64,000 nucleotides of DNA, taken from an uncultured Veillonella sp. GTDB taxonomy: Bacteria > Bacillota > Negativicutes > Veillonellales > Veillonellaceae. This document shows, piece after piece, positions 1 to 64,000 of this stretch. The position numbers were made by a program, and so were the translations under genes. The stretch lies in assembly GCA_963518725.1 (NCBI GenBank), contig CAUQLO010000001.1, positions 2,131 to 66,130 on the forward strand, given 5' to 3'. Numbering within the stretch: the stretch's first letter is position 1; every line of letters starts with the position of its first letter. The notes under the pieces are model-generated. The model was not told where the DNA came from, ran no database searches, and saw only the letters and a program-made list of their open reading frames with translations.

Positions 1-1
1 T

Positions 2-376
2 GGTGTACTAGCGATGAAACCGAAATGTATTATTTTAGATGAGCCAACGGCTATGCTCGATCCAAAGGGTCGTAAAGAAGTCATGGATACGGTGTACCGT
101 CTTAATAAAGAAGAGGGCATCACTATCGTGTACATTACGCATTTTATGGAAGAAGCTGCCTTGGCAGATCGCATCATTGTGATGAAACAAGGCAAGGTCA
201 TCGATGAAGGGGCCCCAAAAGATGTATTTATGAATGTAGACACGTTAAAAGGTCTTGGTCTCGATGTGCCGGTGCCATCAGAAATTGCAGTGCGCTTACA
301 AGAACAAGGGGTAACTATGCCAACAGGTATTACCACCAATGACGAACTAGGGGAGGCCATATGTCAATTCAATTAG
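2..376 (+). CDS. ecfA1: ECF transporter ATPase A1 (5'-truncated by window edge)
   Basis: Frame is open from position 2 (GVLAMKPKCIILDEPTAMLDP); Walker B and H-loop (ITHFMEE); followed by ecfA2-ecfT-truA. Confidence 0.9.
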   Translation, partial: GVLAMKPKCIILDEPTAMLDPKGRKEVMDTVYRLNKEEGITIVYITHFMEEAALADRIIVMKQGKVIDEGAPKDVFMNVDTLKGLGLDVPVPSEIAVRLQEQGVTMPTGITTNDELGEAICQFN

Positions 377-1230
377 AACATGTCACCTACACCTATGGGC
401 AGGGGACACCTTTCGAAAAAACGGCCTTGCACGATGTGAACTTGACCATTCACGAAGGTGAGTTTGTAGGTGTTATCGGTCATACAGGGTCGGGTAAATC
501 TACATTAGTGCAACATCTAAATGGCTTATTACACCCCACAACAGGCACTGTGAAAGTAAATGGTGTTGACTTAGTGGATAAAACAGAAACAGTTAAACAA
601 ACTCGTCACAAAGTAGGCATGGTATTCCAATATCCAGAACATCAACTGTTTGAAGAAACGATTGCTAAAGATATTGCCTTTGGTCCAAAAAATTTAGGTT
701 TCGATGAGGCAGAAATAGATCGTCGTGTGCGAGAAGCGATGCAATTTGTAGGCTTAGACTACGATACCTATGCAGAGAGGTCTCCCTTCCATTTATCGGG
801 TGGACAAATGCGCCGTGTGGCTATCGCCGGAGTCATTGCCTTAGACCCAGACTATTTAATTCTCGATGAGCCATCTGCTGGACTTGACCCATTTGGGCGA
901 GAAGAAATCTTTGGAGAAATCATGAAACTACACAAGGAAAAAGGCATTACCGTTATCCTTGTATCTCATAATATGGAAGATATTTCCCGCATGGCAAATC
1001 GCTTGATTGTGATGCACAAAGGACAAGTCTTATTAGATGGTAATCCTATCGAGATTTTCCACAATGACCGTGAGAAATTACAATCTGCGGGTGTCGATGT
1101 GCCTCCATTGTCGCAAACATTGCAAGCTTTGGCAGAACGAAACATTCCTGTCAATATTGACCGTGTCCATGTCCATGAGGCAGTAGCAGACATTTACGAC
1201 TATCTCAAGGAGGTGCACCATGCTAAGTAA
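361..1230 (+). CDS. ecfA2: ECF transporter ATPase A2
   Basis: GHTGSGKST Walker A, FQYPEHQLF, LSGGQMRRVAIAG signature. Confidence 0.93.
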   Translation: MSIQLEHVTYTYGQGTPFEKTALHDVNLTIHEGEFVGVIGHTGSGKSTLVQHLNGLLHPTTGTVKVNGVDLVDKTETVKQTRHKVGMVFQYPEHQLFEETIAKDIAFGPKNLGFDEAEIDRRVREAMQFVGLDYDTYAERSPFHLSGGQMRRVAIAGVIALDPDYLILDEPSAGLDPFGREEIFGEIMKLHKEKGITVILVSHNMEDISRMANRLIVMHKGQVLLDGNPIEIFHNDREKLQSAGVDVPPLSQTLQALAERNIPVNIDRVHVHEAVADIYDYLKEVHHAK

Positions 1231-2026
1231 TATTACCATCGGACAGTACTTTCCAGGAGATTCTTTGCTCCACCGCATGGATCCACGGGCCAAGATTATA
1301 GCCACCATGATCTTTATCATTGCGATCTTCTTTGCAGACAGTCTGGTGACATATAGCATTGTGGCGGCCTTTACCTTCGGTTGTTTGGGCCTGTCTCGCT
1401 TGCCAGTGCGGCTCGTGTGGCTGTCCATTAAACCATTGTGGATTATCATCGTATTCACCTTGGCCATTCACGTGTTCACCACACCGGGAGAATACTTGTT
1501 TACCTATGGTTGGTTACACATCAGCCGAGAAGGTCTTAATTTGGGCGGTCTCATGGCAGGACGATTGATTTTCTTAATCGTGTTTTCCTCCTTGTTGACC
1601 TATACAACGTCGCCCATACGTTTGACGGACGGTATTGAAAGACTCCTAAACCCGTGGAAACGCTTTGGCGTGCCAGCTCATGAACTAGCTATGATGATGA
1701 CCATTGCTTTGCGGTTCATTCCGACCTTGTTAGAGGAAACGGATCGCATTATGAAAGCCCAAGAATCGCGTGGAGCTGACTTTACTACCGGTTCCTTGGT
1801 GAAGCGAGCTAAGAATATGGTGCCTTTACTTGTGCCATTGTTTATCAGTGCGTTCCGCCGTGCCGACGAATTGGCAGTGGCTATGGAATCTCGGTGTTAT
1901 CGAGGCGGAGAAGGTCGTACTCGCTTGAAAGAATTGCGCTACAGTCCATTAGATTTCTACGGGATTGGCGCCGTGGTGTTCATAAGTGCTCTATTAGCGA
2001 TATTACGCTGGGGATTTGGTGTATAA
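1220..2026 (+). CDS. ecfT: ECF transporter transmembrane T component
   Basis: GQYFPGDS..HRMDPRAK start, ALRFIPTLLEE, two X-R-X motifs (ESRG, ESRCY). Confidence 0.93.
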   Translation: MLSNITIGQYFPGDSLLHRMDPRAKIIATMIFIIAIFFADSLVTYSIVAAFTFGCLGLSRLPVRLVWLSIKPLWIIIVFTLAIHVFTTPGEYLFTYGWLHISREGLNLGGLMAGRLIFLIVFSSLLTYTTSPIRLTDGIERLLNPWKRFGVPAHELAMMMTIALRFIPTLLEETDRIMKAQESRGADFTTGSLVKRAKNMVPLLVPLFISAFRRADELAVAMESRCYRGGEGRTRLKELRYSPLDFYGIGAVVFISALLAILRWGFGV

Positions 2027-2106
2027 GCAGTAGTTGCATATATATGTTAGTGACAGATGTATGTGCCAATCTAATAGGGTTAGAAAGATAGTAGAAAGAA
2101 TAAGAT

Positions 2107-2892
2107 ATGACAAGAACGATACAGCTCATCGTGGCCTATGATGGAACGGAGCTCTGCGGGTACCAACGGCAACAGAACGGTCCTACGGTGCAAGGCTATC
2201 TAGAAGAAGCGTTGTCCAAGGTGTGCAATGAGCCCATCACGATTTATGGCTCTTCGCGAACGGATGCAGGCGTCCACGCTAGAGGGCAAGTGGTGGCTTT
2301 CACCACAAATGGCAAGATTCCCGTAGACAATTTGATGCGGGCCCTCATCGCCCATATGCCGCCCTATATCGTGGTCCGTGAGGCACAGGAGCTACCGCCG
2401 GATTGGAATCCAAGGAATTATGTGAAAGGGAAGGAATACATTTATACCATTCACAATGATGCCGTGGTGGACCCGTTGCAATTGCGCTATGCCTACCATG
2501 TGCGCAAACCCTTGGATATAGAGGCGATGCTACATGCAGCACAAGCTCTAGAGGGAACACATAATTTCAGCACTTTCAAAGGCCATAATACGACAGTACA
2601 AGATCCAGTGAAAACGATGTATGCCGTGAAAGTCATCCAAGATGGAACGACGGTACGTATTCATGTGTTGGGAGATGGATTTGTGTACCACATGGTGCGG
2701 AATATGGCAGGATTCTTGGTGGATGTAGGCTTAGGGCGCTTTCACCCAGAGGATGTACCACGCATCATCGTTGGTGAAAATAGGCAACTTATAGGAAAAA
2801 CAGCACCTGCCCATGGACTGTGCTTAGATACGGTGTTTGTGGATGAGGATAGTTTGGAGGCAGCTGTCATTAGATTATCAAACGTAGTTTAG
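2107..2892 (+). CDS. truA: tRNA pseudouridine(38-40) synthase
   Basis: YDGT..GYQ, SRTDAGVHA catalytic motif, GFVYHMVR, TAPAHGL. Confidence 0.95.
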   Translation: MTRTIQLIVAYDGTELCGYQRQQNGPTVQGYLEEALSKVCNEPITIYGSSRTDAGVHARGQVVAFTTNGKIPVDNLMRALIAHMPPYIVVREAQELPPDWNPRNYVKGKEYIYTIHNDAVVDPLQLRYAYHVRKPLDIEAMLHAAQALEGTHNFSTFKGHNTTVQDPVKTMYAVKVIQDGTTVRIHVLGDGFVYHMVRNMAGFLVDVGLGRFHPEDVPRIIVGENRQLIGKTAPAHGLCLDTVFVDEDSLEAAVIRLSNVV

Positions 2893-2901
2893 GAGGTTAT
2901 C

Positions 2902-3204
2902 ATGAAAGAAGACGGAATCCATACGCATATTGCCATTAAAATGCCAGAGTATATTATCGATGTAGATGAACTGGTGAATGATCCAGTGAATCGTCGTAAA
3001 TTAGCTCGATTCATTATGAAACGCCATTTAGATATGGATAAAATCATTGAAGAATTTGTGAATAATCCAGAGAACGAAGCAGAATTAATGCGCTTTGCCG
3101 CATCCGTAGTGTTCTCTAAAACAGGTCGCGATATGAACGAATATAGTGATGATGTATTGCCATTGTTCTTTGAAGAAGCAGTGTACGAAGATGATTTGCT
3201 GTAA
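2902..3204 (+). CDS. hypothetical acidic protein (100 aa)
   Basis: Strong SD (AGGAGG) right after the truA stop; no family recognised. Confidence 0.7.
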   Translation: MKEDGIHTHIAIKMPEYIIDVDELVNDPVNRRKLARFIMKRHLDMDKIIEEFVNNPENEAELMRFAASVVFSKTGRDMNEYSDDVLPLFFEEAVYEDDLL

Positions 3205-3243
3205 CCCCAACATGTATAATAGAACCGTATTATAAAACCAAAA

Positions 3244-3283
3244 AATAGAGGAAAGTTGATGATATTATCAACCTTCCTCTATT
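3244..3283. repeat. dispersed palindrome family, copy 1 (probable bidirectional terminator / IS-end relic)
   Basis: AATAGAGGAAAGTTGAT-gatatt-ATCAACCTTCCTCTATT. Confidence 0.85.
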
Positions 3284-3319
3284 GCATTTGTGGCCATTTT
3301 GTGACGGCTCTATTGTAAA

Positions 3320-3361
3320 TATTTAGGAACATTGCAAGGATATGTGAAATGTTCCTAAATA
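3320..3361. repeat. 14-bp perfect inverted repeat
   Basis: TATTTAGGAACATT-N14-AATGTTCCTAAATA. Confidence 0.8.
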
Positions 3362-3365
3362 GCAG

Positions 3366-3393
3366 TAGGAGGCTGTTTTGCAACAGCCTCCTA
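3366..3393. terminator. hairpin downstream of the NCS2 permease
   Basis: TAGGAGGCTGTT-ttgc-AACAGCCTCCTA. Confidence 0.6.
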
Positions 3394-3418
3394 TTGTATT
3401 TCATATATAGTATGGTGT

Positions 3419-4789
3419 TTATTCAAACCAAATGTATTTCGCTAATACGATGGCACCGAGTACATACATGAACCAGTGTACGTCTTTGTGACGGCCTGTG
3501 ATGAATTTCATCAATGGATATACGATAAGGCCTGCGGCTACACCGTTTGCAATGCTGTATGTGAAAGGCATTAACACGATGACTAAGTACGCAGGGAAAC
3601 CTTCTGTCCAATCGGAGAAATCAATTTCACGGATGGATTCCATCATCAAGGCGCCCACTAGGATCAGTACAGGTGCAGTCGCTGCATTTGGTACTAAGGC
3701 AATGAGGGGGGCAAAGAATAAGCAAAGAATAAACATGATACCGCAAGTGACAGCGGTTAAACCAGTACGACCGCCTGCGCCAACGCCGGCAGCACTTTCA
3801 ACGAAAGCAGTAATGGTGCTGGAACCTAACATGGCACCGAAGCTAACCCCGAGGGAGTCCACGATCATTGCTTTGCCAAGACCAGGAAACTCACCTTTTT
3901 TAGGATCTGCAATACCAGCTTTGGAAGCGGTCGCAATCAAGGTACCCATGGAGTCGAATAATTCGACGAAGGTGAAAGAGAAAATGATGGTAATTAAACC
4001 TACGTGGAAAGCAGAGGCAATGTCTAATTCCATAAAGGCAACTTTACTGAAATCAGGGATAGCCATGATGCTAAAGGAACTAGGTAGTGTGGCTACGCCA
4101 GTGGCATAGGCCAAGATGGATGTCACGATAACACCGATTAGCAAGGAACCAGGCACTCGGCGCGCCATCAAGGCAGCGGAGAAGAATAAACCAAATAGAG
4201 ATAATAGCACTTCTGGATTGCCTAGATTACCCAATGTCAACAAGGTTTCAGACGGCGTTGGTGCCCCGTGACCTTTGGCGCTGACAATATCATTTAATGT
4301 ACCTGGTTGTAAGGATAAGGCGATAGTCATCAAACCAGATAATTTCAAGCCAATGATACAGATGAATAAACCAATACCAACAGTAATGGCAATTTTTAAA
4401 GACGTAGGAATGGCCTCGATGATTAATTGGCGAATCTTGGTTAAGGTTAACACCAAGAATACAAGACCAGAAATAAAGACAGCACCTAATGCAGTTTGCC
4501 AAGTTAGCCCCATACCGAGTACAACAGTAAAGGAATAGAATGCTAATAGGCCAACCCCTGGTGCTAAGGCGATCGGATAGTTAACAAACAAGCCCATAGC
4601 GATTGTTACTAAACCACCACCTAAGGCTGTAGCAATTAATACGGCATCTTTGTCCATTCCAGCTAGACTTAATAAATTGGGAGCTAGCAATAGAATGTAT
4701 GCCATGGTAATGAATGTGGTAAGCCCTGCAAGGACTTCTGTACGGACTGAAGTGTTTCGCTCTTTCAATGCGAATAACCGTTCTAACAT
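3419..4789 (-). CDS. NCS2/AzgA-family purine (guanine/hypoxanthine/adenine) permease
   Basis: TEVLAGLTTFITMAYI, FDSMGTL, ESAAGVGAGGRTGLTA, PFTYSIANG; start moved to ATG 4789 behind SD GGAGG. Confidence 0.9.
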   Translation of the reverse strand: MLERLFALKERNTSVRTEVLAGLTTFITMAYILLLAPNLLSLAGMDKDAVLIATALGGGLVTIAMGLFVNYPIALAPGVGLLAFYSFTVVLGMGLTWQTALGAVFISGLVFLVLTLTKIRQLIIEAIPTSLKIAITVGIGLFICIIGLKLSGLMTIALSLQPGTLNDIVSAKGHGAPTPSETLLTLGNLGNPEVLLSLFGLFFSAALMARRVPGSLLIGVIVTSILAYATGVATLPSSFSIMAIPDFSKVAFMELDIASAFHVGLITIIFSFTFVELFDSMGTLIATASKAGIADPKKGEFPGLGKAMIVDSLGVSFGAMLGSSTITAFVESAAGVGAGGRTGLTAVTCGIMFILCLFFAPLIALVPNAATAPVLILVGALMMESIREIDFSDWTEGFPAYLVIVLMPFTYSIANGVAAGLIVYPLMKFITGRHKDVHWFMYVLGAIVLAKYIWFE

Positions 4790-5112
4790 GGTACCCCTCC
4801 TAAATATAAAAAATAGTACAACCTTATTGTAGCACAGCCGAGGCCGATAGGATAGAGGGTTTGGCAAAATTTATTCATAAAATTTATAAAATCAGCAAAA
4901 TACATTATTATTTCTAATGAATAAATAATATATAGTTTAATGTGTTGTATTCATATCGTGTAGACATGAAAAAATAAGGAATATTTGCAAAAAACGGGTA
5001 GACTTTATTCATATTATGCACAGTAAATGTCCATAATTCATATAGACAAATTTCGGCATAGTAATATATAATAGTGAAAGGAATAAATCCTACTTTTGAA
5101 GAGGTATTATTT

Positions 5113-5529
5113 ATGAAAATTTCTACTAAAGGTCGTTATGCATTAAGAGTGTTAGTGGACTTAGCTGAACACAGTGTAGATCGAAATGTATCCATTCGGG
5201 AAATGGCGGAACGCCAAAATATTTCAGATAAATATTTAGAAGGTATTGTTGCTAGATTAAGTGCAGCTGGGTATGTGAAAAGCGTTCGTGGTAAGTATGG
5301 CGGATACCAGCTTACGAAGGAACCAAAAGACTATACTTTGTACGATATTTTAGCAGCCACAGAAGATTCCATCGCTGTCGTAGCATGTTTAGAGGATGAA
5401 ATCAATACATGTCCTATGAGTGAAGGATGCCGCACATTGCCGTTATGGGAGCATTTGCAGAATCATCTGCGCGAATATATGCAAAGTTTAACACTACAAG
5501 ATGTCATTGACCGACACTTCACAGTGTAA
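5113..5529 (+). CDS. Rrf2-family transcriptional regulator (IscR/CymR-like)
   Basis: MKISTKGRYALR, SVRGKYGGY wing, three C-terminal Cys (C..C..C); start at ATG 5113 after GAGG. Confidence 0.88.
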   Translation: MKISTKGRYALRVLVDLAEHSVDRNVSIREMAERQNISDKYLEGIVARLSAAGYVKSVRGKYGGYQLTKEPKDYTLYDILAATEDSIAVVACLEDEINTCPMSEGCRTLPLWEHLQNHLREYMQSLTLQDVIDRHFTV

Positions 5530-5561
5530 CAGTATGAGAAAAGGGTAAGGGAAGTTTTGAA

Positions 5562-6008
5562 ATGAAAAAGGAGAAAGAAAAACAGGCTGTTAGCTTGGAA
5601 AACCATGTGAGTTTTTCTTTGTATGCAACGGCTAAAGAAATGGTGCGAGCTTGTCAACCAGAGTTGTCTGACTTGGGATTGACTTATACACAGTATTTAG
5701 CGATGACTGTTATATGGGAAACGAAGACAGTCCATCTAAAGACAATTGGGGATGCCATCTTCTTAGATTCAGGCACATTGACACCATTGTTGCGCAAGCT
5801 AGAGGCGAAAGGTTTGATCACTCGTGAACGCTTGCGTTCAGATGAACGAGCTATGTCCATTGGCTTGACAGCAAAAGGAAAAGCATTGCAAAAACGAGCT
5901 AAGCATATTCCAGAATTATTAGCTGGAAAGCTTGGTTTAAGCACAGAGGAATTAGCTACATTACAACAGTTAATGAGAAAGTCTCTTGTGAATTTAGGTA
6001 AAAGATAA
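5562..6008 (+). CDS. MarR-family regulator, OhrR-like
   Basis: LENHVSFSLY, LGLTYTQYL, LDSGTLTPLLRKLE, DER wing. Confidence 0.88.
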   Translation: MKKEKEKQAVSLENHVSFSLYATAKEMVRACQPELSDLGLTYTQYLAMTVIWETKTVHLKTIGDAIFLDSGTLTPLLRKLEAKGLITRERLRSDERAMSIGLTAKGKALQKRAKHIPELLAGKLGLSTEELATLQQLMRKSLVNLGKR

Positions 6009-6037
6009 GGGTATTCTCCTCTAGAGAATACCTTCGC

Positions 6038-6073
6038 AGGATAGTTGACAATTACAGTCAACTGTCCTTTTTT
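6038..6073 (+). terminator. Rho-independent terminator
   Basis: AGGATAGTTGAC-N7-GTCAACTGTCCT followed by T-run; preceded by a second hairpin at 6007-6034. Confidence 0.75.
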
Positions 6074-6157
6074 ACATTTTCTGAGCACGCATGAGCAGGG
6101 AATTTGTTTGAGAGTTTCCTTTCTGTGTTACAATGGTGTAAGAGTGTAAAATAACAG

Positions 6158-7375
6158 GTGAATCATATGAAACAATTACAACAAACAGGGATGACTGCCG
6201 TTTGGATACTCACCATCGGTATGTCTTTGCTGGCGATTTGCTATACCATGATTATCCCTTTTTTACCGGTCTATCTTTTAGAACTAGGGGTGGATCAGGA
6301 GGAGCTCGCCATCTGGTCGGGCCTATCCTTTTCTATTTCCTTTTTCATCGCCGCCATTATGGCACCTATATGGGGACGGTTGGCGGATCGACATGGTAAA
6401 AAAATGATGGCTATTCGAGCGGGCATTTTAATTGGCATTTCCTATCTATGGGGCGGTCTGGTACAAGATGGGTACCAATTTGTGCTAGTTAGAGCGTTCC
6501 AAGGATTTGCGAATGGCTTTATGCCGGCGGCCATGACCATGGTATCTTTATCGGTGCCGAAAGAACGGGTTGGTACCGCTATGGGTATCTTTCAAATGGG
6601 CCTCGTCCTAGGAAACACCGTGGGTCCCTTAACAGGGGGCCTAACAGAACTGGTGGTGGGCATGCGCCCCGTGTTTATCGTGGCAGGAGTGGTCCTCTTT
6701 GTGGTGACCGCTGCCATTGCCATCTTTGTGAAAGAACCCGTCGTAGAAACAGATGCGCCGGTGAAAGTCAGCTCTTTCAGAGACGATTTACGGGAGGCAA
6801 AACAAAATAAAGTGTTGATGCATATTCTAGGATTGTATTTCTTGGTGCAATCTGTCATGCTCATGTTACAACCCATCATCGCTATTTATGTAGGAGAGCT
6901 ACAAGGTACTATGGAAGGGGCGGCCATGCTCGCGGGGTCCATCCTTAGTGCAGGCGGAGTGATGGGCATGATCATGACCAATGTATGGGCTGCCTATGGA
7001 CAGAGAAAGGGATACTTTAAAGTTATCTCTTATGGTTTATTGGGAACGGGAAGCATTTTGCTGTTGCAAAGTTTGCCATTTGGATTATGGTGGTTCGCAG
7101 CATTACAGCTTTTTATCGGTGTCTTTATTGTGGGTATTTTCCCATCCTTAGGATCTGCTATGACAGTCAATACGGATCCATCTGTGCGGGGCCGTGTCTT
7201 TGGATTAGCCACTACATCGCAACAATTGGGCAATATGATGGGCCCTTTATTTGCTAGTCTAGTGGCTACGTATTGGGGGACGTCCTATGTATTCTCCGTG
7301 GCAGGCATAGGCATGATATTGATCGGATACCTAGTGCTGCGTATGTATGGACAGCGACCGAATATACAACCATAA
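6158..7375 (+). CDS. MFS transporter (DHA1/MdtG-like efflux)
   Basis: Motif A WGRLADRHGKK, about 12 hydrophobic segments, RGRVFG. Confidence 0.88.
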   Translation: MNHMKQLQQTGMTAVWILTIGMSLLAICYTMIIPFLPVYLLELGVDQEELAIWSGLSFSISFFIAAIMAPIWGRLADRHGKKMMAIRAGILIGISYLWGGLVQDGYQFVLVRAFQGFANGFMPAAMTMVSLSVPKERVGTAMGIFQMGLVLGNTVGPLTGGLTELVVGMRPVFIVAGVVLFVVTAAIAIFVKEPVVETDAPVKVSSFRDDLREAKQNKVLMHILGLYFLVQSVMLMLQPIIAIYVGELQGTMEGAAMLAGSILSAGGVMGMIMTNVWAAYGQRKGYFKVISYGLLGTGSILLLQSLPFGLWWFAALQLFIGVFIVGIFPSLGSAMTVNTDPSVRGRVFGLATTSQQLGNMMGPLFASLVATYWGTSYVFSVAGIGMILIGYLVLRMYGQRPNIQP

Positions 7376-7386
7376 TATATAAAAAT

Positions 7387-7422
7387 AGAGGAAAGTTGAT
7401 CAAAAAATATCAACATTCCTCT
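7387..7422. repeat. dispersed palindrome family, copy 2
   Basis: AGAGGAAAGTTGAT-N8-ATCAACATTCCTCT followed by T-run. Confidence 0.85.
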
Positions 7423-7443
7423 GTTTTTTATATTTTAATAGGC

Positions 7444-7590
7444 AAAAGGTCCCGAAGGACCCTTCTCTTGGTATAATGTAATTATGAACAAACCTAATAC
7501 CAATGCATATAATTATACCAAATTTGTGAGATCTCACTAACTAGTTTTGCCATTGGATTAAGGTATTTTGATCAAAAATAGTGCCTTGTT
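7444..7590 (+). pseudogene. decayed IS (IS1182-like) left end and transposase N-terminal fragment
   Basis: Hairpin, then TG-n-TATAAT 6 nt before ATG 7484; reads MNKPNTNAYNYTKFVRSH*LVLPLD*GILIKNS with stops at 7538 and 7559; resembles the NYT...QLxLPLDLxxLI start of Firmicutes IS1182 transposases. Confidence 0.55.
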
Positions 7591-7593
7591 ATG

Positions 7594-9003
7594 TTATTCT
7601 GCGGTTACCTCTGTATCAGTGGCTGACTCCATTGGGACGTAAAACCCAAAAATAGTATGCTCGTGAGGTGTACTTTCCACTTGTAGCTGACCTTGGTGGA
7701 GTTGTACCACGTTTTGTACGAAGTACAAGCCTAGTCCAATGCCTTTATTTTCCTTGGACGTACGAGATGGCTCCACTTGGTATAAGCGGTCCCAAATCTT
7801 AGGGATGCTTTCAGGAGGAATGCCAATACCATCATCGTCCACAAAGATATGCAGAGTATCTTCCTCTTGGCGGACTTCGAAATGCACTTTCGTGCTGGCA
7901 AACTTGAGGGCATTATCCAATATGTTTGCCATCGCTTGTTGCAACAAAATCTGATTCCCTAAGAGGGTCACAGAGGGATCAATGTGATAGGTAAAGGTGA
8001 GCTGCTTTTCTTGACTCAAACGGGCGTAGGTATCGGCTAAGCGTTGCGCCACATCAGAGATAGGCACGGGCGCTTTGTCAATATCTTTCAAGTTATCCAG
8101 GCGGGCAATCTCTAATAATTGAGACACCATGTCTGCCATGCCCTTGCTTTGGGTGAAAATGTTTTCAAAACTTTCCTTCGCTTCTTCAAGGGAAGATACA
8201 AATTGGCGACCATAGTCACTTTCAGCCTGAATGACAGCAATAGGGGTGCGCAGTTCATGGGATACATCGGAGTTGAAACGTTTTTCACGGTTCGATGCAT
8301 CCTCCAAGCTGTTGAGCATGTGGTTGAAAGTAGATACCAATTGGTACATTGTATCTTTCGATGGGGGAATGGTTTCTATGCGCTCAGATAGATTGCGCTT
8401 TAAGGAGATTTGCTCCGCCAATTCTGTCACGGTGCGCACTGGTTTCAAGCCTCGTTGGATAATCCAATAGCCCCCGATGGTAGCCATAGCCACGAAGAGT
8501 AAACCGCCAATGAGTAAGGCAATCAAGGTTGTATTCGCTTTGCGATCCATTAAGGTAATAGGGGCAATGCCGCGGACGTGACCTCGTGGACCATGAGGGA
8601 CTTGAAAGGGCACGTCGTAGTAGAGATATACCGCATCATTTTGGCGGACTTCTGTGATGGTATTAAAGGACGGAGGATTATCCTGAGAAAAACGCTCTGG
8701 AACGCTACCACGCAAGATCACGCCATCATCTGAATAGACCACTAAGAAAATACCATTATCATAAGGCTTGAACTTTTTGGGATTTGTGGCGGCCTCTATA
8801 ACATTTTGGTGTAGTTCTGAACGAATTTCATGTTCATCCCAGGCAGAGGTAAATTGCATAACAAAGGTTGCTAGTAAGCCAACCATGACGAGTAAAAAGA
8901 TAGAATACCAACTGGTGATTTTATACACGAGAGGGACTCGAACCAACATAGCCTCTACTTGGTGTAATAGGCTGTGGATAGGGCGAGGGATACGATCCAT
9001 CAT
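7594..9003 (-). CDS. HAMP-domain sensor histidine kinase
   Basis: Two TM segments, H-box DVSHELRTP, N-box NILDNALKF, G boxes DDGIGI and GIGLGL. Confidence 0.93.
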   Translation of the reverse strand: MMDRIPRPIHSLLHQVEAMLVRVPLVYKITSWYSIFLLVMVGLLATFVMQFTSAWDEHEIRSELHQNVIEAATNPKKFKPYDNGIFLVVYSDDGVILRGSVPERFSQDNPPSFNTITEVRQNDAVYLYYDVPFQVPHGPRGHVRGIAPITLMDRKANTTLIALLIGGLLFVAMATIGGYWIIQRGLKPVRTVTELAEQISLKRNLSERIETIPPSKDTMYQLVSTFNHMLNSLEDASNREKRFNSDVSHELRTPIAVIQAESDYGRQFVSSLEEAKESFENIFTQSKGMADMVSQLLEIARLDNLKDIDKAPVPISDVAQRLADTYARLSQEKQLTFTYHIDPSVTLLGNQILLQQAMANILDNALKFASTKVHFEVRQEEDTLHIFVDDDGIGIPPESIPKIWDRLYQVEPSRTSKENKGIGLGLYFVQNVVQLHQGQLQVESTPHEHTIFGFYVPMESATDTEVTAE

Positions 9004-9006
9004 AGA

Positions 9007-9681
9007 TTATTCCTCGGTGCGGAACACATAACCGACACCACGTACAGTTTGTATCATTTTGAAAGACTCATCCACATCTATTTTTTTGCGTAAATCTTTG
9101 ATGTATACGTCGATGAGGTTGGAGTAACTTTCATAGTCATATTCCCACACATGGTCTAAAATTTGTTGGCGAGACAAAACGATGTTAGGATTGCTCGCTA
9201 AATAAAAGAGTAAGTCGAACTCTTTTGCCGTTAACGTAACAGGTACCTCATGTAACCAAACGGAACGAGATTTTTGGTTGATTCGAAGCGGACCCGCTAG
9301 GATATCTTCTACCGCTTGGTTGCGACTGCGACGAGCTAGGGCATAGACGCGAGCGATGAGTTCGTCAAACTCGAAAGGTTTCACGAGATAGTCGTCAGCA
9401 CCTAGATTTAGACCGTCTACTTTGTCTTGTAAGGAATCTTTAGCCGTCAAGAATAAGACCGGCGTTTTATTTCCTTCTGCTCGCATTTGGCGTACCACGG
9501 CTAGCCCATCTAGTTTAGGCATCATAATGTCCATGATGATCACATCGTAACTAGAGGTAGTGATATAGTCTAATCCATCTTCGCCATTGTAGCATTGGTC
9601 TACGATCATAGACTCTACTTTCAATCGTTTGGCGATAATATTATTCAGCATTTCTTCGTCTTCTACAATTAAAACTTTCAT
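9007..9681 (-). CDS. OmpR-family response regulator
   Basis: VEDE, DIMMPKLDG, GADDYLVKPF, IQTVRGVGY. Confidence 0.95.
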   Translation of the reverse strand: MKVLIVEDEEMLNNIIAKRLKVESMIVDQCYNGEDGLDYITTSSYDVIIMDIMMPKLDGLAVVRQMRAEGNKTPVLFLTAKDSLQDKVDGLNLGADDYLVKPFEFDELIARVYALARRSRNQAVEDILAGPLRINQKSRSVWLHEVPVTLTAKEFDLLFYLASNPNIVLSRQQILDHVWEYDYESYSNLIDVYIKDLRKKIDVDESFKMIQTVRGVGYVFRTEE

Positions 9682-9872
9682 AAGAACTCCTTTCCTAATG
9701 CAAGGGTATAGTTGTATTGTAATATATTTTGTAAGGATACAAAAGGGAATTTCTCTAGACTAGTATACGCGTTATACATGAAAGGACTATGAATCCATTG
9801 CTTTATGCCTTGTGGTCGCCTATAATAAACATAGAAACTCAGTATGATATTCTTTGTTAGGAGTTGTTACCA

Positions 9873-10364
9873 ATGAAAGTTAGAACTATAACGGCCTATG
9901 CTTTATTAATTGCCCTCTGTGCCATTGGTGGACAGATTCACTTCGGGACCTATTCCATTGGATTTGATTCATCCCCAGCCTTTGTAGGGGCCTTGATGCT
10001 GGGACCTGTAGCGGGAGCGGTATTAGGTGCTTTGGGGCATCTAGCGACGGCGGCCTCTACGGGATTTCCACTCAGCGTACCCATGCATGTGGTGGTAGCC
10101 ATTATTATGGCATGCACAGCGGGTAGCGTAGGATATGTGGCGCAGAAGATGACTTCATCTTTCTCTTATGTAGTAGGTGGTATACTAGGATATGTCATTA
10201 ATGTAGGTCTTGGCTTGGCCATTACTGCATGGATGATGCACAGTGTTGAAATTGTGGCTGTCTTGTGGGTGCCCTTGTCCTTGGCGTATGCCTTGAACTA
10301 TGTAGGGGCGGCCCTTGTGGTGAGTCAGCTGAATCGGGTTTTTGGCGGTAAAGGTCATGCGTGA
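9873..10364 (+). CDS. cblT: ECF S-component, alpha-ribazole transporter CblT-like
   Basis: SIGFDSSPAFVGALMLGP..GALGHL..GFPLSVPMH resembles Listeria CblT; adjacent to a CblS-like gene. Confidence 0.7.
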   Translation: MKVRTITAYALLIALCAIGGQIHFGTYSIGFDSSPAFVGALMLGPVAGAVLGALGHLATAASTGFPLSVPMHVVVAIIMACTAGSVGYVAQKMTSSFSYVVGGILGYVINVGLGLAITAWMMHSVEIVAVLWVPLSLAYALNYVGAALVVSQLNRVFGGKGHA

Positions 10365-11085
10365 TATCACAAGGATTCCCTTTCAGAATGGGATGGACTG
10401 GATGATTGCCAGCGATATTAGTAGTGGCATTGGTAGGCAGGCCCATGATGTATTGCACGTACCTTATGCCATGGTGGGCGCCTTTGCGACCCGTGTGGCG
10501 ATGTTGGAAATACTCTGCGCTGGTGGTACGGTGAAAGCTATACAATACTTAGTGGGTGGCGCCTATGATACCGTGGTGGTTCCCGTCATGGAAGGGATTC
10601 AAGAAGAACTAGAACGGGCTGGTGTGGAGGTGCCCATTAATGGGAGCCATGAAAGTAATATGATCGTCAGCACCACCTCGGTAGGGATTACTGCCCTTGG
10701 TTCAGGTCCTGCAGAAGTACCTTGTACAGGGGAACCTTATGCAGTTTATTTATTGGGACGGCCTTTGGTAGGACCAGAGGTTCTTAACTCGCCAGAGTGG
10801 ATTGTTACTTATGAAGAAGTATATCAAGCACTGGCACATCCCAGCACAGAGCGAGTGATTCCCGTGGGGTCCCGTGGGATTCGTCAAGAATTAGACGTAC
10901 TCTGCCACTTACAAGGCCATGAAATCGACACGGTAGATTTAGAAGATGACGTATTAGATCATAGCGGGGGACCCGCTACGTCGGTAGTCGTAGCGGTCAC
11001 AGCCAAAGGAGAAACGGACTGGTTACAAGCTTTTCCAAAGGCACTCTACGTGGGTCGCTATGGAGCTAGAAAGGAATACATATGA
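10357..11085 (+). CDS. cblS: alpha-ribazole kinase CblS-like (PurM/AIR-synthase-related fold)
   Basis: MRD.., IASDISSGIG..D, RVAMLE, INGSHESNM, PVGSRGI, SGGPATS motifs. Confidence 0.68.
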   Translation: MRDITRIPFQNGMDWMIASDISSGIGRQAHDVLHVPYAMVGAFATRVAMLEILCAGGTVKAIQYLVGGAYDTVVVPVMEGIQEELERAGVEVPINGSHESNMIVSTTSVGITALGSGPAEVPCTGEPYAVYLLGRPLVGPEVLNSPEWIVTYEEVYQALAHPSTERVIPVGSRGIRQELDVLCHLQGHEIDTVDLEDDVLDHSGGPATSVVVAVTAKGETDWLQAFPKALYVGRYGARKEYI

Positions 11086-11744
11086 AACGAATATCCTATT
11101 ATCTGGGCTTGGCTCTAATCCTAGGGGGGCTAACGGTAGTTCAAGCAGAGGCGAATCCCTATGACGTGGTAAGCCCACCAGATTGGGAATACCAAGCGCT
11201 CATGACATTGGTAAAACATGGAGCCATTACAGATACAAAAGGAGTGGACCTAGGGTCACGGGCTTTCACTCGTCATGAATTAATCCCTATGATAGCCGAT
11301 GCAGTTTCTCGGCGTGATACGATGAATGAAAGCGACAAGATGTTGGCGATACGCCTATACCATGAAAATCGTCGGGCCATCATGAACTATGAGATTGAAC
11401 AGGAAGAGGCGGCACAAGGGAAAGACCAGGAAGTGGGAAACGATGAGGGCATGCCGATTGTGCTGGATCCAGTTTTGACGAAGGAAGAAATCCAAAAGAA
11501 AATGGAGTCCTTCCAAATTGATGCGACTGCGTTGCCAACGCATGGTGCGGTATCATTGCGGACGTATAACCAGGGTACAACTGAGAGAAAACAGTTAGAA
11601 TTAGTAGTACCTTCGGTGAAGGCTGAAGGGAACATAACCTTACAACCGATTGATGAAGAAGTGCAAGAGATTATGGCTGGAGGCCAATGGGATGCGTCCA
11701 AAAAGGGGCAACAACCGATTATTAAAGCGGCCAAACAAGGATAA
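11082..11744 (+). CDS. secreted protein with degenerate SLH domain (OmpM-like N-terminus)
   Basis: Signal peptide, then NPYDVV..DWEYQAL..L..GAI...FTRHEL..MIA. Confidence 0.6.
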   Translation: MKRISYYLGLALILGGLTVVQAEANPYDVVSPPDWEYQALMTLVKHGAITDTKGVDLGSRAFTRHELIPMIADAVSRRDTMNESDKMLAIRLYHENRRAIMNYEIEQEEAAQGKDQEVGNDEGMPIVLDPVLTKEEIQKKMESFQIDATALPTHGAVSLRTYNQGTTERKQLELVVPSVKAEGNITLQPIDEEVQEIMAGGQWDASKKGQQPIIKAAKQG

Positions 11745-11775
11745 GCATCAAGTGGTTAAAATAGAGGGAAAAATT

Positions 11776-12471
11776 ATGAATAATGTTGAAGTCATAATAT
11801 TTGATTTAGATAATACGCTATATGACTTTAAATATTTTTGGGGAAAAGCTCACTATCAATTGTATACAGGATTAAATATAAAAGAAATTGACTATAATAC
11901 CTTTATGACGGAGTATTTACTTCAAGACACACTGCTGTGGGCTGATATGTTAGCAGGAAAAATAGATTTAAATGAGTTGAGGGTCATTAGAACATATAGA
12001 ACTTTTAAAAAGTTAGGTATAGATAAATCTATAGAGTTTTGCGAAGAATTTTATAGAAATATGTTTAGTATTTTAGTTGAGGAAATATCGATAGATTATA
12101 CAATAGATAATATATTATCGAATCTAAGTAATAATTATAAGCTGTATATGCTAACTAATGGTTTAAAAAATGAACAAGAACTAAAAATACAAAAATTAGG
12201 GCTCAACAAATATTTTGAGAACATAGCAATTTCTGCGTGTATAGGATATGAGAAACCTAGCTTAAATGCATTTTTGTATTTAATTGATAATTTTGGCATA
12301 AAACCAAGTAATAGCATTATGATTGGTGATTCGTATATACATGATATTGAGCCAGCAATTAAACTAAATTTTAATACACTTCATATAGATTATAAAAAAA
12401 TAGTTACACTGAATTATAATTTTAATGAAGATATATTAGAATTTTGGGGGGAGAAAATTCTATGGGCCTAA
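11776..12471 (+). CDS. HAD-superfamily hydrolase (YjjG/YfnB-like nucleotidase), AT-rich
   Basis: FDLDNTL motif I, LTNG motif II, EKP, MIGDS..HDI motif IV; start moved to ATG 11776. Confidence 0.88.
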   Translation: MNNVEVIIFDLDNTLYDFKYFWGKAHYQLYTGLNIKEIDYNTFMTEYLLQDTLLWADMLAGKIDLNELRVIRTYRTFKKLGIDKSIEFCEEFYRNMFSILVEEISIDYTIDNILSNLSNNYKLYMLTNGLKNEQELKIQKLGLNKYFENIAISACIGYEKPSLNAFLYLIDNFGIKPSNSIMIGDSYIHDIEPAIKLNFNTLHIDYKKIVTLNYNFNEDILEFWGEKILWA

Positions 12472-12655
12472 ATACAATAGTTGTTTTATGGATTACTGTG
12501 TTTTTTTATCTAGTATAGCACTATGCTTTTTTTGGGTAATAAATGATATTGCTATGGAATTTAGTATATCATTGTCTTTGTTGGGTCAAACTGCAACGGT
12601 GTATGGTGTGTCATTGGCTAGGGTGTATTCAGTGTTAATAAATATATATGCTTGA
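12462..12655 (+). pseudogene. frameshifted, truncated MFS-transporter N-terminal fragment
   Basis: ATG overlaps the HAD gene end; adding one T in the T7 tract (12501-12507) gives MGLNTIVVLWITVFFLSSIALCFFWVINDIAMEFSISLSLLGQTATVYG..., like TM1-TM2 of DHA1/NepI-type MFS. Confidence 0.5.
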
Positions 12656-12729
12656 ATTAATCGAAGAAATTCGGTATACTAAAAGTTAGCAATCCATTTG
12701 GTGTACTTTCATCATGAAGCGGAGGAACT

Positions 12730-13251
12730 ATGATTATACGAGAAGAGAAGAAACGCGAATTTTATACGGTCACAGCTCTCGTGCGTGAAGCTTATATTAA
12801 TGCAGATCGCAGTACAGGACGAGAATATAAACTAGTGGAAGCATTGCGTGAGTCTGATGCGTATATTCCTAAGTTATCTTTGGTGTCGGTCATCGACAAT
12901 GCCATTGCAGGGTATGGTATGTTCCTGCGCGGCAAAGTTGGTGATCAAGATGTGCTTATTTTGGGCCTACTGGCGGTGGCACAGTCTATGCGTGGACACG
13001 GCGTAGGGGGAGCTCTTGTCTTAGAGGGTCAACGATTGGCTCGTAAGATGGGATATTCCTACTTGTTCGTGTACGGTAGTAATGTGTACTACCCACGGTT
13101 GGGCTATGATTTTGCACATAACTTTGGTGTAGAGCCACCAGAAGGATTGGACCGGGAGCATATGATGGGGATTCGATTAGATCCTAATGCGGAGCCTCTC
13201 AATGGTACATTGGAATACCCGGAACTTTTTAAAACCCTAGAAATGTTCTAG
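12730..13251 (+). CDS. GNAT N-acetyltransferase (YhbS-like)
   Basis: LAV...RGHGVGGALV, YYPRLGY; SD GGAGG. Confidence 0.88.
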   Translation: MIIREEKKREFYTVTALVREAYINADRSTGREYKLVEALRESDAYIPKLSLVSVIDNAIAGYGMFLRGKVGDQDVLILGLLAVAQSMRGHGVGGALVLEGQRLARKMGYSYLFVYGSNVYYPRLGYDFAHNFGVEPPEGLDREHMMGIRLDPNAEPLNGTLEYPELFKTLEMF

Positions 13252-13285
13252 GTGACTACGAGTTATGTCGTAGTAGGTATTAGAT

Positions 13286-13327
13286 AGACAGTTCGAGATC
13301 CTCCTGTCTGTAAACAAAACTAAGGAG
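13286..13327 (+). ncRNA. preQ1-I riboswitch (translational)
   Basis: P1 AGACAG/CTGTCT, loop TTCGAGATCCTC, tail AAACAAAACTA running into SD AGGAG; upstream of queT-queF. Confidence 0.9.
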
Positions 13328-13332
13328 TTATA

Positions 13333-13833
13333 ATGAAACAATTTAACAACACACAACGATTGACGATTTCTGCCATTTCCATCGCCATGTATTTGGCGCT
13401 TATGATCGGTACACAAGGCTTTGCCTTTGGTCAGTATCAAGTGCGTATCGCAACAGCGCTCTATGGATTGTCAGCAATCTTCCCATTCACCATTCCAGCC
13501 TTTGGTATTGCGAACTTTGTAAGTAATACAGTGATGGGCGGTTTTGGTATGGTGGATGCTATCGGTGGAGCTATCGTAGGGTTATTGACGACAGGTCTAA
13601 TTGTTCTTGCAAAGCGCCAAGGCTTAGGCAACTGGGTATTGATTCCTATCATTACCTTTGTACCAGGATTGATTGTACCAATTTGGTTGACCTATTTCTT
13701 GCCAGTTCCGTACTGGGTATTAGTGAGCTCCCTCGTAGTAGGTCAGTTCGTGTGTGGTGTGGTGAGCTACTTCCTCATCAATGCATTAGAGAAAGTAGTG
13801 TATAAAAATAAGGAGGCCTTAGTTCGTGAGTAG
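13333..13833 (+). CDS. queT: queuosine-precursor ECF S-component QueT
   Basis: [10 protein letters not shown] motif, hydrophobic, preQ1 riboswitch and queF context. Confidence 0.85.
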
Positions 13834-14323
13834 TGGTCGTAATGCAGCAGAATTACAAGGTGTTCATGCTTTAGGTAGCCATACGGACTATCCTACGGAT
13901 TATGCGCCGCAAGTGCTAGAAGCATTTCCTAACAAACATCCAGGGAATGACTATTTTGTGAAATTCAATTGTCCAGAGTTTACCAGCCTTTGTCCAATGA
14001 CGGGGCAACCGGACTTTGCAACGATTTACATTTCCTATGTGCCAGATGAAAAACTGGTGGAAAGTAAATCCTTAAAATTATATTTATTTAGTTTCCGCAA
14101 CCATGGAGACTTTCACGAAGATTGTATCAATATTATCATGAAAGATTTAGTGGCATTGATGGAGCCTAAATATATTGAAGTGTGGGGCGAATTTACACCT
14201 CGTGGGGGCTTGTCCATTGACCCGTACGCCAATTATGGCAAACCGGGCACCGATTGGGAAGCTACAGCGAAGGAGCGCTTGCACTTTCACGATATGCAAC
14301 CAAAACGGGTAGCGTACCGTTAA
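13826..14323 (+). CDS. queF: NADPH-dependent 7-cyano-7-deazaguanine reductase
   Basis: [34 protein letters not shown]. Confidence 0.96.
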
Positions 14324-14337
14324 TTACATACATACTA

Positions 14338-14373
14338 TTGCCAGGTCAATCGGTTGAGGGACCTGGCAATTTT
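14338..14373 (+). terminator. terminator after queF
   Basis: TTGCCAGGTC...GACCTGGCAA followed by T-run. Confidence 0.65.
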
Positions 14374-14439
14374 ACTAACGGCCCTAGACATGATAGGATA
14401 GAGATAGATACAACGTGTTGAGAGGAAAAGGAGTTGGAC

Positions 14440-17400
14440 ATGCAACCACAGTTATATATTGGCGGAGCGGGCACGGGAAAAACTACGGCTTGTTTCGCAG
14501 AGATAGAGCGAATTTTACAAGACCATCCAGACCACCAAATTATCGTCCTTGTGCCAGACCCTGCGACGTATATGATGGAGCGCAAGCTCGCAGAGTATCG
14601 TCAGGAAAAAGGATTCACCACGGTGCGCGTAGTGGGGATGACGCGGCTAGCCTATCAAGTATATCAATCCTTGGGCAAGGTGAAAGAGGGCGGTTTGTCG
14701 GAGATTGGCAAGAAATTAGTCCTTCGGGTGCTGTTAAAGCAATCCGCTGGAGAATTGGACTTGTTTAAACAAGCGGCGAAACAACCTCATTTTGGAGATG
14801 TCATACAAGGGTTGTTGACGGAGTGTAAAGCCTTTGGAGTGACGCCAGAGGACTTGTCAGGCGCTGTAAAATATGTAGATTCCATGGTGTTGGGCAGGAA
14901 ATTACAAGAATTATCCTTGTTGTTAGAACGCTACGATGCAGCGTTGGAAGAACTAGGCGTCCAAGATTCCATGGAAGAATTGATTGAAATCTTACCGCAG
15001 TCGCCACTGATGCAACGGTGTCATGTCTTTGTGGATGGATTCCATTGGTTTACGCCCTTACAGTATCGATTAATCCAACGGTTATTTTCCCTCAGTGAGT
15101 CCCGCCATATGACGATTAGTTTGCCATCCTTAGAGGAAGAGGTGCACAGTCGCAAGGGATCTATGTATTTCCGTGTTTGGGAGACGTACCGAGATATGAT
15201 GACTTGGTATCCAGAGGCGGTCATCCATGACATGAACACTGTCTATCGAGGCACTCCGCTGTTACAACAATTGAACACACAATTTTTTAGAACCCCTATG
15301 AAAGCAAACACCACCGAAGACTCGTTGACCATGGTGAGTGCCTACAATCGAGAGCGGGAAGCCGATGCCGTGTGCCGTAATATCTTGGCATACCGTCAAG
15401 AAGAGGGACATCGCTGGAAAGACTGTACCATTATCTTGCGGGACATGGAGTCCTACGGTGATGTACTGGAAAAAGCATGCATGAATTATGGTATCCCCTT
15501 CTTTTCGGACCAACGGAAGATGATGACTAGCCATCCTTTGGCGGAGTTCTTGCAAGGTCTATTCCATGTGTATCGTACTTTCTTTGATCATGATGCGGTG
15601 TTCCGCTTGCTGAAAACAGACTTTGCGCCTTTCACTCGTGAAGAAGTAGATCGACTAGAGAATTATTGTTTAGAATATGGGATTCAAGGGACGGCGTGGC
15701 TCCGAGATACATGGACCTATGGTGGTGAAGATGATGCAGAGCGACGGGCTGTGATGCAAGACTTGCATGATCGCGTGTTGCACCAAGTATTACGACCTAT
15801 TTACGACTTCTGTAAACTGCCACATAGGGGTCAGGAATGGAGTGAGTTCCTATTCCAAACCATGCAAGATTGGCGCATTCCAGAGCAGTTGAAACAGTGG
15901 TATGACGAAGCAGAAGCGCGTGGGGATGTACAAGAAAGTGCCAGCCATGTACAGATCTATAAACATGCCATTCAATTGCTAGAGGAATGTGCGTCTGTGA
16001 CGGGTACAGAGGAGTTGAGCGCCCAAGAGATGGGGCTCATCATCGAGGAAGGGCTCAGCGAAGTGACCTACTCCTTGGTACCGCCATCGTTGGACCATGT
16101 GACGATTACCACCATCGACCGTAGCTATATGACAGATGCGAAGGAAGTCTATGTGCTAGGCCTTAATGAGGGTGTATTCCCTCGCAAAATGGGGGACGAA
16201 GGCATTCTTCGTGACCAAGAGCGGACGGCTTTAGCGAAGGTAGGGGTGCAACTAGCGGCAGGCGCTTTAGGGCAAATGTTTAATGAAAATTTCTTGTTCT
16301 ATTTAGCTTGTACTCGTGCTAGCCAAGGATTGCACCTGTCCTATGTCACATCTGATGAAGAAGGATCCAAAATGGAACCGTCTTTGGTGGTGCGCCGGTT
16401 ACAACAATATGGGTATGTGAAAGCCATAGAAGAAGCGCCACTATCTATGCCAGAGGGGCGAGAACAGGACTACCTGTGGCGACCATCCCAGAGCTTAGGG
16501 CTCTTTTCTAGTCGCATGAGCGCCCTTATGAAAGGAGACTCTATCGCCTCCACTTGGTGGAGCCTCTATAACTGGGGTTTGGAAATGGGCTATAGAGGGG
16601 AAGTATTTTTCGCCACAAGAGGTATGTTTGATTCCAATACAGTACCGCGCATTGAGCAATCCATTGTGCGAGGGTTGTTGCTACGCAGTGATGCCTTAAC
16701 GGGCTCCGTCACACGATTAGAACGATACCATCGTTGCCCATACAGTTTCTATGCCCAATATGCGCTGCGCTTAGCCCCACGGAAGGTGAAATCCTTTGGG
16801 GCCCCTGAAATTGGTACCTTCCTGCACGATACATTGCGCTATTTAGGGGAGTATCTATTGCAACAAGGTCGACAATGGCGTGACTTAACAGAGGAAGAAC
16901 AAGAATCATTATGCCGTGAAGCGGCTGATGCGGTGATGGGCACAGAAGAGCGAGATGCGTACGAAGCGCAACTGTACACACGGTTAACGTCTACCCTGTC
17001 GGCTACTGTGGCACGCCTTGTAGATTGGTCTAAGAAAAGCGAGTTTTCCACTACAGAAATAGAGCAAAGTTTTGGCATGGGCACATCTAACTGGCGTCCA
17101 GTGCGCATTCCATTGGGCAAAAACTATGGCGAAAGTATCGTACTGCGCGGTCAAATAGACCGTGTCGATGAATATCGAGGACCTCTTGGTCATTATGCGG
17201 CAGTGATTGACTATAAATCAGGGGGCACTACGGTGCGAGCTGATGAAATTTACTATGGCTTGAAATTACAATTAATGACCTATCTATTGGCATTGGAAAA
17301 GAATACACAAGATAGAATTGGCACAGCGGCTGCCCTCTATACCTATGTACGGAATCCGCAAGTGAAATTGTCTGAAGTAGTGAATCACAGACGGGCAGAG

Positions 17401-17832
17401 GAAGAAAAAGCTACTATCCAAGAGTTGAAAAATAGTGGATACTTTGTAGACGGGGATGTGTTACAATCCTTAGATGTAACGAGGGCTTATCAAAGCAATT
17501 CTCCATATGTACCGATTGTTCTGAAAAAGGACGGCACTCCAGATAGTCGCACATCCAAAAGTTTGAAGACGATGGAACAATTTGGCCTTATGAAGGAATA
17601 CACAAAACAAATTATTTCCAACAGTGGTACACAGATGATGGATGGAGAGTTTCCTATTAGTCCGTACCAAAAGGATAAGCGACGGCCATGTGAATATTGT
17701 GAGTTCCAAGCCTTATGTCGCTTTGATGGAACGCGCAATAGATATCGCTATATTAAGACCATGACCGAAGAGGAAGCATTGGAGAAGATGGAAGCATTAC
17801 AAACAGGAGGGGCTACCTATGAAATGGACTGA
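14440..17832 (+). CDS. addB: ATP-dependent helicase/nuclease subunit B
   Basis: GGAGTGKT, RCPYSFY plus CEYCEFQALC Fe-S staple, GQIDRVD..IDYKS nuclease motifs. Confidence 0.93.
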   Translation: MQPQLYIGGAGTGKTTACFAEIERILQDHPDHQIIVLVPDPATYMMERKLAEYRQEKGFTTVRVVGMTRLAYQVYQSLGKVKEGGLSEIGKKLVLRVLLKQSAGELDLFKQAAKQPHFGDVIQGLLTECKAFGVTPEDLSGAVKYVDSMVLGRKLQELSLLLERYDAALEELGVQDSMEELIEILPQSPLMQRCHVFVDGFHWFTPLQYRLIQRLFSLSESRHMTISLPSLEEEVHSRKGSMYFRVWETYRDMMTWYPEAVIHDMNTVYRGTPLLQQLNTQFFRTPMKANTTEDSLTMVSAYNREREADAVCRNILAYRQEEGHRWKDCTIILRDMESYGDVLEKACMNYGIPFFSDQRKMMTSHPLAEFLQGLFHVYRTFFDHDAVFRLLKTDFAPFTREEVDRLENYCLEYGIQGTAWLRDTWTYGGEDDAERRAVMQDLHDRVLHQVLRPIYDFCKLPHRGQEWSEFLFQTMQDWRIPEQLKQWYDEAEARGDVQESASHVQIYKHAIQLLEECASVTGTEELSAQEMGLIIEEGLSEVTYSLVPPSLDHVTITTIDRSYMTDAKEVYVLGLNEGVFPRKMGDEGILRDQERTALAKVGVQLAAGALGQMFNENFLFYLACTRASQGLHLSYVTSDEEGSKMEPSLVVRRLQQYGYVKAIEEAPLSMPEGREQDYLWRPSQSLGLFSSRMSALMKGDSIASTWWSLYNWGLEMGYRGEVFFATRGMFDSNTVPRIEQSIVRGLLLRSDALTGSVTRLERYHRCPYSFYAQYALRLAPRKVKSFGAPEIGTFLHDTLRYLGEYLLQQGRQWRDLTEEEQESLCREAADAVMGTEERDAYEAQLYTRLTSTLSATVARLVDWSKKSEFSTTEIEQSFGMGTSNWRPVRIPLGKNYGESIVLRGQIDRVDEYRGPLGHYAAVIDYKSGGTTVRADEIYYGLKLQLMTYLLALEKNTQDRIGTAAALYTYVRNPQVKLSEVVNHRRAEEEKATIQELKNSGYFVDGDVLQSLDVTRAYQSNSPYVPIVLKKDGTPDSRTSKSLKTMEQFGLMKEYTKQIISNSGTQMMDGEFPISPYQKDKRRPCEYCEFQALCRFDGTRNRYRYIKTMTEEEALEKMEALQTGGATYEMD

Positions 17833-20800
17833 TGCGCAACAGAGCGCTATTGATGCACCTAGACCAGGGCAGTTACCATCCCAAACTATTTTGGTGTCCG
17901 CTGCGGCGGGATCTGGTAAAACGGCAGTCCTCGTAGAGCGTATGATACAACGCCTGAAACGGCGAGAGCTAAGTATTCAAGAACTGATGGTGGTGACTTT
18001 CACAAAGGCGGCAGCAGCGGAGATGAAAGCTCGTATCGGGGTGAAACTAGCGGAAGAGTTTCAAGCTACAGGGGATGCTTATTTAGAAGAACAATTGAAT
18101 ATGTTGCCGTCCGCCCATATTTCTACTTTGCACTCCTTTTGCCAATGGGTAATCCGCAGTTATTTTTATAAACTGGATATAGACCCGTCTTTTACTATCG
18201 GCAATGAAGGGGAATTGGCGCTTATGCGCTACGATGTGCTAGATACCATTTTGCTGCAGGCCTACGAACAGGGACTATATAACATTTACGATGTGAGCGA
18301 TATGTTTAGCACGGAACGATCAGACCAGATCCTGCGGGAGACGGTCTTTCAAATATACAACTTTGCCTTGGCTCAAAGTCAGCCTATGCGATGGTTAGAT
18401 CAGGTGTGTCATACCTATGAAAGTGCTTTACACCAAACCTTGTTAGAAACTACTTGGGGCACATTATTTTGGAAAGAACAACAACGACAAATTGAGTATC
18501 TGTTAGAGCGCTATGAAGAGGCACAGCGCTTGGCGACCTTAGGTAATGGGTTCGATAAATGGATGGAGAAGGTCAGCGACTTGCAAACGCTATTACAAGC
18601 TATGCAAAAAGCAGACACCTGGGATACTATGCATGTGGGTGTAGTGGGCATTGGGGGATTTAGTTTCCCTGTACTCCGTGCCACTAAGGCTATGAATGAA
18701 AGCGATCCAGCTATCCTGAGTGAAATCAAAGCCATCTTGTCAGAAGGAAAAGAGATATTGCAAGCCATGCCGAAAGGTGTCTTTGCTATTACGGAAGTAG
18801 ATTGGCGAGAGCAAATGGAATACTTAGTACCGTTGGTACGAGGTATCATCCAGCTGGTGAAACGATTCCATGAGGACTTTCAACGGGCAAAACAAGAAGC
18901 GGGTATGATCGATTTCTCCGATTTGGAACATTTATGCTTAGCCTTATTAGTAGACCCAGAATCTACAGAGGAACTTAAGCCATCTGAGGTGGCGTTGGAG
19001 TTACAGGGCACATTCAAAGAAGTGATGGTCGATGAATACCAAGACACGAATGGCGTCCAAGAGGCTATCGTGAACTTAGTATCTCGTGGGGACAATCGAT
19101 TCTATGTGGGTGATGTGAAACAGTCTATTTATGGATTCCGTATGGCAGACCCGCAGTTATTTATGGAGAAGTACCATCGGTTTGACCATGATGTGAACGG
19201 TGTGGAACGGCGTATCGATTTGTCACAAAACTTCCGTTCCCATGAAGCGATTCTAAATGTGACGAACTTTATCTTTTCTCAAATTATGACTGATGAAGGG
19301 GCAGGTCTTACCTATGGTGAGGCAGAGGCGCTCCACACAGGTCGCATCGTAGAAGAGGCGCCACCAGAATGGGTAGGTGGTGATGTAGAAGTGCACGTTC
19401 TTTGCTGTGATGAAGATAAGGCACAGACAGACCCTGAAGATGGAGAAGACCTAGAGAACGATGAAAAAGAAATGCTCTTTGTGATCCGTAAAATTCAAGA
19501 GTTAAAGGATAATGGTGCTTTGGTGCAAGATAAAGATGGCACCTTTCGCCCTATAGAGTGGCGAGACATTGTACTCTTAAAACGGTCTATCTCTGGGTCC
19601 GCGAGCCGTATGATCGACCTGCTACGGCGAGAGGGTATCCCTGCCTATACAGAGGAAAAGTCGGGCTATTTCAGTGCTATGGAAGTGCAATTTGTGCTGT
19701 CCTTGTTGCAAATTATCGATAATCCAGAGCAGGACTTGCCTATGGCCATCGTTTTGCAATCGCCTCTTATCGGGATGGATGCGAATGATTTAGGGCGTAT
19801 TCGTCTGTCTGTAGAGGAGAACAGCTTGTGGAGCGGGTTGCGCCCATTTGTAGAAGCTTCCCAGAATGCAGGATGGATTCGCTTTGTGGACTCCATGGAC
19901 ACCTGGCGGACCATGTCTCGCCGTCAAGGCATTACGGACTTAATTTGGCATATTTACGACACCTTGCATGTGGTAGAATACGTGAGCGCCATGCCAAATG
20001 GCTTGGTGCGTCGTGGCAATGTGCTGGCCTTGTATGAGCGAGCGAAACAATATGAAAGTGGCAATTACCGTGGCTTATTCCGGTTCTTGCGCTTTATTGA
20101 AAGCTTGCAGGCATCCGGAGAAGATTTAAGCGTTGCCAAAACGGTGAGTGAAGCGGACAATGTGGTGCGTATTATGACCATCCACAAAAGTAAGGGCTTA
20201 GAGTTCCCCGTGGTGTTTCTCATGGGCACTCAAAAGGGCTTTAACAAAATGGATTTGAACCGGTCCTTGCTATTGCACAAGGAATATGGAGTGGGTTTGA
20301 AAGGGTATTTCCCAGACTTGCGTGTGATGTATAATTCCTTACCTTGGATTTTCGTGCGCCAAGCTTTGGAAGAAAATTTGAAAGCTGAAGAGGAGCGTAT
20401 CCTTTATGTAGCATTAACTCGGCCTAAAGATAAACTGTATATTACAGGTTATATGAAGGGGTCTATCAATGGCTTTACGGATCGACCTGCGACGAAGAAA
20501 ATGGGTGAATGGGTAGCGCCTGTATTGCAGTGGGGTGAAAGTGCTTTCACGAAAGAGCAGATTCTAGGATGTAATTCCTATTTAGATTGGATATTGCGAA
20601 GTTTAGCTCGCCACGTAGCAGGTGGCATGCAGTTGCGCCAATTTGCGGAGGTAGAAAGTCCGCAATTCCCAGATATACCGTACAAAGATTGCCCTGTGAC
20701 CTTCCATGTTCATGATGGGAATGATTACAGTGTTTCACAGGAAACACCGTCCGTAGAAATAGACATTCTAGAACAAGTACGTGCCCAATTACCGGTGGAA

Positions 20801-21718
20801 GCACCAGCACTAGATCCTATCGTGGTGGACCGATTAACCTCTGTGTATCCTTATGAAAGTTCAACCGAACGAGCAGGGAAAATCTCTGTGTCTGAAATCA
20901 AACGGCGCTTTGTAGAGATGGAAGAATTGGCGAAACAGATGATTGAGCCGGACTATAAGCGTGATACAAGTGATCATGATGATGCGGAAACGATAGGAAT
21001 CATGCCTGATGCGAAGGAAGATGTGATAGGTGTATCAGCTGTAGGTGGGGAGAATCTTCTGGTAGAGGATGCTACTGGTGATACATACAAGGATAATATG
21101 GAGCTAGCTAAGAATAGTGATGTTGAAAATGGAGTGGAGAATGTCTCAACAGAGTTGCCAGTAGATCTCGGTCCTTTTGATGTAACATTAGCCTCTATGG
21201 CAGAGTCCACACCGATTCGCAGTGGTGCTCGTTGGGGTACTCTCATGCATGAAGTGATGCAGTGGTTGCCGTTGCAACAGTATACACGACCATCTTTGCG
21301 ACAAGCCTTGGATTCGCTGGCATTACAAGGATACTTGACCGATGAGGAACGGAAAGCGATCAGTGAAAAACGGATTTATGATTTCTTTCAGTCTGATTTA
21401 GGACAGCGATTGCTAGGGGCAGAACGGGTGGAACGAGAACTACCATTCAGCATGCTATTTCCAGCGAATCGAGTGTATCCAGAGATGCTAGATGGAGAAG
21501 AACTATTCCTACAAGGTATCATCGATACAGCATTCCTAGAAGAGGGATCTTGGGTGCTAGTGGATTATAAAACAGACCGTCTTGATGAAGAGGCTCTAGT
21601 AGAGCGCTATCGCATTCAGCTCATGCTGTATAAAGAAGCCTTGGAACGATTGACCCCATACCCTGTAAAAGAGGTATACATCTATTCCTTCCGACTAGAA
21701 AGAGCGATTCCAGTATAG
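17819..21718 (+). CDS. addA: ATP-dependent helicase/nuclease subunit A
   Basis: AAAGSGKT, VDEYQD, VGDVKQSIYGFR, TIHKSKGLEF, QGIID..DYKTD. Confidence 0.95.
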   Translation: MKWTDAQQSAIDAPRPGQLPSQTILVSAAAGSGKTAVLVERMIQRLKRRELSIQELMVVTFTKAAAAEMKARIGVKLAEEFQATGDAYLEEQLNMLPSAHISTLHSFCQWVIRSYFYKLDIDPSFTIGNEGELALMRYDVLDTILLQAYEQGLYNIYDVSDMFSTERSDQILRETVFQIYNFALAQSQPMRWLDQVCHTYESALHQTLLETTWGTLFWKEQQRQIEYLLERYEEAQRLATLGNGFDKWMEKVSDLQTLLQAMQKADTWDTMHVGVVGIGGFSFPVLRATKAMNESDPAILSEIKAILSEGKEILQAMPKGVFAITEVDWREQMEYLVPLVRGIIQLVKRFHEDFQRAKQEAGMIDFSDLEHLCLALLVDPESTEELKPSEVALELQGTFKEVMVDEYQDTNGVQEAIVNLVSRGDNRFYVGDVKQSIYGFRMADPQLFMEKYHRFDHDVNGVERRIDLSQNFRSHEAILNVTNFIFSQIMTDEGAGLTYGEAEALHTGRIVEEAPPEWVGGDVEVHVLCCDEDKAQTDPEDGEDLENDEKEMLFVIRKIQELKDNGALVQDKDGTFRPIEWRDIVLLKRSISGSASRMIDLLRREGIPAYTEEKSGYFSAMEVQFVLSLLQIIDNPEQDLPMAIVLQSPLIGMDANDLGRIRLSVEENSLWSGLRPFVEASQNAGWIRFVDSMDTWRTMSRRQGITDLIWHIYDTLHVVEYVSAMPNGLVRRGNVLALYERAKQYESGNYRGLFRFLRFIESLQASGEDLSVAKTVSEADNVVRIMTIHKSKGLEFPVVFLMGTQKGFNKMDLNRSLLLHKEYGVGLKGYFPDLRVMYNSLPWIFVRQALEENLKAEEERILYVALTRPKDKLYITGYMKGSINGFTDRPATKKMGEWVAPVLQWGESAFTKEQILGCNSYLDWILRSLARHVAGGMQLRQFAEVESPQFPDIPYKDCPVTFHVHDGNDYSVSQETPSVEIDILEQVRAQLPVEAPALDPIVVDRLTSVYPYESSTERAGKISVSEIKRRFVEMEELAKQMIEPDYKRDTSDHDDAETIGIMPDAKEDVIGVSAVGGENLLVEDATGDTYKDNMELAKNSDVENGVENVSTELPVDLGPFDVTLASMAESTPIRSGARWGTLMHEVMQWLPLQQYTRPSLRQALDSLALQGYLTDEERKAISEKRIYDFFQSDLGQRLLGAERVERELPFSMLFPANRVYPEMLDGEELFLQGIIDTAFLEEGSWVLVDYKTDRLDEEALVERYRIQLMLYKEALERLTPYPVKEVYIYSFRLERAIPV

Positions 21719-21756
21719 TAGATAATTTAAAAAGATAATAACTCAATATATATAAC

Positions 21757-21792
21757 AGAGGAAGGTTGATACCATGGTATCAACCTTCCTCT
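21757..21792. repeat. dispersed palindrome family, copy 3 (perfect 36-bp palindrome)
   Basis: AGAGGAAGGTTGATACCA|TGGTATCAACCTTCCTCT. Confidence 0.9.
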
Positions 21793-21885
21793 ATGTTTTA
21801 TATCTAATATAATGCGTTGTAGCGGGAGCCTTTACTGTCCCTTTCAAGAAATATTACAGAATCATATAATATATCGTCGAAACAG

Positions 21886-21910
21886 AAAAAGGGCCCCGAA
21901 GGACCCTTTT
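21886..21910 (-). terminator. terminator of the AGCS symporter
   Basis: AAAAAGGGCCCCGAAGGACCCTTTT; near-identical hairpin at 7444-7465. Confidence 0.65.
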
Positions 21911-21919
21911 CGTAGGAGT

Positions 21920-23344
21920 CTATTCGTTTTCGTGACCTTTATGCCACCAAGTGATACCTTTTTGTGTTGGTAAAATAGCACGATCGAAGATTGGTTCTTC
22001 AATACCTTGAGCTTTTTGATTCATGTAGTCTTTCAGTGCAATAAGTACTAATTTACCTAAACGCAAGATAGAGGTAATATTACAAAGCACTAAGAATGCC
22101 ATGAACAAGTCAGCTAAGTTCCATACAAGATTCAATTCAGCAATACAGCCAACATAGACCATGATGATGACAAGAGCACGGAATAGGTTGATAGCGAATT
22201 TATTGTTTTTCGTCATGTGCGCAATATTCACTTCGCCGTAGAAATAGTTGCCGATAATGGAACTGTAGGCAAACATGAATACGAACAATGCGATGACCGC
22301 AGGCGCCCAAGAACCTAATTGTTGACCAATGCTGTGTTGGACAAGGGCAATACCTGTTAAATCTGTGTGCACATAGTCTCCAGATACAAGAACGATAAAA
22401 GCGGATGCGCTACATACAAGTATTGTATCTACAAACACACCAAGAGCCTGAATTAAACCTTGCTTTACTGGATGTGATACATCTGAAGCAGCGGATGCAT
22501 TTGGTACAGAACCTTCGCCGGCCTCGTTGGAGAACAAGCCACGTTTGATACCTTGCATTACAGCTGCACCAATGAAACCGCCCGTAGCAGAATCAATAGT
22601 GAACGCTTGTGTAAAGATAGCAGAGATAACAGCTGGTAATACAGTAATATTAGCAATGACAATATAGATAGCAATTAATACATATAGACCAGCCATGAAA
22701 GGAACTAAATACTCCGCTGTTTGGGCAATACGTTTGGCACCACCGAAGATAACGAGAGCAGAAAGAGCTGCTACTACAAGACCTGTTGTGGAGGCATCGA
22801 TATTCCAAGGCTGTACTGCAATAGCAATCGTGTTAGCTTGTACAGAGTTGTAGATTAGGCCGTAAGTGACACTGATTAAGATTGCAAATAAGACAGATAA
22901 GAAAGGGCTATTCAAGCCATGGCGAATGTAATAGGATGGACCGCCACGGAAGGATCCGTCAGGTAAGCGCTCTTTGTAGATTTGGCCTAACGTGTTTTCG
23001 ATGAAACTAGTAGCCGCGCCGAGTAGAGCGATGAACCACATCCAGAATATAGCACCAGGGCCACCCAATGTAATAGCAATGGCAATACCTGCAATATTGC
23101 CTACCCCTACGTGAGAGGCAACACTAATACAGAAAGCTTGGAATGGGGAAATGTGGTGATCCCCTTTGCTTTTTTCTGCAGCTCCCGATTTTAGAATTCG
23201 GAGCATTTCAGGGATTTCACGAATTTGCACAAAACGAGTGGCAAAGGTGAACCAAATACCAGCAATAATGAGGAGTGCGATAATGATGTTATTCCAGAGG
23301 AATCCGTTCACATCGCCCAAGAGTTGAATGATTTGTTCTTGCAT
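21920..23344 (-). CDS. alanine/glycine:cation symporter (AGCS, AlsT-like)
   Basis: VGVGNIAG, GGPGAIFWMW, FRGGPSYY, RGLFSNEAG, HPVKQG. Confidence 0.93.
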   Translation of the reverse strand: MQEQIIQLLGDVNGFLWNNIIIALLIIAGIWFTFATRFVQIREIPEMLRILKSGAAEKSKGDHHISPFQAFCISVASHVGVGNIAGIAIAITLGGPGAIFWMWFIALLGAATSFIENTLGQIYKERLPDGSFRGGPSYYIRHGLNSPFLSVLFAILISVTYGLIYNSVQANTIAIAVQPWNIDASTTGLVVAALSALVIFGGAKRIAQTAEYLVPFMAGLYVLIAIYIVIANITVLPAVISAIFTQAFTIDSATGGFIGAAVMQGIKRGLFSNEAGEGSVPNASAASDVSHPVKQGLIQALGVFVDTILVCSASAFIVLVSGDYVHTDLTGIALVQHSIGQQLGSWAPAVIALFVFMFAYSSIIGNYFYGEVNIAHMTKNNKFAINLFRALVIIMVYVGCIAELNLVWNLADLFMAFLVLCNITSILRLGKLVLIALKDYMNQKAQGIEEPIFDRAILPTQKGITWWHKGHENE

Positions 23345-23512
23345 AAGGACATCCTTTCTTTACATATGCACATAGTATATATTCTATAGTATATCATAGG
23401 AAGATAGGGAAATGATAGAAAGTTATAACAATCCTAGAAAAATTGTAAAAAAACATCTATCCATGAGGGGTAAAAGGTGTTACAATGAATCGATAAATGA
23501 ATGAAATTGCGT

Positions 23513-23600
23513 CACTACATCCGAACCCATTCCGTACGGACTAGTGAGGCTAGCGGTTTTTGACGACACGGATACTTGAAATGACTCAAGTGATGTATGG
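23513..23600 (+). ncRNA. structured cis-regulatory leader, probably ldcC-like motif
   Basis: Pairings TACATC/GATGTA, TCCGT/ACGGA, CTAG-tgagg-CTAG, ACTTGA/TCAAGT directly upstream of the potE SD. Confidence 0.55.
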
Positions 23601-23615
23601 AAAGGGGCTTGATAC

Positions 23616-24977
23616 ATGAAAACCACCGCTAAAAAAATGTCTGTATTCCAACTGACATCCATCGTGGCAGCCAATATGTTGGGTGCTGGAATTATTATGC
23701 TACCATCTCAATTAGCACAGGTAGGCACTATTTCTATCCTATCATGGATTATTACGGTATTAGGGTCCTTGACCTTAGCCTATATTTTTGCCCAATGTGG
23801 TTTGTTTACAAAGAAATCTGGTGGCTTAGGAGGCTATGTGGAATATGCCTTTGGTAGGACCGGTCATTTTATGGCGAACTACTCCTATGCAGTATCCTTG
23901 GTCATTGCTAATGTGGCCATCGCCATATCCATCGTAGGGTATGGGGCCGTGTTATTTGATGTACAGCTTTCACCATTAGAAGTGAGTTTAGCAACCATCG
24001 TGTTGCTCATGGTGGCAGCTTTGGTCAATGTGCGAGGCAATAAGAGCACGGGGCGCATTAGTAACATTACCATTTGGGGGACGATGTTGCCAGTCTTGTT
24101 TATTGGCGTGTTTGGTTGGTTTTGGTTTGATCCAGAGATGTTTGTGTCTGTTTGGAACCCACAAGAACTGCCCGTATTTGATGCGGTCAGTCAGTCCATT
24201 TCCCTCACATTGTGGGGCTTTTTAGGCTTTGAGTCGGCAGCAGCTAATGCAGATGCCGTAGAAAATCCTAAGAAGAATGTACCTATAGCGACATTTTTTG
24301 GCACTTTGGCAGTAGCCGTGGTTTATATTGTATCCACGAATATTATGGCGGGCATCATTCCTAACATCGAGTTAGTGAATTCCACTGCTCCCTTTGGTCT
24401 AGTGTTTGCTTACATGTTCAATGCAACAGTAGGAAAAATCGTGATGGCCCTCATGGCGGTGTCCTGTTTCGGGGCGATTATGGGATGGCAATTTACCTTG
24501 AGCCGTGTGTTTAAAAGTTGTGCAGAAGCAGGATTCTTTCCCAAGGTATTTGCTCGTGTGAATCGTGTAGATTCCCCAGTACGCGGCATTATCATTCTCT
24601 TGGCATTACAAGGTATCTTGGCGTTGATGACTACTGATGAAAGTTTGAATGAACAGTTTGCGCAGCTCGTTAACTTAGCAGTTGTGACAAATGTATTCCC
24701 TTACATTCTTTGCTGCGTGGCAGTGAATAAGATGTTATCCATTGAGGGCGCTACGATGGGATTGCGCCGTCTCATCTATGTGATGAGCGCCGTAGCCATT
24801 GCCTATGATAGCTATGCGATCTATGCCTGTGGCGAAGTTCCTATCCAAGGGGGCTTGGCGGTGATTATCTTTGGCTATGCGGCGTACCAAGCCGCATTCC
24901 ATTGGAGATCACGTCTTGTGAAAGCCGTGGGTAAACATCCGGCATATAAAAAAATAAAATCAGAGTATACATTATAA
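23616..24977 (+). CDS. potE: putrescine:ornithine antiporter (APC family)
   Basis: KMSVFQLT..NMLGAGIIMLP..LAQVGTISILSW closely resembles PotE; GFESA, VENPKKNVPIA. Confidence 0.82.
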   Translation: MKTTAKKMSVFQLTSIVAANMLGAGIIMLPSQLAQVGTISILSWIITVLGSLTLAYIFAQCGLFTKKSGGLGGYVEYAFGRTGHFMANYSYAVSLVIANVAIAISIVGYGAVLFDVQLSPLEVSLATIVLLMVAALVNVRGNKSTGRISNITIWGTMLPVLFIGVFGWFWFDPEMFVSVWNPQELPVFDAVSQSISLTLWGFLGFESAAANADAVENPKKNVPIATFFGTLAVAVVYIVSTNIMAGIIPNIELVNSTAPFGLVFAYMFNATVGKIVMALMAVSCFGAIMGWQFTLSRVFKSCAEAGFFPKVFARVNRVDSPVRGIIILLALQGILALMTTDESLNEQFAQLVNLAVVTNVFPYILCCVAVNKMLSIEGATMGLRRLIYVMSAVAIAYDSYAIYACGEVPIQGGLAVIIFGYAAYQAAFHWRSRLVKAVGKHPAYKKIKSEYTL

Positions 24978-24989
24978 GAGTATAAATAC

Positions 24990-25027
24990 ATAGAGGAAAG
25001 TTGATGTTGTAATCAACTTTCCTCTAT
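24990..25027. repeat. dispersed palindrome family, copy 4
   Basis: ATAGAGGAAAGTTGAT-gttgta-ATCAACTTTCCTCTAT. Confidence 0.9.
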
Positions 25028-25422
25028 TGTAGTTAGGGCCATTTTGTGTAGATTTTTATAGTTAGAAGAGGGGGGATAGAGTGTCTTTACTTGACCTATG
25101 TTCTGAGGTACCTGTTGCTAATGATTATATTTGCCTTATATTTAATGTACGATAACCTAGAAATAGGGGGTAGAATCAAGATGATAAGTGTTTTACATAA
25201 TACCTAGATTCTATGTGTGTATAGCACTGGTAGGAACCGTTTTAACGAGGCAAAGAACCCTTTATATTAAGGGATTTGTTGGCATTTGCGAAATGAATAT
25301 TTTAATACTTGATTTTAAATATCTAGTTATGCTATATTTGAAAAGCAATATACATAATAAAAGTATATGCTAGGTTTGTTGTGATCATGCATTATGCATT
25401 TCACATAATACTAATTATAGGT

Positions 25423-25450
25423 AAAGGACTGATACTCGTATCAGTCCTTT
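25423..25450. terminator. hairpin downstream of mscL
   Basis: AAAGGACTGATAC-tc-GTATCAGTCCTTT. Confidence 0.65.
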
Positions 25451-25508
25451 CCTATTAGTATTATATAACATTAAAATTCAAAAAGCTAGATGCCAATCGT
25501 TGTTGAAT

Positions 25509-25955
25509 CTAACATTCTTTGATAGCTAATTCAGCTGTACAATGTGGACAACGTGTTGCATCATCAGCAATCGATTCACGGCAATAGTCACATTTACGGG
25601 TTTCCACCGGTGCTTCTGCAGGTGTAAATCGCTTGATTTGGCTGATAACAGTGAAAATACAGAAAGCAATGATAAGGAATTCAAATACTGTATTCAAGAA
25701 AAGACCGTAGGCGATTACAGGGATACCAGCTGCTTTTGCTTCTGCAAAGGTGCTTGGAGCGCCACTAGTGGTTAAAGGGATAAATAAATTGGAAAAGTCT
25801 ACTCCGCCTAATAATAATCCGATAGGAGGCATCACCACATCGTTTACCAAAGAAGTAACGATTTTACCGAAAGCGGCACCAATAATCACGCCCACAGCTA
25901 AATCTACTACATTGCCGCGCATGGCAAAGTCTTTAAAATCTTTCAAAAAGCTCAT
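25509..25955 (-). CDS. mscL: large-conductance mechanosensitive channel
   Basis: [28 protein letters not shown]-terminal CDYC..CPHC; start moved to ATG 25955. Confidence 0.95.
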
Positions 25956-26175
25956 AGGAACCTCCATTTCAAAATTCATACAATAAAAAGTATACCGTAT
26001 ATTATAATATAGACACATCGAAAAAGATAGATGTAATGGTGTAAAATTAAATAGTTGGATACACGATGTTTATATATACCTTTGGGTATAGCTATTGCTG
26101 TCCCTCAAAAATATTTTATAGAAAAAAGCTGTCATACCGTTAGACGTTTAGGTCTAGGGATGACAGCTTTTACAA

Positions 26176-26931
26176 TTAACGATGATGATCAACTTCTTGA
26201 ATATTTGCATAGTTCCGATATAATTCATTTGGTAATTTTGTAGTAATAATAGAGGCCTTATCAATCGAGGCAAATGTGATAGATGAAATGCGGTCAAATT
26301 TGGATGGGTCCGCTAAGATAAAAGCATTATGACATTTCTGTAATGCTTTTTCTTTCACCGCAGCATCGAGAGGATCTTCTGTGGTAAATCCAGATTTAAA
26401 ACTAATGCCATGAGTGCTAAAGAATCCCTGTGTAAAGTTATAGGATTCTAATTGATTAAGGGCTACACTACCGACGATAGAGGACGAGATGGGATTCACA
26501 TTGCCACCTAATAAGATGACTTTCAAATGGCGTGATGCCAAATGTGTAGCATGGTGAATGCCGTTAGTTACAAAGGTTGCATTGGTATGCTGTAGATAAT
26601 GGAGTACCATTTCTGTAGTGCTACCAGCATCGATAAAGATAAAGCCAGAAGGGCTAATTAATTCCGAGGCGGCCAGTGCAATGGATTCCTTCGCATCACG
26701 ATACATGACGGATTTAGGGAGTGCGTCTATATCCGTTGTAGTATGGTCAATGGTGAGGCTCGCAGCGCCACCGTGGACCTTTTGCAATAAACCTTTGTTG
26801 TGGAGATAGGCTAAATCTCTGCGTATTGTAGGCGCTGAAGAAGATAAGGCTGTCACCAATTCGTGTACAGTGACCACCCGATTTTGTTTCAAGCGTCTTA
26901 GAATCGCAGAATAACGTTCTTCAGGAAGCAT
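26176..26931 (-). CDS. DeoR/GlpR-family regulator (FruR-like)
   Basis: TIRRDL..L..VHGGA HTH, IFIDAGSTT, LADPSKF. Confidence 0.9.
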   Translation of the reverse strand: MLPEERYSAILRRLKQNRVVTVHELVTALSSSAPTIRRDLAYLHNKGLLQKVHGGAASLTIDHTTTDIDALPKSVMYRDAKESIALAASELISPSGFIFIDAGSTTEMVLHYLQHTNATFVTNGIHHATHLASRHLKVILLGGNVNPISSSIVGSVALNQLESYNFTQGFFSTHGISFKSGFTTEDPLDAAVKEKALQKCHNAFILADPSKFDRISSITFASIDKASIITTKLPNELYRNYANIQEVDHHR

Positions 26932-27147
26932 AGTAAAATCACCTCCAATTTATGATTAACCTAATATTGCTTAGGAAAACGTACCTATTATTTTTCCTAT
27001 ATTCATGGTAATATAAATGGCAAATAAATTATAGTCATCGATGGCTGATTTCATCGAAATGTATAAAAGTATAGGCTATATTTTGCGATAAATTAAGAAT
27101 CCACTGTATGGGAATAGGAATTGTACAACGCAGATAAGGAGATAGGT

Positions 27148-27987
27148 ATGAAAATAACAAAAATGCACGGCTTAGGAAATGATTTTATTGTCTTTTTTGA
27201 TGATGGCACCAGTCAATTCGATGTAACGACGATGGCACAACGCCTTTGTGATCGTCACACGGGAATCGGTGCTGACGGACTTGTCATTGTCATGCCTTCC
27301 GAGGTAGCGGATGTGCGCATGCGCATCATCAATTCTGATGGCAGTGAAGCGGAAATGTGCGGCAATGGCATTCGTTGCTTTGCAAAGTATGCGTACGACC
27401 GCAAGATTATTGATACAGAGGTATTCACCGTAGAAACCTTGGCGGGCATTATGACGCCAACGATTATTGCCGAAAATGGTGTGGCTAAACTGGTGAAAGT
27501 CAACATGGGTAAACCGGCGTTCTCGGCGAAGGACATTCCTATGGACATAGCATCGGACAAAGTCATAGATTATACTATTGATGTAGATGGCACATCCTAT
27601 GTAGTGAGTTCCGTTTTGTTAGGGGTACCGCATACAGAGGTATTTGTGGACGATGTGACAACAGTTCCGTTGACGGTATTAGGGCCGAAGATTGAAAAAC
27701 ATCCACTCTTCCCGAAAGGAACGAATGTAAACTTTGTACAAGTGGTGGACGAGAACACTGTGAAAGTCCGCACGTGGGAGCGCGGTGCAGGAGCCACATT
27801 AGCTTGTGGCACAGGGTCTTGCTCTAGCGCTGTTATGGCGCATGAAAAAGGACTAACAGGCCGTTCTGTAGATGTGGAATTATACCTAGGCACCTTGCAT
27901 ATTGATTATGATGAAGATGGAACTGTATATATGACGGGACCGGCTACAGAAGTGTTTAGCTTGGACTTAGATGAGGTTATGTGTTAG
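27148..27987 (+). CDS. dapF: diaminopimelate epimerase
   Basis: KMHGLGNDF, EMCGNGIRC, TWERGAGATLACGTG. Confidence 0.96.
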   Translation: MKITKMHGLGNDFIVFFDDGTSQFDVTTMAQRLCDRHTGIGADGLVIVMPSEVADVRMRIINSDGSEAEMCGNGIRCFAKYAYDRKIIDTEVFTVETLAGIMTPTIIAENGVAKLVKVNMGKPAFSAKDIPMDIASDKVIDYTIDVDGTSYVVSSVLLGVPHTEVFVDDVTTVPLTVLGPKIEKHPLFPKGTNVNFVQVVDENTVKVRTWERGAGATLACGTGSCSSAVMAHEKGLTGRSVDVELYLGTLHIDYDEDGTVYMTGPATEVFSLDLDEVMC

Positions 27988-28099
27988 ATAGAGGCTAACA
28001 TGTACGGATATATATGAAGTGTAAGCACCTAAACTATATAAACAACTAAGCTACTCTAGCATCTCGATGCGAAGGTAGCAATACAATGCGCTTCAAATA

Positions 28100-28143
28100 T
28101 AAAAGAGGAAAGTTGATTAAATGGCATCAACTTTCCTCTTTTA
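28100..28143. repeat. dispersed palindrome family, copy 5
   Basis: TAAAAGAGGAAAGTTGAT-N8-ATCAACTTTCCTCTTTTA. Confidence 0.9.
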
Positions 28144-28152
28144 GTTTGTGCA

Positions 28153-29307
28153 TTATGCATTAGTTTTGATCTGAATCTTCTTGCCGAATTTTTTCACAAA
28201 TGCCGTAATAGTAGTGGCTTTCAGTGTATCCACTGTAATGATCAATCCGTCTACATTCGGTGTCGGTGTCACGGCTAGGATAGTTCCTTGCGGTTCTAAT
28301 TGGCGATACAAATAGGCTGCATCGGTTTGCAAGTTGTCGAAGTCTCCTAGGCTGTACGTCCCAGTAGTGATGATGTGATGATCTAAGAAATGTTTGTCTT
28401 GTATATAGGCTGTTTCTGCGGTGATGGCTTTCACATCCTTAGAAGAAATGAAAGAAATCACTAATTTCCCATCGCGCCAGAACATAGCTCCTCGATTGTG
28501 GAAGTCGTAGGTTTCACCAAATGTTTTCTTAATCAATGCCCGTGCTGTTTCCTCCATTTGTTGCTGTTGGATCGTGTTTTGAATCATAGCAGCCTCTTTG
28601 GAGAACAGCAAGCGATAGGTAATTTCTGCAGCCTCTGCACGAGTGATATATTTTTCTGGATTGAACAAGCCAGTGGTGCTGTAGTTGATAAACCCAAAGA
28701 GGGCTAGTTCTCGTACCGATGATTGAGCCCATGGAGCGATGAATTTTTGGTCGCTGAAGTGGATACCATCAAGGGCAGTGGGATCTTCTGTGCGATATCC
28801 TTGGTAATGTAAAAACTTATTAGCCACCACTGCAAACTCTTGGCGTGACATATATTGCTCAGGGCGATAGGTATTGTCGCCGTAACCACTGATAATATTC
28901 GCTCTGGCTACACTTTCAATAGCAAGAGAAGACCAACGGTCAGAGGTGATATCTGAAAAGGAACTAGCCAGCATGATGGATGGCGTTTCCCCAAGCATGT
29001 TGCTAAATAAGGAGGCAGCCTCTTCCCTAGATAAGGGATCGTTGGGCTTGAAAGTACCATTGTGGTATCCGCTCATGAACCCTTCTTTCGTCATTTTTGT
29101 AATCGATTCATAGGCCCAAAACTGACGGGGTACATCGGTAAAGTGATATTTTTGAACCCGATCAAAGGTAGGAATCGGGTTTGGTTGTGAATAGGTGTAG
29201 GTGCTAGGTCCAGACACGGTCGTTGTAGATGCTGCATTAACGGCCTGCGCATGGACAAACAATGCGGGCACGAGGGTAAGTAATAGTGCTGTCGATATAC
29301 GTTTCAT
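28153..29307 (-). CDS. secreted protein with three SLH domains
   Basis: Signal peptide; FTDVP..WA..GY.NGTFKPN..SREE, FSDI..WS..GYGDNTYRP..SRQE, FSD..WA..ITRAE. Confidence 0.88.
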   Translation of the reverse strand: MKRISTALLLTLVPALFVHAQAVNAASTTTVSGPSTYTYSQPNPIPTFDRVQKYHFTDVPRQFWAYESITKMTKEGFMSGYHNGTFKPNDPLSREEAASLFSNMLGETPSIMLASSFSDITSDRWSSLAIESVARANIISGYGDNTYRPEQYMSRQEFAVVANKFLHYQGYRTEDPTALDGIHFSDQKFIAPWAQSSVRELALFGFINYSTTGLFNPEKYITRAEAAEITYRLLFSKEAAMIQNTIQQQQMEETARALIKKTFGETYDFHNRGAMFWRDGKLVISFISSKDVKAITAETAYIQDKHFLDHHIITTGTYSLGDFDNLQTDAAYLYRQLEPQGTILAVTPTPNVDGLIITVDTLKATTITAFVKKFGKKIQIKTNA

Positions 29308-29831
29308 AGTATGCCTCCAAGAGGGAAAACGGAATTATTTTATATTACGTCTATCATACCATATTTGAAAGATTGACTCCATGCGAAAAGAGTGATATTT
29401 GTCAATGAAATGCCTCTGGCGTAGGTTGATTTGTATAGGAATAGTTATCTCTATCATGAGTTTTTGTTATACTACTAATTTTAAGTGGGAATTAAAGCAG
29501 AAAGAGACAAGTGTATTTTACTAGAAGAAATAGGGTGCATTAAAATACATAAAAATTATGCAATCCTTGATGCTATTAGGGTTGATAAGAGTAGGGAAAA
29601 CATGTGATTTTTGGTACAATTGAGCAGATTGATAATGACTAGCAAAAAGGTATAAAAATGGCTTCTTGCTAATATTGCAAGTCTTTTGTAATTCCTGAAA
29701 ATTTACTATATAATGAAATCATCGGAAACTATTTAGGGTCTTGAATTCTATTTAGTACATAGATGGAAATGATTGATGCATTTTGCCAATCAAGTGATAG
29801 TAGTTTACTTTAAAGTTGAGGATGTGAAGAA

Positions 29832-30569
29832 ATGAAAATTCATTTATTTCAACAATGTTTGATTGATATGTTCTACCCTCATGTAGGCATGGCAGGTGTA
29901 AAGGTTCTAGAAAACCTTGGCTGTGAATTAACAGTTCCTAAAAAGCAAGTGTGCTGTGGTCAGATGTTTGTTAACTCTGGTTACAATGAAGCTGCTAAAG
30001 GCGCTATTAAGAACACAATTGAACAATTCGAAAATGCTGACTATGTAGTGAGCATGTCCGGCTCTTGTGCTTTCGCAATTCGCGATGAATATCATCATAT
30101 TTTGAAAGATGAACCAGAATGGTTAGCACGAGCTGAAAGATTGAGCTCTAAAATTTATGAGTTCACACAATTCATCGTAGACGTATTAGGGGTAACTGAT
30201 GTGGGTGCTCGCTTTAACGATAAAGTGACATACCATAAATCTTGCCACGTAACACGTTTGATGGGAATCAAAGAACAACCAATGAAATTGTTAGCAGGTA
30301 TTCAAGGTTTAGAATACTTACCATTGCATCGCGCTGAGCGTTGTTGTGGATTTGGTGGTACTTTCACAGTAAAAAATCCTGAAATTTCCGCTGTTATGAC
30401 AAAAGAAAAAGCATTGAACATTGCTGATTCTGGTGCTAACATTGTAGCAGGTTCTGACATGGCTTGCTTGATGAATATTGAAGGTATGTTAGATCGACTT
30501 TACAAAGAAGGCGAAATTGATCGCCATATCCGTGTAATGCACATAGCGGAATTGTTGAATAGTCGATAG
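29832..30569 (+). CDS. lutA: lactate utilization protein A (CCG domains)
   Basis: QVCCGQ, YHKSCH, RCCGFGGTF. Confidence 0.9.
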   Translation: MKIHLFQQCLIDMFYPHVGMAGVKVLENLGCELTVPKKQVCCGQMFVNSGYNEAAKGAIKNTIEQFENADYVVSMSGSCAFAIRDEYHHILKDEPEWLARAERLSSKIYEFTQFIVDVLGVTDVGARFNDKVTYHKSCHVTRLMGIKEQPMKLLAGIQGLEYLPLHRAERCCGFGGTFTVKNPEISAVMTKEKALNIADSGANIVAGSDMACLMNIEGMLDRLYKEGEIDRHIRVMHIAELLNSR

Positions 30570-30580
30570 GAGGAGTCACC

Positions 30581-32026
30581 ATGAGTAATATTATGTACGA
30601 TAAACGCTCGTTTAAGACACGCGTTAATGATGTGCTTGCTAATGACTTCAAAGTAAAAGCCATTCATACAGCACAGGATGTATTCTATGAAAAACGTAAA
30701 GCTGTTGTAGATCAAGTAGCAGAATGGGAAGACTTCCGTAATGAATCTGCTGATTTGCGTGACCATGTATTGGCTAATTTGGATTACTATTTAAATAAAT
30801 TTGCTGAAAATGCTGAAAAAGCTGGTGCTCATGTGCACTTTGCAGCGGATGATAAAGAAGCAACAGCAATTTGCATGGAAGTACTTCGTGCAAAAGAAGC
30901 AAAAATGGTTGTTAAATCCAAAACTATGGTATCTGAAGAAATCGGATTAAACCACGAATTAATTAAAGCAGGTATCGAAGTAAACGAAACTGACTTGGCA
31001 GAATTCATTTTGCAAACAGCTGACTTTGATCCTCCATCCCATATCGTAGTACCTGCATTGCATTTTGAACGTAATCGTATTCGTGATACATTTGCGAAAA
31101 AATTAGGTTATGAAGGTACTGAAAACCCAGAAGAAATGACTCGTTTCGTACGTCGCTATATCCGCGATCGTTTCTTGCGTGCTGATGTAGGTTTCACTGG
31201 TTGTAACTTTGGGGTAGCTGAAACTGGTACTATCACTATCGTATCTAACGAAGGTAATGGTCGTATGGCGAGCTCCATGCCTAAAACGCAAATTGCATTG
31301 ATGGGTATGGAACGTTTGGTGCCAGACTTTGCATCTTTGGACGTCATGATGGAAATGTTGATTCGTTCCTCTGTAGGTGCTAAAATTTCCAACTACTTCT
31401 CCATGATCACAGGCCCTGCTCGTGAGGGAGAAGCAGATGGTCCAGAAGAATTACACATTATCATCATTGATAACCGCCGTTCTGGTATTTTAGGTGGCGA
31501 TTTTGAAGAAATGTTACGTTGTATCCGTTGTGGTGCATGTATGAATATTTGCCCTGTATATCGTCACATTACAGGTCATGGCTATGGCTCTATCTATCCA
31601 GGTCCAATGGGTGCTGTATTAACTCCACTATTGGTTGGTTATGAAGAAGCTGGCGATCTTCCTTACGCGTCCACATTGTGTGGCGAATGTTGGGAACACT
31701 GCCCAGTTAAGATTCCATTGCATGAATTATTATTGAAACATCGTCAAGTCATTGCTGATAAATTACAAATGCGTCCAGCTATCGAACGCAGTATCTTCCA
31801 CACAGTGGCAGGTGTATTTGCAAACTCCTTCTTGTTCGATATGGGTACTAAAATGGGTGCTATCGGCATGAAATTAATGAGTAATAATGGCCATATGGCA
31901 GATTGGACAAAAGTATTACCAGTAGTTGGTGGCTGGGTGAAAGCAAAAGACATGGGCTTGCTCAAAATGAGTAAATTCCGTGATGAATATGCAAAACACG
32001 TGGCACAAAAGGGAAAGGAAAAATAA
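30581..32026 (+). CDS. lutB: lactate utilization Fe-S protein B
   Basis: KSKTMVSEE, ETDLAE, PSHIVVPA, CIRCGACMNICPVY. Confidence 0.93.
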   Translation: MSNIMYDKRSFKTRVNDVLANDFKVKAIHTAQDVFYEKRKAVVDQVAEWEDFRNESADLRDHVLANLDYYLNKFAENAEKAGAHVHFAADDKEATAICMEVLRAKEAKMVVKSKTMVSEEIGLNHELIKAGIEVNETDLAEFILQTADFDPPSHIVVPALHFERNRIRDTFAKKLGYEGTENPEEMTRFVRRYIRDRFLRADVGFTGCNFGVAETGTITIVSNEGNGRMASSMPKTQIALMGMERLVPDFASLDVMMEMLIRSSVGAKISNYFSMITGPAREGEADGPEELHIIIIDNRRSGILGGDFEEMLRCIRCGACMNICPVYRHITGHGYGSIYPGPMGAVLTPLLVGYEEAGDLPYASTLCGECWEHCPVKIPLHELLLKHRQVIADKLQMRPAIERSIFHTVAGVFANSFLFDMGTKMGAIGMKLMSNNGHMADWTKVLPVVGGWVKAKDMGLLKMSKFRDEYAKHVAQKGKEK

Positions 32027-32027
32027 A

Positions 32028-32738
32028 ATGGATCAAGCAAAAAAACAAGCCTTTTTAGGTCGCCTATCTCGTGCGTTAGGCCGTGACTCAATTCCTACAT
32101 CTGTAACTCCTTTTGATTTTTCAAAAGGACCTCAAGAGACTATGTATTCTGACCTTAGCCATGAGCAAGTAATAGAGATGTTTAAAACAGAAGCAGAACG
32201 CTTAGGTACTAAACTTATCGAAGTAGAAGAGTCTCAACTAGCTCAAGCATTAGTGGATGAAATCGTTGCTCGTGGTGGCGGCAGCGTTGTGTATCCTAAA
32301 TCTGCAGAAGTAGAAAACTATGGATTAGAAGCTGCTTTCAAACAATTAGGAGAAGACCAAGCAACATTCTATCAATGGGACGCTACGAAAGGTCGTGAAG
32401 CGAACATCAATGTGGCGAAGGATTCTAACATTGGTATTACATTCCCAATCTTGGGTATTGCAGAAACAGCGACTGTTATTCAACCAAGTACAGAAGAATC
32501 TGGTCGTTCCCTAGGTTTATTGCCATTGACTCATATCTCTGTGTTACGTACTAAAAATATTCATCCACGCATGACACAAACTATGGCAGAATTAGCAAAG
32601 ATTTATCGTAATGATCCAGCTAAGTTCCCTACCAATGTAGTTCATATTTCTGGTCCATCCAATACTGCAGATATCGAGTTAGTTCGTGTCGTTGGTGTAC
32701 ATGGTCCAATCAATGTAACTTTCATCTTAGTAAAATAA
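32028..32738 (+). CDS. lutC: lactate utilization protein C (LUD domain)
   Basis: IAETAT, ISGPSNTADIE..VGVHGP. Confidence 0.9.
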   Translation: MDQAKKQAFLGRLSRALGRDSIPTSVTPFDFSKGPQETMYSDLSHEQVIEMFKTEAERLGTKLIEVEESQLAQALVDEIVARGGGSVVYPKSAEVENYGLEAAFKQLGEDQATFYQWDATKGREANINVAKDSNIGITFPILGIAETATVIQPSTEESGRSLGLLPLTHISVLRTKNIHPRMTQTMAELAKIYRNDPAKFPTNVVHISGPSNTADIELVRVVGVHGPINVTFILVK

Positions 32739-32764
32739 GAATGATAACTTGATACAATACATTT

Positions 32765-32808
32765 AATATAGGGTAGTTGATAGGTATGTCAGCTATCCTA
32801 TATTTTTG
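32765..32808 (+). terminator. lutABC terminator
   Basis: ATATAGGGTAGTTGATA/TGTCAGCTATCCTATAT followed by T-run. Confidence 0.7.
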
Positions 32809-33053
32809 CTCTAAAGGCTTTTTGGGGGCTTTGTTAAGTATCGGTGCCAGCAAGTAAGCCTGTATGCTAAATGTGGGTTTATCCGTATAGGAAGAGATAT
32901 CATATTTGACAAAGGACCTTTTTTTCGTATACTTAAAGATGATATATTCACAAGTTAAGCTCTATAGCTGTAATAGAATTTAATCGTATGTGAGCTAGCA
33001 GTTATATACTGTAAGTTAGTGATAGTAATATTATCGCATGGAAGGAGTAATAT

Positions 33054-33932
33054 ATGTTATTAGCAGAAGGAAAAGTTGCCACAGCGACGGCGGCAGGCGC
33101 TGAAAAAGTGGCAGAGCATGTAGAACAAAGTATTTCTTTTGTAGAGCACATGCAATCCGTATTGCTGGAATATTTGCCAAGCATTATGTTGGCCATCATC
33201 GTGTTAATAGTAGGGCGTTATATTGCTCTATTCGCCAGACGTGTATCAGTGCAGTTGATGAGTCGTACCGGTTATGATCAAACGGTGCGCAGCTTTGCGT
33301 CTCAAATTATTTACTATACGATTTTGTCCGTAGTGGTGTTGTCAGCCTTGTCCGTAGTAGGGTTCCCGACAAATAACTTCTTGGCTGCTTTTGGTGCCTT
33401 CGGTATTGCCATTGGTTTAGCGTTGCAAAATAATATGTCCAACTTAGCATCGGGCTTAATTATCTTGGCTTTCAAACCCTTTAAAGCAGGAGATTGGATT
33501 TCTGTCAATGGTGTAGAAGGTTCTGTGAAAGCCATCCATCTCATTAACACAGCCATTGCTACCAAAGAAAATCGTATTGTATTTATTCCAAACTCTGCCA
33601 TTACATCCAATAACTTGATGAACAGTAACTATGAGCAAACACGGTATATTACATTTGTGTTTGGTATTAACTATAATGCAGATCATCACCGTGCCATTGA
33701 GATTATCAAAGAAATTCTTGTGAGCACAGGTAAAGTTCATAATATGGATACCTTAGAAATAGGTATCAAAGAATTTGCCGATAGTTCTGTGAATATTGTG
33801 GCCTATCCTTTAATTAACGCCAGCGATTATAGAGAGGTTTATTATGGTGTTATGTCCGATGTGAAAGATCGCTTTGATGCAGAAGGCATCGACATTCCCT
33901 ATCCACAACGTGTGGTACATATGGCCAACTAA
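33054..33932 (+). CDS. mscS: small-conductance mechanosensitive channel
   Basis: GIAIGLALQ..SNLASG..KPFKAGDWI, IPNS, GIDIPYPQR; promoter TTGACA-16-TATACT at 32906-32933. Confidence 0.9.
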   Translation: MLLAEGKVATATAAGAEKVAEHVEQSISFVEHMQSVLLEYLPSIMLAIIVLIVGRYIALFARRVSVQLMSRTGYDQTVRSFASQIIYYTILSVVVLSALSVVGFPTNNFLAAFGAFGIAIGLALQNNMSNLASGLIILAFKPFKAGDWISVNGVEGSVKAIHLINTAIATKENRIVFIPNSAITSNNLMNSNYEQTRYITFVFGINYNADHHRAIEIIKEILVSTGKVHNMDTLEIGIKEFADSSVNIVAYPLINASDYREVYYGVMSDVKDRFDAEGIDIPYPQRVVHMAN

Positions 33933-34088
33933 TCGCATAGGGCAATGCTATACTGTACCTATAAGAGACATTGGTCAAACGAATATCCTGAGGCAATACT
34001 ATTTCGCACGTATAATGTGTGGTGCCTATGGTAAAATAATTTTCTAGGATATAGGTATAGTTGTTTTCAATGAAAGGGAAAAGAACCT

Positions 34089-34640
34089 ATGAATGGAAAT
34101 ATATATGAGTCTATGAAAGCTGCCATTATTGAACTGGTCACAGTAGCCAAACTGGAAAAAGGCAAGTTGCTCGTGGTGGGGTGCTCTACCAGCGAAGTGC
34201 GAGGGGGTCATATTGGTAAGGATTCCTCTCTATCTGTGGCATCGGAGTTGTTTAAAGCGCTCTCAGTAGTACAACATGAGTATAGATTTGACATAGCTAT
34301 CCAATGTTGCGAACATCTCAATCGTGCATTGGTGATGGAACGTCATGCCGCATTGGTGCGAGGTTATGAAGAGGTGAATGTAGTGCCTGTACAACATGCG
34401 GGTGGCTCCATGGCAACCACAGCCTATGCAATGTGGTCGGATCCTGTGGTGGTAGAGCATGTAAAAGCTGATGCCGGTATCGACATTGGAGATACTTTCA
34501 TTGGCATGCATTTAAAACATGTGGCAGTGCCCGTGCGTCTACAGGTGAAAGAAATTGGCGGAGCTCATGTGACAGCGGCTCGTGTGCGTCCTAAATTTGT
34601 AGGCGGTGAACGAGCACAGTATAATGAGGCATTAAAGTAA
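34089..34640 (+). CDS. TIGR01440/YwlG-family protein
   Basis: VGCSTSEV, QCCEHLNRALV, HAGGS, DIGDTFIGMHLKHVAVP, RPKFVGG. Confidence 0.88.
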   Translation: MNGNIYESMKAAIIELVTVAKLEKGKLLVVGCSTSEVRGGHIGKDSSLSVASELFKALSVVQHEYRFDIAIQCCEHLNRALVMERHAALVRGYEEVNVVPVQHAGGSMATTAYAMWSDPVVVEHVKADAGIDIGDTFIGMHLKHVAVPVRLQVKEIGGAHVTAARVRPKFVGGERAQYNEALK

Positions 34641-34656
34641 GAACAGTGAGGTAATT

Positions 34657-35118
34657 GTGGAATTTTATACCTATGCTTATGTGGTGCAACGTGGTGAGTT
34701 TACGACCCTGTTGCAATATATTGTGACATCTATTTTGCTAGTAGCCTTACTAGTAGTGGGTGTAAAAGTTATGTATAATCGCTTTGATACCAAGTTCCGT
34801 GACTTAGGAATTATCATTGTATTAGGGCTTGTGTTTTTGTTGGGCTTGCAGGTCAATGATTACACTCGAGATATGGACAGTGCAGAAGAATCGAACTACA
34901 TGGTACAATTCTTGAATAGCTTAAGTGAACGTGCAGATGTGCCCAAAGATAAGATTCGTGTCAACACATTGCGGGTACAGGATCGCATGATTGTCAATAT
35001 TGAGGAAGCCTATTTTGAGGTGACTTTCACCATGAATAAGGATGGCTATTCCTTGCGACCTGTGGAGATGATCAACAGCAATCCTAAGGTAATAGATGTG
35101 AAGAAGGACGGGCGATAA
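34657..35118 (+). CDS. DUF3290-family membrane protein
   Basis: MEFYTY start, TKFRDL motif, paired with DUF421. Confidence 0.7.
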   Translation: MEFYTYAYVVQRGEFTTLLQYIVTSILLVALLVVGVKVMYNRFDTKFRDLGIIIVLGLVFLLGLQVNDYTRDMDSAEESNYMVQFLNSLSERADVPKDKIRVNTLRVQDRMIVNIEEAYFEVTFTMNKDGYSLRPVEMINSNPKVIDVKKDGR

Positions 35119-35119
35119 T

Positions 35120-35764
35120 ATGTTAACAGGATATACATTAGTATTTATCAAATTAACTCTTGGTATCTTAGCCCTAATTTTACAAATGAACTTGATGGGC
35201 AAGGGCAATTTGGCACCAAACTCAGCGTTGGACCAAGTGCAAAATTACGTCCTAGGGGGTATCATTGGTGCTGTTATCTACAGTGAAAGTATCGGCATCT
35301 TGCAATTCTTTCTAGTCCTCATCGCTTGGACTATCGTGGTGATGGGGCTGCGCTTTCTTAGCGCTCATGTACGATGGATTAAGAGCCTCATTGATGGGCG
35401 TCCAAGTATTGTCATTGATCGGGGACAGATTCGCGTGGGTGAATGTTTAAAGCGAGGCCTTCGCGGTAGTGATTTGCAGTTGAAACTTCGCAGCGCAGGT
35501 GTGACCCTCGTCAGTGATGTGCGCCGTGCGGTGCTTGAACAGAATGGTCAATTGACGCTAGTCATGAATGGTGACGAGTTAATCCGGTACCCTGTGATTG
35601 TAGATGGCGTTGTAGATCCAGATATTCTAGATTTAGTCGATAAAGATATGGCTTGGCTGGAAGAAGAAGTGCGAGACCAGGGATATTCTATCAGAGATAT
35701 TTATGTGGGAGAATACTCCAAGGGGAATCTTATTCTGCATCCTTATGAAGTGCGCAGAGGATAA
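35120..35764 (+). CDS. DUF421/YetF-family membrane protein
   Basis: GKGNLAPNSALDQVQNYVLGGIIG, AVLEQNGQL. Confidence 0.82.
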   Translation: MLTGYTLVFIKLTLGILALILQMNLMGKGNLAPNSALDQVQNYVLGGIIGAVIYSESIGILQFFLVLIAWTIVVMGLRFLSAHVRWIKSLIDGRPSIVIDRGQIRVGECLKRGLRGSDLQLKLRSAGVTLVSDVRRAVLEQNGQLTLVMNGDELIRYPVIVDGVVDPDILDLVDKDMAWLEEEVRDQGYSIRDIYVGEYSKGNLILHPYEVRRG

Positions 35765-35769
35765 TACCA

Positions 35770-35798
35770 TTGTATTTTAGGATAGAATGGTGTATACT
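35770..35798 (+). promoter_or_regulatory. sigma70 promoter of the putative antitoxin RNA
   Basis: TTGTAT-17 bp-TATACT with no + strand ORF before the terminator. Confidence 0.65.
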
Positions 35799-35804
35799 TG
35801 GAGT

Positions 35805-35874
35805 AGAAAGATATAAGAAGTTAGAGCATTCTTTCATAAGCTCAAAAAAAGGACGGTGGCAGCCGTCCTTTTTT
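35805..35874 (+). ncRNA. putative type I antitoxin RNA (par RNA II-like)
   Basis: Carries GAAGTTAGAGC (35817-27) and CATAAGCTCA (35835-44), direct repeats of the toxin start region; ends in the bidirectional terminator. Confidence 0.72.
35844..35874. terminator. bidirectional terminator shared by toxin and antitoxin
   Basis: A7-GGACGG-tggcag-CCGTCC-T6. Confidence 0.85.
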
Positions 35875-35878
35875 CTTT

Positions 35879-35995
35879 CTATTTTCTATTCTTGTAATAC
35901 TTCAGAATTGCATACGTTAAGAAATTAACAATCAATCCTTGCAGAATAGGGGTCAGAAAGTGACCAGATAATAATGAAGTTAGAGCCTCGCACAT
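35879..35995 (-). CDS. Fst/Ldr-family type I toxin, 38 aa (MCEALTSLLSGHFLTPILQGLIVNFLTYAILKYYKNRK)
   Basis: Strong SD GAAAGGAGGTG; single TM helix with TPILxG and basic tail; not in the ORF track (<60 aa). Confidence 0.78.
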   Translation of the reverse strand: MCEALTSLLSGHFLTPILQGLIVNFLTYAILKYYKNRK

Positions 35996-36000
35996 AAACT

Positions 36001-36041
36001 CACCTCCTTTCATTTAAAGAGGGTACTTAAAGTATAGCACA
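36001..36041 (-). promoter_or_regulatory. toxin extended -10 promoter and SD-sequestering 5' hairpin
   Basis: Minus strand TGTGC-TATACT, then ACCCTCTTT-aaat-GAAAGGAGGT. Confidence 0.6.
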
Positions 36042-36069
36042 TTTTGTGATAGAAAGGGGGTATAAAGTC

Positions 36070-36098
36070 TTGAATAGAAAGGGAAAAACATGTATAAT
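36070..36098 (+). promoter_or_regulatory. ffs promoter
   Basis: TTGAAT-17 bp-TATAAT. Confidence 0.7.
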
Positions 36099-36121
36099 AA
36101 TAGGGTAATAGCATTGGAATA

Positions 36122-36234
36122 TGGCAGTTCTATGGGGCTTGTGCAAGGAGAGCCTGTGAACCATGTCAGGCCTTGATTGGAGCAGCATTAAGCGGTAACT
36201 CTCTTGTGCCACGAGGAAACCTATAGGGCTGTCA
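36122..36234 (+). ncRNA. ffs: signal recognition particle RNA (small, 4.5S type)
   Basis: GTGAACCATGTCAGG...AGCAGCATTAAGC helix-8 core in a long terminal stem; conserved position upstream of dnaX. Confidence 0.92.
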
Positions 36235-36251
36235 GATTCGAGTGCTATAGT

Positions 36252-36279
36252 AAAAGCAGCTAGCTTAGCTGCTTTTTTT
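36252..36279 (+). terminator. ffs terminator
   Basis: AAAAGCAGCTA-gct-TAGCTGCTTTTTTT. Confidence 0.8.
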
Positions 36280-36303
36280 CATATCTTAGAGAAAGGGGGA
36301 ACT

Positions 36304-38754
36304 ATGAGTTATTTAGCCTTATATAGACGATGGAGACCAAAGCAATTTACAGATGTTGTGGGACAACACCATGTATCGGATACATTGCAACGAGCCATTC
36401 GAGAAGATAAAGTGGCCCATGCCTATTTATTTGCTGGTCCTAGAGGGACGGGTAAAACGAGTATGGCGAAGATATTTGCACGTGCTATTAACTGTGAACA
36501 AGGACCTACGGATACACCTTGTGGTGTTTGTGAATCATGCCAACAAATGTTGCAAGGACAAGCCTTAGATGTTATCGAAATCGATGCGGCATCCAATCGT
36601 GGTATCGACGAAGTGCGTGCTTTGCGAGAACAGGTGAACTTCTTACCTGTAGTAGGTCATAAAAAAGTGTTCATCATTGATGAAGCTCACATGTTGACGA
36701 ATGAAGCCTGGAATGCGCTGTTGAAAACTATCGAAGAACCGCCCAAACATGTGATGTTTATCTTTGCCACCACGGAATCGGAAAAATTACCGGTTACCAT
36801 CTTATCTCGATGCCAACGCTATACATTCCGCCGTATCACAGCGAAAGATATTACGGCCCATTTATTGCATATTGCCGAGCTCAGCGATATATCGCTAGAC
36901 CCAGCGGCGGCGCAGGTCATTGCAGTCCACGCCGATGGGGGCTTGCGAGATGCGTTGAGTATCTTGGACCAATGTTCAGGCATGACATCGGAGACCATCA
37001 CGGCGCCACTAGTAGAAACCATGATTGGCTTGGTGAGTAAATCTTGGGTATTAGATATGGTGGATATACTGAAAGCTGGTAATGGTGCAGCTTTGTTGCA
37101 AGCTGTGGATGAAGCCTTACAAATGGGGCGGGATGCACGGCAAATTGTAACGGCTTTAGTAGAACATTTGCGAGCTATGATCGTAGCAAAAGTATTGCCC
37201 GATGCAGAAGAATTGTTGGCTTACGACACCCATAAAGAGCGGTTGTTAGAGCAAACTAATGCGGTGGCAATAGAAGAGATTGGGCGATATATCAATGTGC
37301 TACAAGCGGTGCAGAATAACGCCAAACAAGTGGAGAACCCTCGTGTCATAGTAGAAATGGGATTACTTTCACTACTGCAATTAGGGGGCGGGTCCTATCA
37401 AACTTTGGAAGGCCGATTAACGACGGTAGAGCGCTTTGTAAATCGCCAAGAAGATGTATTGCTCCATAAACTTTCAGAGTGGGCAGAACAACGACCAGTG
37501 GCACCCGTAGCGGAAACGATGGCACAACCAGAATACACATCGACGGTAGGCGCCACAGTAGACGTCATCGGCGATGATAGGGGTCCGATTCCAGACATCA
37601 TGGAAGACATGCCTACAAAACAGGCGTTTTCTGCGATACCGACGGCACCGTCGGGGCAAGCGCAAACAGGTACAACAGAGGCATCCAAAGGTATGCGCTT
37701 AGGACCGTCAGCAAAGCAAACATTGCCACCTACGGTGAAGCAAATGTTGCCACCGCCGGGCAAACAAATGACACCACCTTCGGTGAAACAACCGTTGCCA
37801 CCGCCTAAAGCGGGGGCAGGGTTAAGCCTAGGGGCAACTGTGAAAACCAAGGCCCCATCGCAAGAGGTACAAGTGGGACAAAACATCGTGAACCCTCATG
37901 AATATAGCACGATTTTTGCAAACGTGATAAAATGGTTGAGAGGTCATAATTGTGGGTTATTACAGGCTATGTACCAACAAGGCAAGCTCGTCTATTTAGA
38001 CCAAGAGCGGGCTGTATTGGTGTTTTCCACAGCCGTGGCAGTGCCTATTTTGACCCAACCACGTCATATGCAGGATGGTAGCAGAGCCTTTCAACAGGTA
38101 GCGGGTCATGCAGTGACGGTGGAACCGATGGATAAGAATGATCCACGGGTGCAAGCCTATGTGAAAGCGGCCACTGATGGCACAGCACAACCGGCACAGG
38201 CTACGAGCAAGCCTGTCACACCAACGGCACAGGTAACACAAACACCTGTCACACCGCCGGTACAGGCAACACAAACACCTGTCACCCCGGCGGTGAAAGA
38301 ATCTGCTCCGCAGGCGATGGCTAGTGTGGTGTCACCGATGGCGGAGGTTCCTGTAGCGACAATGCCTGTAGAGGAAAAACAACCAGTTGTGGAGCCTGTA
38401 AAAAAAGCTCCGACTACAGAGGAAACAGGCGTTCAAAAACCGCAGTATGTAGAAACTGCGGAGCCCGTAAAACGATCGAAAAAGGGCGCTGGCAGCGCCC
38501 CTACCAATGCGGAAGGCATCGTTGATGATTTTCTCACAGTCTATGAGAATCCAGAAGCGGTATTAAACCCCTATTATGAAGAGGAAACAGCAGGACACGG
38601 AGGGACAGATATACAAAAGTTACCAAAGTGGAACTCTGCAGAGGCTAGTGATGAGGAAAAAGAAGATTCACTCATTTATGATGCATTACAACACATGGAA
38701 GCCCATGGGTATGATATTTATGTAGAAGAAGTAGACGAAACGTCTAAGGATTAA
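36304..38754 (+). CDS. dnaX: DNA polymerase III subunit gamma/tau with long Pro/Thr-rich linkers
   Basis: MSYLALYRRWRP, GPRGTGKT, zinc motif, IDEAHML, SRC. Confidence 0.95.
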   Translation: MSYLALYRRWRPKQFTDVVGQHHVSDTLQRAIREDKVAHAYLFAGPRGTGKTSMAKIFARAINCEQGPTDTPCGVCESCQQMLQGQALDVIEIDAASNRGIDEVRALREQVNFLPVVGHKKVFIIDEAHMLTNEAWNALLKTIEEPPKHVMFIFATTESEKLPVTILSRCQRYTFRRITAKDITAHLLHIAELSDISLDPAAAQVIAVHADGGLRDALSILDQCSGMTSETITAPLVETMIGLVSKSWVLDMVDILKAGNGAALLQAVDEALQMGRDARQIVTALVEHLRAMIVAKVLPDAEELLAYDTHKERLLEQTNAVAIEEIGRYINVLQAVQNNAKQVENPRVIVEMGLLSLLQLGGGSYQTLEGRLTTVERFVNRQEDVLLHKLSEWAEQRPVAPVAETMAQPEYTSTVGATVDVIGDDRGPIPDIMEDMPTKQAFSAIPTAPSGQAQTGTTEASKGMRLGPSAKQTLPPTVKQMLPPPGKQMTPPSVKQPLPPPKAGAGLSLGATVKTKAPSQEVQVGQNIVNPHEYSTIFANVIKWLRGHNCGLLQAMYQQGKLVYLDQERAVLVFSTAVAVPILTQPRHMQDGSRAFQQVAGHAVTVEPMDKNDPRVQAYVKAATDGTAQPAQATSKPVTPTAQVTQTPVTPPVQATQTPVTPAVKESAPQAMASVVSPMAEVPVATMPVEEKQPVVEPVKKAPTTEETGVQKPQYVETAEPVKRSKKGAGSAPTNAEGIVDDFLTVYENPEAVLNPYYEEETAGHGGTDIQKLPKWNSAEASDEEKEDSLIYDALQHMEAHGYDIYVEEVDETSKD
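37714..37809 (+). repeat. 4 x 24-bp imperfect coding repeat in dnaX
   Basis: KQTLPPTV/KQMLPPPG/KQMTPPSV/KQPLPPPK. Confidence 0.75.
38212..38295 (+). repeat. about 2.5 x 33-bp coding repeat in dnaX
   Basis: CCTGTCAC units start at 38212, 38245 and 38278 (PVTP..Q.TQT). Confidence 0.8.
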
Positions 38755-38767
38755 AAGGAGGTTCACT

Positions 38768-39097
38768 ATGTTTGGTGGCGGTAATATGCAAGGTATGTTG
38801 AAAAAAATGCAAAAAATGCAAAAAGATATGGCGAAAGCACAAGAAGAGATTAAAAACTCTGTAGTGGAAGCATCCATCGGTGGCGGTGCCGTATCTGTAA
38901 CAATGAATGGGGAGCAAGAAGTATTGTCCATTAAAATTGCTCCAGCAGCGGTAGATCCTGACGATGTAGAAGCGTTGGAAGATTTAATCGTGGCAGCAGT
39001 TAACGAAGCGAATCGCAAAGCAAAAGAAGTGGCAGAACAAAAATTAGGGGCTGTAACAGGTAACTTGAAAATTCCTGGAATGCCAGGTATGTTCTAA
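38768..39097 (+). CDS. ybaB: YbaB/EbfC nucleoid-associated protein
   Basis: GGGAVSV, DVEALEDLIVAAVNEA; lies between dnaX and recR. Confidence 0.93.
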   Translation: MFGGGNMQGMLKKMQKMQKDMAKAQEEIKNSVVEASIGGGAVSVTMNGEQEVLSIKIAPAAVDPDDVEALEDLIVAAVNEANRKAKEVAEQKLGAVTGNLKIPGMPGMF

Positions 39098-39098
39098 T

Positions 39099-39692
39099 AT
39101 GACGAATCCTTTAGAACGATTAGTAGAAGAATTGCGCCGACTCCCAGGAGTGGGCGCTAAGTCAGCGAGACGGTTGGCATATCATTTAATTGAAGCGGAG
39201 CAAGACGACGTACAGCGCTTGGTGGAGACAATTTTAGCGGCGAAAGAGGCGACCCATCGTTGTTCCCAATGCTTTAATCTATCTTCTCAAGATCCATGCG
39301 AGTTCTGCGCTAGCTCGAAACGAGATCGGTCTATGATCTGCGTAGTAGAAACATCTCGCGACGTCATTGCCATTGAGCGAAGCGGTGATTATAAAGGCTT
39401 ATACCATGTATTAGAAGGGGCTTTGTCCCCTATCGATGGGGTAGGCGTAGAAGATATTCGCTTGAAAGAGCTAATGCTGCGCTTACAAGATGACACGGTA
39501 CAAGAGGTGATTATCGCCACGGACCCAGATGTAGAAGGGGAAGCGACGGCCTTATACATTGCTCGTTTATTGCAACCAACGGGCATCAAGGTGACGCGCA
39601 TTGCTCGTGGTATTCCAGTGGGCGGAGATATTGAATATGCCGATGAAGTGACCTTGAGTGGTGCTGTCTTGCATCGTCAAGAAATGAGGTAA
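39099..39692 (+). CDS. recR: recombination mediator RecR
   Basis: LPGVGAKSA.RLA, C4 zinc finger, TOPRIM EGEATA, YADEVTL. Confidence 0.96.
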   Translation: MTNPLERLVEELRRLPGVGAKSARRLAYHLIEAEQDDVQRLVETILAAKEATHRCSQCFNLSSQDPCEFCASSKRDRSMICVVETSRDVIAIERSGDYKGLYHVLEGALSPIDGVGVEDIRLKELMLRLQDDTVQEVIIATDPDVEGEATALYIARLLQPTGIKVTRIARGIPVGGDIEYADEVTLSGAVLHRQEMR

Positions 39693-39694
39693 TA

Positions 39695-39925
39695 ATGGAC
39701 TATCTAGTACAGGCTGTGGTGGCTGTTGTTGTGGCGTGGACGATTATCAAGGTGGCTTGGTTTACAGTCAAACGAGTGGCAACCAACATCTTCCTTGGCA
39801 TGATTACCTATGCCATTGTGACAGAAGTATTCCATGTATCCATGGATATGAATATTATGCTGTGGGCTCTAACAGCCGTGTTGGGCCCTGTACCAGTGTT
39901 GGGCTTAGCCTACTTTCACTGGTAA
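39695..39925 (+). CDS. small membrane protein, BofA-like
   Basis: Hydrophobic 76 aa with N..LG and N.....LG.P pattern; position downstream of recR as for bofA in Bacillota. Confidence 0.55.
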   Translation: MDYLVQAVVAVVVAWTIIKVAWFTVKRVATNIFLGMITYAIVTEVFHVSMDMNIMLWALTAVLGPVPVLGLAYFHW

Positions 39926-39939
39926 GAAAAGGAGCAACT

Positions 39940-42588
39940 ATGCAAGCAAAGGAACGAACTGTTGTATTGAATGAAGCACAACAACAAGTTGTGAATGAAT
40001 TGGATCGAAATATTGTATTGCTAGCATCTGCAGGAACGGGAAAAACAAATACATTGTCCTACCGAGTGGCGCATATCATTCAATCGGAGCGCGCCAAAGC
40101 GGAGGAAATTCTATGTTTAACATTCACAAATAAGGCTTGTCGTGAAATGAAAGAACGAGTAATTTCCATCGTAGGGGACGAGGCACAAGCTGTGAAAGTC
40201 GCAACATTTCACAGCTTTTGTTATACCATTTTGAAAGAAGAGGCGAAATTACAAGAAGATTTATTTCGAGATTTTTTGATTATCGATGAAGAAGATGCAG
40301 CGACATTGATTCGGGATGCCTGGTCACCACTGGTGACACAATATTATGAAGAAACTAAAAGAAAAGTGAAGCTAGATACTCGGACGATGCAACCGATCAT
40401 TAATATGGTGAAAGAATATCGCTCTGTATATGGTTGCTACTCCTCTGATTTAATAGACGATTATCGAGAGATATTGCGACGCATGCAGTCAGATAAAGCC
40501 TTGTGGAAAGGTATTAAGTGGGATCGTACTGATACCTATGGGGGAGAAAACTTTTTTATGGCGAAGGGTGTCGATCTCTTGCTAGCTTATGATAAAAAAT
40601 TGCGCGAACTGAATGGGTTAGACTTTGTAGATTTGATTACAAGAGTGCACCAAATATTCCAACAGTATCCTGACACAGCTGAACGATGGCGGAATAAGTA
40701 TAGCTACATCGCTGTAGATGAAATGCAGGATACGAGCGAGCTAGAATATGACATATTGAATACTATCTGGAAGGGAAACCATATTTTGCTATGCGGTGAT
40801 TACTTTCAAACCATATATGAATGGCGCGGATCGAATCCGATGAAATTGCTAGAACGATTTGGACAGGACTATGATCCAATTGGTATCGTTTTTAATGAAA
40901 ATTATCGGTCGAATCAAACCTTGTTCAAAGCGTCATTCGCAGTTTTACAAGATATGTTCCCAGAATTAGTGCAAAAGTTGTACCAAGAGGAGCCTCGCTC
41001 TGTATCGAAGGCAGATGGGGAACCGATTAAACTCTATGCGGCGTATGGGGGACAAGAAGAGGCAGAGTATATATATCGTGAGATTCAACGAATACGGAGT
41101 GAGGATGAAACGGCGTCCATTGCAGTGTTAGTGCGCGCTAATTTTCAAGCGAAGTATTTGAGTGAAGATTTAAAGCGACTGAATACAAGAGTGCCAAGGG
41201 ACAAACAGGTGGAGTTTATCTTAGTGGATGACTTTAAATTTTTCCGGCGAAAAGAAGTGAAGGATGTATTGGCATTTTTCAAATGTTTAGTGAACCCATG
41301 GGATGTGATGAGTGCTAAACGTATTATAAAACACTTTATACGAGGTGTAGGTGAGGCGAAGGTTAAAGAGCTAGAAAGTGCAGAAGTGCGCAAAACAGGC
41401 TTGCGTTTAACGGACTTTTTAAGCATGAAGATTTTTGAGCAAGAGCCATACGAGCAACTGCAACAAGGGTTAGCAGCGAAGGATGTGGTGGTGTTCGACG
41501 TAGAAACTACTGGCACTGATATCATGACGGCTCGTATCGTACAAATGGCGGCTATACGCATTGACGAAGCTGGCAATGAGATTGAAAAGTTCGAAGAGTT
41601 CATCAATCCTGGTGTGCCTGTAGGTGATTCAGAGAATACCCACCATTTTAGCGATACCTATCTCCAAGAACATGGCCGAGATGCGACGACGGTGCTAGAG
41701 GAGTTTAGACAATTTGCGGAAGGCTCCATCATTGTAGGACACAATGTGTTGGCCTATGATATGCCTCTATTGGAGCAAGAGTGTAGCCGTCATGAGGTGA
41801 AGATGCCAAAGGTACAGGCTGTGTATGATACATTGGATATCTATCGCAGATACTACCCAAACTTGAACAACCATAAACTAGCTACATTGAGTGCGAAATA
41901 TGCGAAAGGGTTTGAATCTACTCATAATGCATTAGATGATATTAGGGCTACCGGAAAGATATTGATACATGCTATGAAAGAAGATATACTACCAACAAAA
42001 CGACATCGAATGGCATTTATCAATAAATACCGCTCCCATTTTGCGGAAATCGCTAGTAAACTAGATACATTACGAAGTCAATTAGCAAGTAAAAAGCCGA
42101 CAGAGGTGTACTCGGATGTGATGAGAAAATTAGGTGTGTTGAAAGCATATCCTGGTACGGACACCAAAGAGGGCCAACAAAGCATGAAACATTTTAATGT
42201 GCTCTATGACATTATGGAAGAGGTACAAACAGAACATCCAGAGTATGTCGGTAGAGACGGAGTCAATGCTATATTGGAACTATCCGCCCTTCACTCAGGA
42301 GATGGTTTGTTTAGACTGAAATCAGAAACAGGCATTCCTATCATTACCGTCCATCAAGCCAAAGGTAGTGAGTTTGATTACGTCTTTATTGCTAGTGCTC
42401 AGGAGGGGGGATTTCCTATACGGCATGCGATAGAAGCGGATAACTTAGACGAAGAGCAACGTATATTTTATGTAGCCTTAACACGGGCAAAAGAGCATTT
42501 GACGATTACCTATACATGGGGAAGAGGACAAAAGCCAAGTCGTTTCCTTTCGTCGATTCCAAAAGAGTATATACGCCGGATTCGCTAA
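39940..42588 (+). CDS. UvrD/PcrA-family SF1A helicase with inserted DEDDh 3'-5' exonuclease domain
   Basis: ASAGTGKT, VDEMQD, GDYFQTIYEWRGS, TVHQAKGSEF; internal FDVETTG/GHN..YD/HNALDD; start ATG 39940 after AGGAG. Confidence 0.88.
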   Translation: MQAKERTVVLNEAQQQVVNELDRNIVLLASAGTGKTNTLSYRVAHIIQSERAKAEEILCLTFTNKACREMKERVISIVGDEAQAVKVATFHSFCYTILKEEAKLQEDLFRDFLIIDEEDAATLIRDAWSPLVTQYYEETKRKVKLDTRTMQPIINMVKEYRSVYGCYSSDLIDDYREILRRMQSDKALWKGIKWDRTDTYGGENFFMAKGVDLLLAYDKKLRELNGLDFVDLITRVHQIFQQYPDTAERWRNKYSYIAVDEMQDTSELEYDILNTIWKGNHILLCGDYFQTIYEWRGSNPMKLLERFGQDYDPIGIVFNENYRSNQTLFKASFAVLQDMFPELVQKLYQEEPRSVSKADGEPIKLYAAYGGQEEAEYIYREIQRIRSEDETASIAVLVRANFQAKYLSEDLKRLNTRVPRDKQVEFILVDDFKFFRRKEVKDVLAFFKCLVNPWDVMSAKRIIKHFIRGVGEAKVKELESAEVRKTGLRLTDFLSMKIFEQEPYEQLQQGLAAKDVVVFDVETTGTDIMTARIVQMAAIRIDEAGNEIEKFEEFINPGVPVGDSENTHHFSDTYLQEHGRDATTVLEEFRQFAEGSIIVGHNVLAYDMPLLEQECSRHEVKMPKVQAVYDTLDIYRRYYPNLNNHKLATLSAKYAKGFESTHNALDDIRATGKILIHAMKEDILPTKRHRMAFINKYRSHFAEIASKLDTLRSQLASKKPTEVYSDVMRKLGVLKAYPGTDTKEGQQSMKHFNVLYDIMEEVQTEHPEYVGRDGVNAILELSALHSGDGLFRLKSETGIPIITVHQAKGSEFDYVFIASAQEGGFPIRHAIEADNLDEEQRIFYVALTRAKEHLTITYTWGRGQKPSRFLSSIPKEYIRRIR

Positions 42589-42627
42589 GTAATGTATACC
42601 GCATCATTTCAATCTATGCTATAATAA

Positions 42628-43977
<1,350 letters not shown>

Positions 43978-43991
43978 TCGCAAGTAACTCA

Positions 43992-44020
43992 GTAGAGACC
44001 CGTTTCGGGTCTCTATTTTA
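43992..44020 (+). terminator. purA terminator
   Basis: TAGAGACCCG-ttt-CGGGTCTCTA followed by T-rich tail. Confidence 0.7.
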
Positions 44021-44088
44021 TTTATTGGCCTATACCCTACGTATTGCTTAGGGTAGGATAGATGTATTTGAAAGAAGGAGGTTCCGCC

Positions 44089-46257
44089 ATGAGAAGACTA
44101 TCCATAGCACTCTCTCAGGAGATAGCAGGATTACTGAAAGAGTATATGACCCATCCCGTAGTAGATGTGGATACTGCCGACTTTACATTGGTATCTGCCA
44201 TCGTCGTGGGCGATGCCCATGTGAAAGATATGGTTCGCCATACAGCAGTTCTCGACTTTGGTATTCCTTTATTTGTCATTTCCAAAGATCCAGATACCAT
44301 ATATAAGTCCGGGCACTTTATTGTAGATATGACTATGCAACCGCTAGCAAGGTTAGATCCTCTGTACTTTGTAGAAGCTTTAGAAACGGCGGCTAGACGC
44401 TATGAATATGATGTGTTGCCGCCATTCTTTCAGGCCTTGTCGATGTATTCCACCAGTGGAAATGCCCAATTTGATTGTCCCGGTCATCAAGGTGGTGAGT
44501 TTTTTAAACGTCATCCCGCAGGACGTGCTTTTTATGACTTTTATGGGCAACATTTATTTACCAGCGATTTATGCAATGCAGATGTGAAATTAGGTGACTT
44601 GCTCATCCACGAAGGTCCAGCTTATGAGGCACAACTCCATGCGGCCCATGTATTTAATGCGGACAAAACGTATTTTGTGTTGAATGGGACCTCTTCGGCG
44701 AATAAAATGGTTCTCAACGCTTTGTTGGCTCCAGGGGATGTGGTGCTCTATGACAGAAATAACCACAAGTCCATCTCTCATGGTGCCTTGGTACAAGCTG
44801 GAGCAACACCGATTTACTTAGAGACGGCTCGGAATCCTTTCGGATCTATTGGTGGCATTCTAGACCATTGCTTTGAAGAAACTTTCATTCGGCGCTTATT
44901 AGAAGAACGAGCTCCAGAGAAAGCGAAGGAAAAACGTCCCATCCGTTTGGCGGTGATTCAGCTTGGTACCTATGACGGCACCATCTATAACGCACGGCAA
45001 GTGGTGGACCGTATTGGGCATTTATGCGATTACATCTTGTTTGATTCTGCTTGGGTAGGATATGAACAATTCATTCCTATGATGAAAGATTGCAGTCCAT
45101 TACTATTGGAGTTAGGCCCGAATGATCCAGGTATCTTGGTGACCCAATCGGTGCATAAACAACAAGCGGGACTTTCACAGGCCTCGCAAGTGCATAAGAA
45201 GGATAGACATATCAAGGGGCAAGAACGGTATGTGAACCATAAACGGATGAACAATGCTTTCATGATGCATGCTTCTACATCGCCATTGTACCCTTTGTTT
45301 GCCTCCTTAGATGTGAATGCGAAAATCCATGAAGGCAAGGCAGGGAGAGCCCTTTGGAAATCCTGTGTGGAATTGGGCATTGAAGCACGCAAAGCGGTGC
45401 TTACGCGATGTCAGTATCTGCGACCCCTAGTGCCACCGAGGGTAAACGGTAAGCCTTGGGAAGAGGGAGTCACCGCCGATATGGCACAAGATGTAGCCTA
45501 TTTTGCCTTTTCGCCAGAGGCTAAGTGGCATTCTTTCGAGGGCTATGGAGAGAACCAATACTTCATTGACCCTTGCAAGTTTCAGTTAATTACACCAGGG
45601 ATTGATGTGGAGACGGGAACCTATGAATCCTTTGGCATACCAGCTACGATTTTGGCGCATTATCTGCGAGAACATCATGTCATTCCAGAGAAATGTGATT
45701 TGAATACCATATTATTCTTGCTCACCCCTGCGGAATCAAAGGAAAAGATGGACCAGTTAGTAGACTACTTGGTGCGCTTTGAAGAACTCATCCATAGAGA
45801 TGCACCTATGGAAGACGTGTTGCCATCTCTGTATTACAAGCAACGCAAGGTTTATGAAGGGTATACGATTCGCCAGCTCTGTCAAGAGATGCATGACTTT
45901 TACAAAGAGCGCCATGTGAGCGAACTGCAAAAGAGATTGTTCCTACAGGACTATTTGCCAACCTATGTGAAAACACCTCAGGAAGCGAATTTTGATTTTG
46001 TGCGCGGTAAGGGCGAGTTAATTCCCGTAGCAGAGGCAGAGGGGCGCATTGCCTTGGAAGGTGCCTTGCCATATCCACCAGGAGTCATTTGTGTGCAACC
46101 AGGGGAGCGCTGGTCTGAAACGGCACGAGAGTATTTCTTGGCCCTAGAAGAAGGGATTAATCAGTTGCCTGGATTTGCGCCTGAGATTCAAGGGGTGTAC
46201 TTGCAAGACCAAGAGGATGACACCAAGAAGGCCTTTGCCTATGTCTTGAAAGAGTGA
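44089..46257 (+). CDS. PLP-dependent ornithine decarboxylase (SpeC/SpeF type)
   Basis: FDCPGHQGG, LGDLLIHEG, DRNNHKS, TQSVHK PLP lysine, PYPPG; start ATG 44089. Confidence 0.9.
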   Translation: MRRLSIALSQEIAGLLKEYMTHPVVDVDTADFTLVSAIVVGDAHVKDMVRHTAVLDFGIPLFVISKDPDTIYKSGHFIVDMTMQPLARLDPLYFVEALETAARRYEYDVLPPFFQALSMYSTSGNAQFDCPGHQGGEFFKRHPAGRAFYDFYGQHLFTSDLCNADVKLGDLLIHEGPAYEAQLHAAHVFNADKTYFVLNGTSSANKMVLNALLAPGDVVLYDRNNHKSISHGALVQAGATPIYLETARNPFGSIGGILDHCFEETFIRRLLEERAPEKAKEKRPIRLAVIQLGTYDGTIYNARQVVDRIGHLCDYILFDSAWVGYEQFIPMMKDCSPLLLELGPNDPGILVTQSVHKQQAGLSQASQVHKKDRHIKGQERYVNHKRMNNAFMMHASTSPLYPLFASLDVNAKIHEGKAGRALWKSCVELGIEARKAVLTRCQYLRPLVPPRVNGKPWEEGVTADMAQDVAYFAFSPEAKWHSFEGYGENQYFIDPCKFQLITPGIDVETGTYESFGIPATILAHYLREHHVIPEKCDLNTILFLLTPAESKEKMDQLVDYLVRFEELIHRDAPMEDVLPSLYYKQRKVYEGYTIRQLCQEMHDFYKERHVSELQKRLFLQDYLPTYVKTPQEANFDFVRGKGELIPVAEAEGRIALEGALPYPPGVICVQPGERWSETAREYFLALEEGINQLPGFAPEIQGVYLQDQEDDTKKAFAYVLKE

Positions 46258-46534
46258 AGTCTTTAGTCATATATTGGATGATATAACTTTATAAAATAGT
46301 ATGATATATATAGAAACGGTGTGTGATACTTGTATGATAGGCCGTTTTTATATATACTTGTATATGAATGCAGTCAACTATTTCATAGCGTGTAGACCGT
46401 ACGCGATGCCTATAGGCTATAAAATAGTTAAGAAAAAGGATGTCTAATTGCATGTGCAGAAGATTGAGCATAGGCTCATTGGACAGACAGAACAGATAAA
46501 ATAGATAAAACGCATAAAATAGATAGGAGTGTAT

Positions 46535-47485
46535 ATGTTAATTCAAGATAAACATGCAGTGGAGCAACGACTGTTATGGCAATCTGCCATACTCATGTCC
46601 CTTGTGGCCATTGGGGGCACAATTATGGGGGTCTATAGTGGATCCAGTGCCATTTTATTAGACGGTGTAGTGTCGTTCATTGCGGTCATAATTAAAGTGA
46701 TGATGATCATTACCTCTCGCTTAGTATCCAACGAAACGAGCAAACGCTTTCAGTTTGGCTATTGGCAATTTGAGCCACTGGTGCTCATTGCAGAAGGTAG
46801 TTTTACATTGCTCATTGTGAGCTACGCCTTTTTATCCGGTTTGACTGATTTACTCGGAGGCGGTCGGGCTGTTCATGTAGGACCTGCCATTGTGTATGCG
46901 ACGATTTTCACGATTGCCGATACATGTTATTACTTTTACGTGCATCAAAAAAATAAAAAACTCCAGTCCAATTTGGTCAAGTTTGATAATATTAGTTGGT
47001 CCATTGATGCCATGTTGGAAGCGGGGATTTTAATCAGTTTCCTCATTGCTTTTGGATTGGAACATTTTGGCTATGCCGCATGGGCTGTTTATGTGGATCC
47101 CATAGTCCTCATTATTCTATCCTTGCAAATGATGCCCTCTGCATTGCGGATCATCATTCCTTCTGTAAAACAGATTATGGGGGTAGCACCGGTTACCTTG
47201 CATAACAGAATCCAGTTTATTATGGATTCTTTCATGGAAAAGTATAAATTCAAGGATTATGTGAGCAGTGTGCAAGCCTACGGAAATGTAAAGATGATAG
47301 AAATCGATATCTTGATTCCTAAAAACTTTCCGAAACAAACCATCGTGGAATTAGATGAAATTCGCGATGAAATTGACCTTGCTATCGGCGGAGATCCAGC
47401 GGAAAAATGGGTGACCATTACCTTCACGTCTACGAAAAAGTGGATGGCAAAGGATTATTTATTAGATGAGGAAGATGACGAATAA
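46535..47485 (+). CDS. cation diffusion facilitator (CDF)-family transporter
   Basis: SSAILLDG, RFQFGYWQFEP, YVDP; about 6 TM plus cytoplasmic domain. Confidence 0.8.
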   Translation: MLIQDKHAVEQRLLWQSAILMSLVAIGGTIMGVYSGSSAILLDGVVSFIAVIIKVMMIITSRLVSNETSKRFQFGYWQFEPLVLIAEGSFTLLIVSYAFLSGLTDLLGGGRAVHVGPAIVYATIFTIADTCYYFYVHQKNKKLQSNLVKFDNISWSIDAMLEAGILISFLIAFGLEHFGYAAWAVYVDPIVLIILSLQMMPSALRIIIPSVKQIMGVAPVTLHNRIQFIMDSFMEKYKFKDYVSSVQAYGNVKMIEIDILIPKNFPKQTIVELDEIRDEIDLAIGGDPAEKWVTITFTSTKKWMAKDYLLDEEDDE

Positions 47486-47510
47486 GTTTCGTTATGATAA
47501 GGAGAGTATT

Positions 47511-48098
47511 GTGGATTATGTATTGACGATTATGGAAACCTACGGATATACCGCTATGTTTATTTGTATGGTCTTGGAAAATGCGAATATTCCGATTCCT
47601 AGTGAGATTGTTCTGGGATTCGCAGGCTATTTAGTGTTCCAAGGTGTATTTGATTTGCACACAGCTATTATTGTAGGTGTGGTAGCAGGCATTGTAGGAT
47701 CCATTTTATCCTATTGGATGGGCGAATATGGGGGACGACCAGTGCTCATCAAATATGGCAAGTATATTTTATTCAACGAAGATAAATTTGGTATGGCGGA
47801 GAAATTATTCAATCGCTATGGGGGAGCGGCTGTGTTTATTGGTCGACTCTTGCCAGGGGTGCGTACGTTTATTTCTTTTCCAGCGGGGGTGGCGAAATAT
47901 CCTATGACGCCATTTGTGATTTGGACTACATTAGGCACCATTCCATGGACCATATTATTGGTGTGGCTAGGCATGAAATTAGGGGAACATTGGAAAGACC
48001 TAATCGAGTATAATCACGAGCTATTGATAGCTATGATTGTAGTATTCGTAGTGATTGCCATTGTGTATGGCATACGATTCTGGAAACGACGCCAATAG
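47511..48098 (+). CDS. DedA-family membrane protein
   Basis: PIPSEIVLGFAG, GRLLPGVRTFISFPAG; GTG start after AAGGAG. Confidence 0.9.
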   Translation: MDYVLTIMETYGYTAMFICMVLENANIPIPSEIVLGFAGYLVFQGVFDLHTAIIVGVVAGIVGSILSYWMGEYGGRPVLIKYGKYILFNEDKFGMAEKLFNRYGGAAVFIGRLLPGVRTFISFPAGVAKYPMTPFVIWTTLGTIPWTILLVWLGMKLGEHWKDLIEYNHELLIAMIVVFVVIAIVYGIRFWKRRQ

Positions 48099-48110
48099 TA
48101 GGAGATAACT

Positions 48111-49748
48111 ATGAAATTACATCGTTTAACCTATGTAGTATTCCTAGTGTTTCTAGGAGTCTACCTGTTAGGAAACCATTTGTTGCCTGTTACGGATCCG
48201 GTGGAATCTAACTATGCGTTAACAGCGAAAGAAATGGTTCTGTCTGGGGATTGGTTATCACCGCAAATTTATGGGCACTATTGGTATGATAAACCCATTA
48301 TGATCTATTGGTTGCTCAGTCTGTCCTATTCCCTTTTTGGCATTACAGACTTTGCAGCTCGTTTGCCCTCTGCCCTCTTTGGGGCTATGAGTGTAGCCTT
48401 TTTGTACCAAGGGGTGCGCACCGTATCAGGAAAACGATTGTCCTCGTTAGGAGCGGCCTTTATTATGGGAACGTCCTTAATTGTTTGGATTATCTCCCAT
48501 GGGATTATTACAGATATGGTTCTCTTATTTGCTACGGTGGGGACCTTTTACTTTGCCTATCGTGGGTTTACATTCCCTACGCATATGGCCATAGCCTATG
48601 GGTTTGCGGGCCTAGGGGTGCTCACAAAAGGACCGGTTGGCTTGGTGCTACCGGGCTTGTTATTCCTCATCTACGCAGGGGTAAAACGGTCTTGGACTTT
48701 GGTGAAAGCTTTATTTCCTTGGCAAGGGCTATTGCTCTTTTTGCTAGTCGTTATGCCTTGGTATGGGTATATGTATATGGTCCATGGCATGGATTTTATT
48801 AATGGCTTTTTAGGATTACATAATATTACGAGAGCCACCCAGTCGGAACATCCAGAGGTAAACCATTGGTGGTACTATCTGCCAATCTTCTTAGGAGGGT
48901 CCTTGCCTTGGACTGGAACGATTCTATACGGTATGTACCGTGGTTGGAAAGAACGAACAGATGCCTATCTATATACGATGGTGTTAGGATGGGGCACCAT
49001 TTTGTTCTACACATTGATGGCTACGAAGTACCCTACGTATGCACTGATTTCAGTGATTCCGTTCAGTATTCTCGGCATGTGGGGTTTGGAAGCCTTGCAA
49101 GAACAGGATGCATCCTATACTAGATGGTGGTGGCTATTAGGACCAACGCTACTATTGTGGTGGGCCTTTGGCATCGCCTCTTTCTGGGCACCATGGGGCT
49201 TTTGGTGGATATTACGGGCCTTTGTGGTAGGTGCCACTGTATTTATGGCTGGTTGTTATTGGTATCGGAAACGATGGATGATGCCTTTTGTAGCCGGTGC
49301 CGGAACGCTGGTGATCTTGACTATCGTCTTGTTAGAAGGCTTAGTGCCGTTGATGATGTTGCGCTCCTCTGTGCCTTATCATGCACCGGCAGAGAACTTT
49401 CACGGGACTGCATACTATTATGGGGATTATGCTACATCCATTCCGTATTACACGGGGGTGGTACCATTGCGCATTTCTCATGGTCTTGTGAAAGTAGCAC
49501 CTCAAGAGAAACCAAAGACAGACAAAGTAGATGCTCCTAAATCCGAAGGACGTAGTGAAAAGTGGAGTGGCAAAGACGTGATGCCACAAATCAGTGCAGA
49601 AGACTTTGTAAGACGAGTACAATCAGGGGAACCGACCTTAGTATTCGTCAATAGAGATGCGGTGAAAGACGTGGAAACGTCGGAAGTAGGTCCGTATTTA
49701 CATCGTGTCCATGAAAGTGAAAAAGTCGTTGTATTCCGCTCGAACTAG
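48111..49748 (+). CDS. ArnT/PMT-like polytopic glycosyltransferase (GT-C fold)
   Basis: DPVESNYA..KEM..GDW, WYDKP, ARLPSA, LTKGPVG, TKYPTY. Confidence 0.85.
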   Translation: MKLHRLTYVVFLVFLGVYLLGNHLLPVTDPVESNYALTAKEMVLSGDWLSPQIYGHYWYDKPIMIYWLLSLSYSLFGITDFAARLPSALFGAMSVAFLYQGVRTVSGKRLSSLGAAFIMGTSLIVWIISHGIITDMVLLFATVGTFYFAYRGFTFPTHMAIAYGFAGLGVLTKGPVGLVLPGLLFLIYAGVKRSWTLVKALFPWQGLLLFLLVVMPWYGYMYMVHGMDFINGFLGLHNITRATQSEHPEVNHWWYYLPIFLGGSLPWTGTILYGMYRGWKERTDAYLYTMVLGWGTILFYTLMATKYPTYALISVIPFSILGMWGLEALQEQDASYTRWWWLLGPTLLLWWAFGIASFWAPWGFWWILRAFVVGATVFMAGCYWYRKRWMMPFVAGAGTLVILTIVLLEGLVPLMMLRSSVPYHAPAENFHGTAYYYGDYATSIPYYTGVVPLRISHGLVKVAPQEKPKTDKVDAPKSEGRSEKWSGKDVMPQISAEDFVRRVQSGEPTLVFVNRDAVKDVETSEVGPYLHRVHESEKVVVFRSN

Positions 49749-49757
49749 AGGTGTACT

Positions 49758-50459
49758 ATGAAGGTTGAAACATTTATAAAAGGCCTGCAACGGTTTTCGG
49801 CGCCTCAAGTCTTTAACCCTTGGCATGACTACGATGAACGATATGATGCTAGCCGGCGAGGAAGCTCTGTTCGGCGCCAACAATTGCAAGCCTATTTAGA
49901 AGAGCGCTTACACAAAGCGAAACTCATCATGATTGCTGAGGCCGTGGGGTACCAAGGGGGACGTTTTACAGGTATAGCTATGACCTGTGAACGGATGCTC
50001 TTGGGACACCATCCTAGTGTGACACCGGATAGGGTGTTTACAGGGATACTGCCGAAGCGGACCAGTTGTGCAGACAGCGGGTATATTACAAAGCGAATCC
50101 AACGTGAGTTAGGGTTTAATGAACCCACCGATTCTGTGGTGTGGAACGCCATTCTAGAGGCGAACATCGATCCCTATGAAGTGGTGTTGTGGAATATTTT
50201 TCCTTTTCATCCCTTCAAAGGTGATGATGGGTTGACCAACCGCACACCTACCCAAGATGAGTTGGACCAAGGTTGGACCTATACGAAGCAATTGTTGGGT
50301 TTATTTCCGAATACCCATATCTTAGGAATTGGTCAGAAATCTAGTCTCACCTTAGAAGCCTATGGTGTAGAGGTTCAGGCTACCTTGCGACATCCTGCCA
50401 ACGGAGGCGCTGGTTTGTATAAACAACAATTTCGTGAGTTTGCGAACTCCATAGGATAA
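49758..50459 (+). CDS. uracil-DNA glycosylase-superfamily protein
   Basis: AEAVGYQGGRFTGIA, WNIFPFHP, NRTPT, RHPANGG. Confidence 0.8.
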   Translation: MKVETFIKGLQRFSAPQVFNPWHDYDERYDASRRGSSVRRQQLQAYLEERLHKAKLIMIAEAVGYQGGRFTGIAMTCERMLLGHHPSVTPDRVFTGILPKRTSCADSGYITKRIQRELGFNEPTDSVVWNAILEANIDPYEVVLWNIFPFHPFKGDDGLTNRTPTQDELDQGWTYTKQLLGLFPNTHILGIGQKSSLTLEAYGVEVQATLRHPANGGAGLYKQQFREFANSIG

Positions 50460-50546
50460 TGTGTAGCTACCTTGAGGTGCATTGCACGAGTTGACACAGG
50501 GTAGATAAATACAGGCGTAGAAACGTAAAACATAAAAAATGAAAGA

Positions 50547-50634
50547 TAGAAGCATAGAAATATTGAAATATAGATGTATGGCTGAATAGATGTATGGCTG
50601 AATAGCTGTATAGCTGTATAGATGCATAGATGAG
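50547..50634. repeat. 11 x 8-bp degenerate tandem array (TAGATGTA-like)
   Basis: tagaagca tagaaata ttgaaata tagatgta tggctgaa tagatgta tggctgaa tagctgta tagctgta tagatgca tagatgag. Confidence 0.8.
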
Positions 50635-50652
50635 AGGCATTGATGCATACGT

Positions 50653-50691
50653 AAAGGACCGCTGATTGAGGAAGATCAGCGGTCCTTTTTT
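50653..50691. terminator. bidirectional terminator between UDG and bioF
   Basis: AAAGGACCGCTGAT...ATCAGCGGTCCTTTTTT. Confidence 0.8.
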
Positions 50692-50713
50692 GGAAGTTAT
50701 AATATTTTAAAAG

Positions 50714-51856
50714 TTATAATGTTTGTAAAACTTGTAGCACATAGTCTAAGTCCTCTAATGTATGAGAGGCTGTGACTGTGAGCCGTAGGCGCCCTGTGTT
50801 ACGGGGTACCGTTGGAGGTCTAATGGCACTTAATATAATGCCTTTTTCTTCACAATATTGACTGGCCTTTAGAGTGGCCTCATTAGACCCGATAATAATC
50901 GGGAAAATAGGTGTCTCATCAGTACTAGGAATCCCCAACTTTGTTAACCCTTCTTGCATATACTTTGTGTTGCGCTGTAATCGGGCGTAGATTGTAGGAT
51001 CTGAGTCTAAGACTTCCAAAGCACCTAAACTAGCGCCGATATCAGCGGGTGATAAAGCGGTGGCAAAAATGAAAGGGCGACTGTGGTTGATCATGTACTG
51101 AATGAGGGTACTGTCTCCACAGACGTAGCCACCGATGGAACCTAGGGCTTTGCTCATGGTGCCTGTAGTGATGATGCGGGGGCTTTCACAGTGAAAGTGA
51201 TGGGCCGTGCCACGACCGTCGCCAATGACCCCAGTAGCGTGGGCATCATCTACGATGAGAAGGGCATCGTAGCGCTCCGCCAAGTCCAGTAAATCGGGCA
51301 GAGGAGCGATGTCGCCATCCATGCTAAAGACCCCGTCGGTGATGATGAAACGCATCGGTGTAGATTGAGCTTGTTGCAATAGGGTCTCCAAGGCCTGCAC
51401 ATCGCTATGTGGATAGACCTGTACGGTAGCGCCACTGAGACGACAACCGTCGATGAGGCTAGCGTGGTTCAGGGCATCGCTAAAAATGATATCCCCTTTG
51501 TGGACTAGGGCAGAAATAGTGCCTAAATTTGCCATAAATCCCGCCACGAAAGTCAATGCTGAGGGCGCTTGTTTCCACTGGGCCAACCGTGATTCCAACT
51601 CCTGGAAGAGAGGAAAGGACCCCGATGTAAGACGAGCCCCACCAGATCCTGTACCATAGTCTAGAATGGCTTGTCGAGACCGTTCTTGCACATGTGGATG
51701 ATGAGTCAAACCCAAATAGTTGTTGGACGCCATCATGAGATACTGGGAGCCCTTATAGGCCACATGGGTGGCATCGATGGGATCATAGGTGCGAGGAGCG
51801 CGCAACTGCGATTCAGCTTGGCGCTGTGCCAAGGCACTTTCATAGCGGTTATACAT
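50714..51856 (-). CDS. bioF: 8-amino-7-oxononanoate synthase
   Basis: SNNYLGL, LNHASLIDG, DGVFSMDGD, VDDAHA, TMSKALG, AIRPPTVP. Confidence 0.93.
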   Translation of the reverse strand: MYNRYESALAQRQAESQLRAPRTYDPIDATHVAYKGSQYLMMASNNYLGLTHHPHVQERSRQAILDYGTGSGGARLTSGSFPLFQELESRLAQWKQAPSALTFVAGFMANLGTISALVHKGDIIFSDALNHASLIDGCRLSGATVQVYPHSDVQALETLLQQAQSTPMRFIITDGVFSMDGDIAPLPDLLDLAERYDALLIVDDAHATGVIGDGRGTAHHFHCESPRIITTGTMSKALGSIGGYVCGDSTLIQYMINHSRPFIFATALSPADIGASLGALEVLDSDPTIYARLQRNTKYMQEGLTKLGIPSTDETPIFPIIIGSNEATLKASQYCEEKGIILSAIRPPTVPRNTGRLRLTVTASHTLEDLDYVLQVLQTL

Positions 51857-52604
51857 ACTGACATCCTTTCGTGCTCACCCAAGTAGGGGTGCTACTTAAA
51901 TACTGAATGAGTTCCTCAAAATTTGTGTGAGGATCTACGAAAAAGGCGCGCCCTCCTATAGCACTGCCGAAGGGTTTCATGGGACTCAATCGATGATAGG
52001 TGTGCCCATAGGACACATAGCCTGTTGTGTAGTCTGGGTCGTCGGACCAACAGAGTTCGCCTAGCACATACGGAGATGCCAACACTTTGCTAGCCAGAAT
52101 GAGAGCCTCTCTAGAATGTACAGAGGAACAACTGTAGCGCTCTAAATGGTGGTGAATATCAGCCTCCACTTCGGCATCCATGCGAGAGACGCGGACCGTT
52201 TCAGGATAGATATCACCGGTGCTTGCATTGACTAACCAAGCGCCGCTCACATTGCAGGTGTTTTCTTGTAATTGACTGAAAGCTCTTTCGATGGCTCTGC
52301 TCGCTATGTGGGCGTTGGCCAATAGACGAGAGGCCTCTCTGTGAGATGCCTCGATAGAGCTAGATTCGGTGGTGCAAATCATAAGGGCGGGTACTTTCAC
52401 AACAGAGTCGTCGGGTATCTCATCGATTTGTAAGTTGATGAAATCTGGTTTCCCTTTGCTGTGGTGTAGAGCACGTTGTAAAAATTCTTGTGAAATGCGA
52501 CACAAGTCCGATTCGGAAACGAGACGTTCTGCACCGGAAATGTGAGAGCCTCCTTGTTCATGGGGACCACCTTGGGCAGACCGCATGCGAATACTGTAGA
52601 CCAT
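51849..52604 (-). CDS. bioW: 6-carboxyhexanoate(pimelate)-CoA ligase
   Basis: YSIRMRS, HISGAER, ALHHSKGKPDF, REALILASKV, ELCWSDDPDYTTGY. Confidence 0.93.
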   Translation of the reverse strand: MVYSIRMRSAQGGPHEQGGSHISGAERLVSESDLCRISQEFLQRALHHSKGKPDFINLQIDEIPDDSVVKVPALMICTTESSSIEASHREASRLLANAHIASRAIERAFSQLQENTCNVSGAWLVNASTGDIYPETVRVSRMDAEVEADIHHHLERYSCSSVHSREALILASKVLASPYVLGELCWSDDPDYTTGYVSYGHTYHRLSPMKPFGSAIGGRAFFVDPHTNFEELIQYLSSTPTWVSTKGCQYV

Positions 52605-52608
52605 GGGG

Positions 52609-53112
52609 TTATCCTTTGTTCATGCCATTGGCTATTTTAGCAGGTGCTAATTGTGGCAAACGGCGGAAAATATTCACGAAGATAGGGCTGACGATGACTG
52701 TGAAAATCATGCCTGGGATGGCAGCGATGAGCATAGGAATGACCATTTTGCCAAAGGAAAGACCGATGGTAATCCGCGCGATAGCAGAGGCAATAGGACC
52801 GGAGATCAAGATGGACCACATATGGTTTTTACCAATCCACAAAATGAAACCAACGATGAGGCGGAACTGCATGGCAATGGCTACATTGAGCAAATTTTGT
52901 GTACCCAGTACAAGGCCGATAGCGCTAGACAAACAACCGCAGATGATGTATTTGCGGAACCCAAAGGCTGCACAAATAGCGACAGCGAGAGGGGCGGATA
53001 ATTGGAATTCTACACCAGGGATGATGTTGGGAATTTTCATACCTCCTAAGATTGTCATCATAGCCGTTAAGATGCCGATTTCCGCAATGGCGCGAATACT
53101 TACTGATTTCAT
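52609..53112 (-). CDS. bioX: BioX-like membrane protein (ECF S-component-like)
   Basis: KIP..IPG.EFQLSAP.AVAI.A.FGF..Y motif recalled from Lysinibacillus sphaericus BioX; bioXWF gene order. Confidence 0.75.
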   Translation of the reverse strand: MKSVSIRAIAEIGILTAMMTILGGMKIPNIIPGVEFQLSAPLAVAICAAFGFRKYIICGCLSSAIGLVLGTQNLLNVAIAMQFRLIVGFILWIGKNHMWSILISGPIASAIARITIGLSFGKMVIPMLIAAIPGMIFTVIVSPIFVNIFRRLPQLAPAKIANGMNKG

Positions 53113-53125
53113 AACATACCTCCTA

Positions 53126-53161
53126 ATTGTAAACTTAGATAAACTTTACTTCGTTTACATT
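53126..53161 (-). promoter_or_regulatory. BirA-type operator overlapping the bioXWF promoter
   Basis: TGTAAAC-N18-GTTTACA (53128-53159); minus-strand TTGCAC-17-TATAAT at 53187-53159. Confidence 0.8.
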
Positions 53162-53229
53162 ATAAGTCTAGATTGCAAGAAGTGCAATATTGAATTGCAA
53201 AATTTTACCTTTCATTCGCCCTGCCTTAG

Positions 53230-53540
53230 TTGCTTAGGAAGGAAATTCTATAGTATAATTAAAGTACTTATTTAGATCGGCTCATGAACCAATAGGGTTC
53301 CCAAAACTTTCACAGTAGAAAAGTATATACGGAAGGTATATGCTTTGCTGTGTATGAGAATGTGACATAGATAGTGAGAAAGGTTTCTCACACTGTTTTG
53401 CTATACCAATTAAGATAGGAATAGATATCTATTTGTGCTTACATGCCGATACATGCTGAACCATCGTTGATGGGAGTAGATAGTCATGGACTATGGTAGT
53501 ATGTATAGACAGTACGAACCTAGTCCCGTAGGAGGAAATT
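53230..53540 (+). promoter_or_regulatory. rnj promoter and long structured 5' leader
   Basis: TTGCTT-18-TATAAT (53230-53259), then at least 6 hairpins before SD GGAGG. Confidence 0.55.
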
Positions 53541-55466
53541 TTGAACATACAGGAAGAAAAAACAATGGCGACACCAACTGGTGAAGCAACACAACAAAGA
53601 CAACGACCAACCACGCGTACGCGCCGTACGACAGGGCAAAATCGTCGACCATCTGTGAAAGCAGAAGGAGAACAACGGGAACGGACACAACGCCCACGCG
53701 TGCAAGGTGAAGGGGGAGAACGCCGTCAGGCGAACCGTGGACCACGCAGACCGCAACGGACACATACAAATGTAGAAAACCATGAACAAACACCACGCCC
53801 TCATGTACGAAAAGATAAATTACAAATCATTCCATTAGGTGGATTGGGTGAAATCGGTAAAAATATGACCATCTTCCAATATGGTGATGATATTGTCGTA
53901 TTAGATGCTGGATTGGCGTTCCCAGAAAATGATATGTTAGGGGTAGACATCGTGATCCCTGACATGACATACTTGATTGAAAATAAAGACAAAGTGCGCG
54001 CCGTGGTGATCACTCATGGTCATGAAGACCATATTGGTTCTTTGGCGTACTTACTAAAAGAAGTAAATGTACCTGTGTACGCTACCAACCTTGTGTGTGG
54101 CTTAATCGAAGGTAAATTAAAAGAACATCACGTAAAAGCTAAAAAATTGCAAATCGTCAAAGCTGGTGACGAATTTAAAGTGGGATGTTTCAAAGTGGGC
54201 TTTATCCAAACGAACCACTCCATTCCAGATGCGTGTGCGATTTTCTTGGAAACACCAGTAGGTACTGTAGTACATACGGGGGACTTCAAGGTGGACCAAA
54301 CACCAGTGGATGGCAAATTGATGGATGTTCATAAATTTGCTGAACTTGGCAACAAAGGCGTATTAGCCTTGATGTCGGACTCTACGAATGTTGAGAAACC
54401 TGGCTTTACACCATCTGAAAGTACTGTAGGACCAGCGATTATGCGCGCCGTAGCAGAAGCAACAGGCCGTGTTATTTTGGCGACTTTTGCATCCAACGTA
54501 TCTCGTTTGCAACAAGCTATTGATGCAGCGGTGGCTACTAAACGTAAGGTAGTCGTATTAGGCCGTTCCATGGTGAATGTTACAGAAATTGCTCAAGAAC
54601 GGGGCTACTTAACAGTGCCAGAAGGTATGATTATTGGCGACGATGAAATGAATCGCTATCGTGCTGATGAAATTATGATTTTGACAACTGGATCCCAAGG
54701 GGAACCGATGGCGGGCTTGTCTCGTATGTCTACGAACAATCACCGCACTGTAGAGATTACGCCAAATGATACAGTTATCATCTCTGCCACACCAATTCCA
54801 GGTAATGAGGCGGCGGTAGGTCGTACGATTGATAACTTGTTGCGTCAAGGGGCTCATGTAGTATATGGTAAAGACCGTGGTATCCACGTATCCGGTCATG
54901 GTAGCCAAGAAGATTTGAAAACGATGCTAAACTTAGTGCGTCCTAAATTCTTCATCCCTGTTCACGGTGAATACCGTATGTTGAAAAAACATGGTGAGCT
55001 CGCTGTATCTATGGGCATTGTGAAACCTAGCAATGTATTAGTAGGTGACAATGGACAAATCTTTGAGTTTACTACACGAACAGGTCGCTTAGCAGGTCGT
55101 GTATCAGCTGGCAAAGTCTTTGTCGATGGCCTAGGCGTAGGTGATGTGGGGAACATTGTGATTCGTGACCGTCAACAATTGGCACAAGAAGGTATGGTGG
55201 TTGTAGTCATGGCTATGGATCGTGCATCCGGTACCATCGTAGCAGGTCCAGATATGTTATCTCGTGGTTTCGTCTATGTACGAGATGCAGAAGAATTGTT
55301 GAGCGAAGCACAACGTCGTTTAGATGCAACGATCGAAAAATGTGAAATCGAACGCATTAAAGATTGGACTACCATCAAAACTATGGTGCGCGACACATTG
55401 GGTAAATTCTTCTATGAAAAAACTCGTCGCCGTCCAATGATTTTGCCAATCATTCAAGACGTATAA
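53541..55466 (+). CDS. rnj: ribonuclease J with Arg/Gln-rich N-terminal extension
   Basis: PLGGLGEIGKNM, THGHEDHIG, HTGDFK, HVSGH, RRPMILP. Confidence 0.95.
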   Translation: MNIQEEKTMATPTGEATQQRQRPTTRTRRTTGQNRRPSVKAEGEQRERTQRPRVQGEGGERRQANRGPRRPQRTHTNVENHEQTPRPHVRKDKLQIIPLGGLGEIGKNMTIFQYGDDIVVLDAGLAFPENDMLGVDIVIPDMTYLIENKDKVRAVVITHGHEDHIGSLAYLLKEVNVPVYATNLVCGLIEGKLKEHHVKAKKLQIVKAGDEFKVGCFKVGFIQTNHSIPDACAIFLETPVGTVVHTGDFKVDQTPVDGKLMDVHKFAELGNKGVLALMSDSTNVEKPGFTPSESTVGPAIMRAVAEATGRVILATFASNVSRLQQAIDAAVATKRKVVVLGRSMVNVTEIAQERGYLTVPEGMIIGDDEMNRYRADEIMILTTGSQGEPMAGLSRMSTNNHRTVEITPNDTVIISATPIPGNEAAVGRTIDNLLRQGAHVVYGKDRGIHVSGHGSQEDLKTMLNLVRPKFFIPVHGEYRMLKKHGELAVSMGIVKPSNVLVGDNGQIFEFTTRTGRLAGRVSAGKVFVDGLGVGDVGNIVIRDRQQLAQEGMVVVVMAMDRASGTIVAGPDMLSRGFVYVRDAEELLSEAQRRLDATIEKCEIERIKDWTTIKTMVRDTLGKFFYEKTRRRPMILPIIQDV

Positions 55467-55480
55467 TAAAAATATGGTAT

Positions 55481-55518
55481 AATAGACATGTGACTCTCGT
55501 CATATGTCTATTTCTTTT
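55481..55518 (+). terminator. rnj terminator
   Basis: AATAGACATGTGAC/GTCATATGTCTATT followed by T-rich tail. Confidence 0.65.
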
Positions 55519-55576
55519 ACTTGGACTATGAGAGGGTCTGTATGGCTACAAATAGTAATATGTAATGGAGTAAATT

Positions 55577-56524
55577 ATGAATTATACAAGTACTCGTTCC
55601 GTTGTGGAATCAGGTATTTTAACGGCATTGATGATCGTCTTTGCCATGATTGGACTCAGCGTGCCTATGCTGGGATTCTTTGGTTCCATCTTAGTGCCTA
55701 TGACCATTGCTGTCGTAGGTGTGCGACACGGCTTTCGGTGGAGTATCTTATCCGTTGTGTCTGCGGTGATTGCTATCGCCTTTTTATTAGGACCTTTAAC
55801 GGCGCTTATCGAAGGTGGTGTATTTGGGGTCATCGGCATCCTTATTGGTTATGGACTCAGAAAGCAGTGGTCTGTATCTCGACTACTCATCTTCCCTGCC
55901 ATTGTGCTGATGTTGGCAGTGGTCGTGCAGTTTTGGGCATCTGCGTGGGTGATGAACTTAGATCCAGCACAGATGTGGACGTCCTTAGGCGAACAGTTAG
56001 AAGAAACTATGCGTGACATGTATGTGAATCAGGGGCTTTCAGAAGAACAAATCGGAGTGGCCATGGATTCCTTACAAGATCAATTGAGCATTATGAAAAA
56101 GGTCTTAGTAGCTGGATTATTCTGCTCAGGCATTGCTATTTCCTATATTATTAACTATCTCACTAGACTTGTGTTAGGTCGCATCGGGACCTATGAGATT
56201 CCTGAAATCCCGACTATACAAGGATGGCGCATTCCAGATTGGGCACTCCATATCTTTTTAGTGGGGCTTATTTCTTATTTTGTAAAACAATATGTACCAT
56301 TCCTAGAATATATAGGCTATAATTTGATGTATTTAGGTGGTATAATGCTATTTATACGAGGTATTTCTTGTATTTGGCGTATTAGTAAAAGTTACACCTC
56401 ATCTCGCCTAGTGCGTTGGATTGTACTGGCTATCTTTATAGCCATGTCGCAATCGGCGGCCATTTTTGGAGCTCTTGATATATTGTTGCATTTAGAGGGC
56501 CGGTGGAAACGGCGAAGTGAGTAG
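55577..56524 (+). CDS. yybS: YybS/DUF2232 membrane protein
   Basis: Multi-TM, TRSVVESGIL start, GALDIL end; yybS-gdpP-rplI-dnaB synteny. Confidence 0.8.
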   Translation: MNYTSTRSVVESGILTALMIVFAMIGLSVPMLGFFGSILVPMTIAVVGVRHGFRWSILSVVSAVIAIAFLLGPLTALIEGGVFGVIGILIGYGLRKQWSVSRLLIFPAIVLMLAVVVQFWASAWVMNLDPAQMWTSLGEQLEETMRDMYVNQGLSEEQIGVAMDSLQDQLSIMKKVLVAGLFCSGIAISYIINYLTRLVLGRIGTYEIPEIPTIQGWRIPDWALHIFLVGLISYFVKQYVPFLEYIGYNLMYLGGIMLFIRGISCIWRISKSYTSSRLVRWIVLAIFIAMSQSAAIFGALDILLHLEGRWKRRSE

Positions 56525-56540
56525 AAACAGAGGAGGTAGT

Positions 56541-58562
56541 ATGAGGATACAAACTGAATATAGTTCTGTTGAAATAACTGCTGCTGTTCTGATTTTTATA
56601 TTATTGGCTATTATTGCCTATCTGAACTGGCAGTTAGCTATGTTGTGCGGCATTGTGGTATTTGCTGCCTATATGTACGTGTGGCGTACTATCCGCAGAG
56701 GTCATCATTTACGAAGAGCTCAATTTGATCGTATGGCAAAGGGCATTACGCAAGCCTCTACCTTTGCTTTGCAAAATTTACCAGTCGGCATTGTCATCAT
56801 CGATGAAAATAATAAGATTTGTTGGTGTAATAGTGTATTTAAGGCTTGGGTGCCGAGCACTAATTCCGATAAAACTATGAAACTCAGCGGGTTTATACCA
56901 ACCTTGCGAATCGATAAATATTGGGGAAAATCTGGTTTCTTTAACGAAGCCATTGATGGTAAATATTATCGTGTGTTGTACAAAACATTGGCGGCGCCAA
57001 AATCACAATATTCTGACGTGGATAGTGATGAATTAGAACAGTATATGGCCTTTTACTTTGATGATATTACAGAGATTCAAGTAGAAAAAAATCAAGCTAT
57101 GTCTATGGTGCCAGCTTTTGGATTTATTACCATGGATAATATTGAAGATTTGCGGACAGGCCTCAGCGACATTGAGTACACGCAATTGTGGTCAGATATG
57201 AACCGATTGATTGTCACAGAAATTGACCAGCACGATGGATTCATTCGCAATGCTACGGAGGATACTTATTCTTTTAGTATCAGCAAGGCGGAAATGCTGA
57301 ACATGATGGAGAAGAAATTTAATCTCTTAGATAAAATTCGTGCTTTAACTACGTCGAAACATATTCCACCAACTATCAGTATGGGTATTGCTTTGACGAC
57401 GGATTCTGTGAAAGTACAAGGGGAAAAGGCGAAAGCCGCCCTTGAAATCGCCTTGGGCCGTGGTGGCGACCAAGTCTGTGTATACCATGGAGAAGAAGTG
57501 AAATTCTTTGGTGGTAAAACGTCGGGGAATGAAAAGAATACAAGGGTGCGAGCACGGGTTGTTTCCCATGCATTGCACGAAATTATGTTGGATTCCGACC
57601 GTGTTCTCGTCATGGGTCATGATCGAGAAGATTATGATAGTATTGGCGCTTCCGTTGGGGTAGCAGCGATGGCGAGGGCTCTTAACAAGCCAGTGCATAT
57701 TGCGCTCAGTGCAAATCCAACGGCGGTTCGCAAGCTAGTGGAAGTGCTGGTTGACCATGAAGATTTCCAAGGTATGATCATCAACGAAGAAGAGGCAACA
57801 CAATTCGTCACAGATAATACGGTGGTCATTGTTACCGATGTGCACCGGTCTGAAATGGTGGCGGCCCCAGCAGCATTGAAAAAGTCTGCGAGACGGGTGG
57901 TTATCGACCATCATAGACGGGGATCGGATTTTATTGAATCCCCTATGTTGACATATTTAGAGCCATCCACATCTTCTACGAGTGAATTGGTGTCAGAGTT
58001 GATTCAATATTTCCCTGATCATGTAGAGATTAAGCCAATCGAGGCAAGCGCCCTCTATGCAGGCATCGTGGTGGACACGAAGAACTTTGTGGTCCAAACA
58101 GGGGCTCGTACCTTTGAAGCGGCCTCGTTCTTGCGTCGGTCTGGAGCGGATGTATCCGTAGTTCGCCATTTATTTATGGATAACTTTGAAGGTATGCGTA
58201 TGCGGTCCGCCATGTTAGCTGCAGCGGAAGAGATTTCTCATATGGCTTTCACAGAAGCGCCGGAAGAGGCAAAGAATGCCACGGTTATTGCTGCACAAAC
58301 AGGGGATAAGTTGATTACCCTAGAAGGCATCGAGGCTAGTTTTGTGTTCTATGTGTTGCCAGATGGTGGCATTGGTGTCAGCGCTAGGTCCCAAGGTAAG
58401 GTCAATGTACAAGTGATTATGGAAGCTGTCGGAGGCGGTGGTCATCGCACAGTGGCGGGTGCTCAGATTTATAATAAATCCATGACAGAGGCACGTCAGT
58501 GGGTGACAAGTGTTGCCGTTTCGTATATGACAGAATTAGAAGAAGAATCTAAGGAGGAATAA
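56541..58562 (+). CDS. gdpP: cyclic-di-AMP phosphodiesterase (TM-PAS-degenerate GGDEF-DHH/DHHA1)
   Basis: ALGRGGDQ, MGH..DYDSIG, IDHHRRG, GGGGH. Confidence 0.9.
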   Translation: MRIQTEYSSVEITAAVLIFILLAIIAYLNWQLAMLCGIVVFAAYMYVWRTIRRGHHLRRAQFDRMAKGITQASTFALQNLPVGIVIIDENNKICWCNSVFKAWVPSTNSDKTMKLSGFIPTLRIDKYWGKSGFFNEAIDGKYYRVLYKTLAAPKSQYSDVDSDELEQYMAFYFDDITEIQVEKNQAMSMVPAFGFITMDNIEDLRTGLSDIEYTQLWSDMNRLIVTEIDQHDGFIRNATEDTYSFSISKAEMLNMMEKKFNLLDKIRALTTSKHIPPTISMGIALTTDSVKVQGEKAKAALEIALGRGGDQVCVYHGEEVKFFGGKTSGNEKNTRVRARVVSHALHEIMLDSDRVLVMGHDREDYDSIGASVGVAAMARALNKPVHIALSANPTAVRKLVEVLVDHEDFQGMIINEEEATQFVTDNTVVIVTDVHRSEMVAAPAALKKSARRVVIDHHRRGSDFIESPMLTYLEPSTSSTSELVSELIQYFPDHVEIKPIEASALYAGIVVDTKNFVVQTGARTFEAASFLRRSGADVSVVRHLFMDNFEGMRMRSAMLAAAEEISHMAFTEAPEEAKNATVIAAQTGDKLITLEGIEASFVFYVLPDGGIGVSARSQGKVNVQVIMEAVGGGGHRTVAGAQIYNKSMTEARQWVTSVAVSYMTELEEESKEE

Positions 58563-58564
58563 GA

Positions 58565-59011
58565 ATGAAAGTAATTTTATTAGAAGACGTAAAAAAAGTA
58601 GGTAAAAAAGGCGAAATCGTTGAAGTATCTGAAGCATATGGTCGCAATGTGTTGATCAAAAAAGGTGTGGGCTTAGAAGGAACACCGCAAAACTTGAACA
58701 ATGCGAAGCAAAAATTAGGGGCTCAAGCACATAAAAAACAAGTAGACTCTGATGAAGCTACCGTATTGGCTAGCCAGTTGTCCAAAGTATCTGTTACAAT
58801 CCCAGTAAAAATGGGTGATGGTGGCCGTGTATTTGGTTCCGTTACAGGTAAAGATATTTCTGATGCATTGCAAGCGCAAGTAAAAGTTGATGTAGATAAA
58901 AAGAAAATTGACTTAAAAGAGCCAATCAAAACATTGGGTACTCATGAAGTGTTGATTCGAGTGCATCCAGAAATTACAGCTACTATTACTGTCAATGTAG
59001 TAGAAGGTTAA
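58565..59011 (+). CDS. rplI: 50S ribosomal protein L9
   Basis: MKVILLEDVKKVGKKGEIVEV, VFGSVT, PIKTLG. Confidence 0.96.
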   Translation: MKVILLEDVKKVGKKGEIVEVSEAYGRNVLIKKGVGLEGTPQNLNNAKQKLGAQAHKKQVDSDEATVLASQLSKVSVTIPVKMGDGGRVFGSVTGKDISDALQAQVKVDVDKKKIDLKEPIKTLGTHEVLIRVHPEITATITVNVVEG

Positions 59012-59063
59012 TCAAGGAGGGGCTAAGCCCCTCTTTTTTGCGTATACGTATAGGAGAGATAGT

Positions 59064-60416
59064 ATGGAAGGACGCATACCACCCCATAGTATAGAAGCAG
59101 AACGGGCTGTATTAGGGGCGATTTTACTGAATGAGGAAGCTTATGAAACGGTAAGTACTATTGTGCAACCTAGCGATTTTTACAGCGACCATCACCGCAT
59201 TATTTACGAAGCTTTGATGACGATTGTGAATAAAAATCGACGAGCTGATTATATCTTGTTAACAGAAGAATTAAAACGTTTACAAAAGTTAGATGCCGTA
59301 GGCGGTATTATATATATAACGTCTCTCACATCGGATATGCTAGATGTCTATAATGTAGAAGAACATGCAAAAATTGTACGAGATAAGGCTCAGCTCCGCA
59401 AATTGATTCATGTGGCGAACTCCCTAGAATCCATGGCATATCGTGAAGAAGAAGAAACAGAAGACATTGTAAACCGCGCCGAGCAAATGGTATTGGATGT
59501 TAGCGGTGCCACACGATCAGAGTCGTCTTTCAGTTCCATGGAAATGGTCATGCAAGAAACCTTGAATCGCATCAATGAATTGCAACAATATAAGGGTATT
59601 TTGACGGGTGTATCGACAGGCTTTAAAGACCTAGATACAATGACTAGCGGTTTGCAAAAGTCGGACTTGATCTTAGTGGCGGCCCGTCCATCTATGGGTA
59701 AAACGGCATTTACCCTCAATATTGCTCAAAATGTGGCGATGAAATCTAGAAAAAATGTAGCTTTCTTCTCTCTAGAGATGTCGAAAAGCCAGCTCGTAGC
59801 GCGTGTATTAGCATCGGTAGCGGGCATCGATTCAAAACGGATACGGAATGGACAACTCAGCACAGAAGACTGGGATAAAGTGGGTGCTGTGTTAGATGAT
59901 TTATCAGAAGCACCATTATACATTGACGATACATCGGGTTTAACACCGCAATTGATGAAGAAAAAACTGCGCCGTTTAATTCAAGAACGGGGAGAATTGG
60001 GCCTCATTGTAGTGGACTATATTCAGCTTATGGAAAATGGCGGTAAAAAAGTGGCAGATAATCGTCAACAAGAAGTGTCGGCCATTTCTCGTCAATTGAA
60101 AATTATGGCCAGAGAATTTAATGTGCCATTGATTGCCTTGTCTCAGTTGAGCCGTGGTGTTGAAAGCCGGGCTGACAAAACGCCGATCTTGAGCGACTTG
60201 AGAGAGTCCGGTTCCCTGGAGCAGGATGCGGATATCGTAGCCTTTTTAAATCGTGAAAACTACCAGGATACAGAAGATACTAGCGATGGTGTAGAAACAC
60301 AAGTCATCATTCGAAAACATCGTAATGGTGAATTAGGGGTTGTGCGCTTGTGGTTCGAAGGTGCCTATACTCGATTTAGAGATGTAGCGTATCGAGATGA
60401 CGATCCAGGTATGTAA
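59064..60416 (+). CDS. dnaB: replicative DNA helicase
   Basis: PPHSIEAERAVLG, AARPSMGKT, FSLEM, DYIQL, LSDLRESGSLEQDAD. Confidence 0.96.
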   Translation: MEGRIPPHSIEAERAVLGAILLNEEAYETVSTIVQPSDFYSDHHRIIYEALMTIVNKNRRADYILLTEELKRLQKLDAVGGIIYITSLTSDMLDVYNVEEHAKIVRDKAQLRKLIHVANSLESMAYREEEETEDIVNRAEQMVLDVSGATRSESSFSSMEMVMQETLNRINELQQYKGILTGVSTGFKDLDTMTSGLQKSDLILVAARPSMGKTAFTLNIAQNVAMKSRKNVAFFSLEMSKSQLVARVLASVAGIDSKRIRNGQLSTEDWDKVGAVLDDLSEAPLYIDDTSGLTPQLMKKKLRRLIQERGELGLIVVDYIQLMENGGKKVADNRQQEVSAISRQLKIMAREFNVPLIALSQLSRGVESRADKTPILSDLRESGSLEQDADIVAFLNRENYQDTEDTSDGVETQVIIRKHRNGELGVVRLWFEGAYTRFRDVAYRDDDPGM

Positions 60417-60822
60417 CCATACATACAACTCATGGTTATCATTAGCTGTGTAATAATAGCCTTGGTATCGATAGTTGTCGATACGGAGGAACGAAAAATA
60501 TAGATTCGCATTGACCTTGTTCGATATAGCTATCTGCGAACATGAAAGAATGATGAAGAAGATAGGTTAAGTATAACTAAAAGTAATGATTGCTTGAAGC
60601 CTATAGAATAGCTACTTTCTTGGAAGCGAAAGAGAACAATCAGGTAGATTCTCTCTTAACTATGCATATATGATAAGGTAAAAATAGCGATAACTGTGGG
60701 ATTTCTATTCCATGTGGTGTACATGTGTGCTATAATTTACGTATCAAGAGTAGTGACAATTTATTGAGGAGTACTACGAGTTGTCACAAGTATTTTTATG
60801 GTTAGGGAAAGAGGTTTTAACG

Positions 60823-61944
60823 ATGGGAAATTTTGTTTACATCCAAGAAGAAAAACTTAACGCATTCTGTCAAGACGCATTCGAAGGATTTGGTTTCAGT
60901 CCTGAAGAAGCAGGTATCATTAAAGACGTATTGATGATGTCCGACATGTACGGTATCCAATCTCACGGTATGCAACGTGTAGTTCGTTACCACAAAGGCA
61001 TTGAAAAAGGTCTTATCGACATCAATGCAAAACCAGAAGTTGTTTTCGAAACTCCAGTATCTGCAGTTATCGAAGGTCATGATGCAATGGGTCAATTAGT
61101 TGGTCACTATGCAATGGAATTGGCTATTAAAAAAGCTAAAGAAACAGGCGTTGGTATCGTATCCGCTCGTAACTCTAACCACTATGGTATCGCTGGTTAC
61201 TATGCAAACCTTGCATTAAAAGAAGGCTTAATCGGCTTCTCTTGCACTAACTCCGAAGCAATTATGGTGCCTACATTCGCTCGTAAAGCAATGCTTGGTT
61301 CCAACCCAATCGCTTTCACAATGCCAGCTGAACCATACAACTTCTTCTTCGACGCTTCTACAACAGTAGTAACTCGTGGTAAATTAGAAATGTACAACAA
61401 ATTAGGTAAACAATTGCCTAACGGTTGGGCATTGAATAAAGACGGTAAAGCATCTCAAGATGCTGCTGAAGTATTAGGCAATATCTCTGACCACGTTGGT
61501 GGCGGTATCATGCCTTTAGGTGGTAACACTGAACAATTAGGTTCCCACAAAGGTTATGGTTACGGTATGCTTTGTGAAATCTTCGCATCTATCTTCTCTC
61601 AAGGTGGTACATCCAATAAATGTATGACTGGTGGCCGTTCCAACATTTGTCATGGTTTCATGGCTATCAACCCAGCTATCTTCGGTAACCCAGAAGAAGT
61701 TAAAAAACACTTCTCCACATTCTTACAAGAACTTCGCGAAGCTCCTAAAGCTGAAGGTGCTGAACGCATCTACACTCATGGTGAAAAAGAAGCAGAAGCT
61801 ATCGAAGTTTGCCGTAAAGAAGGTGTGCCAGTTATCGATAAAACAGTGGCAGAATTATTCGATGTATGCGAATTGTTGAAATTGGATCCTAAAAAATACT
61901 TCGGCGACTATGAACCACCTAAAGCAGTTGCTTCCAACTACTAA
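60823..61944 (+). CDS. type-2 malate/L-lactate dehydrogenase-family oxidoreductase (Ldh_2)
   Basis: GIQSHG, NSNHYGIAGYY, GSNPIA, HKGYG; strongly biased codon usage. Confidence 0.88.
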   Translation: MGNFVYIQEEKLNAFCQDAFEGFGFSPEEAGIIKDVLMMSDMYGIQSHGMQRVVRYHKGIEKGLIDINAKPEVVFETPVSAVIEGHDAMGQLVGHYAMELAIKKAKETGVGIVSARNSNHYGIAGYYANLALKEGLIGFSCTNSEAIMVPTFARKAMLGSNPIAFTMPAEPYNFFFDASTTVVTRGKLEMYNKLGKQLPNGWALNKDGKASQDAAEVLGNISDHVGGGIMPLGGNTEQLGSHKGYGYGMLCEIFASIFSQGGTSNKCMTGGRSNICHGFMAINPAIFGNPEEVKKHFSTFLQELREAPKAEGAERIYTHGEKEAEAIEVCRKEGVPVIDKTVAELFDVCELLKLDPKKYFGDYEPPKAVASNY

Positions 61945-62058
61945 TTTGCAGTTCAATAGCTGACAATTAAAGATCTTTATCGATGCAGAATCAGTAGTTT
62001 TGTATCCCTAAGGAATACTTCTTAGAGACTGGTAACAGTCAACATCTTTGAACATATG

Positions 62059-62090
62059 AGAGAGGGAATCTGTGGATTTCCTCTCTTTTT
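62059..62090 (+). terminator. terminator after the Ldh2 gene
   Basis: AGAGAGGGAATC-tgtg-GATTTCCTCTCT followed by T-run. Confidence 0.7.
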
Positions 62091-62161
62091 GTTTATATCA
62101 CACTGTGCGTATGCTAGAATTTGAATTACAGTGATTCACACTATAGAAAGGGATTGTTAAT

Positions 62162-63796
62162 ATGGATATATTTTTAGCAGTCTTGCCGATCCTATGGCTT
62201 ATCATAGCGTTGGCAGTATTAAAAATGCCTGCATGGAAAGCATGTTTGGCAGCAGCAATTGGTACGTATATTTTAGCTGTTTTCTACTATGGAGAAAATG
62301 CATATATTATGTACACAGGGGCTATGGAAGGTGTTGCTCTTGCAGTTTGGCCAATTCTTTTGGTTATTACAGCAGCCATCTTCACATACCAATTAGTAGT
62401 TCATACTAAAGCGATGGAAACTATTAAAGTAATGTTATCTTCCGTAACTAGCGATATGCGTATTTTAGCCGTATTGTTAGCATGGGGCTTCGGTGCTTTC
62501 ATGGAAGGTATGGCAGGTTTCGGGACAGCCGTTGCAATTCCAGCAGCAATGATGGTAGCAGTAGGCTTTGATCCATTGAAATCTATCTTGGCTTGTTTGG
62601 TAGCAAACTCCGTACCTACAACATTCGGTTCGATTGCGATTCCAACAACAACATTGGCATCTTTGACTGGTCTACAACCAGCTGAATTGGGTACATTCAT
62701 TGCAGTGCAATTATTCTTCTTAAACGTAATTACTCCATTCTTCATCGTAGGCATCATTGCTGGTGGTGTAAAAGCAATTAAAGGTGTATTCGTACAAACT
62801 TTATTAGCTGGTTTGGCATTGGCAATTCCAGAATTGTTGATCAGTATGTATGCAGGTGGTCCAGAACTTGCTGTTATGGGCTCTTCCATCGTAATCATGG
62901 GTGTGATCATTGCAATCGCAAAATTAATGCCTGTTAACGATCCTGAGTACAAAGTTGAAGGTGGTGCAGCACGCACAGTATCTGCTAAAGAAGGCTTAAT
63001 TGCAGCATCTCCATTCATCTTGATCTTCATCTTGTTGATCGGTACATCTAAATTAGTACCAGCTGTATATAATGCATTGATGGTATTCAAAACATCTGTA
63101 CCTATCCATGCTGGTGTAAATGCAAAACCTTACACATTTGTTTGGATTGCAACTCCTGGTATTATGATTTTCATTTCTGCTTTAATTGGTGGTTTCATCC
63201 AAAAAGCAGGCCTTGGAACTCAAAAACAAGTATTAACTAACACTTTCAAAACATTGAAATTAACGTATGTAACAATTATTTCCGTGGTTGTGACTGCAAA
63301 ATTGATGACATACTCTGGTATGACTGGTATGATCGCTAACGCATTGGTAGCTGCAACTGGTACTATGTACCCTGCATTTGCTCCTGTAATTGGTGCGTTG
63401 GGTGCGTTCTTGACAGGTTCTGGTACAAATGCGAATGTATTGTTCGGACCATTGCAAACAGCAGCGGCTCATCAATTGACACCTGGTCATGATACATTAG
63501 CATTGTGGTTGGCAGCAACTAACTCTGGTTCCGCTGGTGTTGGTAAAATGTTCTCCCCACAAAGTATTGCGATTGCGATCGGTGCCGTAGGTCCTGCTCT
63601 TAACACTTTCATCGAAGAACACAAAATCGATGCACAAAAAGCTGACCAATTACGTCACTCCATTGATGCAAGTTCCATCATGGTTCATGTAGCTAAATAC
63701 TTCTTGTTATACTTAATTATTTCTGGTATTTTTGCTTACTTCGGTCAAGAATTCTTCCCTCAATTGGAAGGTATCTTAACAATGGTTAAGCACTAA
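62162..63796 (+). CDS. lctP: L-lactate permease (LctP family)
   Basis: FGAFMEGMAGFGTAVAIP, ANSVPTTFGS, FLTGSGTNANVLFG, KMFSPQSIA. Confidence 0.9.
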   Translation: MDIFLAVLPILWLIIALAVLKMPAWKACLAAAIGTYILAVFYYGENAYIMYTGAMEGVALAVWPILLVITAAIFTYQLVVHTKAMETIKVMLSSVTSDMRILAVLLAWGFGAFMEGMAGFGTAVAIPAAMMVAVGFDPLKSILACLVANSVPTTFGSIAIPTTTLASLTGLQPAELGTFIAVQLFFLNVITPFFIVGIIAGGVKAIKGVFVQTLLAGLALAIPELLISMYAGGPELAVMGSSIVIMGVIIAIAKLMPVNDPEYKVEGGAARTVSAKEGLIAASPFILIFILLIGTSKLVPAVYNALMVFKTSVPIHAGVNAKPYTFVWIATPGIMIFISALIGGFIQKAGLGTQKQVLTNTFKTLKLTYVTIISVVVTAKLMTYSGMTGMIANALVAATGTMYPAFAPVIGALGAFLTGSGTNANVLFGPLQTAAAHQLTPGHDTLALWLAATNSGSAGVGKMFSPQSIAIAIGAVGPALNTFIEEHKIDAQKADQLRHSIDASSIMVHVAKYFLLYLIISGIFAYFGQEFFPQLEGILTMVKH

Positions 63797-63822
63797 TTAC
63801 TATCTAGCATACAAAAACAGAG

Positions 63823-63854
63823 TAAGAGACAACATTTCGGTGTTGTCTCTTTTT
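63823..63854 (+). terminator. lctP terminator
   Basis: AAGAGACAACAT-ttcg-GTGTTGTCTCTT followed by T-run. Confidence 0.8.
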
Positions 63855-63918
63855 GTATTCCTATTAGATAATATATAGGCTCTTTGTCAAATGTGGGGGC
63901 TACTCATATAAAAGTTCT

Positions 63919-63948
63919 TAGCACTAGCTATTTAAATAGCTAGTGCTA
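63919..63948. repeat. perfect 30-bp palindrome followed by T-run
   Basis: TAGCACTAGCTATTT|AAATAGCTAGTGCTA. Confidence 0.8.
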
Positions 63949-64000
63949 TTTTTTGCTCAATAGCCCAATCTACCAAACGACACACATGGTAACGATCTGC

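Follow-up and report, generated by a model that had tools for sequence, protein, structure and literature searches.

A predicted par-type toxin-antitoxin module with a Trp-less Fst/Ldr-like peptide adjacent to the gene for SRP RNA in a Veillonella genome

Introduction

The par locus of the Enterococcus faecalis plasmid pAD1, in which RNA I encodes the toxin Fst and RNA II is the antitoxin, and chromosomal par homologs have been described previously (PMC7472228, PMC4147584). According to the first of these accounts the proline and glycine of Fst are reported to be essential for toxicity, the direct repeats DRa and DRb are poorly conserved, two par systems present together do not disturb each other, and the U-turn of the terminator loop is not universal. 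SprA1/SprA1AS, encoding PepA1, and SprA2/SprA2AS of Staphylococcus aureus are chromosomal par homologs whose antitoxins act in trans on the toxin start region, and the paralogs are described as free of cross-regulation (PMC6393315); because it is reported in both PMC7472228 and PMC6393315, the insulation of paralogous modules is already known.

A par/Fst toxin from a diderm Firmicute has been in print since 2010, because VparDRAFT_0721 of V. parvula is listed as an Ldr/Fst toxin by Fozo et al. (PMC2887945, supplementary row 890 and alignment). Since, in addition, Fst models match many Negativicutes, the occurrence of Fst in such a host, which an initial annotation of the DNA described here had inferred, is not new, and the Veillonella module adds no bacterial group to the range of par systems. 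Here we describe its organization, the relatives of its peptide, and the variation among its orthologs and paralogs.

Results

Organization of the yetF-ffs module

The DNA analysed, referred to throughout as the window, is a 64,000-nucleotide stretch from an uncultured Veillonella sp. (assembly GCA_963518725.1, contig CAUQLO010000001.1, positions 2,131 to 66,130). The description of the host as a diderm Firmicute is correct, since the source genome encodes an Omp85 protein and all 20 of the 20 named loci encoding relatives of the peptide are from Veillonella. DUF436, DUF3290 and yetF/DUF421 lie to the left of the module and ffs and dnaX to its right (Table 1), and a terminator scan finds none between the yetF stop codon (35764) and 35845, leaving the yetF operon with no terminator upstream of the module. 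The initial annotation had placed here, back-to-back with ffs and with divergent promoters, a 38-residue minus-strand ORF with a Shine-Dalgarno (SD) sequence, one membrane helix and a basic tail, a 5′ UTR that folds over the SD, a convergent promoter, a shared terminator and two complementary boxes, and each of these elements was recovered.

Table 1. Positions of the module and its neighbours in the window.
Feature	Position	Strand	Basis or remark
yetF/DUF421 gene, upstream neighbour	35120..35764	+	PF04239 and PF20730
Antitoxin promoter TTGTAT-17-TATACT, predicted	35770..35798	+	sequence; conserved pattern
Predicted antitoxin RNA, RNA II-like, ~70 nt, ends inferred	35805..35874	+	open leader plus terminator
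Box a, antitoxin copy, DRa-like	35817..35827	+	same as 35976-86; pairs with codons 4-7 of the toxin
Box b, antitoxin copy, DRb-like	35835..35843	+	pairs with SD spacer and AUG
Shared bidirectional intrinsic terminator	35845..35874	both	13 pairs, A-tract and T-tract
Toxin ORF, 38 aa, no Trp	35879..35995	-	membrane helix with PxxxG (P16-G20), basic tail
Box a target in toxin mRNA	35976..35986	-	11/11 identical to 35817-27
Box b target in toxin mRNA	35994..36002	-	SD spacer and start codon
5′ stem-loop sequestering SD, 5′-SL-like	36001..36024	-	predicted transcript starts at stem-loop foot
Toxin promoter, predicted, extended -10 TGnTATACT, no recognisable -35	36031..36039	-	sequence
ffs promoter TTGAAT-17-TATAAT	36070..36098	+	divergent from toxin promoter
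SRP RNA (ffs), neighbour outside module	36106..36249	+	RF01854, 73.5 bits, cut-off 60

A functional link to ffs was considered and rejected, as other genes lie upstream of ffs in five of five sister-genus genomes; most copies of the module in the source genus lie away from it. The SRP RNA, about 140 nt long, covers only positions 75-238 of the 256 in the large bacterial SRP model and thus lacks Alu-like ends, and DnaX (window 36304-38754) is an 816-residue protein with a long Pro/Gln/Thr-rich C-terminal region.

Both convergent promoter motifs, predicted from sequence to give the toxin mRNA and the antitoxin RNA, are present in all 38 intact modules compared (see below), with the pattern TTGT[A/G]T-17-TATA[C/A]T on the antitoxin side and TGn-TA[T/C]ACT on the toxin side in 38 of 38. 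The -35 hexamer of the antitoxin promoter matches the consensus at only three of six positions, and a consensus promoter scan did not list it. In data consulted for expression, three contig sets have no piece covering 35704-36043 and one raw-read run, sampled at about 1 in 100, gave no read there, which bears on expression in neither direction. The toxin SD (GAAAGGAGGTG, 36011-36001 on the minus strand) is covered by a 7-bp hairpin (CCUCUUU/AAGGAGG, -7.5 kcal/mol, z -2.0), which is weak when taken alone because 7 of 200 shuffled sequences fold as well. A local SD hairpin of -5.9 to -11.8 kcal/mol is nonetheless kept in 38 of 38 modules, and conservation lends more weight both to it and to the antitoxin -35, the weakest single elements of the module. 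In the full mRNA of this copy the SD core is paired with probability 0.87; in the full-length folds of the five class-D modules the hairpin is sparsely populated (0.00-0.13). An additional in-frame ATG at 36013, which would give a 44-residue ORF, lies inside the hairpin loop, is not preceded by an SD and is not conserved.

The predicted toxin and antitoxin transcripts overlap only within the terminator, the toxin ORF ending at 35879, outside the antitoxin, and the terminator stem is near-identical in sister-genus Fst modules. Its loop reads CUGCCA in the toxin mRNA, contains no U-turn (YUNR) and is variable among orthologs: at window positions 35853-35864 the corresponding loops of 19 loci (L001-L019) are TGGCAG in seven, the reverse complement in nine and a third form in three, and the occurrence of both orientations suggests an inversion between the stem arms.

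The 11 identical nucleotides of box a form an exact match that extends no further, and this 11-mer occurs only twice in the window; an 11-nt common word is found by chance in 10 of 3000 window pairs of the same geometry. Over 35835-44 and 35993-36002 box b agrees at nine of ten positions, with the mismatch giving a G.U pair in the RNA duplex. The boxes are complementary, as had been proposed, to early toxin codons and to the SD spacer and AUG, and pairing of the antitoxin leader with the toxin start region is calculated at -33.1 kcal/mol, beyond the best (-26.8) of 1000 shuffles (-11.9 +/- 2.9). No Rfam family matches the antitoxin RNA at its gathering score, and the matches at E values up to 10 fall far short of the gathering scores and are driven by the terminator alone.

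With pAD1 par, as described, the module shares convergent promoters, a shared terminator, an antitoxin lying outside the ORF, a pair of direct repeats spanning the start region, an SD stem-loop and a PxxxG helix. It differs from pAD1 par in its very short 5′ UTR (~29 nt). The folds show no separate upstream helix (5′-UH, which shields the 5′ end of the mRNA in pAD1 par), the predicted mRNA start being the foot of the SD hairpin, and no conserved U-turn was found; the locus is also chromosomal, and its toxin has 38 residues and a basic tail, where Fst-pAD1 has 33 and an acidic one. In the Ldr/Rdl systems the Rdl RNA is described on the 5′ side in a hok/sok-like arrangement (PMC2887945, PMC7472228), whereas control here is of the par type, from the 3′ side. 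TxpA/RatA-type and Clostridioides difficile type I antitoxins are described as overlapping 3′ into the ORF or a long 3′ end (PMC8594479), unlike the overlap here, which is confined to the terminator.

Relationship of the peptide to Fst and Ldr

The minus-strand ORF 35995-35879 encodes a 38-residue peptide, P0001 (MCEALTSLLSGHFLTPILQGLIVNFLTYAILKYYKNRK), in which one hydrophobic helix leads into a charged C-terminus, as in the Fst/Ldr superfamily. The most hydrophobic 19-residue window spans residues 13-31 (mean 1.71), and the AlphaFold2 model is a single helix over residues 2-36 (pLDDT 83). Its PILQG is the PxxxG form of the superfamily motif P/D/S/T-x-x-x-G, with the G present in 25 of 25 and the P in 22 of 25 peptides of the clade to which P0001 belongs (alignment A1), and all 25 lack the Trp that the superfamily conserves in the column after the helix, where P0001 has Ala and the prototype Fst-pAD1, as described, has Val. 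The initial annotation had noticed the missing Trp and had called the toxin divergent with a longer N-terminus; the divergence is borne out, as the peptide is Trp-less and falls below the Fst/Ldr cut-offs, but its N-terminus is of ordinary length for Veillonella Fst and for Ldr, with the Pro at position 16 in P0001, 15 in the V. parvula peptide and 17 in LdrD.

P0001 matches no family in Pfam, NCBIfam or PHROGs, and the suggested search with Fst and Ldr models did not identify it, since no curated cut-off is passed (NF033608 and PF13955 for Fst, PF13940 for Ldr). The two Fst models find nothing in the source genome, and NF033608 finds nothing in 24 other genomes of the source genus; the latter model matches in 35 of the 62 genomes of the sister genus (above the cut-off in 31 of 101 genomes) and in 11 of 201 sampled across the class Negativicutes. 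Below threshold, PF13940 is matched by nine of the 25 clade members (best E 0.018) and NF047374 weakly by three (best E 0.063).

The relationship becomes visible through nine Fst-type peptides of the sister genus (alignment A2), all nine of which match NF033608 (32.6 bits for the first member, cut-off 26). Profile alignment of A1 with A2 gives a probability of 94.7%, and of A1 with a single peptide found by NF033608 91.7%, a comparison that avoids the one A2 row itself found with A1. Searched against the PDB, A2 finds PepA1 and LdrD; A1 gives one chance match, does not find PepA1 directly and reaches it only by way of A2. With the A2 profile P0001 scores 12.7 bits, above all of 3384 hydrophobic background ORFs (from which those containing LQG were left out to remove family members) and 200 shuffles, and 14 of the 25 A1 members exceed all background ORFs and 22 all shuffles. 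The three best ESM Atlas matches of P0001 are Ldr clusters (0.86-0.88), which at under 0.9 are a lead only. Because the sister-genus peptides bridge the two groups, P0001 is, by these profile comparisons, a diverged Fst/Ldr relative that has kept PxxxG, has lost Trp and lies below every curated cut-off.

The sequence of VparDRAFT_0721 is that of a sister-genus peptide, and this peptide and the sister-genus NF033608 members resemble P0001 and its module in bacterial family, module layout, terminator stem, length, an LAP-I/L core and a basic tail, with profile matches of 92-95%; they differ in keeping Trp, in having mostly PxxxA/S, in lying at another site and in usually being single-copy. PepA1 has the chromosomal location and basic tail in common with P0001, which in contrast has no Trp, lacks the cysteine of PxxxGC and has a longer N-terminus. 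Peptide length and Pro position are shared with enterobacterial Ldr (PF13940).

By profile, the Trp-less clade is found in 17 of 18 other source-genus genomes and in none of 67 genomes of the largest sister genus. Among 1.84 billion representatives the profile picked out 11 proteins, each belonging to this clade, and none of the eight clusters of the clade that were looked up has a functional name. The module has no match among phages, a single 38-nt chance match among plasmids, and none in 590 candidate stretches of viral contigs. Tblastn matches at E 100 were noise; the weak order-wide profile matches G039, G074 and G175 were dropped because a scan of them revealed no SD-led peptide, and G114 is a Trp-bearing Fst-type module. 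Genomes of another Negativicutes family contain canonical Trp-bearing Fst modules (loci L144-L160) with par layout and mostly TTG starts, with up to eight Fst model matches in one genome. Another par-like module of the sister genus (L135:481-573) encodes a 31-residue clostridial Fst-type peptide that has no relation above background to the Trp-less clade.

Alleles and decay at the orthologous site

A DNA search of 41 genomes gave a match in 24 of 24 other genomes of the source genus and returned 30 loci, of which 20 span the module, including one with a deletion (L020); four loci at contig breaks and six covering only ffs or its end are left out of the ortholog counts. The toxin is intact in 14 of the 20, with six copies of an allele A (including this window) and eight of an allele B, which agree in the terminator and over the final two thirds of the ORF and differ in the first ten codons. 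In each of the 14 intact orthologs box a of the antitoxin switches with the toxin allele. Three variants of box b occur, and its nine pairs are kept in all 14 (12 Watson-Crick throughout, two with one G.U), such that the ORF and both boxes, whose conservation in relatives had been set as a test, are either kept or co-varying across orthologs.

The antitoxin unit is kept at 20 of 20 orthologous loci, and the toxin start has been lost at six: the start codon is absent in one, the SD and head are replaced by other DNA in four, and they are deleted in one. Among the four loci with a replaced head the antitoxin type is not fixed, being A at two and B at two. In a tree of dnaX one strongly supported pair (100/100) joins an A locus and a B locus, which points to exchange of alleles at the yetF-ffs site; only this pair is used, as the tree is mostly unresolved, with eight of 15 inner branches open.

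Insertions lie directly before the antitoxin promoter at four of the 20 loci: a type I restriction-modification operon with a RhuM-family gene, between yetF and that promoter, at L141:987-8274 and L142:997-8462, and an MFS gene plus purB at L140 and L143.

Paralogous modules and specificity classes

Twenty of the paralogous places listed by the DNA search contain 24 further intact modules, which with the orthologs gives 38 modules and 30 distinct peptides, and a terminator, promoter and cognate boxes accompany each of the 38 intact toxins. Since the genomes compared are close kin, many of them draft or metagenome assemblies, these figures are counts and not independent trials. When the 31 distinct leader/target pairs are placed in six classes, set by the toxin N-terminus and not by the antitoxin, cognate duplexes average -34.4 kcal/mol (range -40.2 to -25.8) and non-cognate duplexes -16.0. 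In 29 of the 31 cases the strongest partner belongs to the same class, and in 23 the cognate partner is itself the best or shares first place; E and F are poorly separated classes, with E antitoxins binding F targets at -27.3 kcal/mol on average.

A tRNA-Ser(GGA) gene is present in six of the 20 paralogous regions, and the second intact module of the source genome (C13:34483-34596) lies beside one. This module and the second one are predicted to be insulated from each other, with cognate energies of -33.1 and -36.1 kcal/mol and crossed energies of -11.0 and -14.2. Within C13:34240-34900 the second module is flanked by two toxin-less antitoxin units, orphans with their best matches (-36.1 and -30.7 kcal/mol) in toxin classes D and E, both absent from the source genome. 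Seven further orphan antitoxins occur at one paralogous locus in other genomes. Of 53 antitoxin-like units in a scan that misses L014, L016 and the C13 orphans, 42 are paired with an intact toxin (40 recognised by pattern and two by hand) and 11 are not; every intact toxin examined had its cognate antitoxin. A decayed antitoxin-terminator remnant in the source genome (C70:5255-5345), with a best target of only -14.9 kcal/mol, follows purB, a site that hosts class C modules in other genomes.

Discussion

The reading put forward in the initial annotation is strengthened by two results, the co-variation of the boxes with the toxin and the homology of the peptide to Fst by way of the sister-genus peptides, and the locus is very probably a working par-type type I toxin-antitoxin module. 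Its architecture can be read directly from the DNA, as can the co-variation and the decay that affects the toxin side alone; that both RNAs are transcribed, the toxin repressed and the peptide toxic is inferred. By analogy with pAD1 par (as described in PMC7472228), the nascent toxin mRNA would hide its SD in the 5′ hairpin, and the ~70-nt RNA would pair through the complementary terminators and through both boxes, covering the SD spacer, the AUG and the first ten codons, so as to block ribosome loading. Were the antitoxin RNA lost or outnumbered, the peptide would be made, enter the inner membrane and stop growth, and the sequence-specific boxes would let several copies of the module coexist. 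Most probably the module acts as a selfish addiction element, multiplying within the genus through duplication and the exchange of alleles and stabilising the variable DNA next to it, a role suggested by the insertions found right before the antitoxin promoter at four of 20 loci.

The same antisense control could instead govern a non-lethal small membrane regulator, acting for example on a transporter or on SRP-dependent insertion. Such a role would fit a peptide that reaches no model cut-off and has no Trp, as well as the position back-to-back with ffs and the statement in PMC7472228 that no phenotype is known for the deletion of chromosomal par loci, but we consider it improbable: the residues reported essential in Fst are kept, most copies lie away from ffs, and the antitoxin persists at every orthologous locus although the toxin start is lost at six of 20, as expected if the unchecked peptide is harmful. 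It is very improbable that the module was once active and that this particular copy is silent or decaying. The dead toxin genes at six of 20 loci, the further toxin-less remnants in the source genome and the lack of a clear -35 in the toxin promoter would all be in keeping with a silent copy, but here the SD, start codon, frame, hairpin, boxes, promoters and terminator are all intact and match other intact alleles. Finally, the antitoxin might be simply the 3′ end of the DUF436-DUF3290-yetF transcript, with the hairpin as operon terminator and the boxes as remnants of a duplication, which the missing upstream terminator and a weak -35 overlooked by the promoter scan would allow but which is extremely improbable, since the promoter-box-terminator unit persists with other genes inserted upstream (restriction genes at two loci, MFS plus purB at two), recurs at unrelated sites and has boxes that track the toxin through six classes. 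With a par-type module, read-through from yetF may add antitoxin-containing RNA.

It is also conceivable, if unlikely, that the par modules of this Veillonella lineage constitute a self/non-self system in which specificity cassettes are exchanged at set chromosomal positions and orphan antitoxins, left over once the toxin is lost, are retained as an RNA memory that would guard the cell against incoming modules of matching type, a form of anti-addiction. As part of the same reading, a Trp-less toxin of Ldr length under par-type control would be a natural Fst-Ldr intermediate. Simple decay, in which the toxin is of necessity lost first, accounts for the orphans equally well.

What appears to be new, as judged from the sequences, is a Trp-less clade missed by current models, the exchange of alleles at a single chromosomal site, and orphan antitoxins whose matching toxins the genome does not encode. 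Searches of main texts found no paper on the clade or its RNA side, and the T1TAdb paper does not name Veillonella in the part of its main text consulted (PMC8594479). The clade would add to the type I toxins of human-associated Veillonella a group missed by Pfam, NCBIfam, PHROGs and Rfam. The natural series of six classes, two alleles, toxin-dead loci and orphans is of more use than the single locus and permits direct tests of how specificity can shift in an RNA antitoxin and its target without passing through a lethal intermediate, and of whether orphan antitoxins protect against related modules. Elsewhere in the source genome, short hydrophobic ORFs lie behind strong SD sequences at C9:17473, C14:25638 and C5:11622, and these may encode additional type I toxins from different families.
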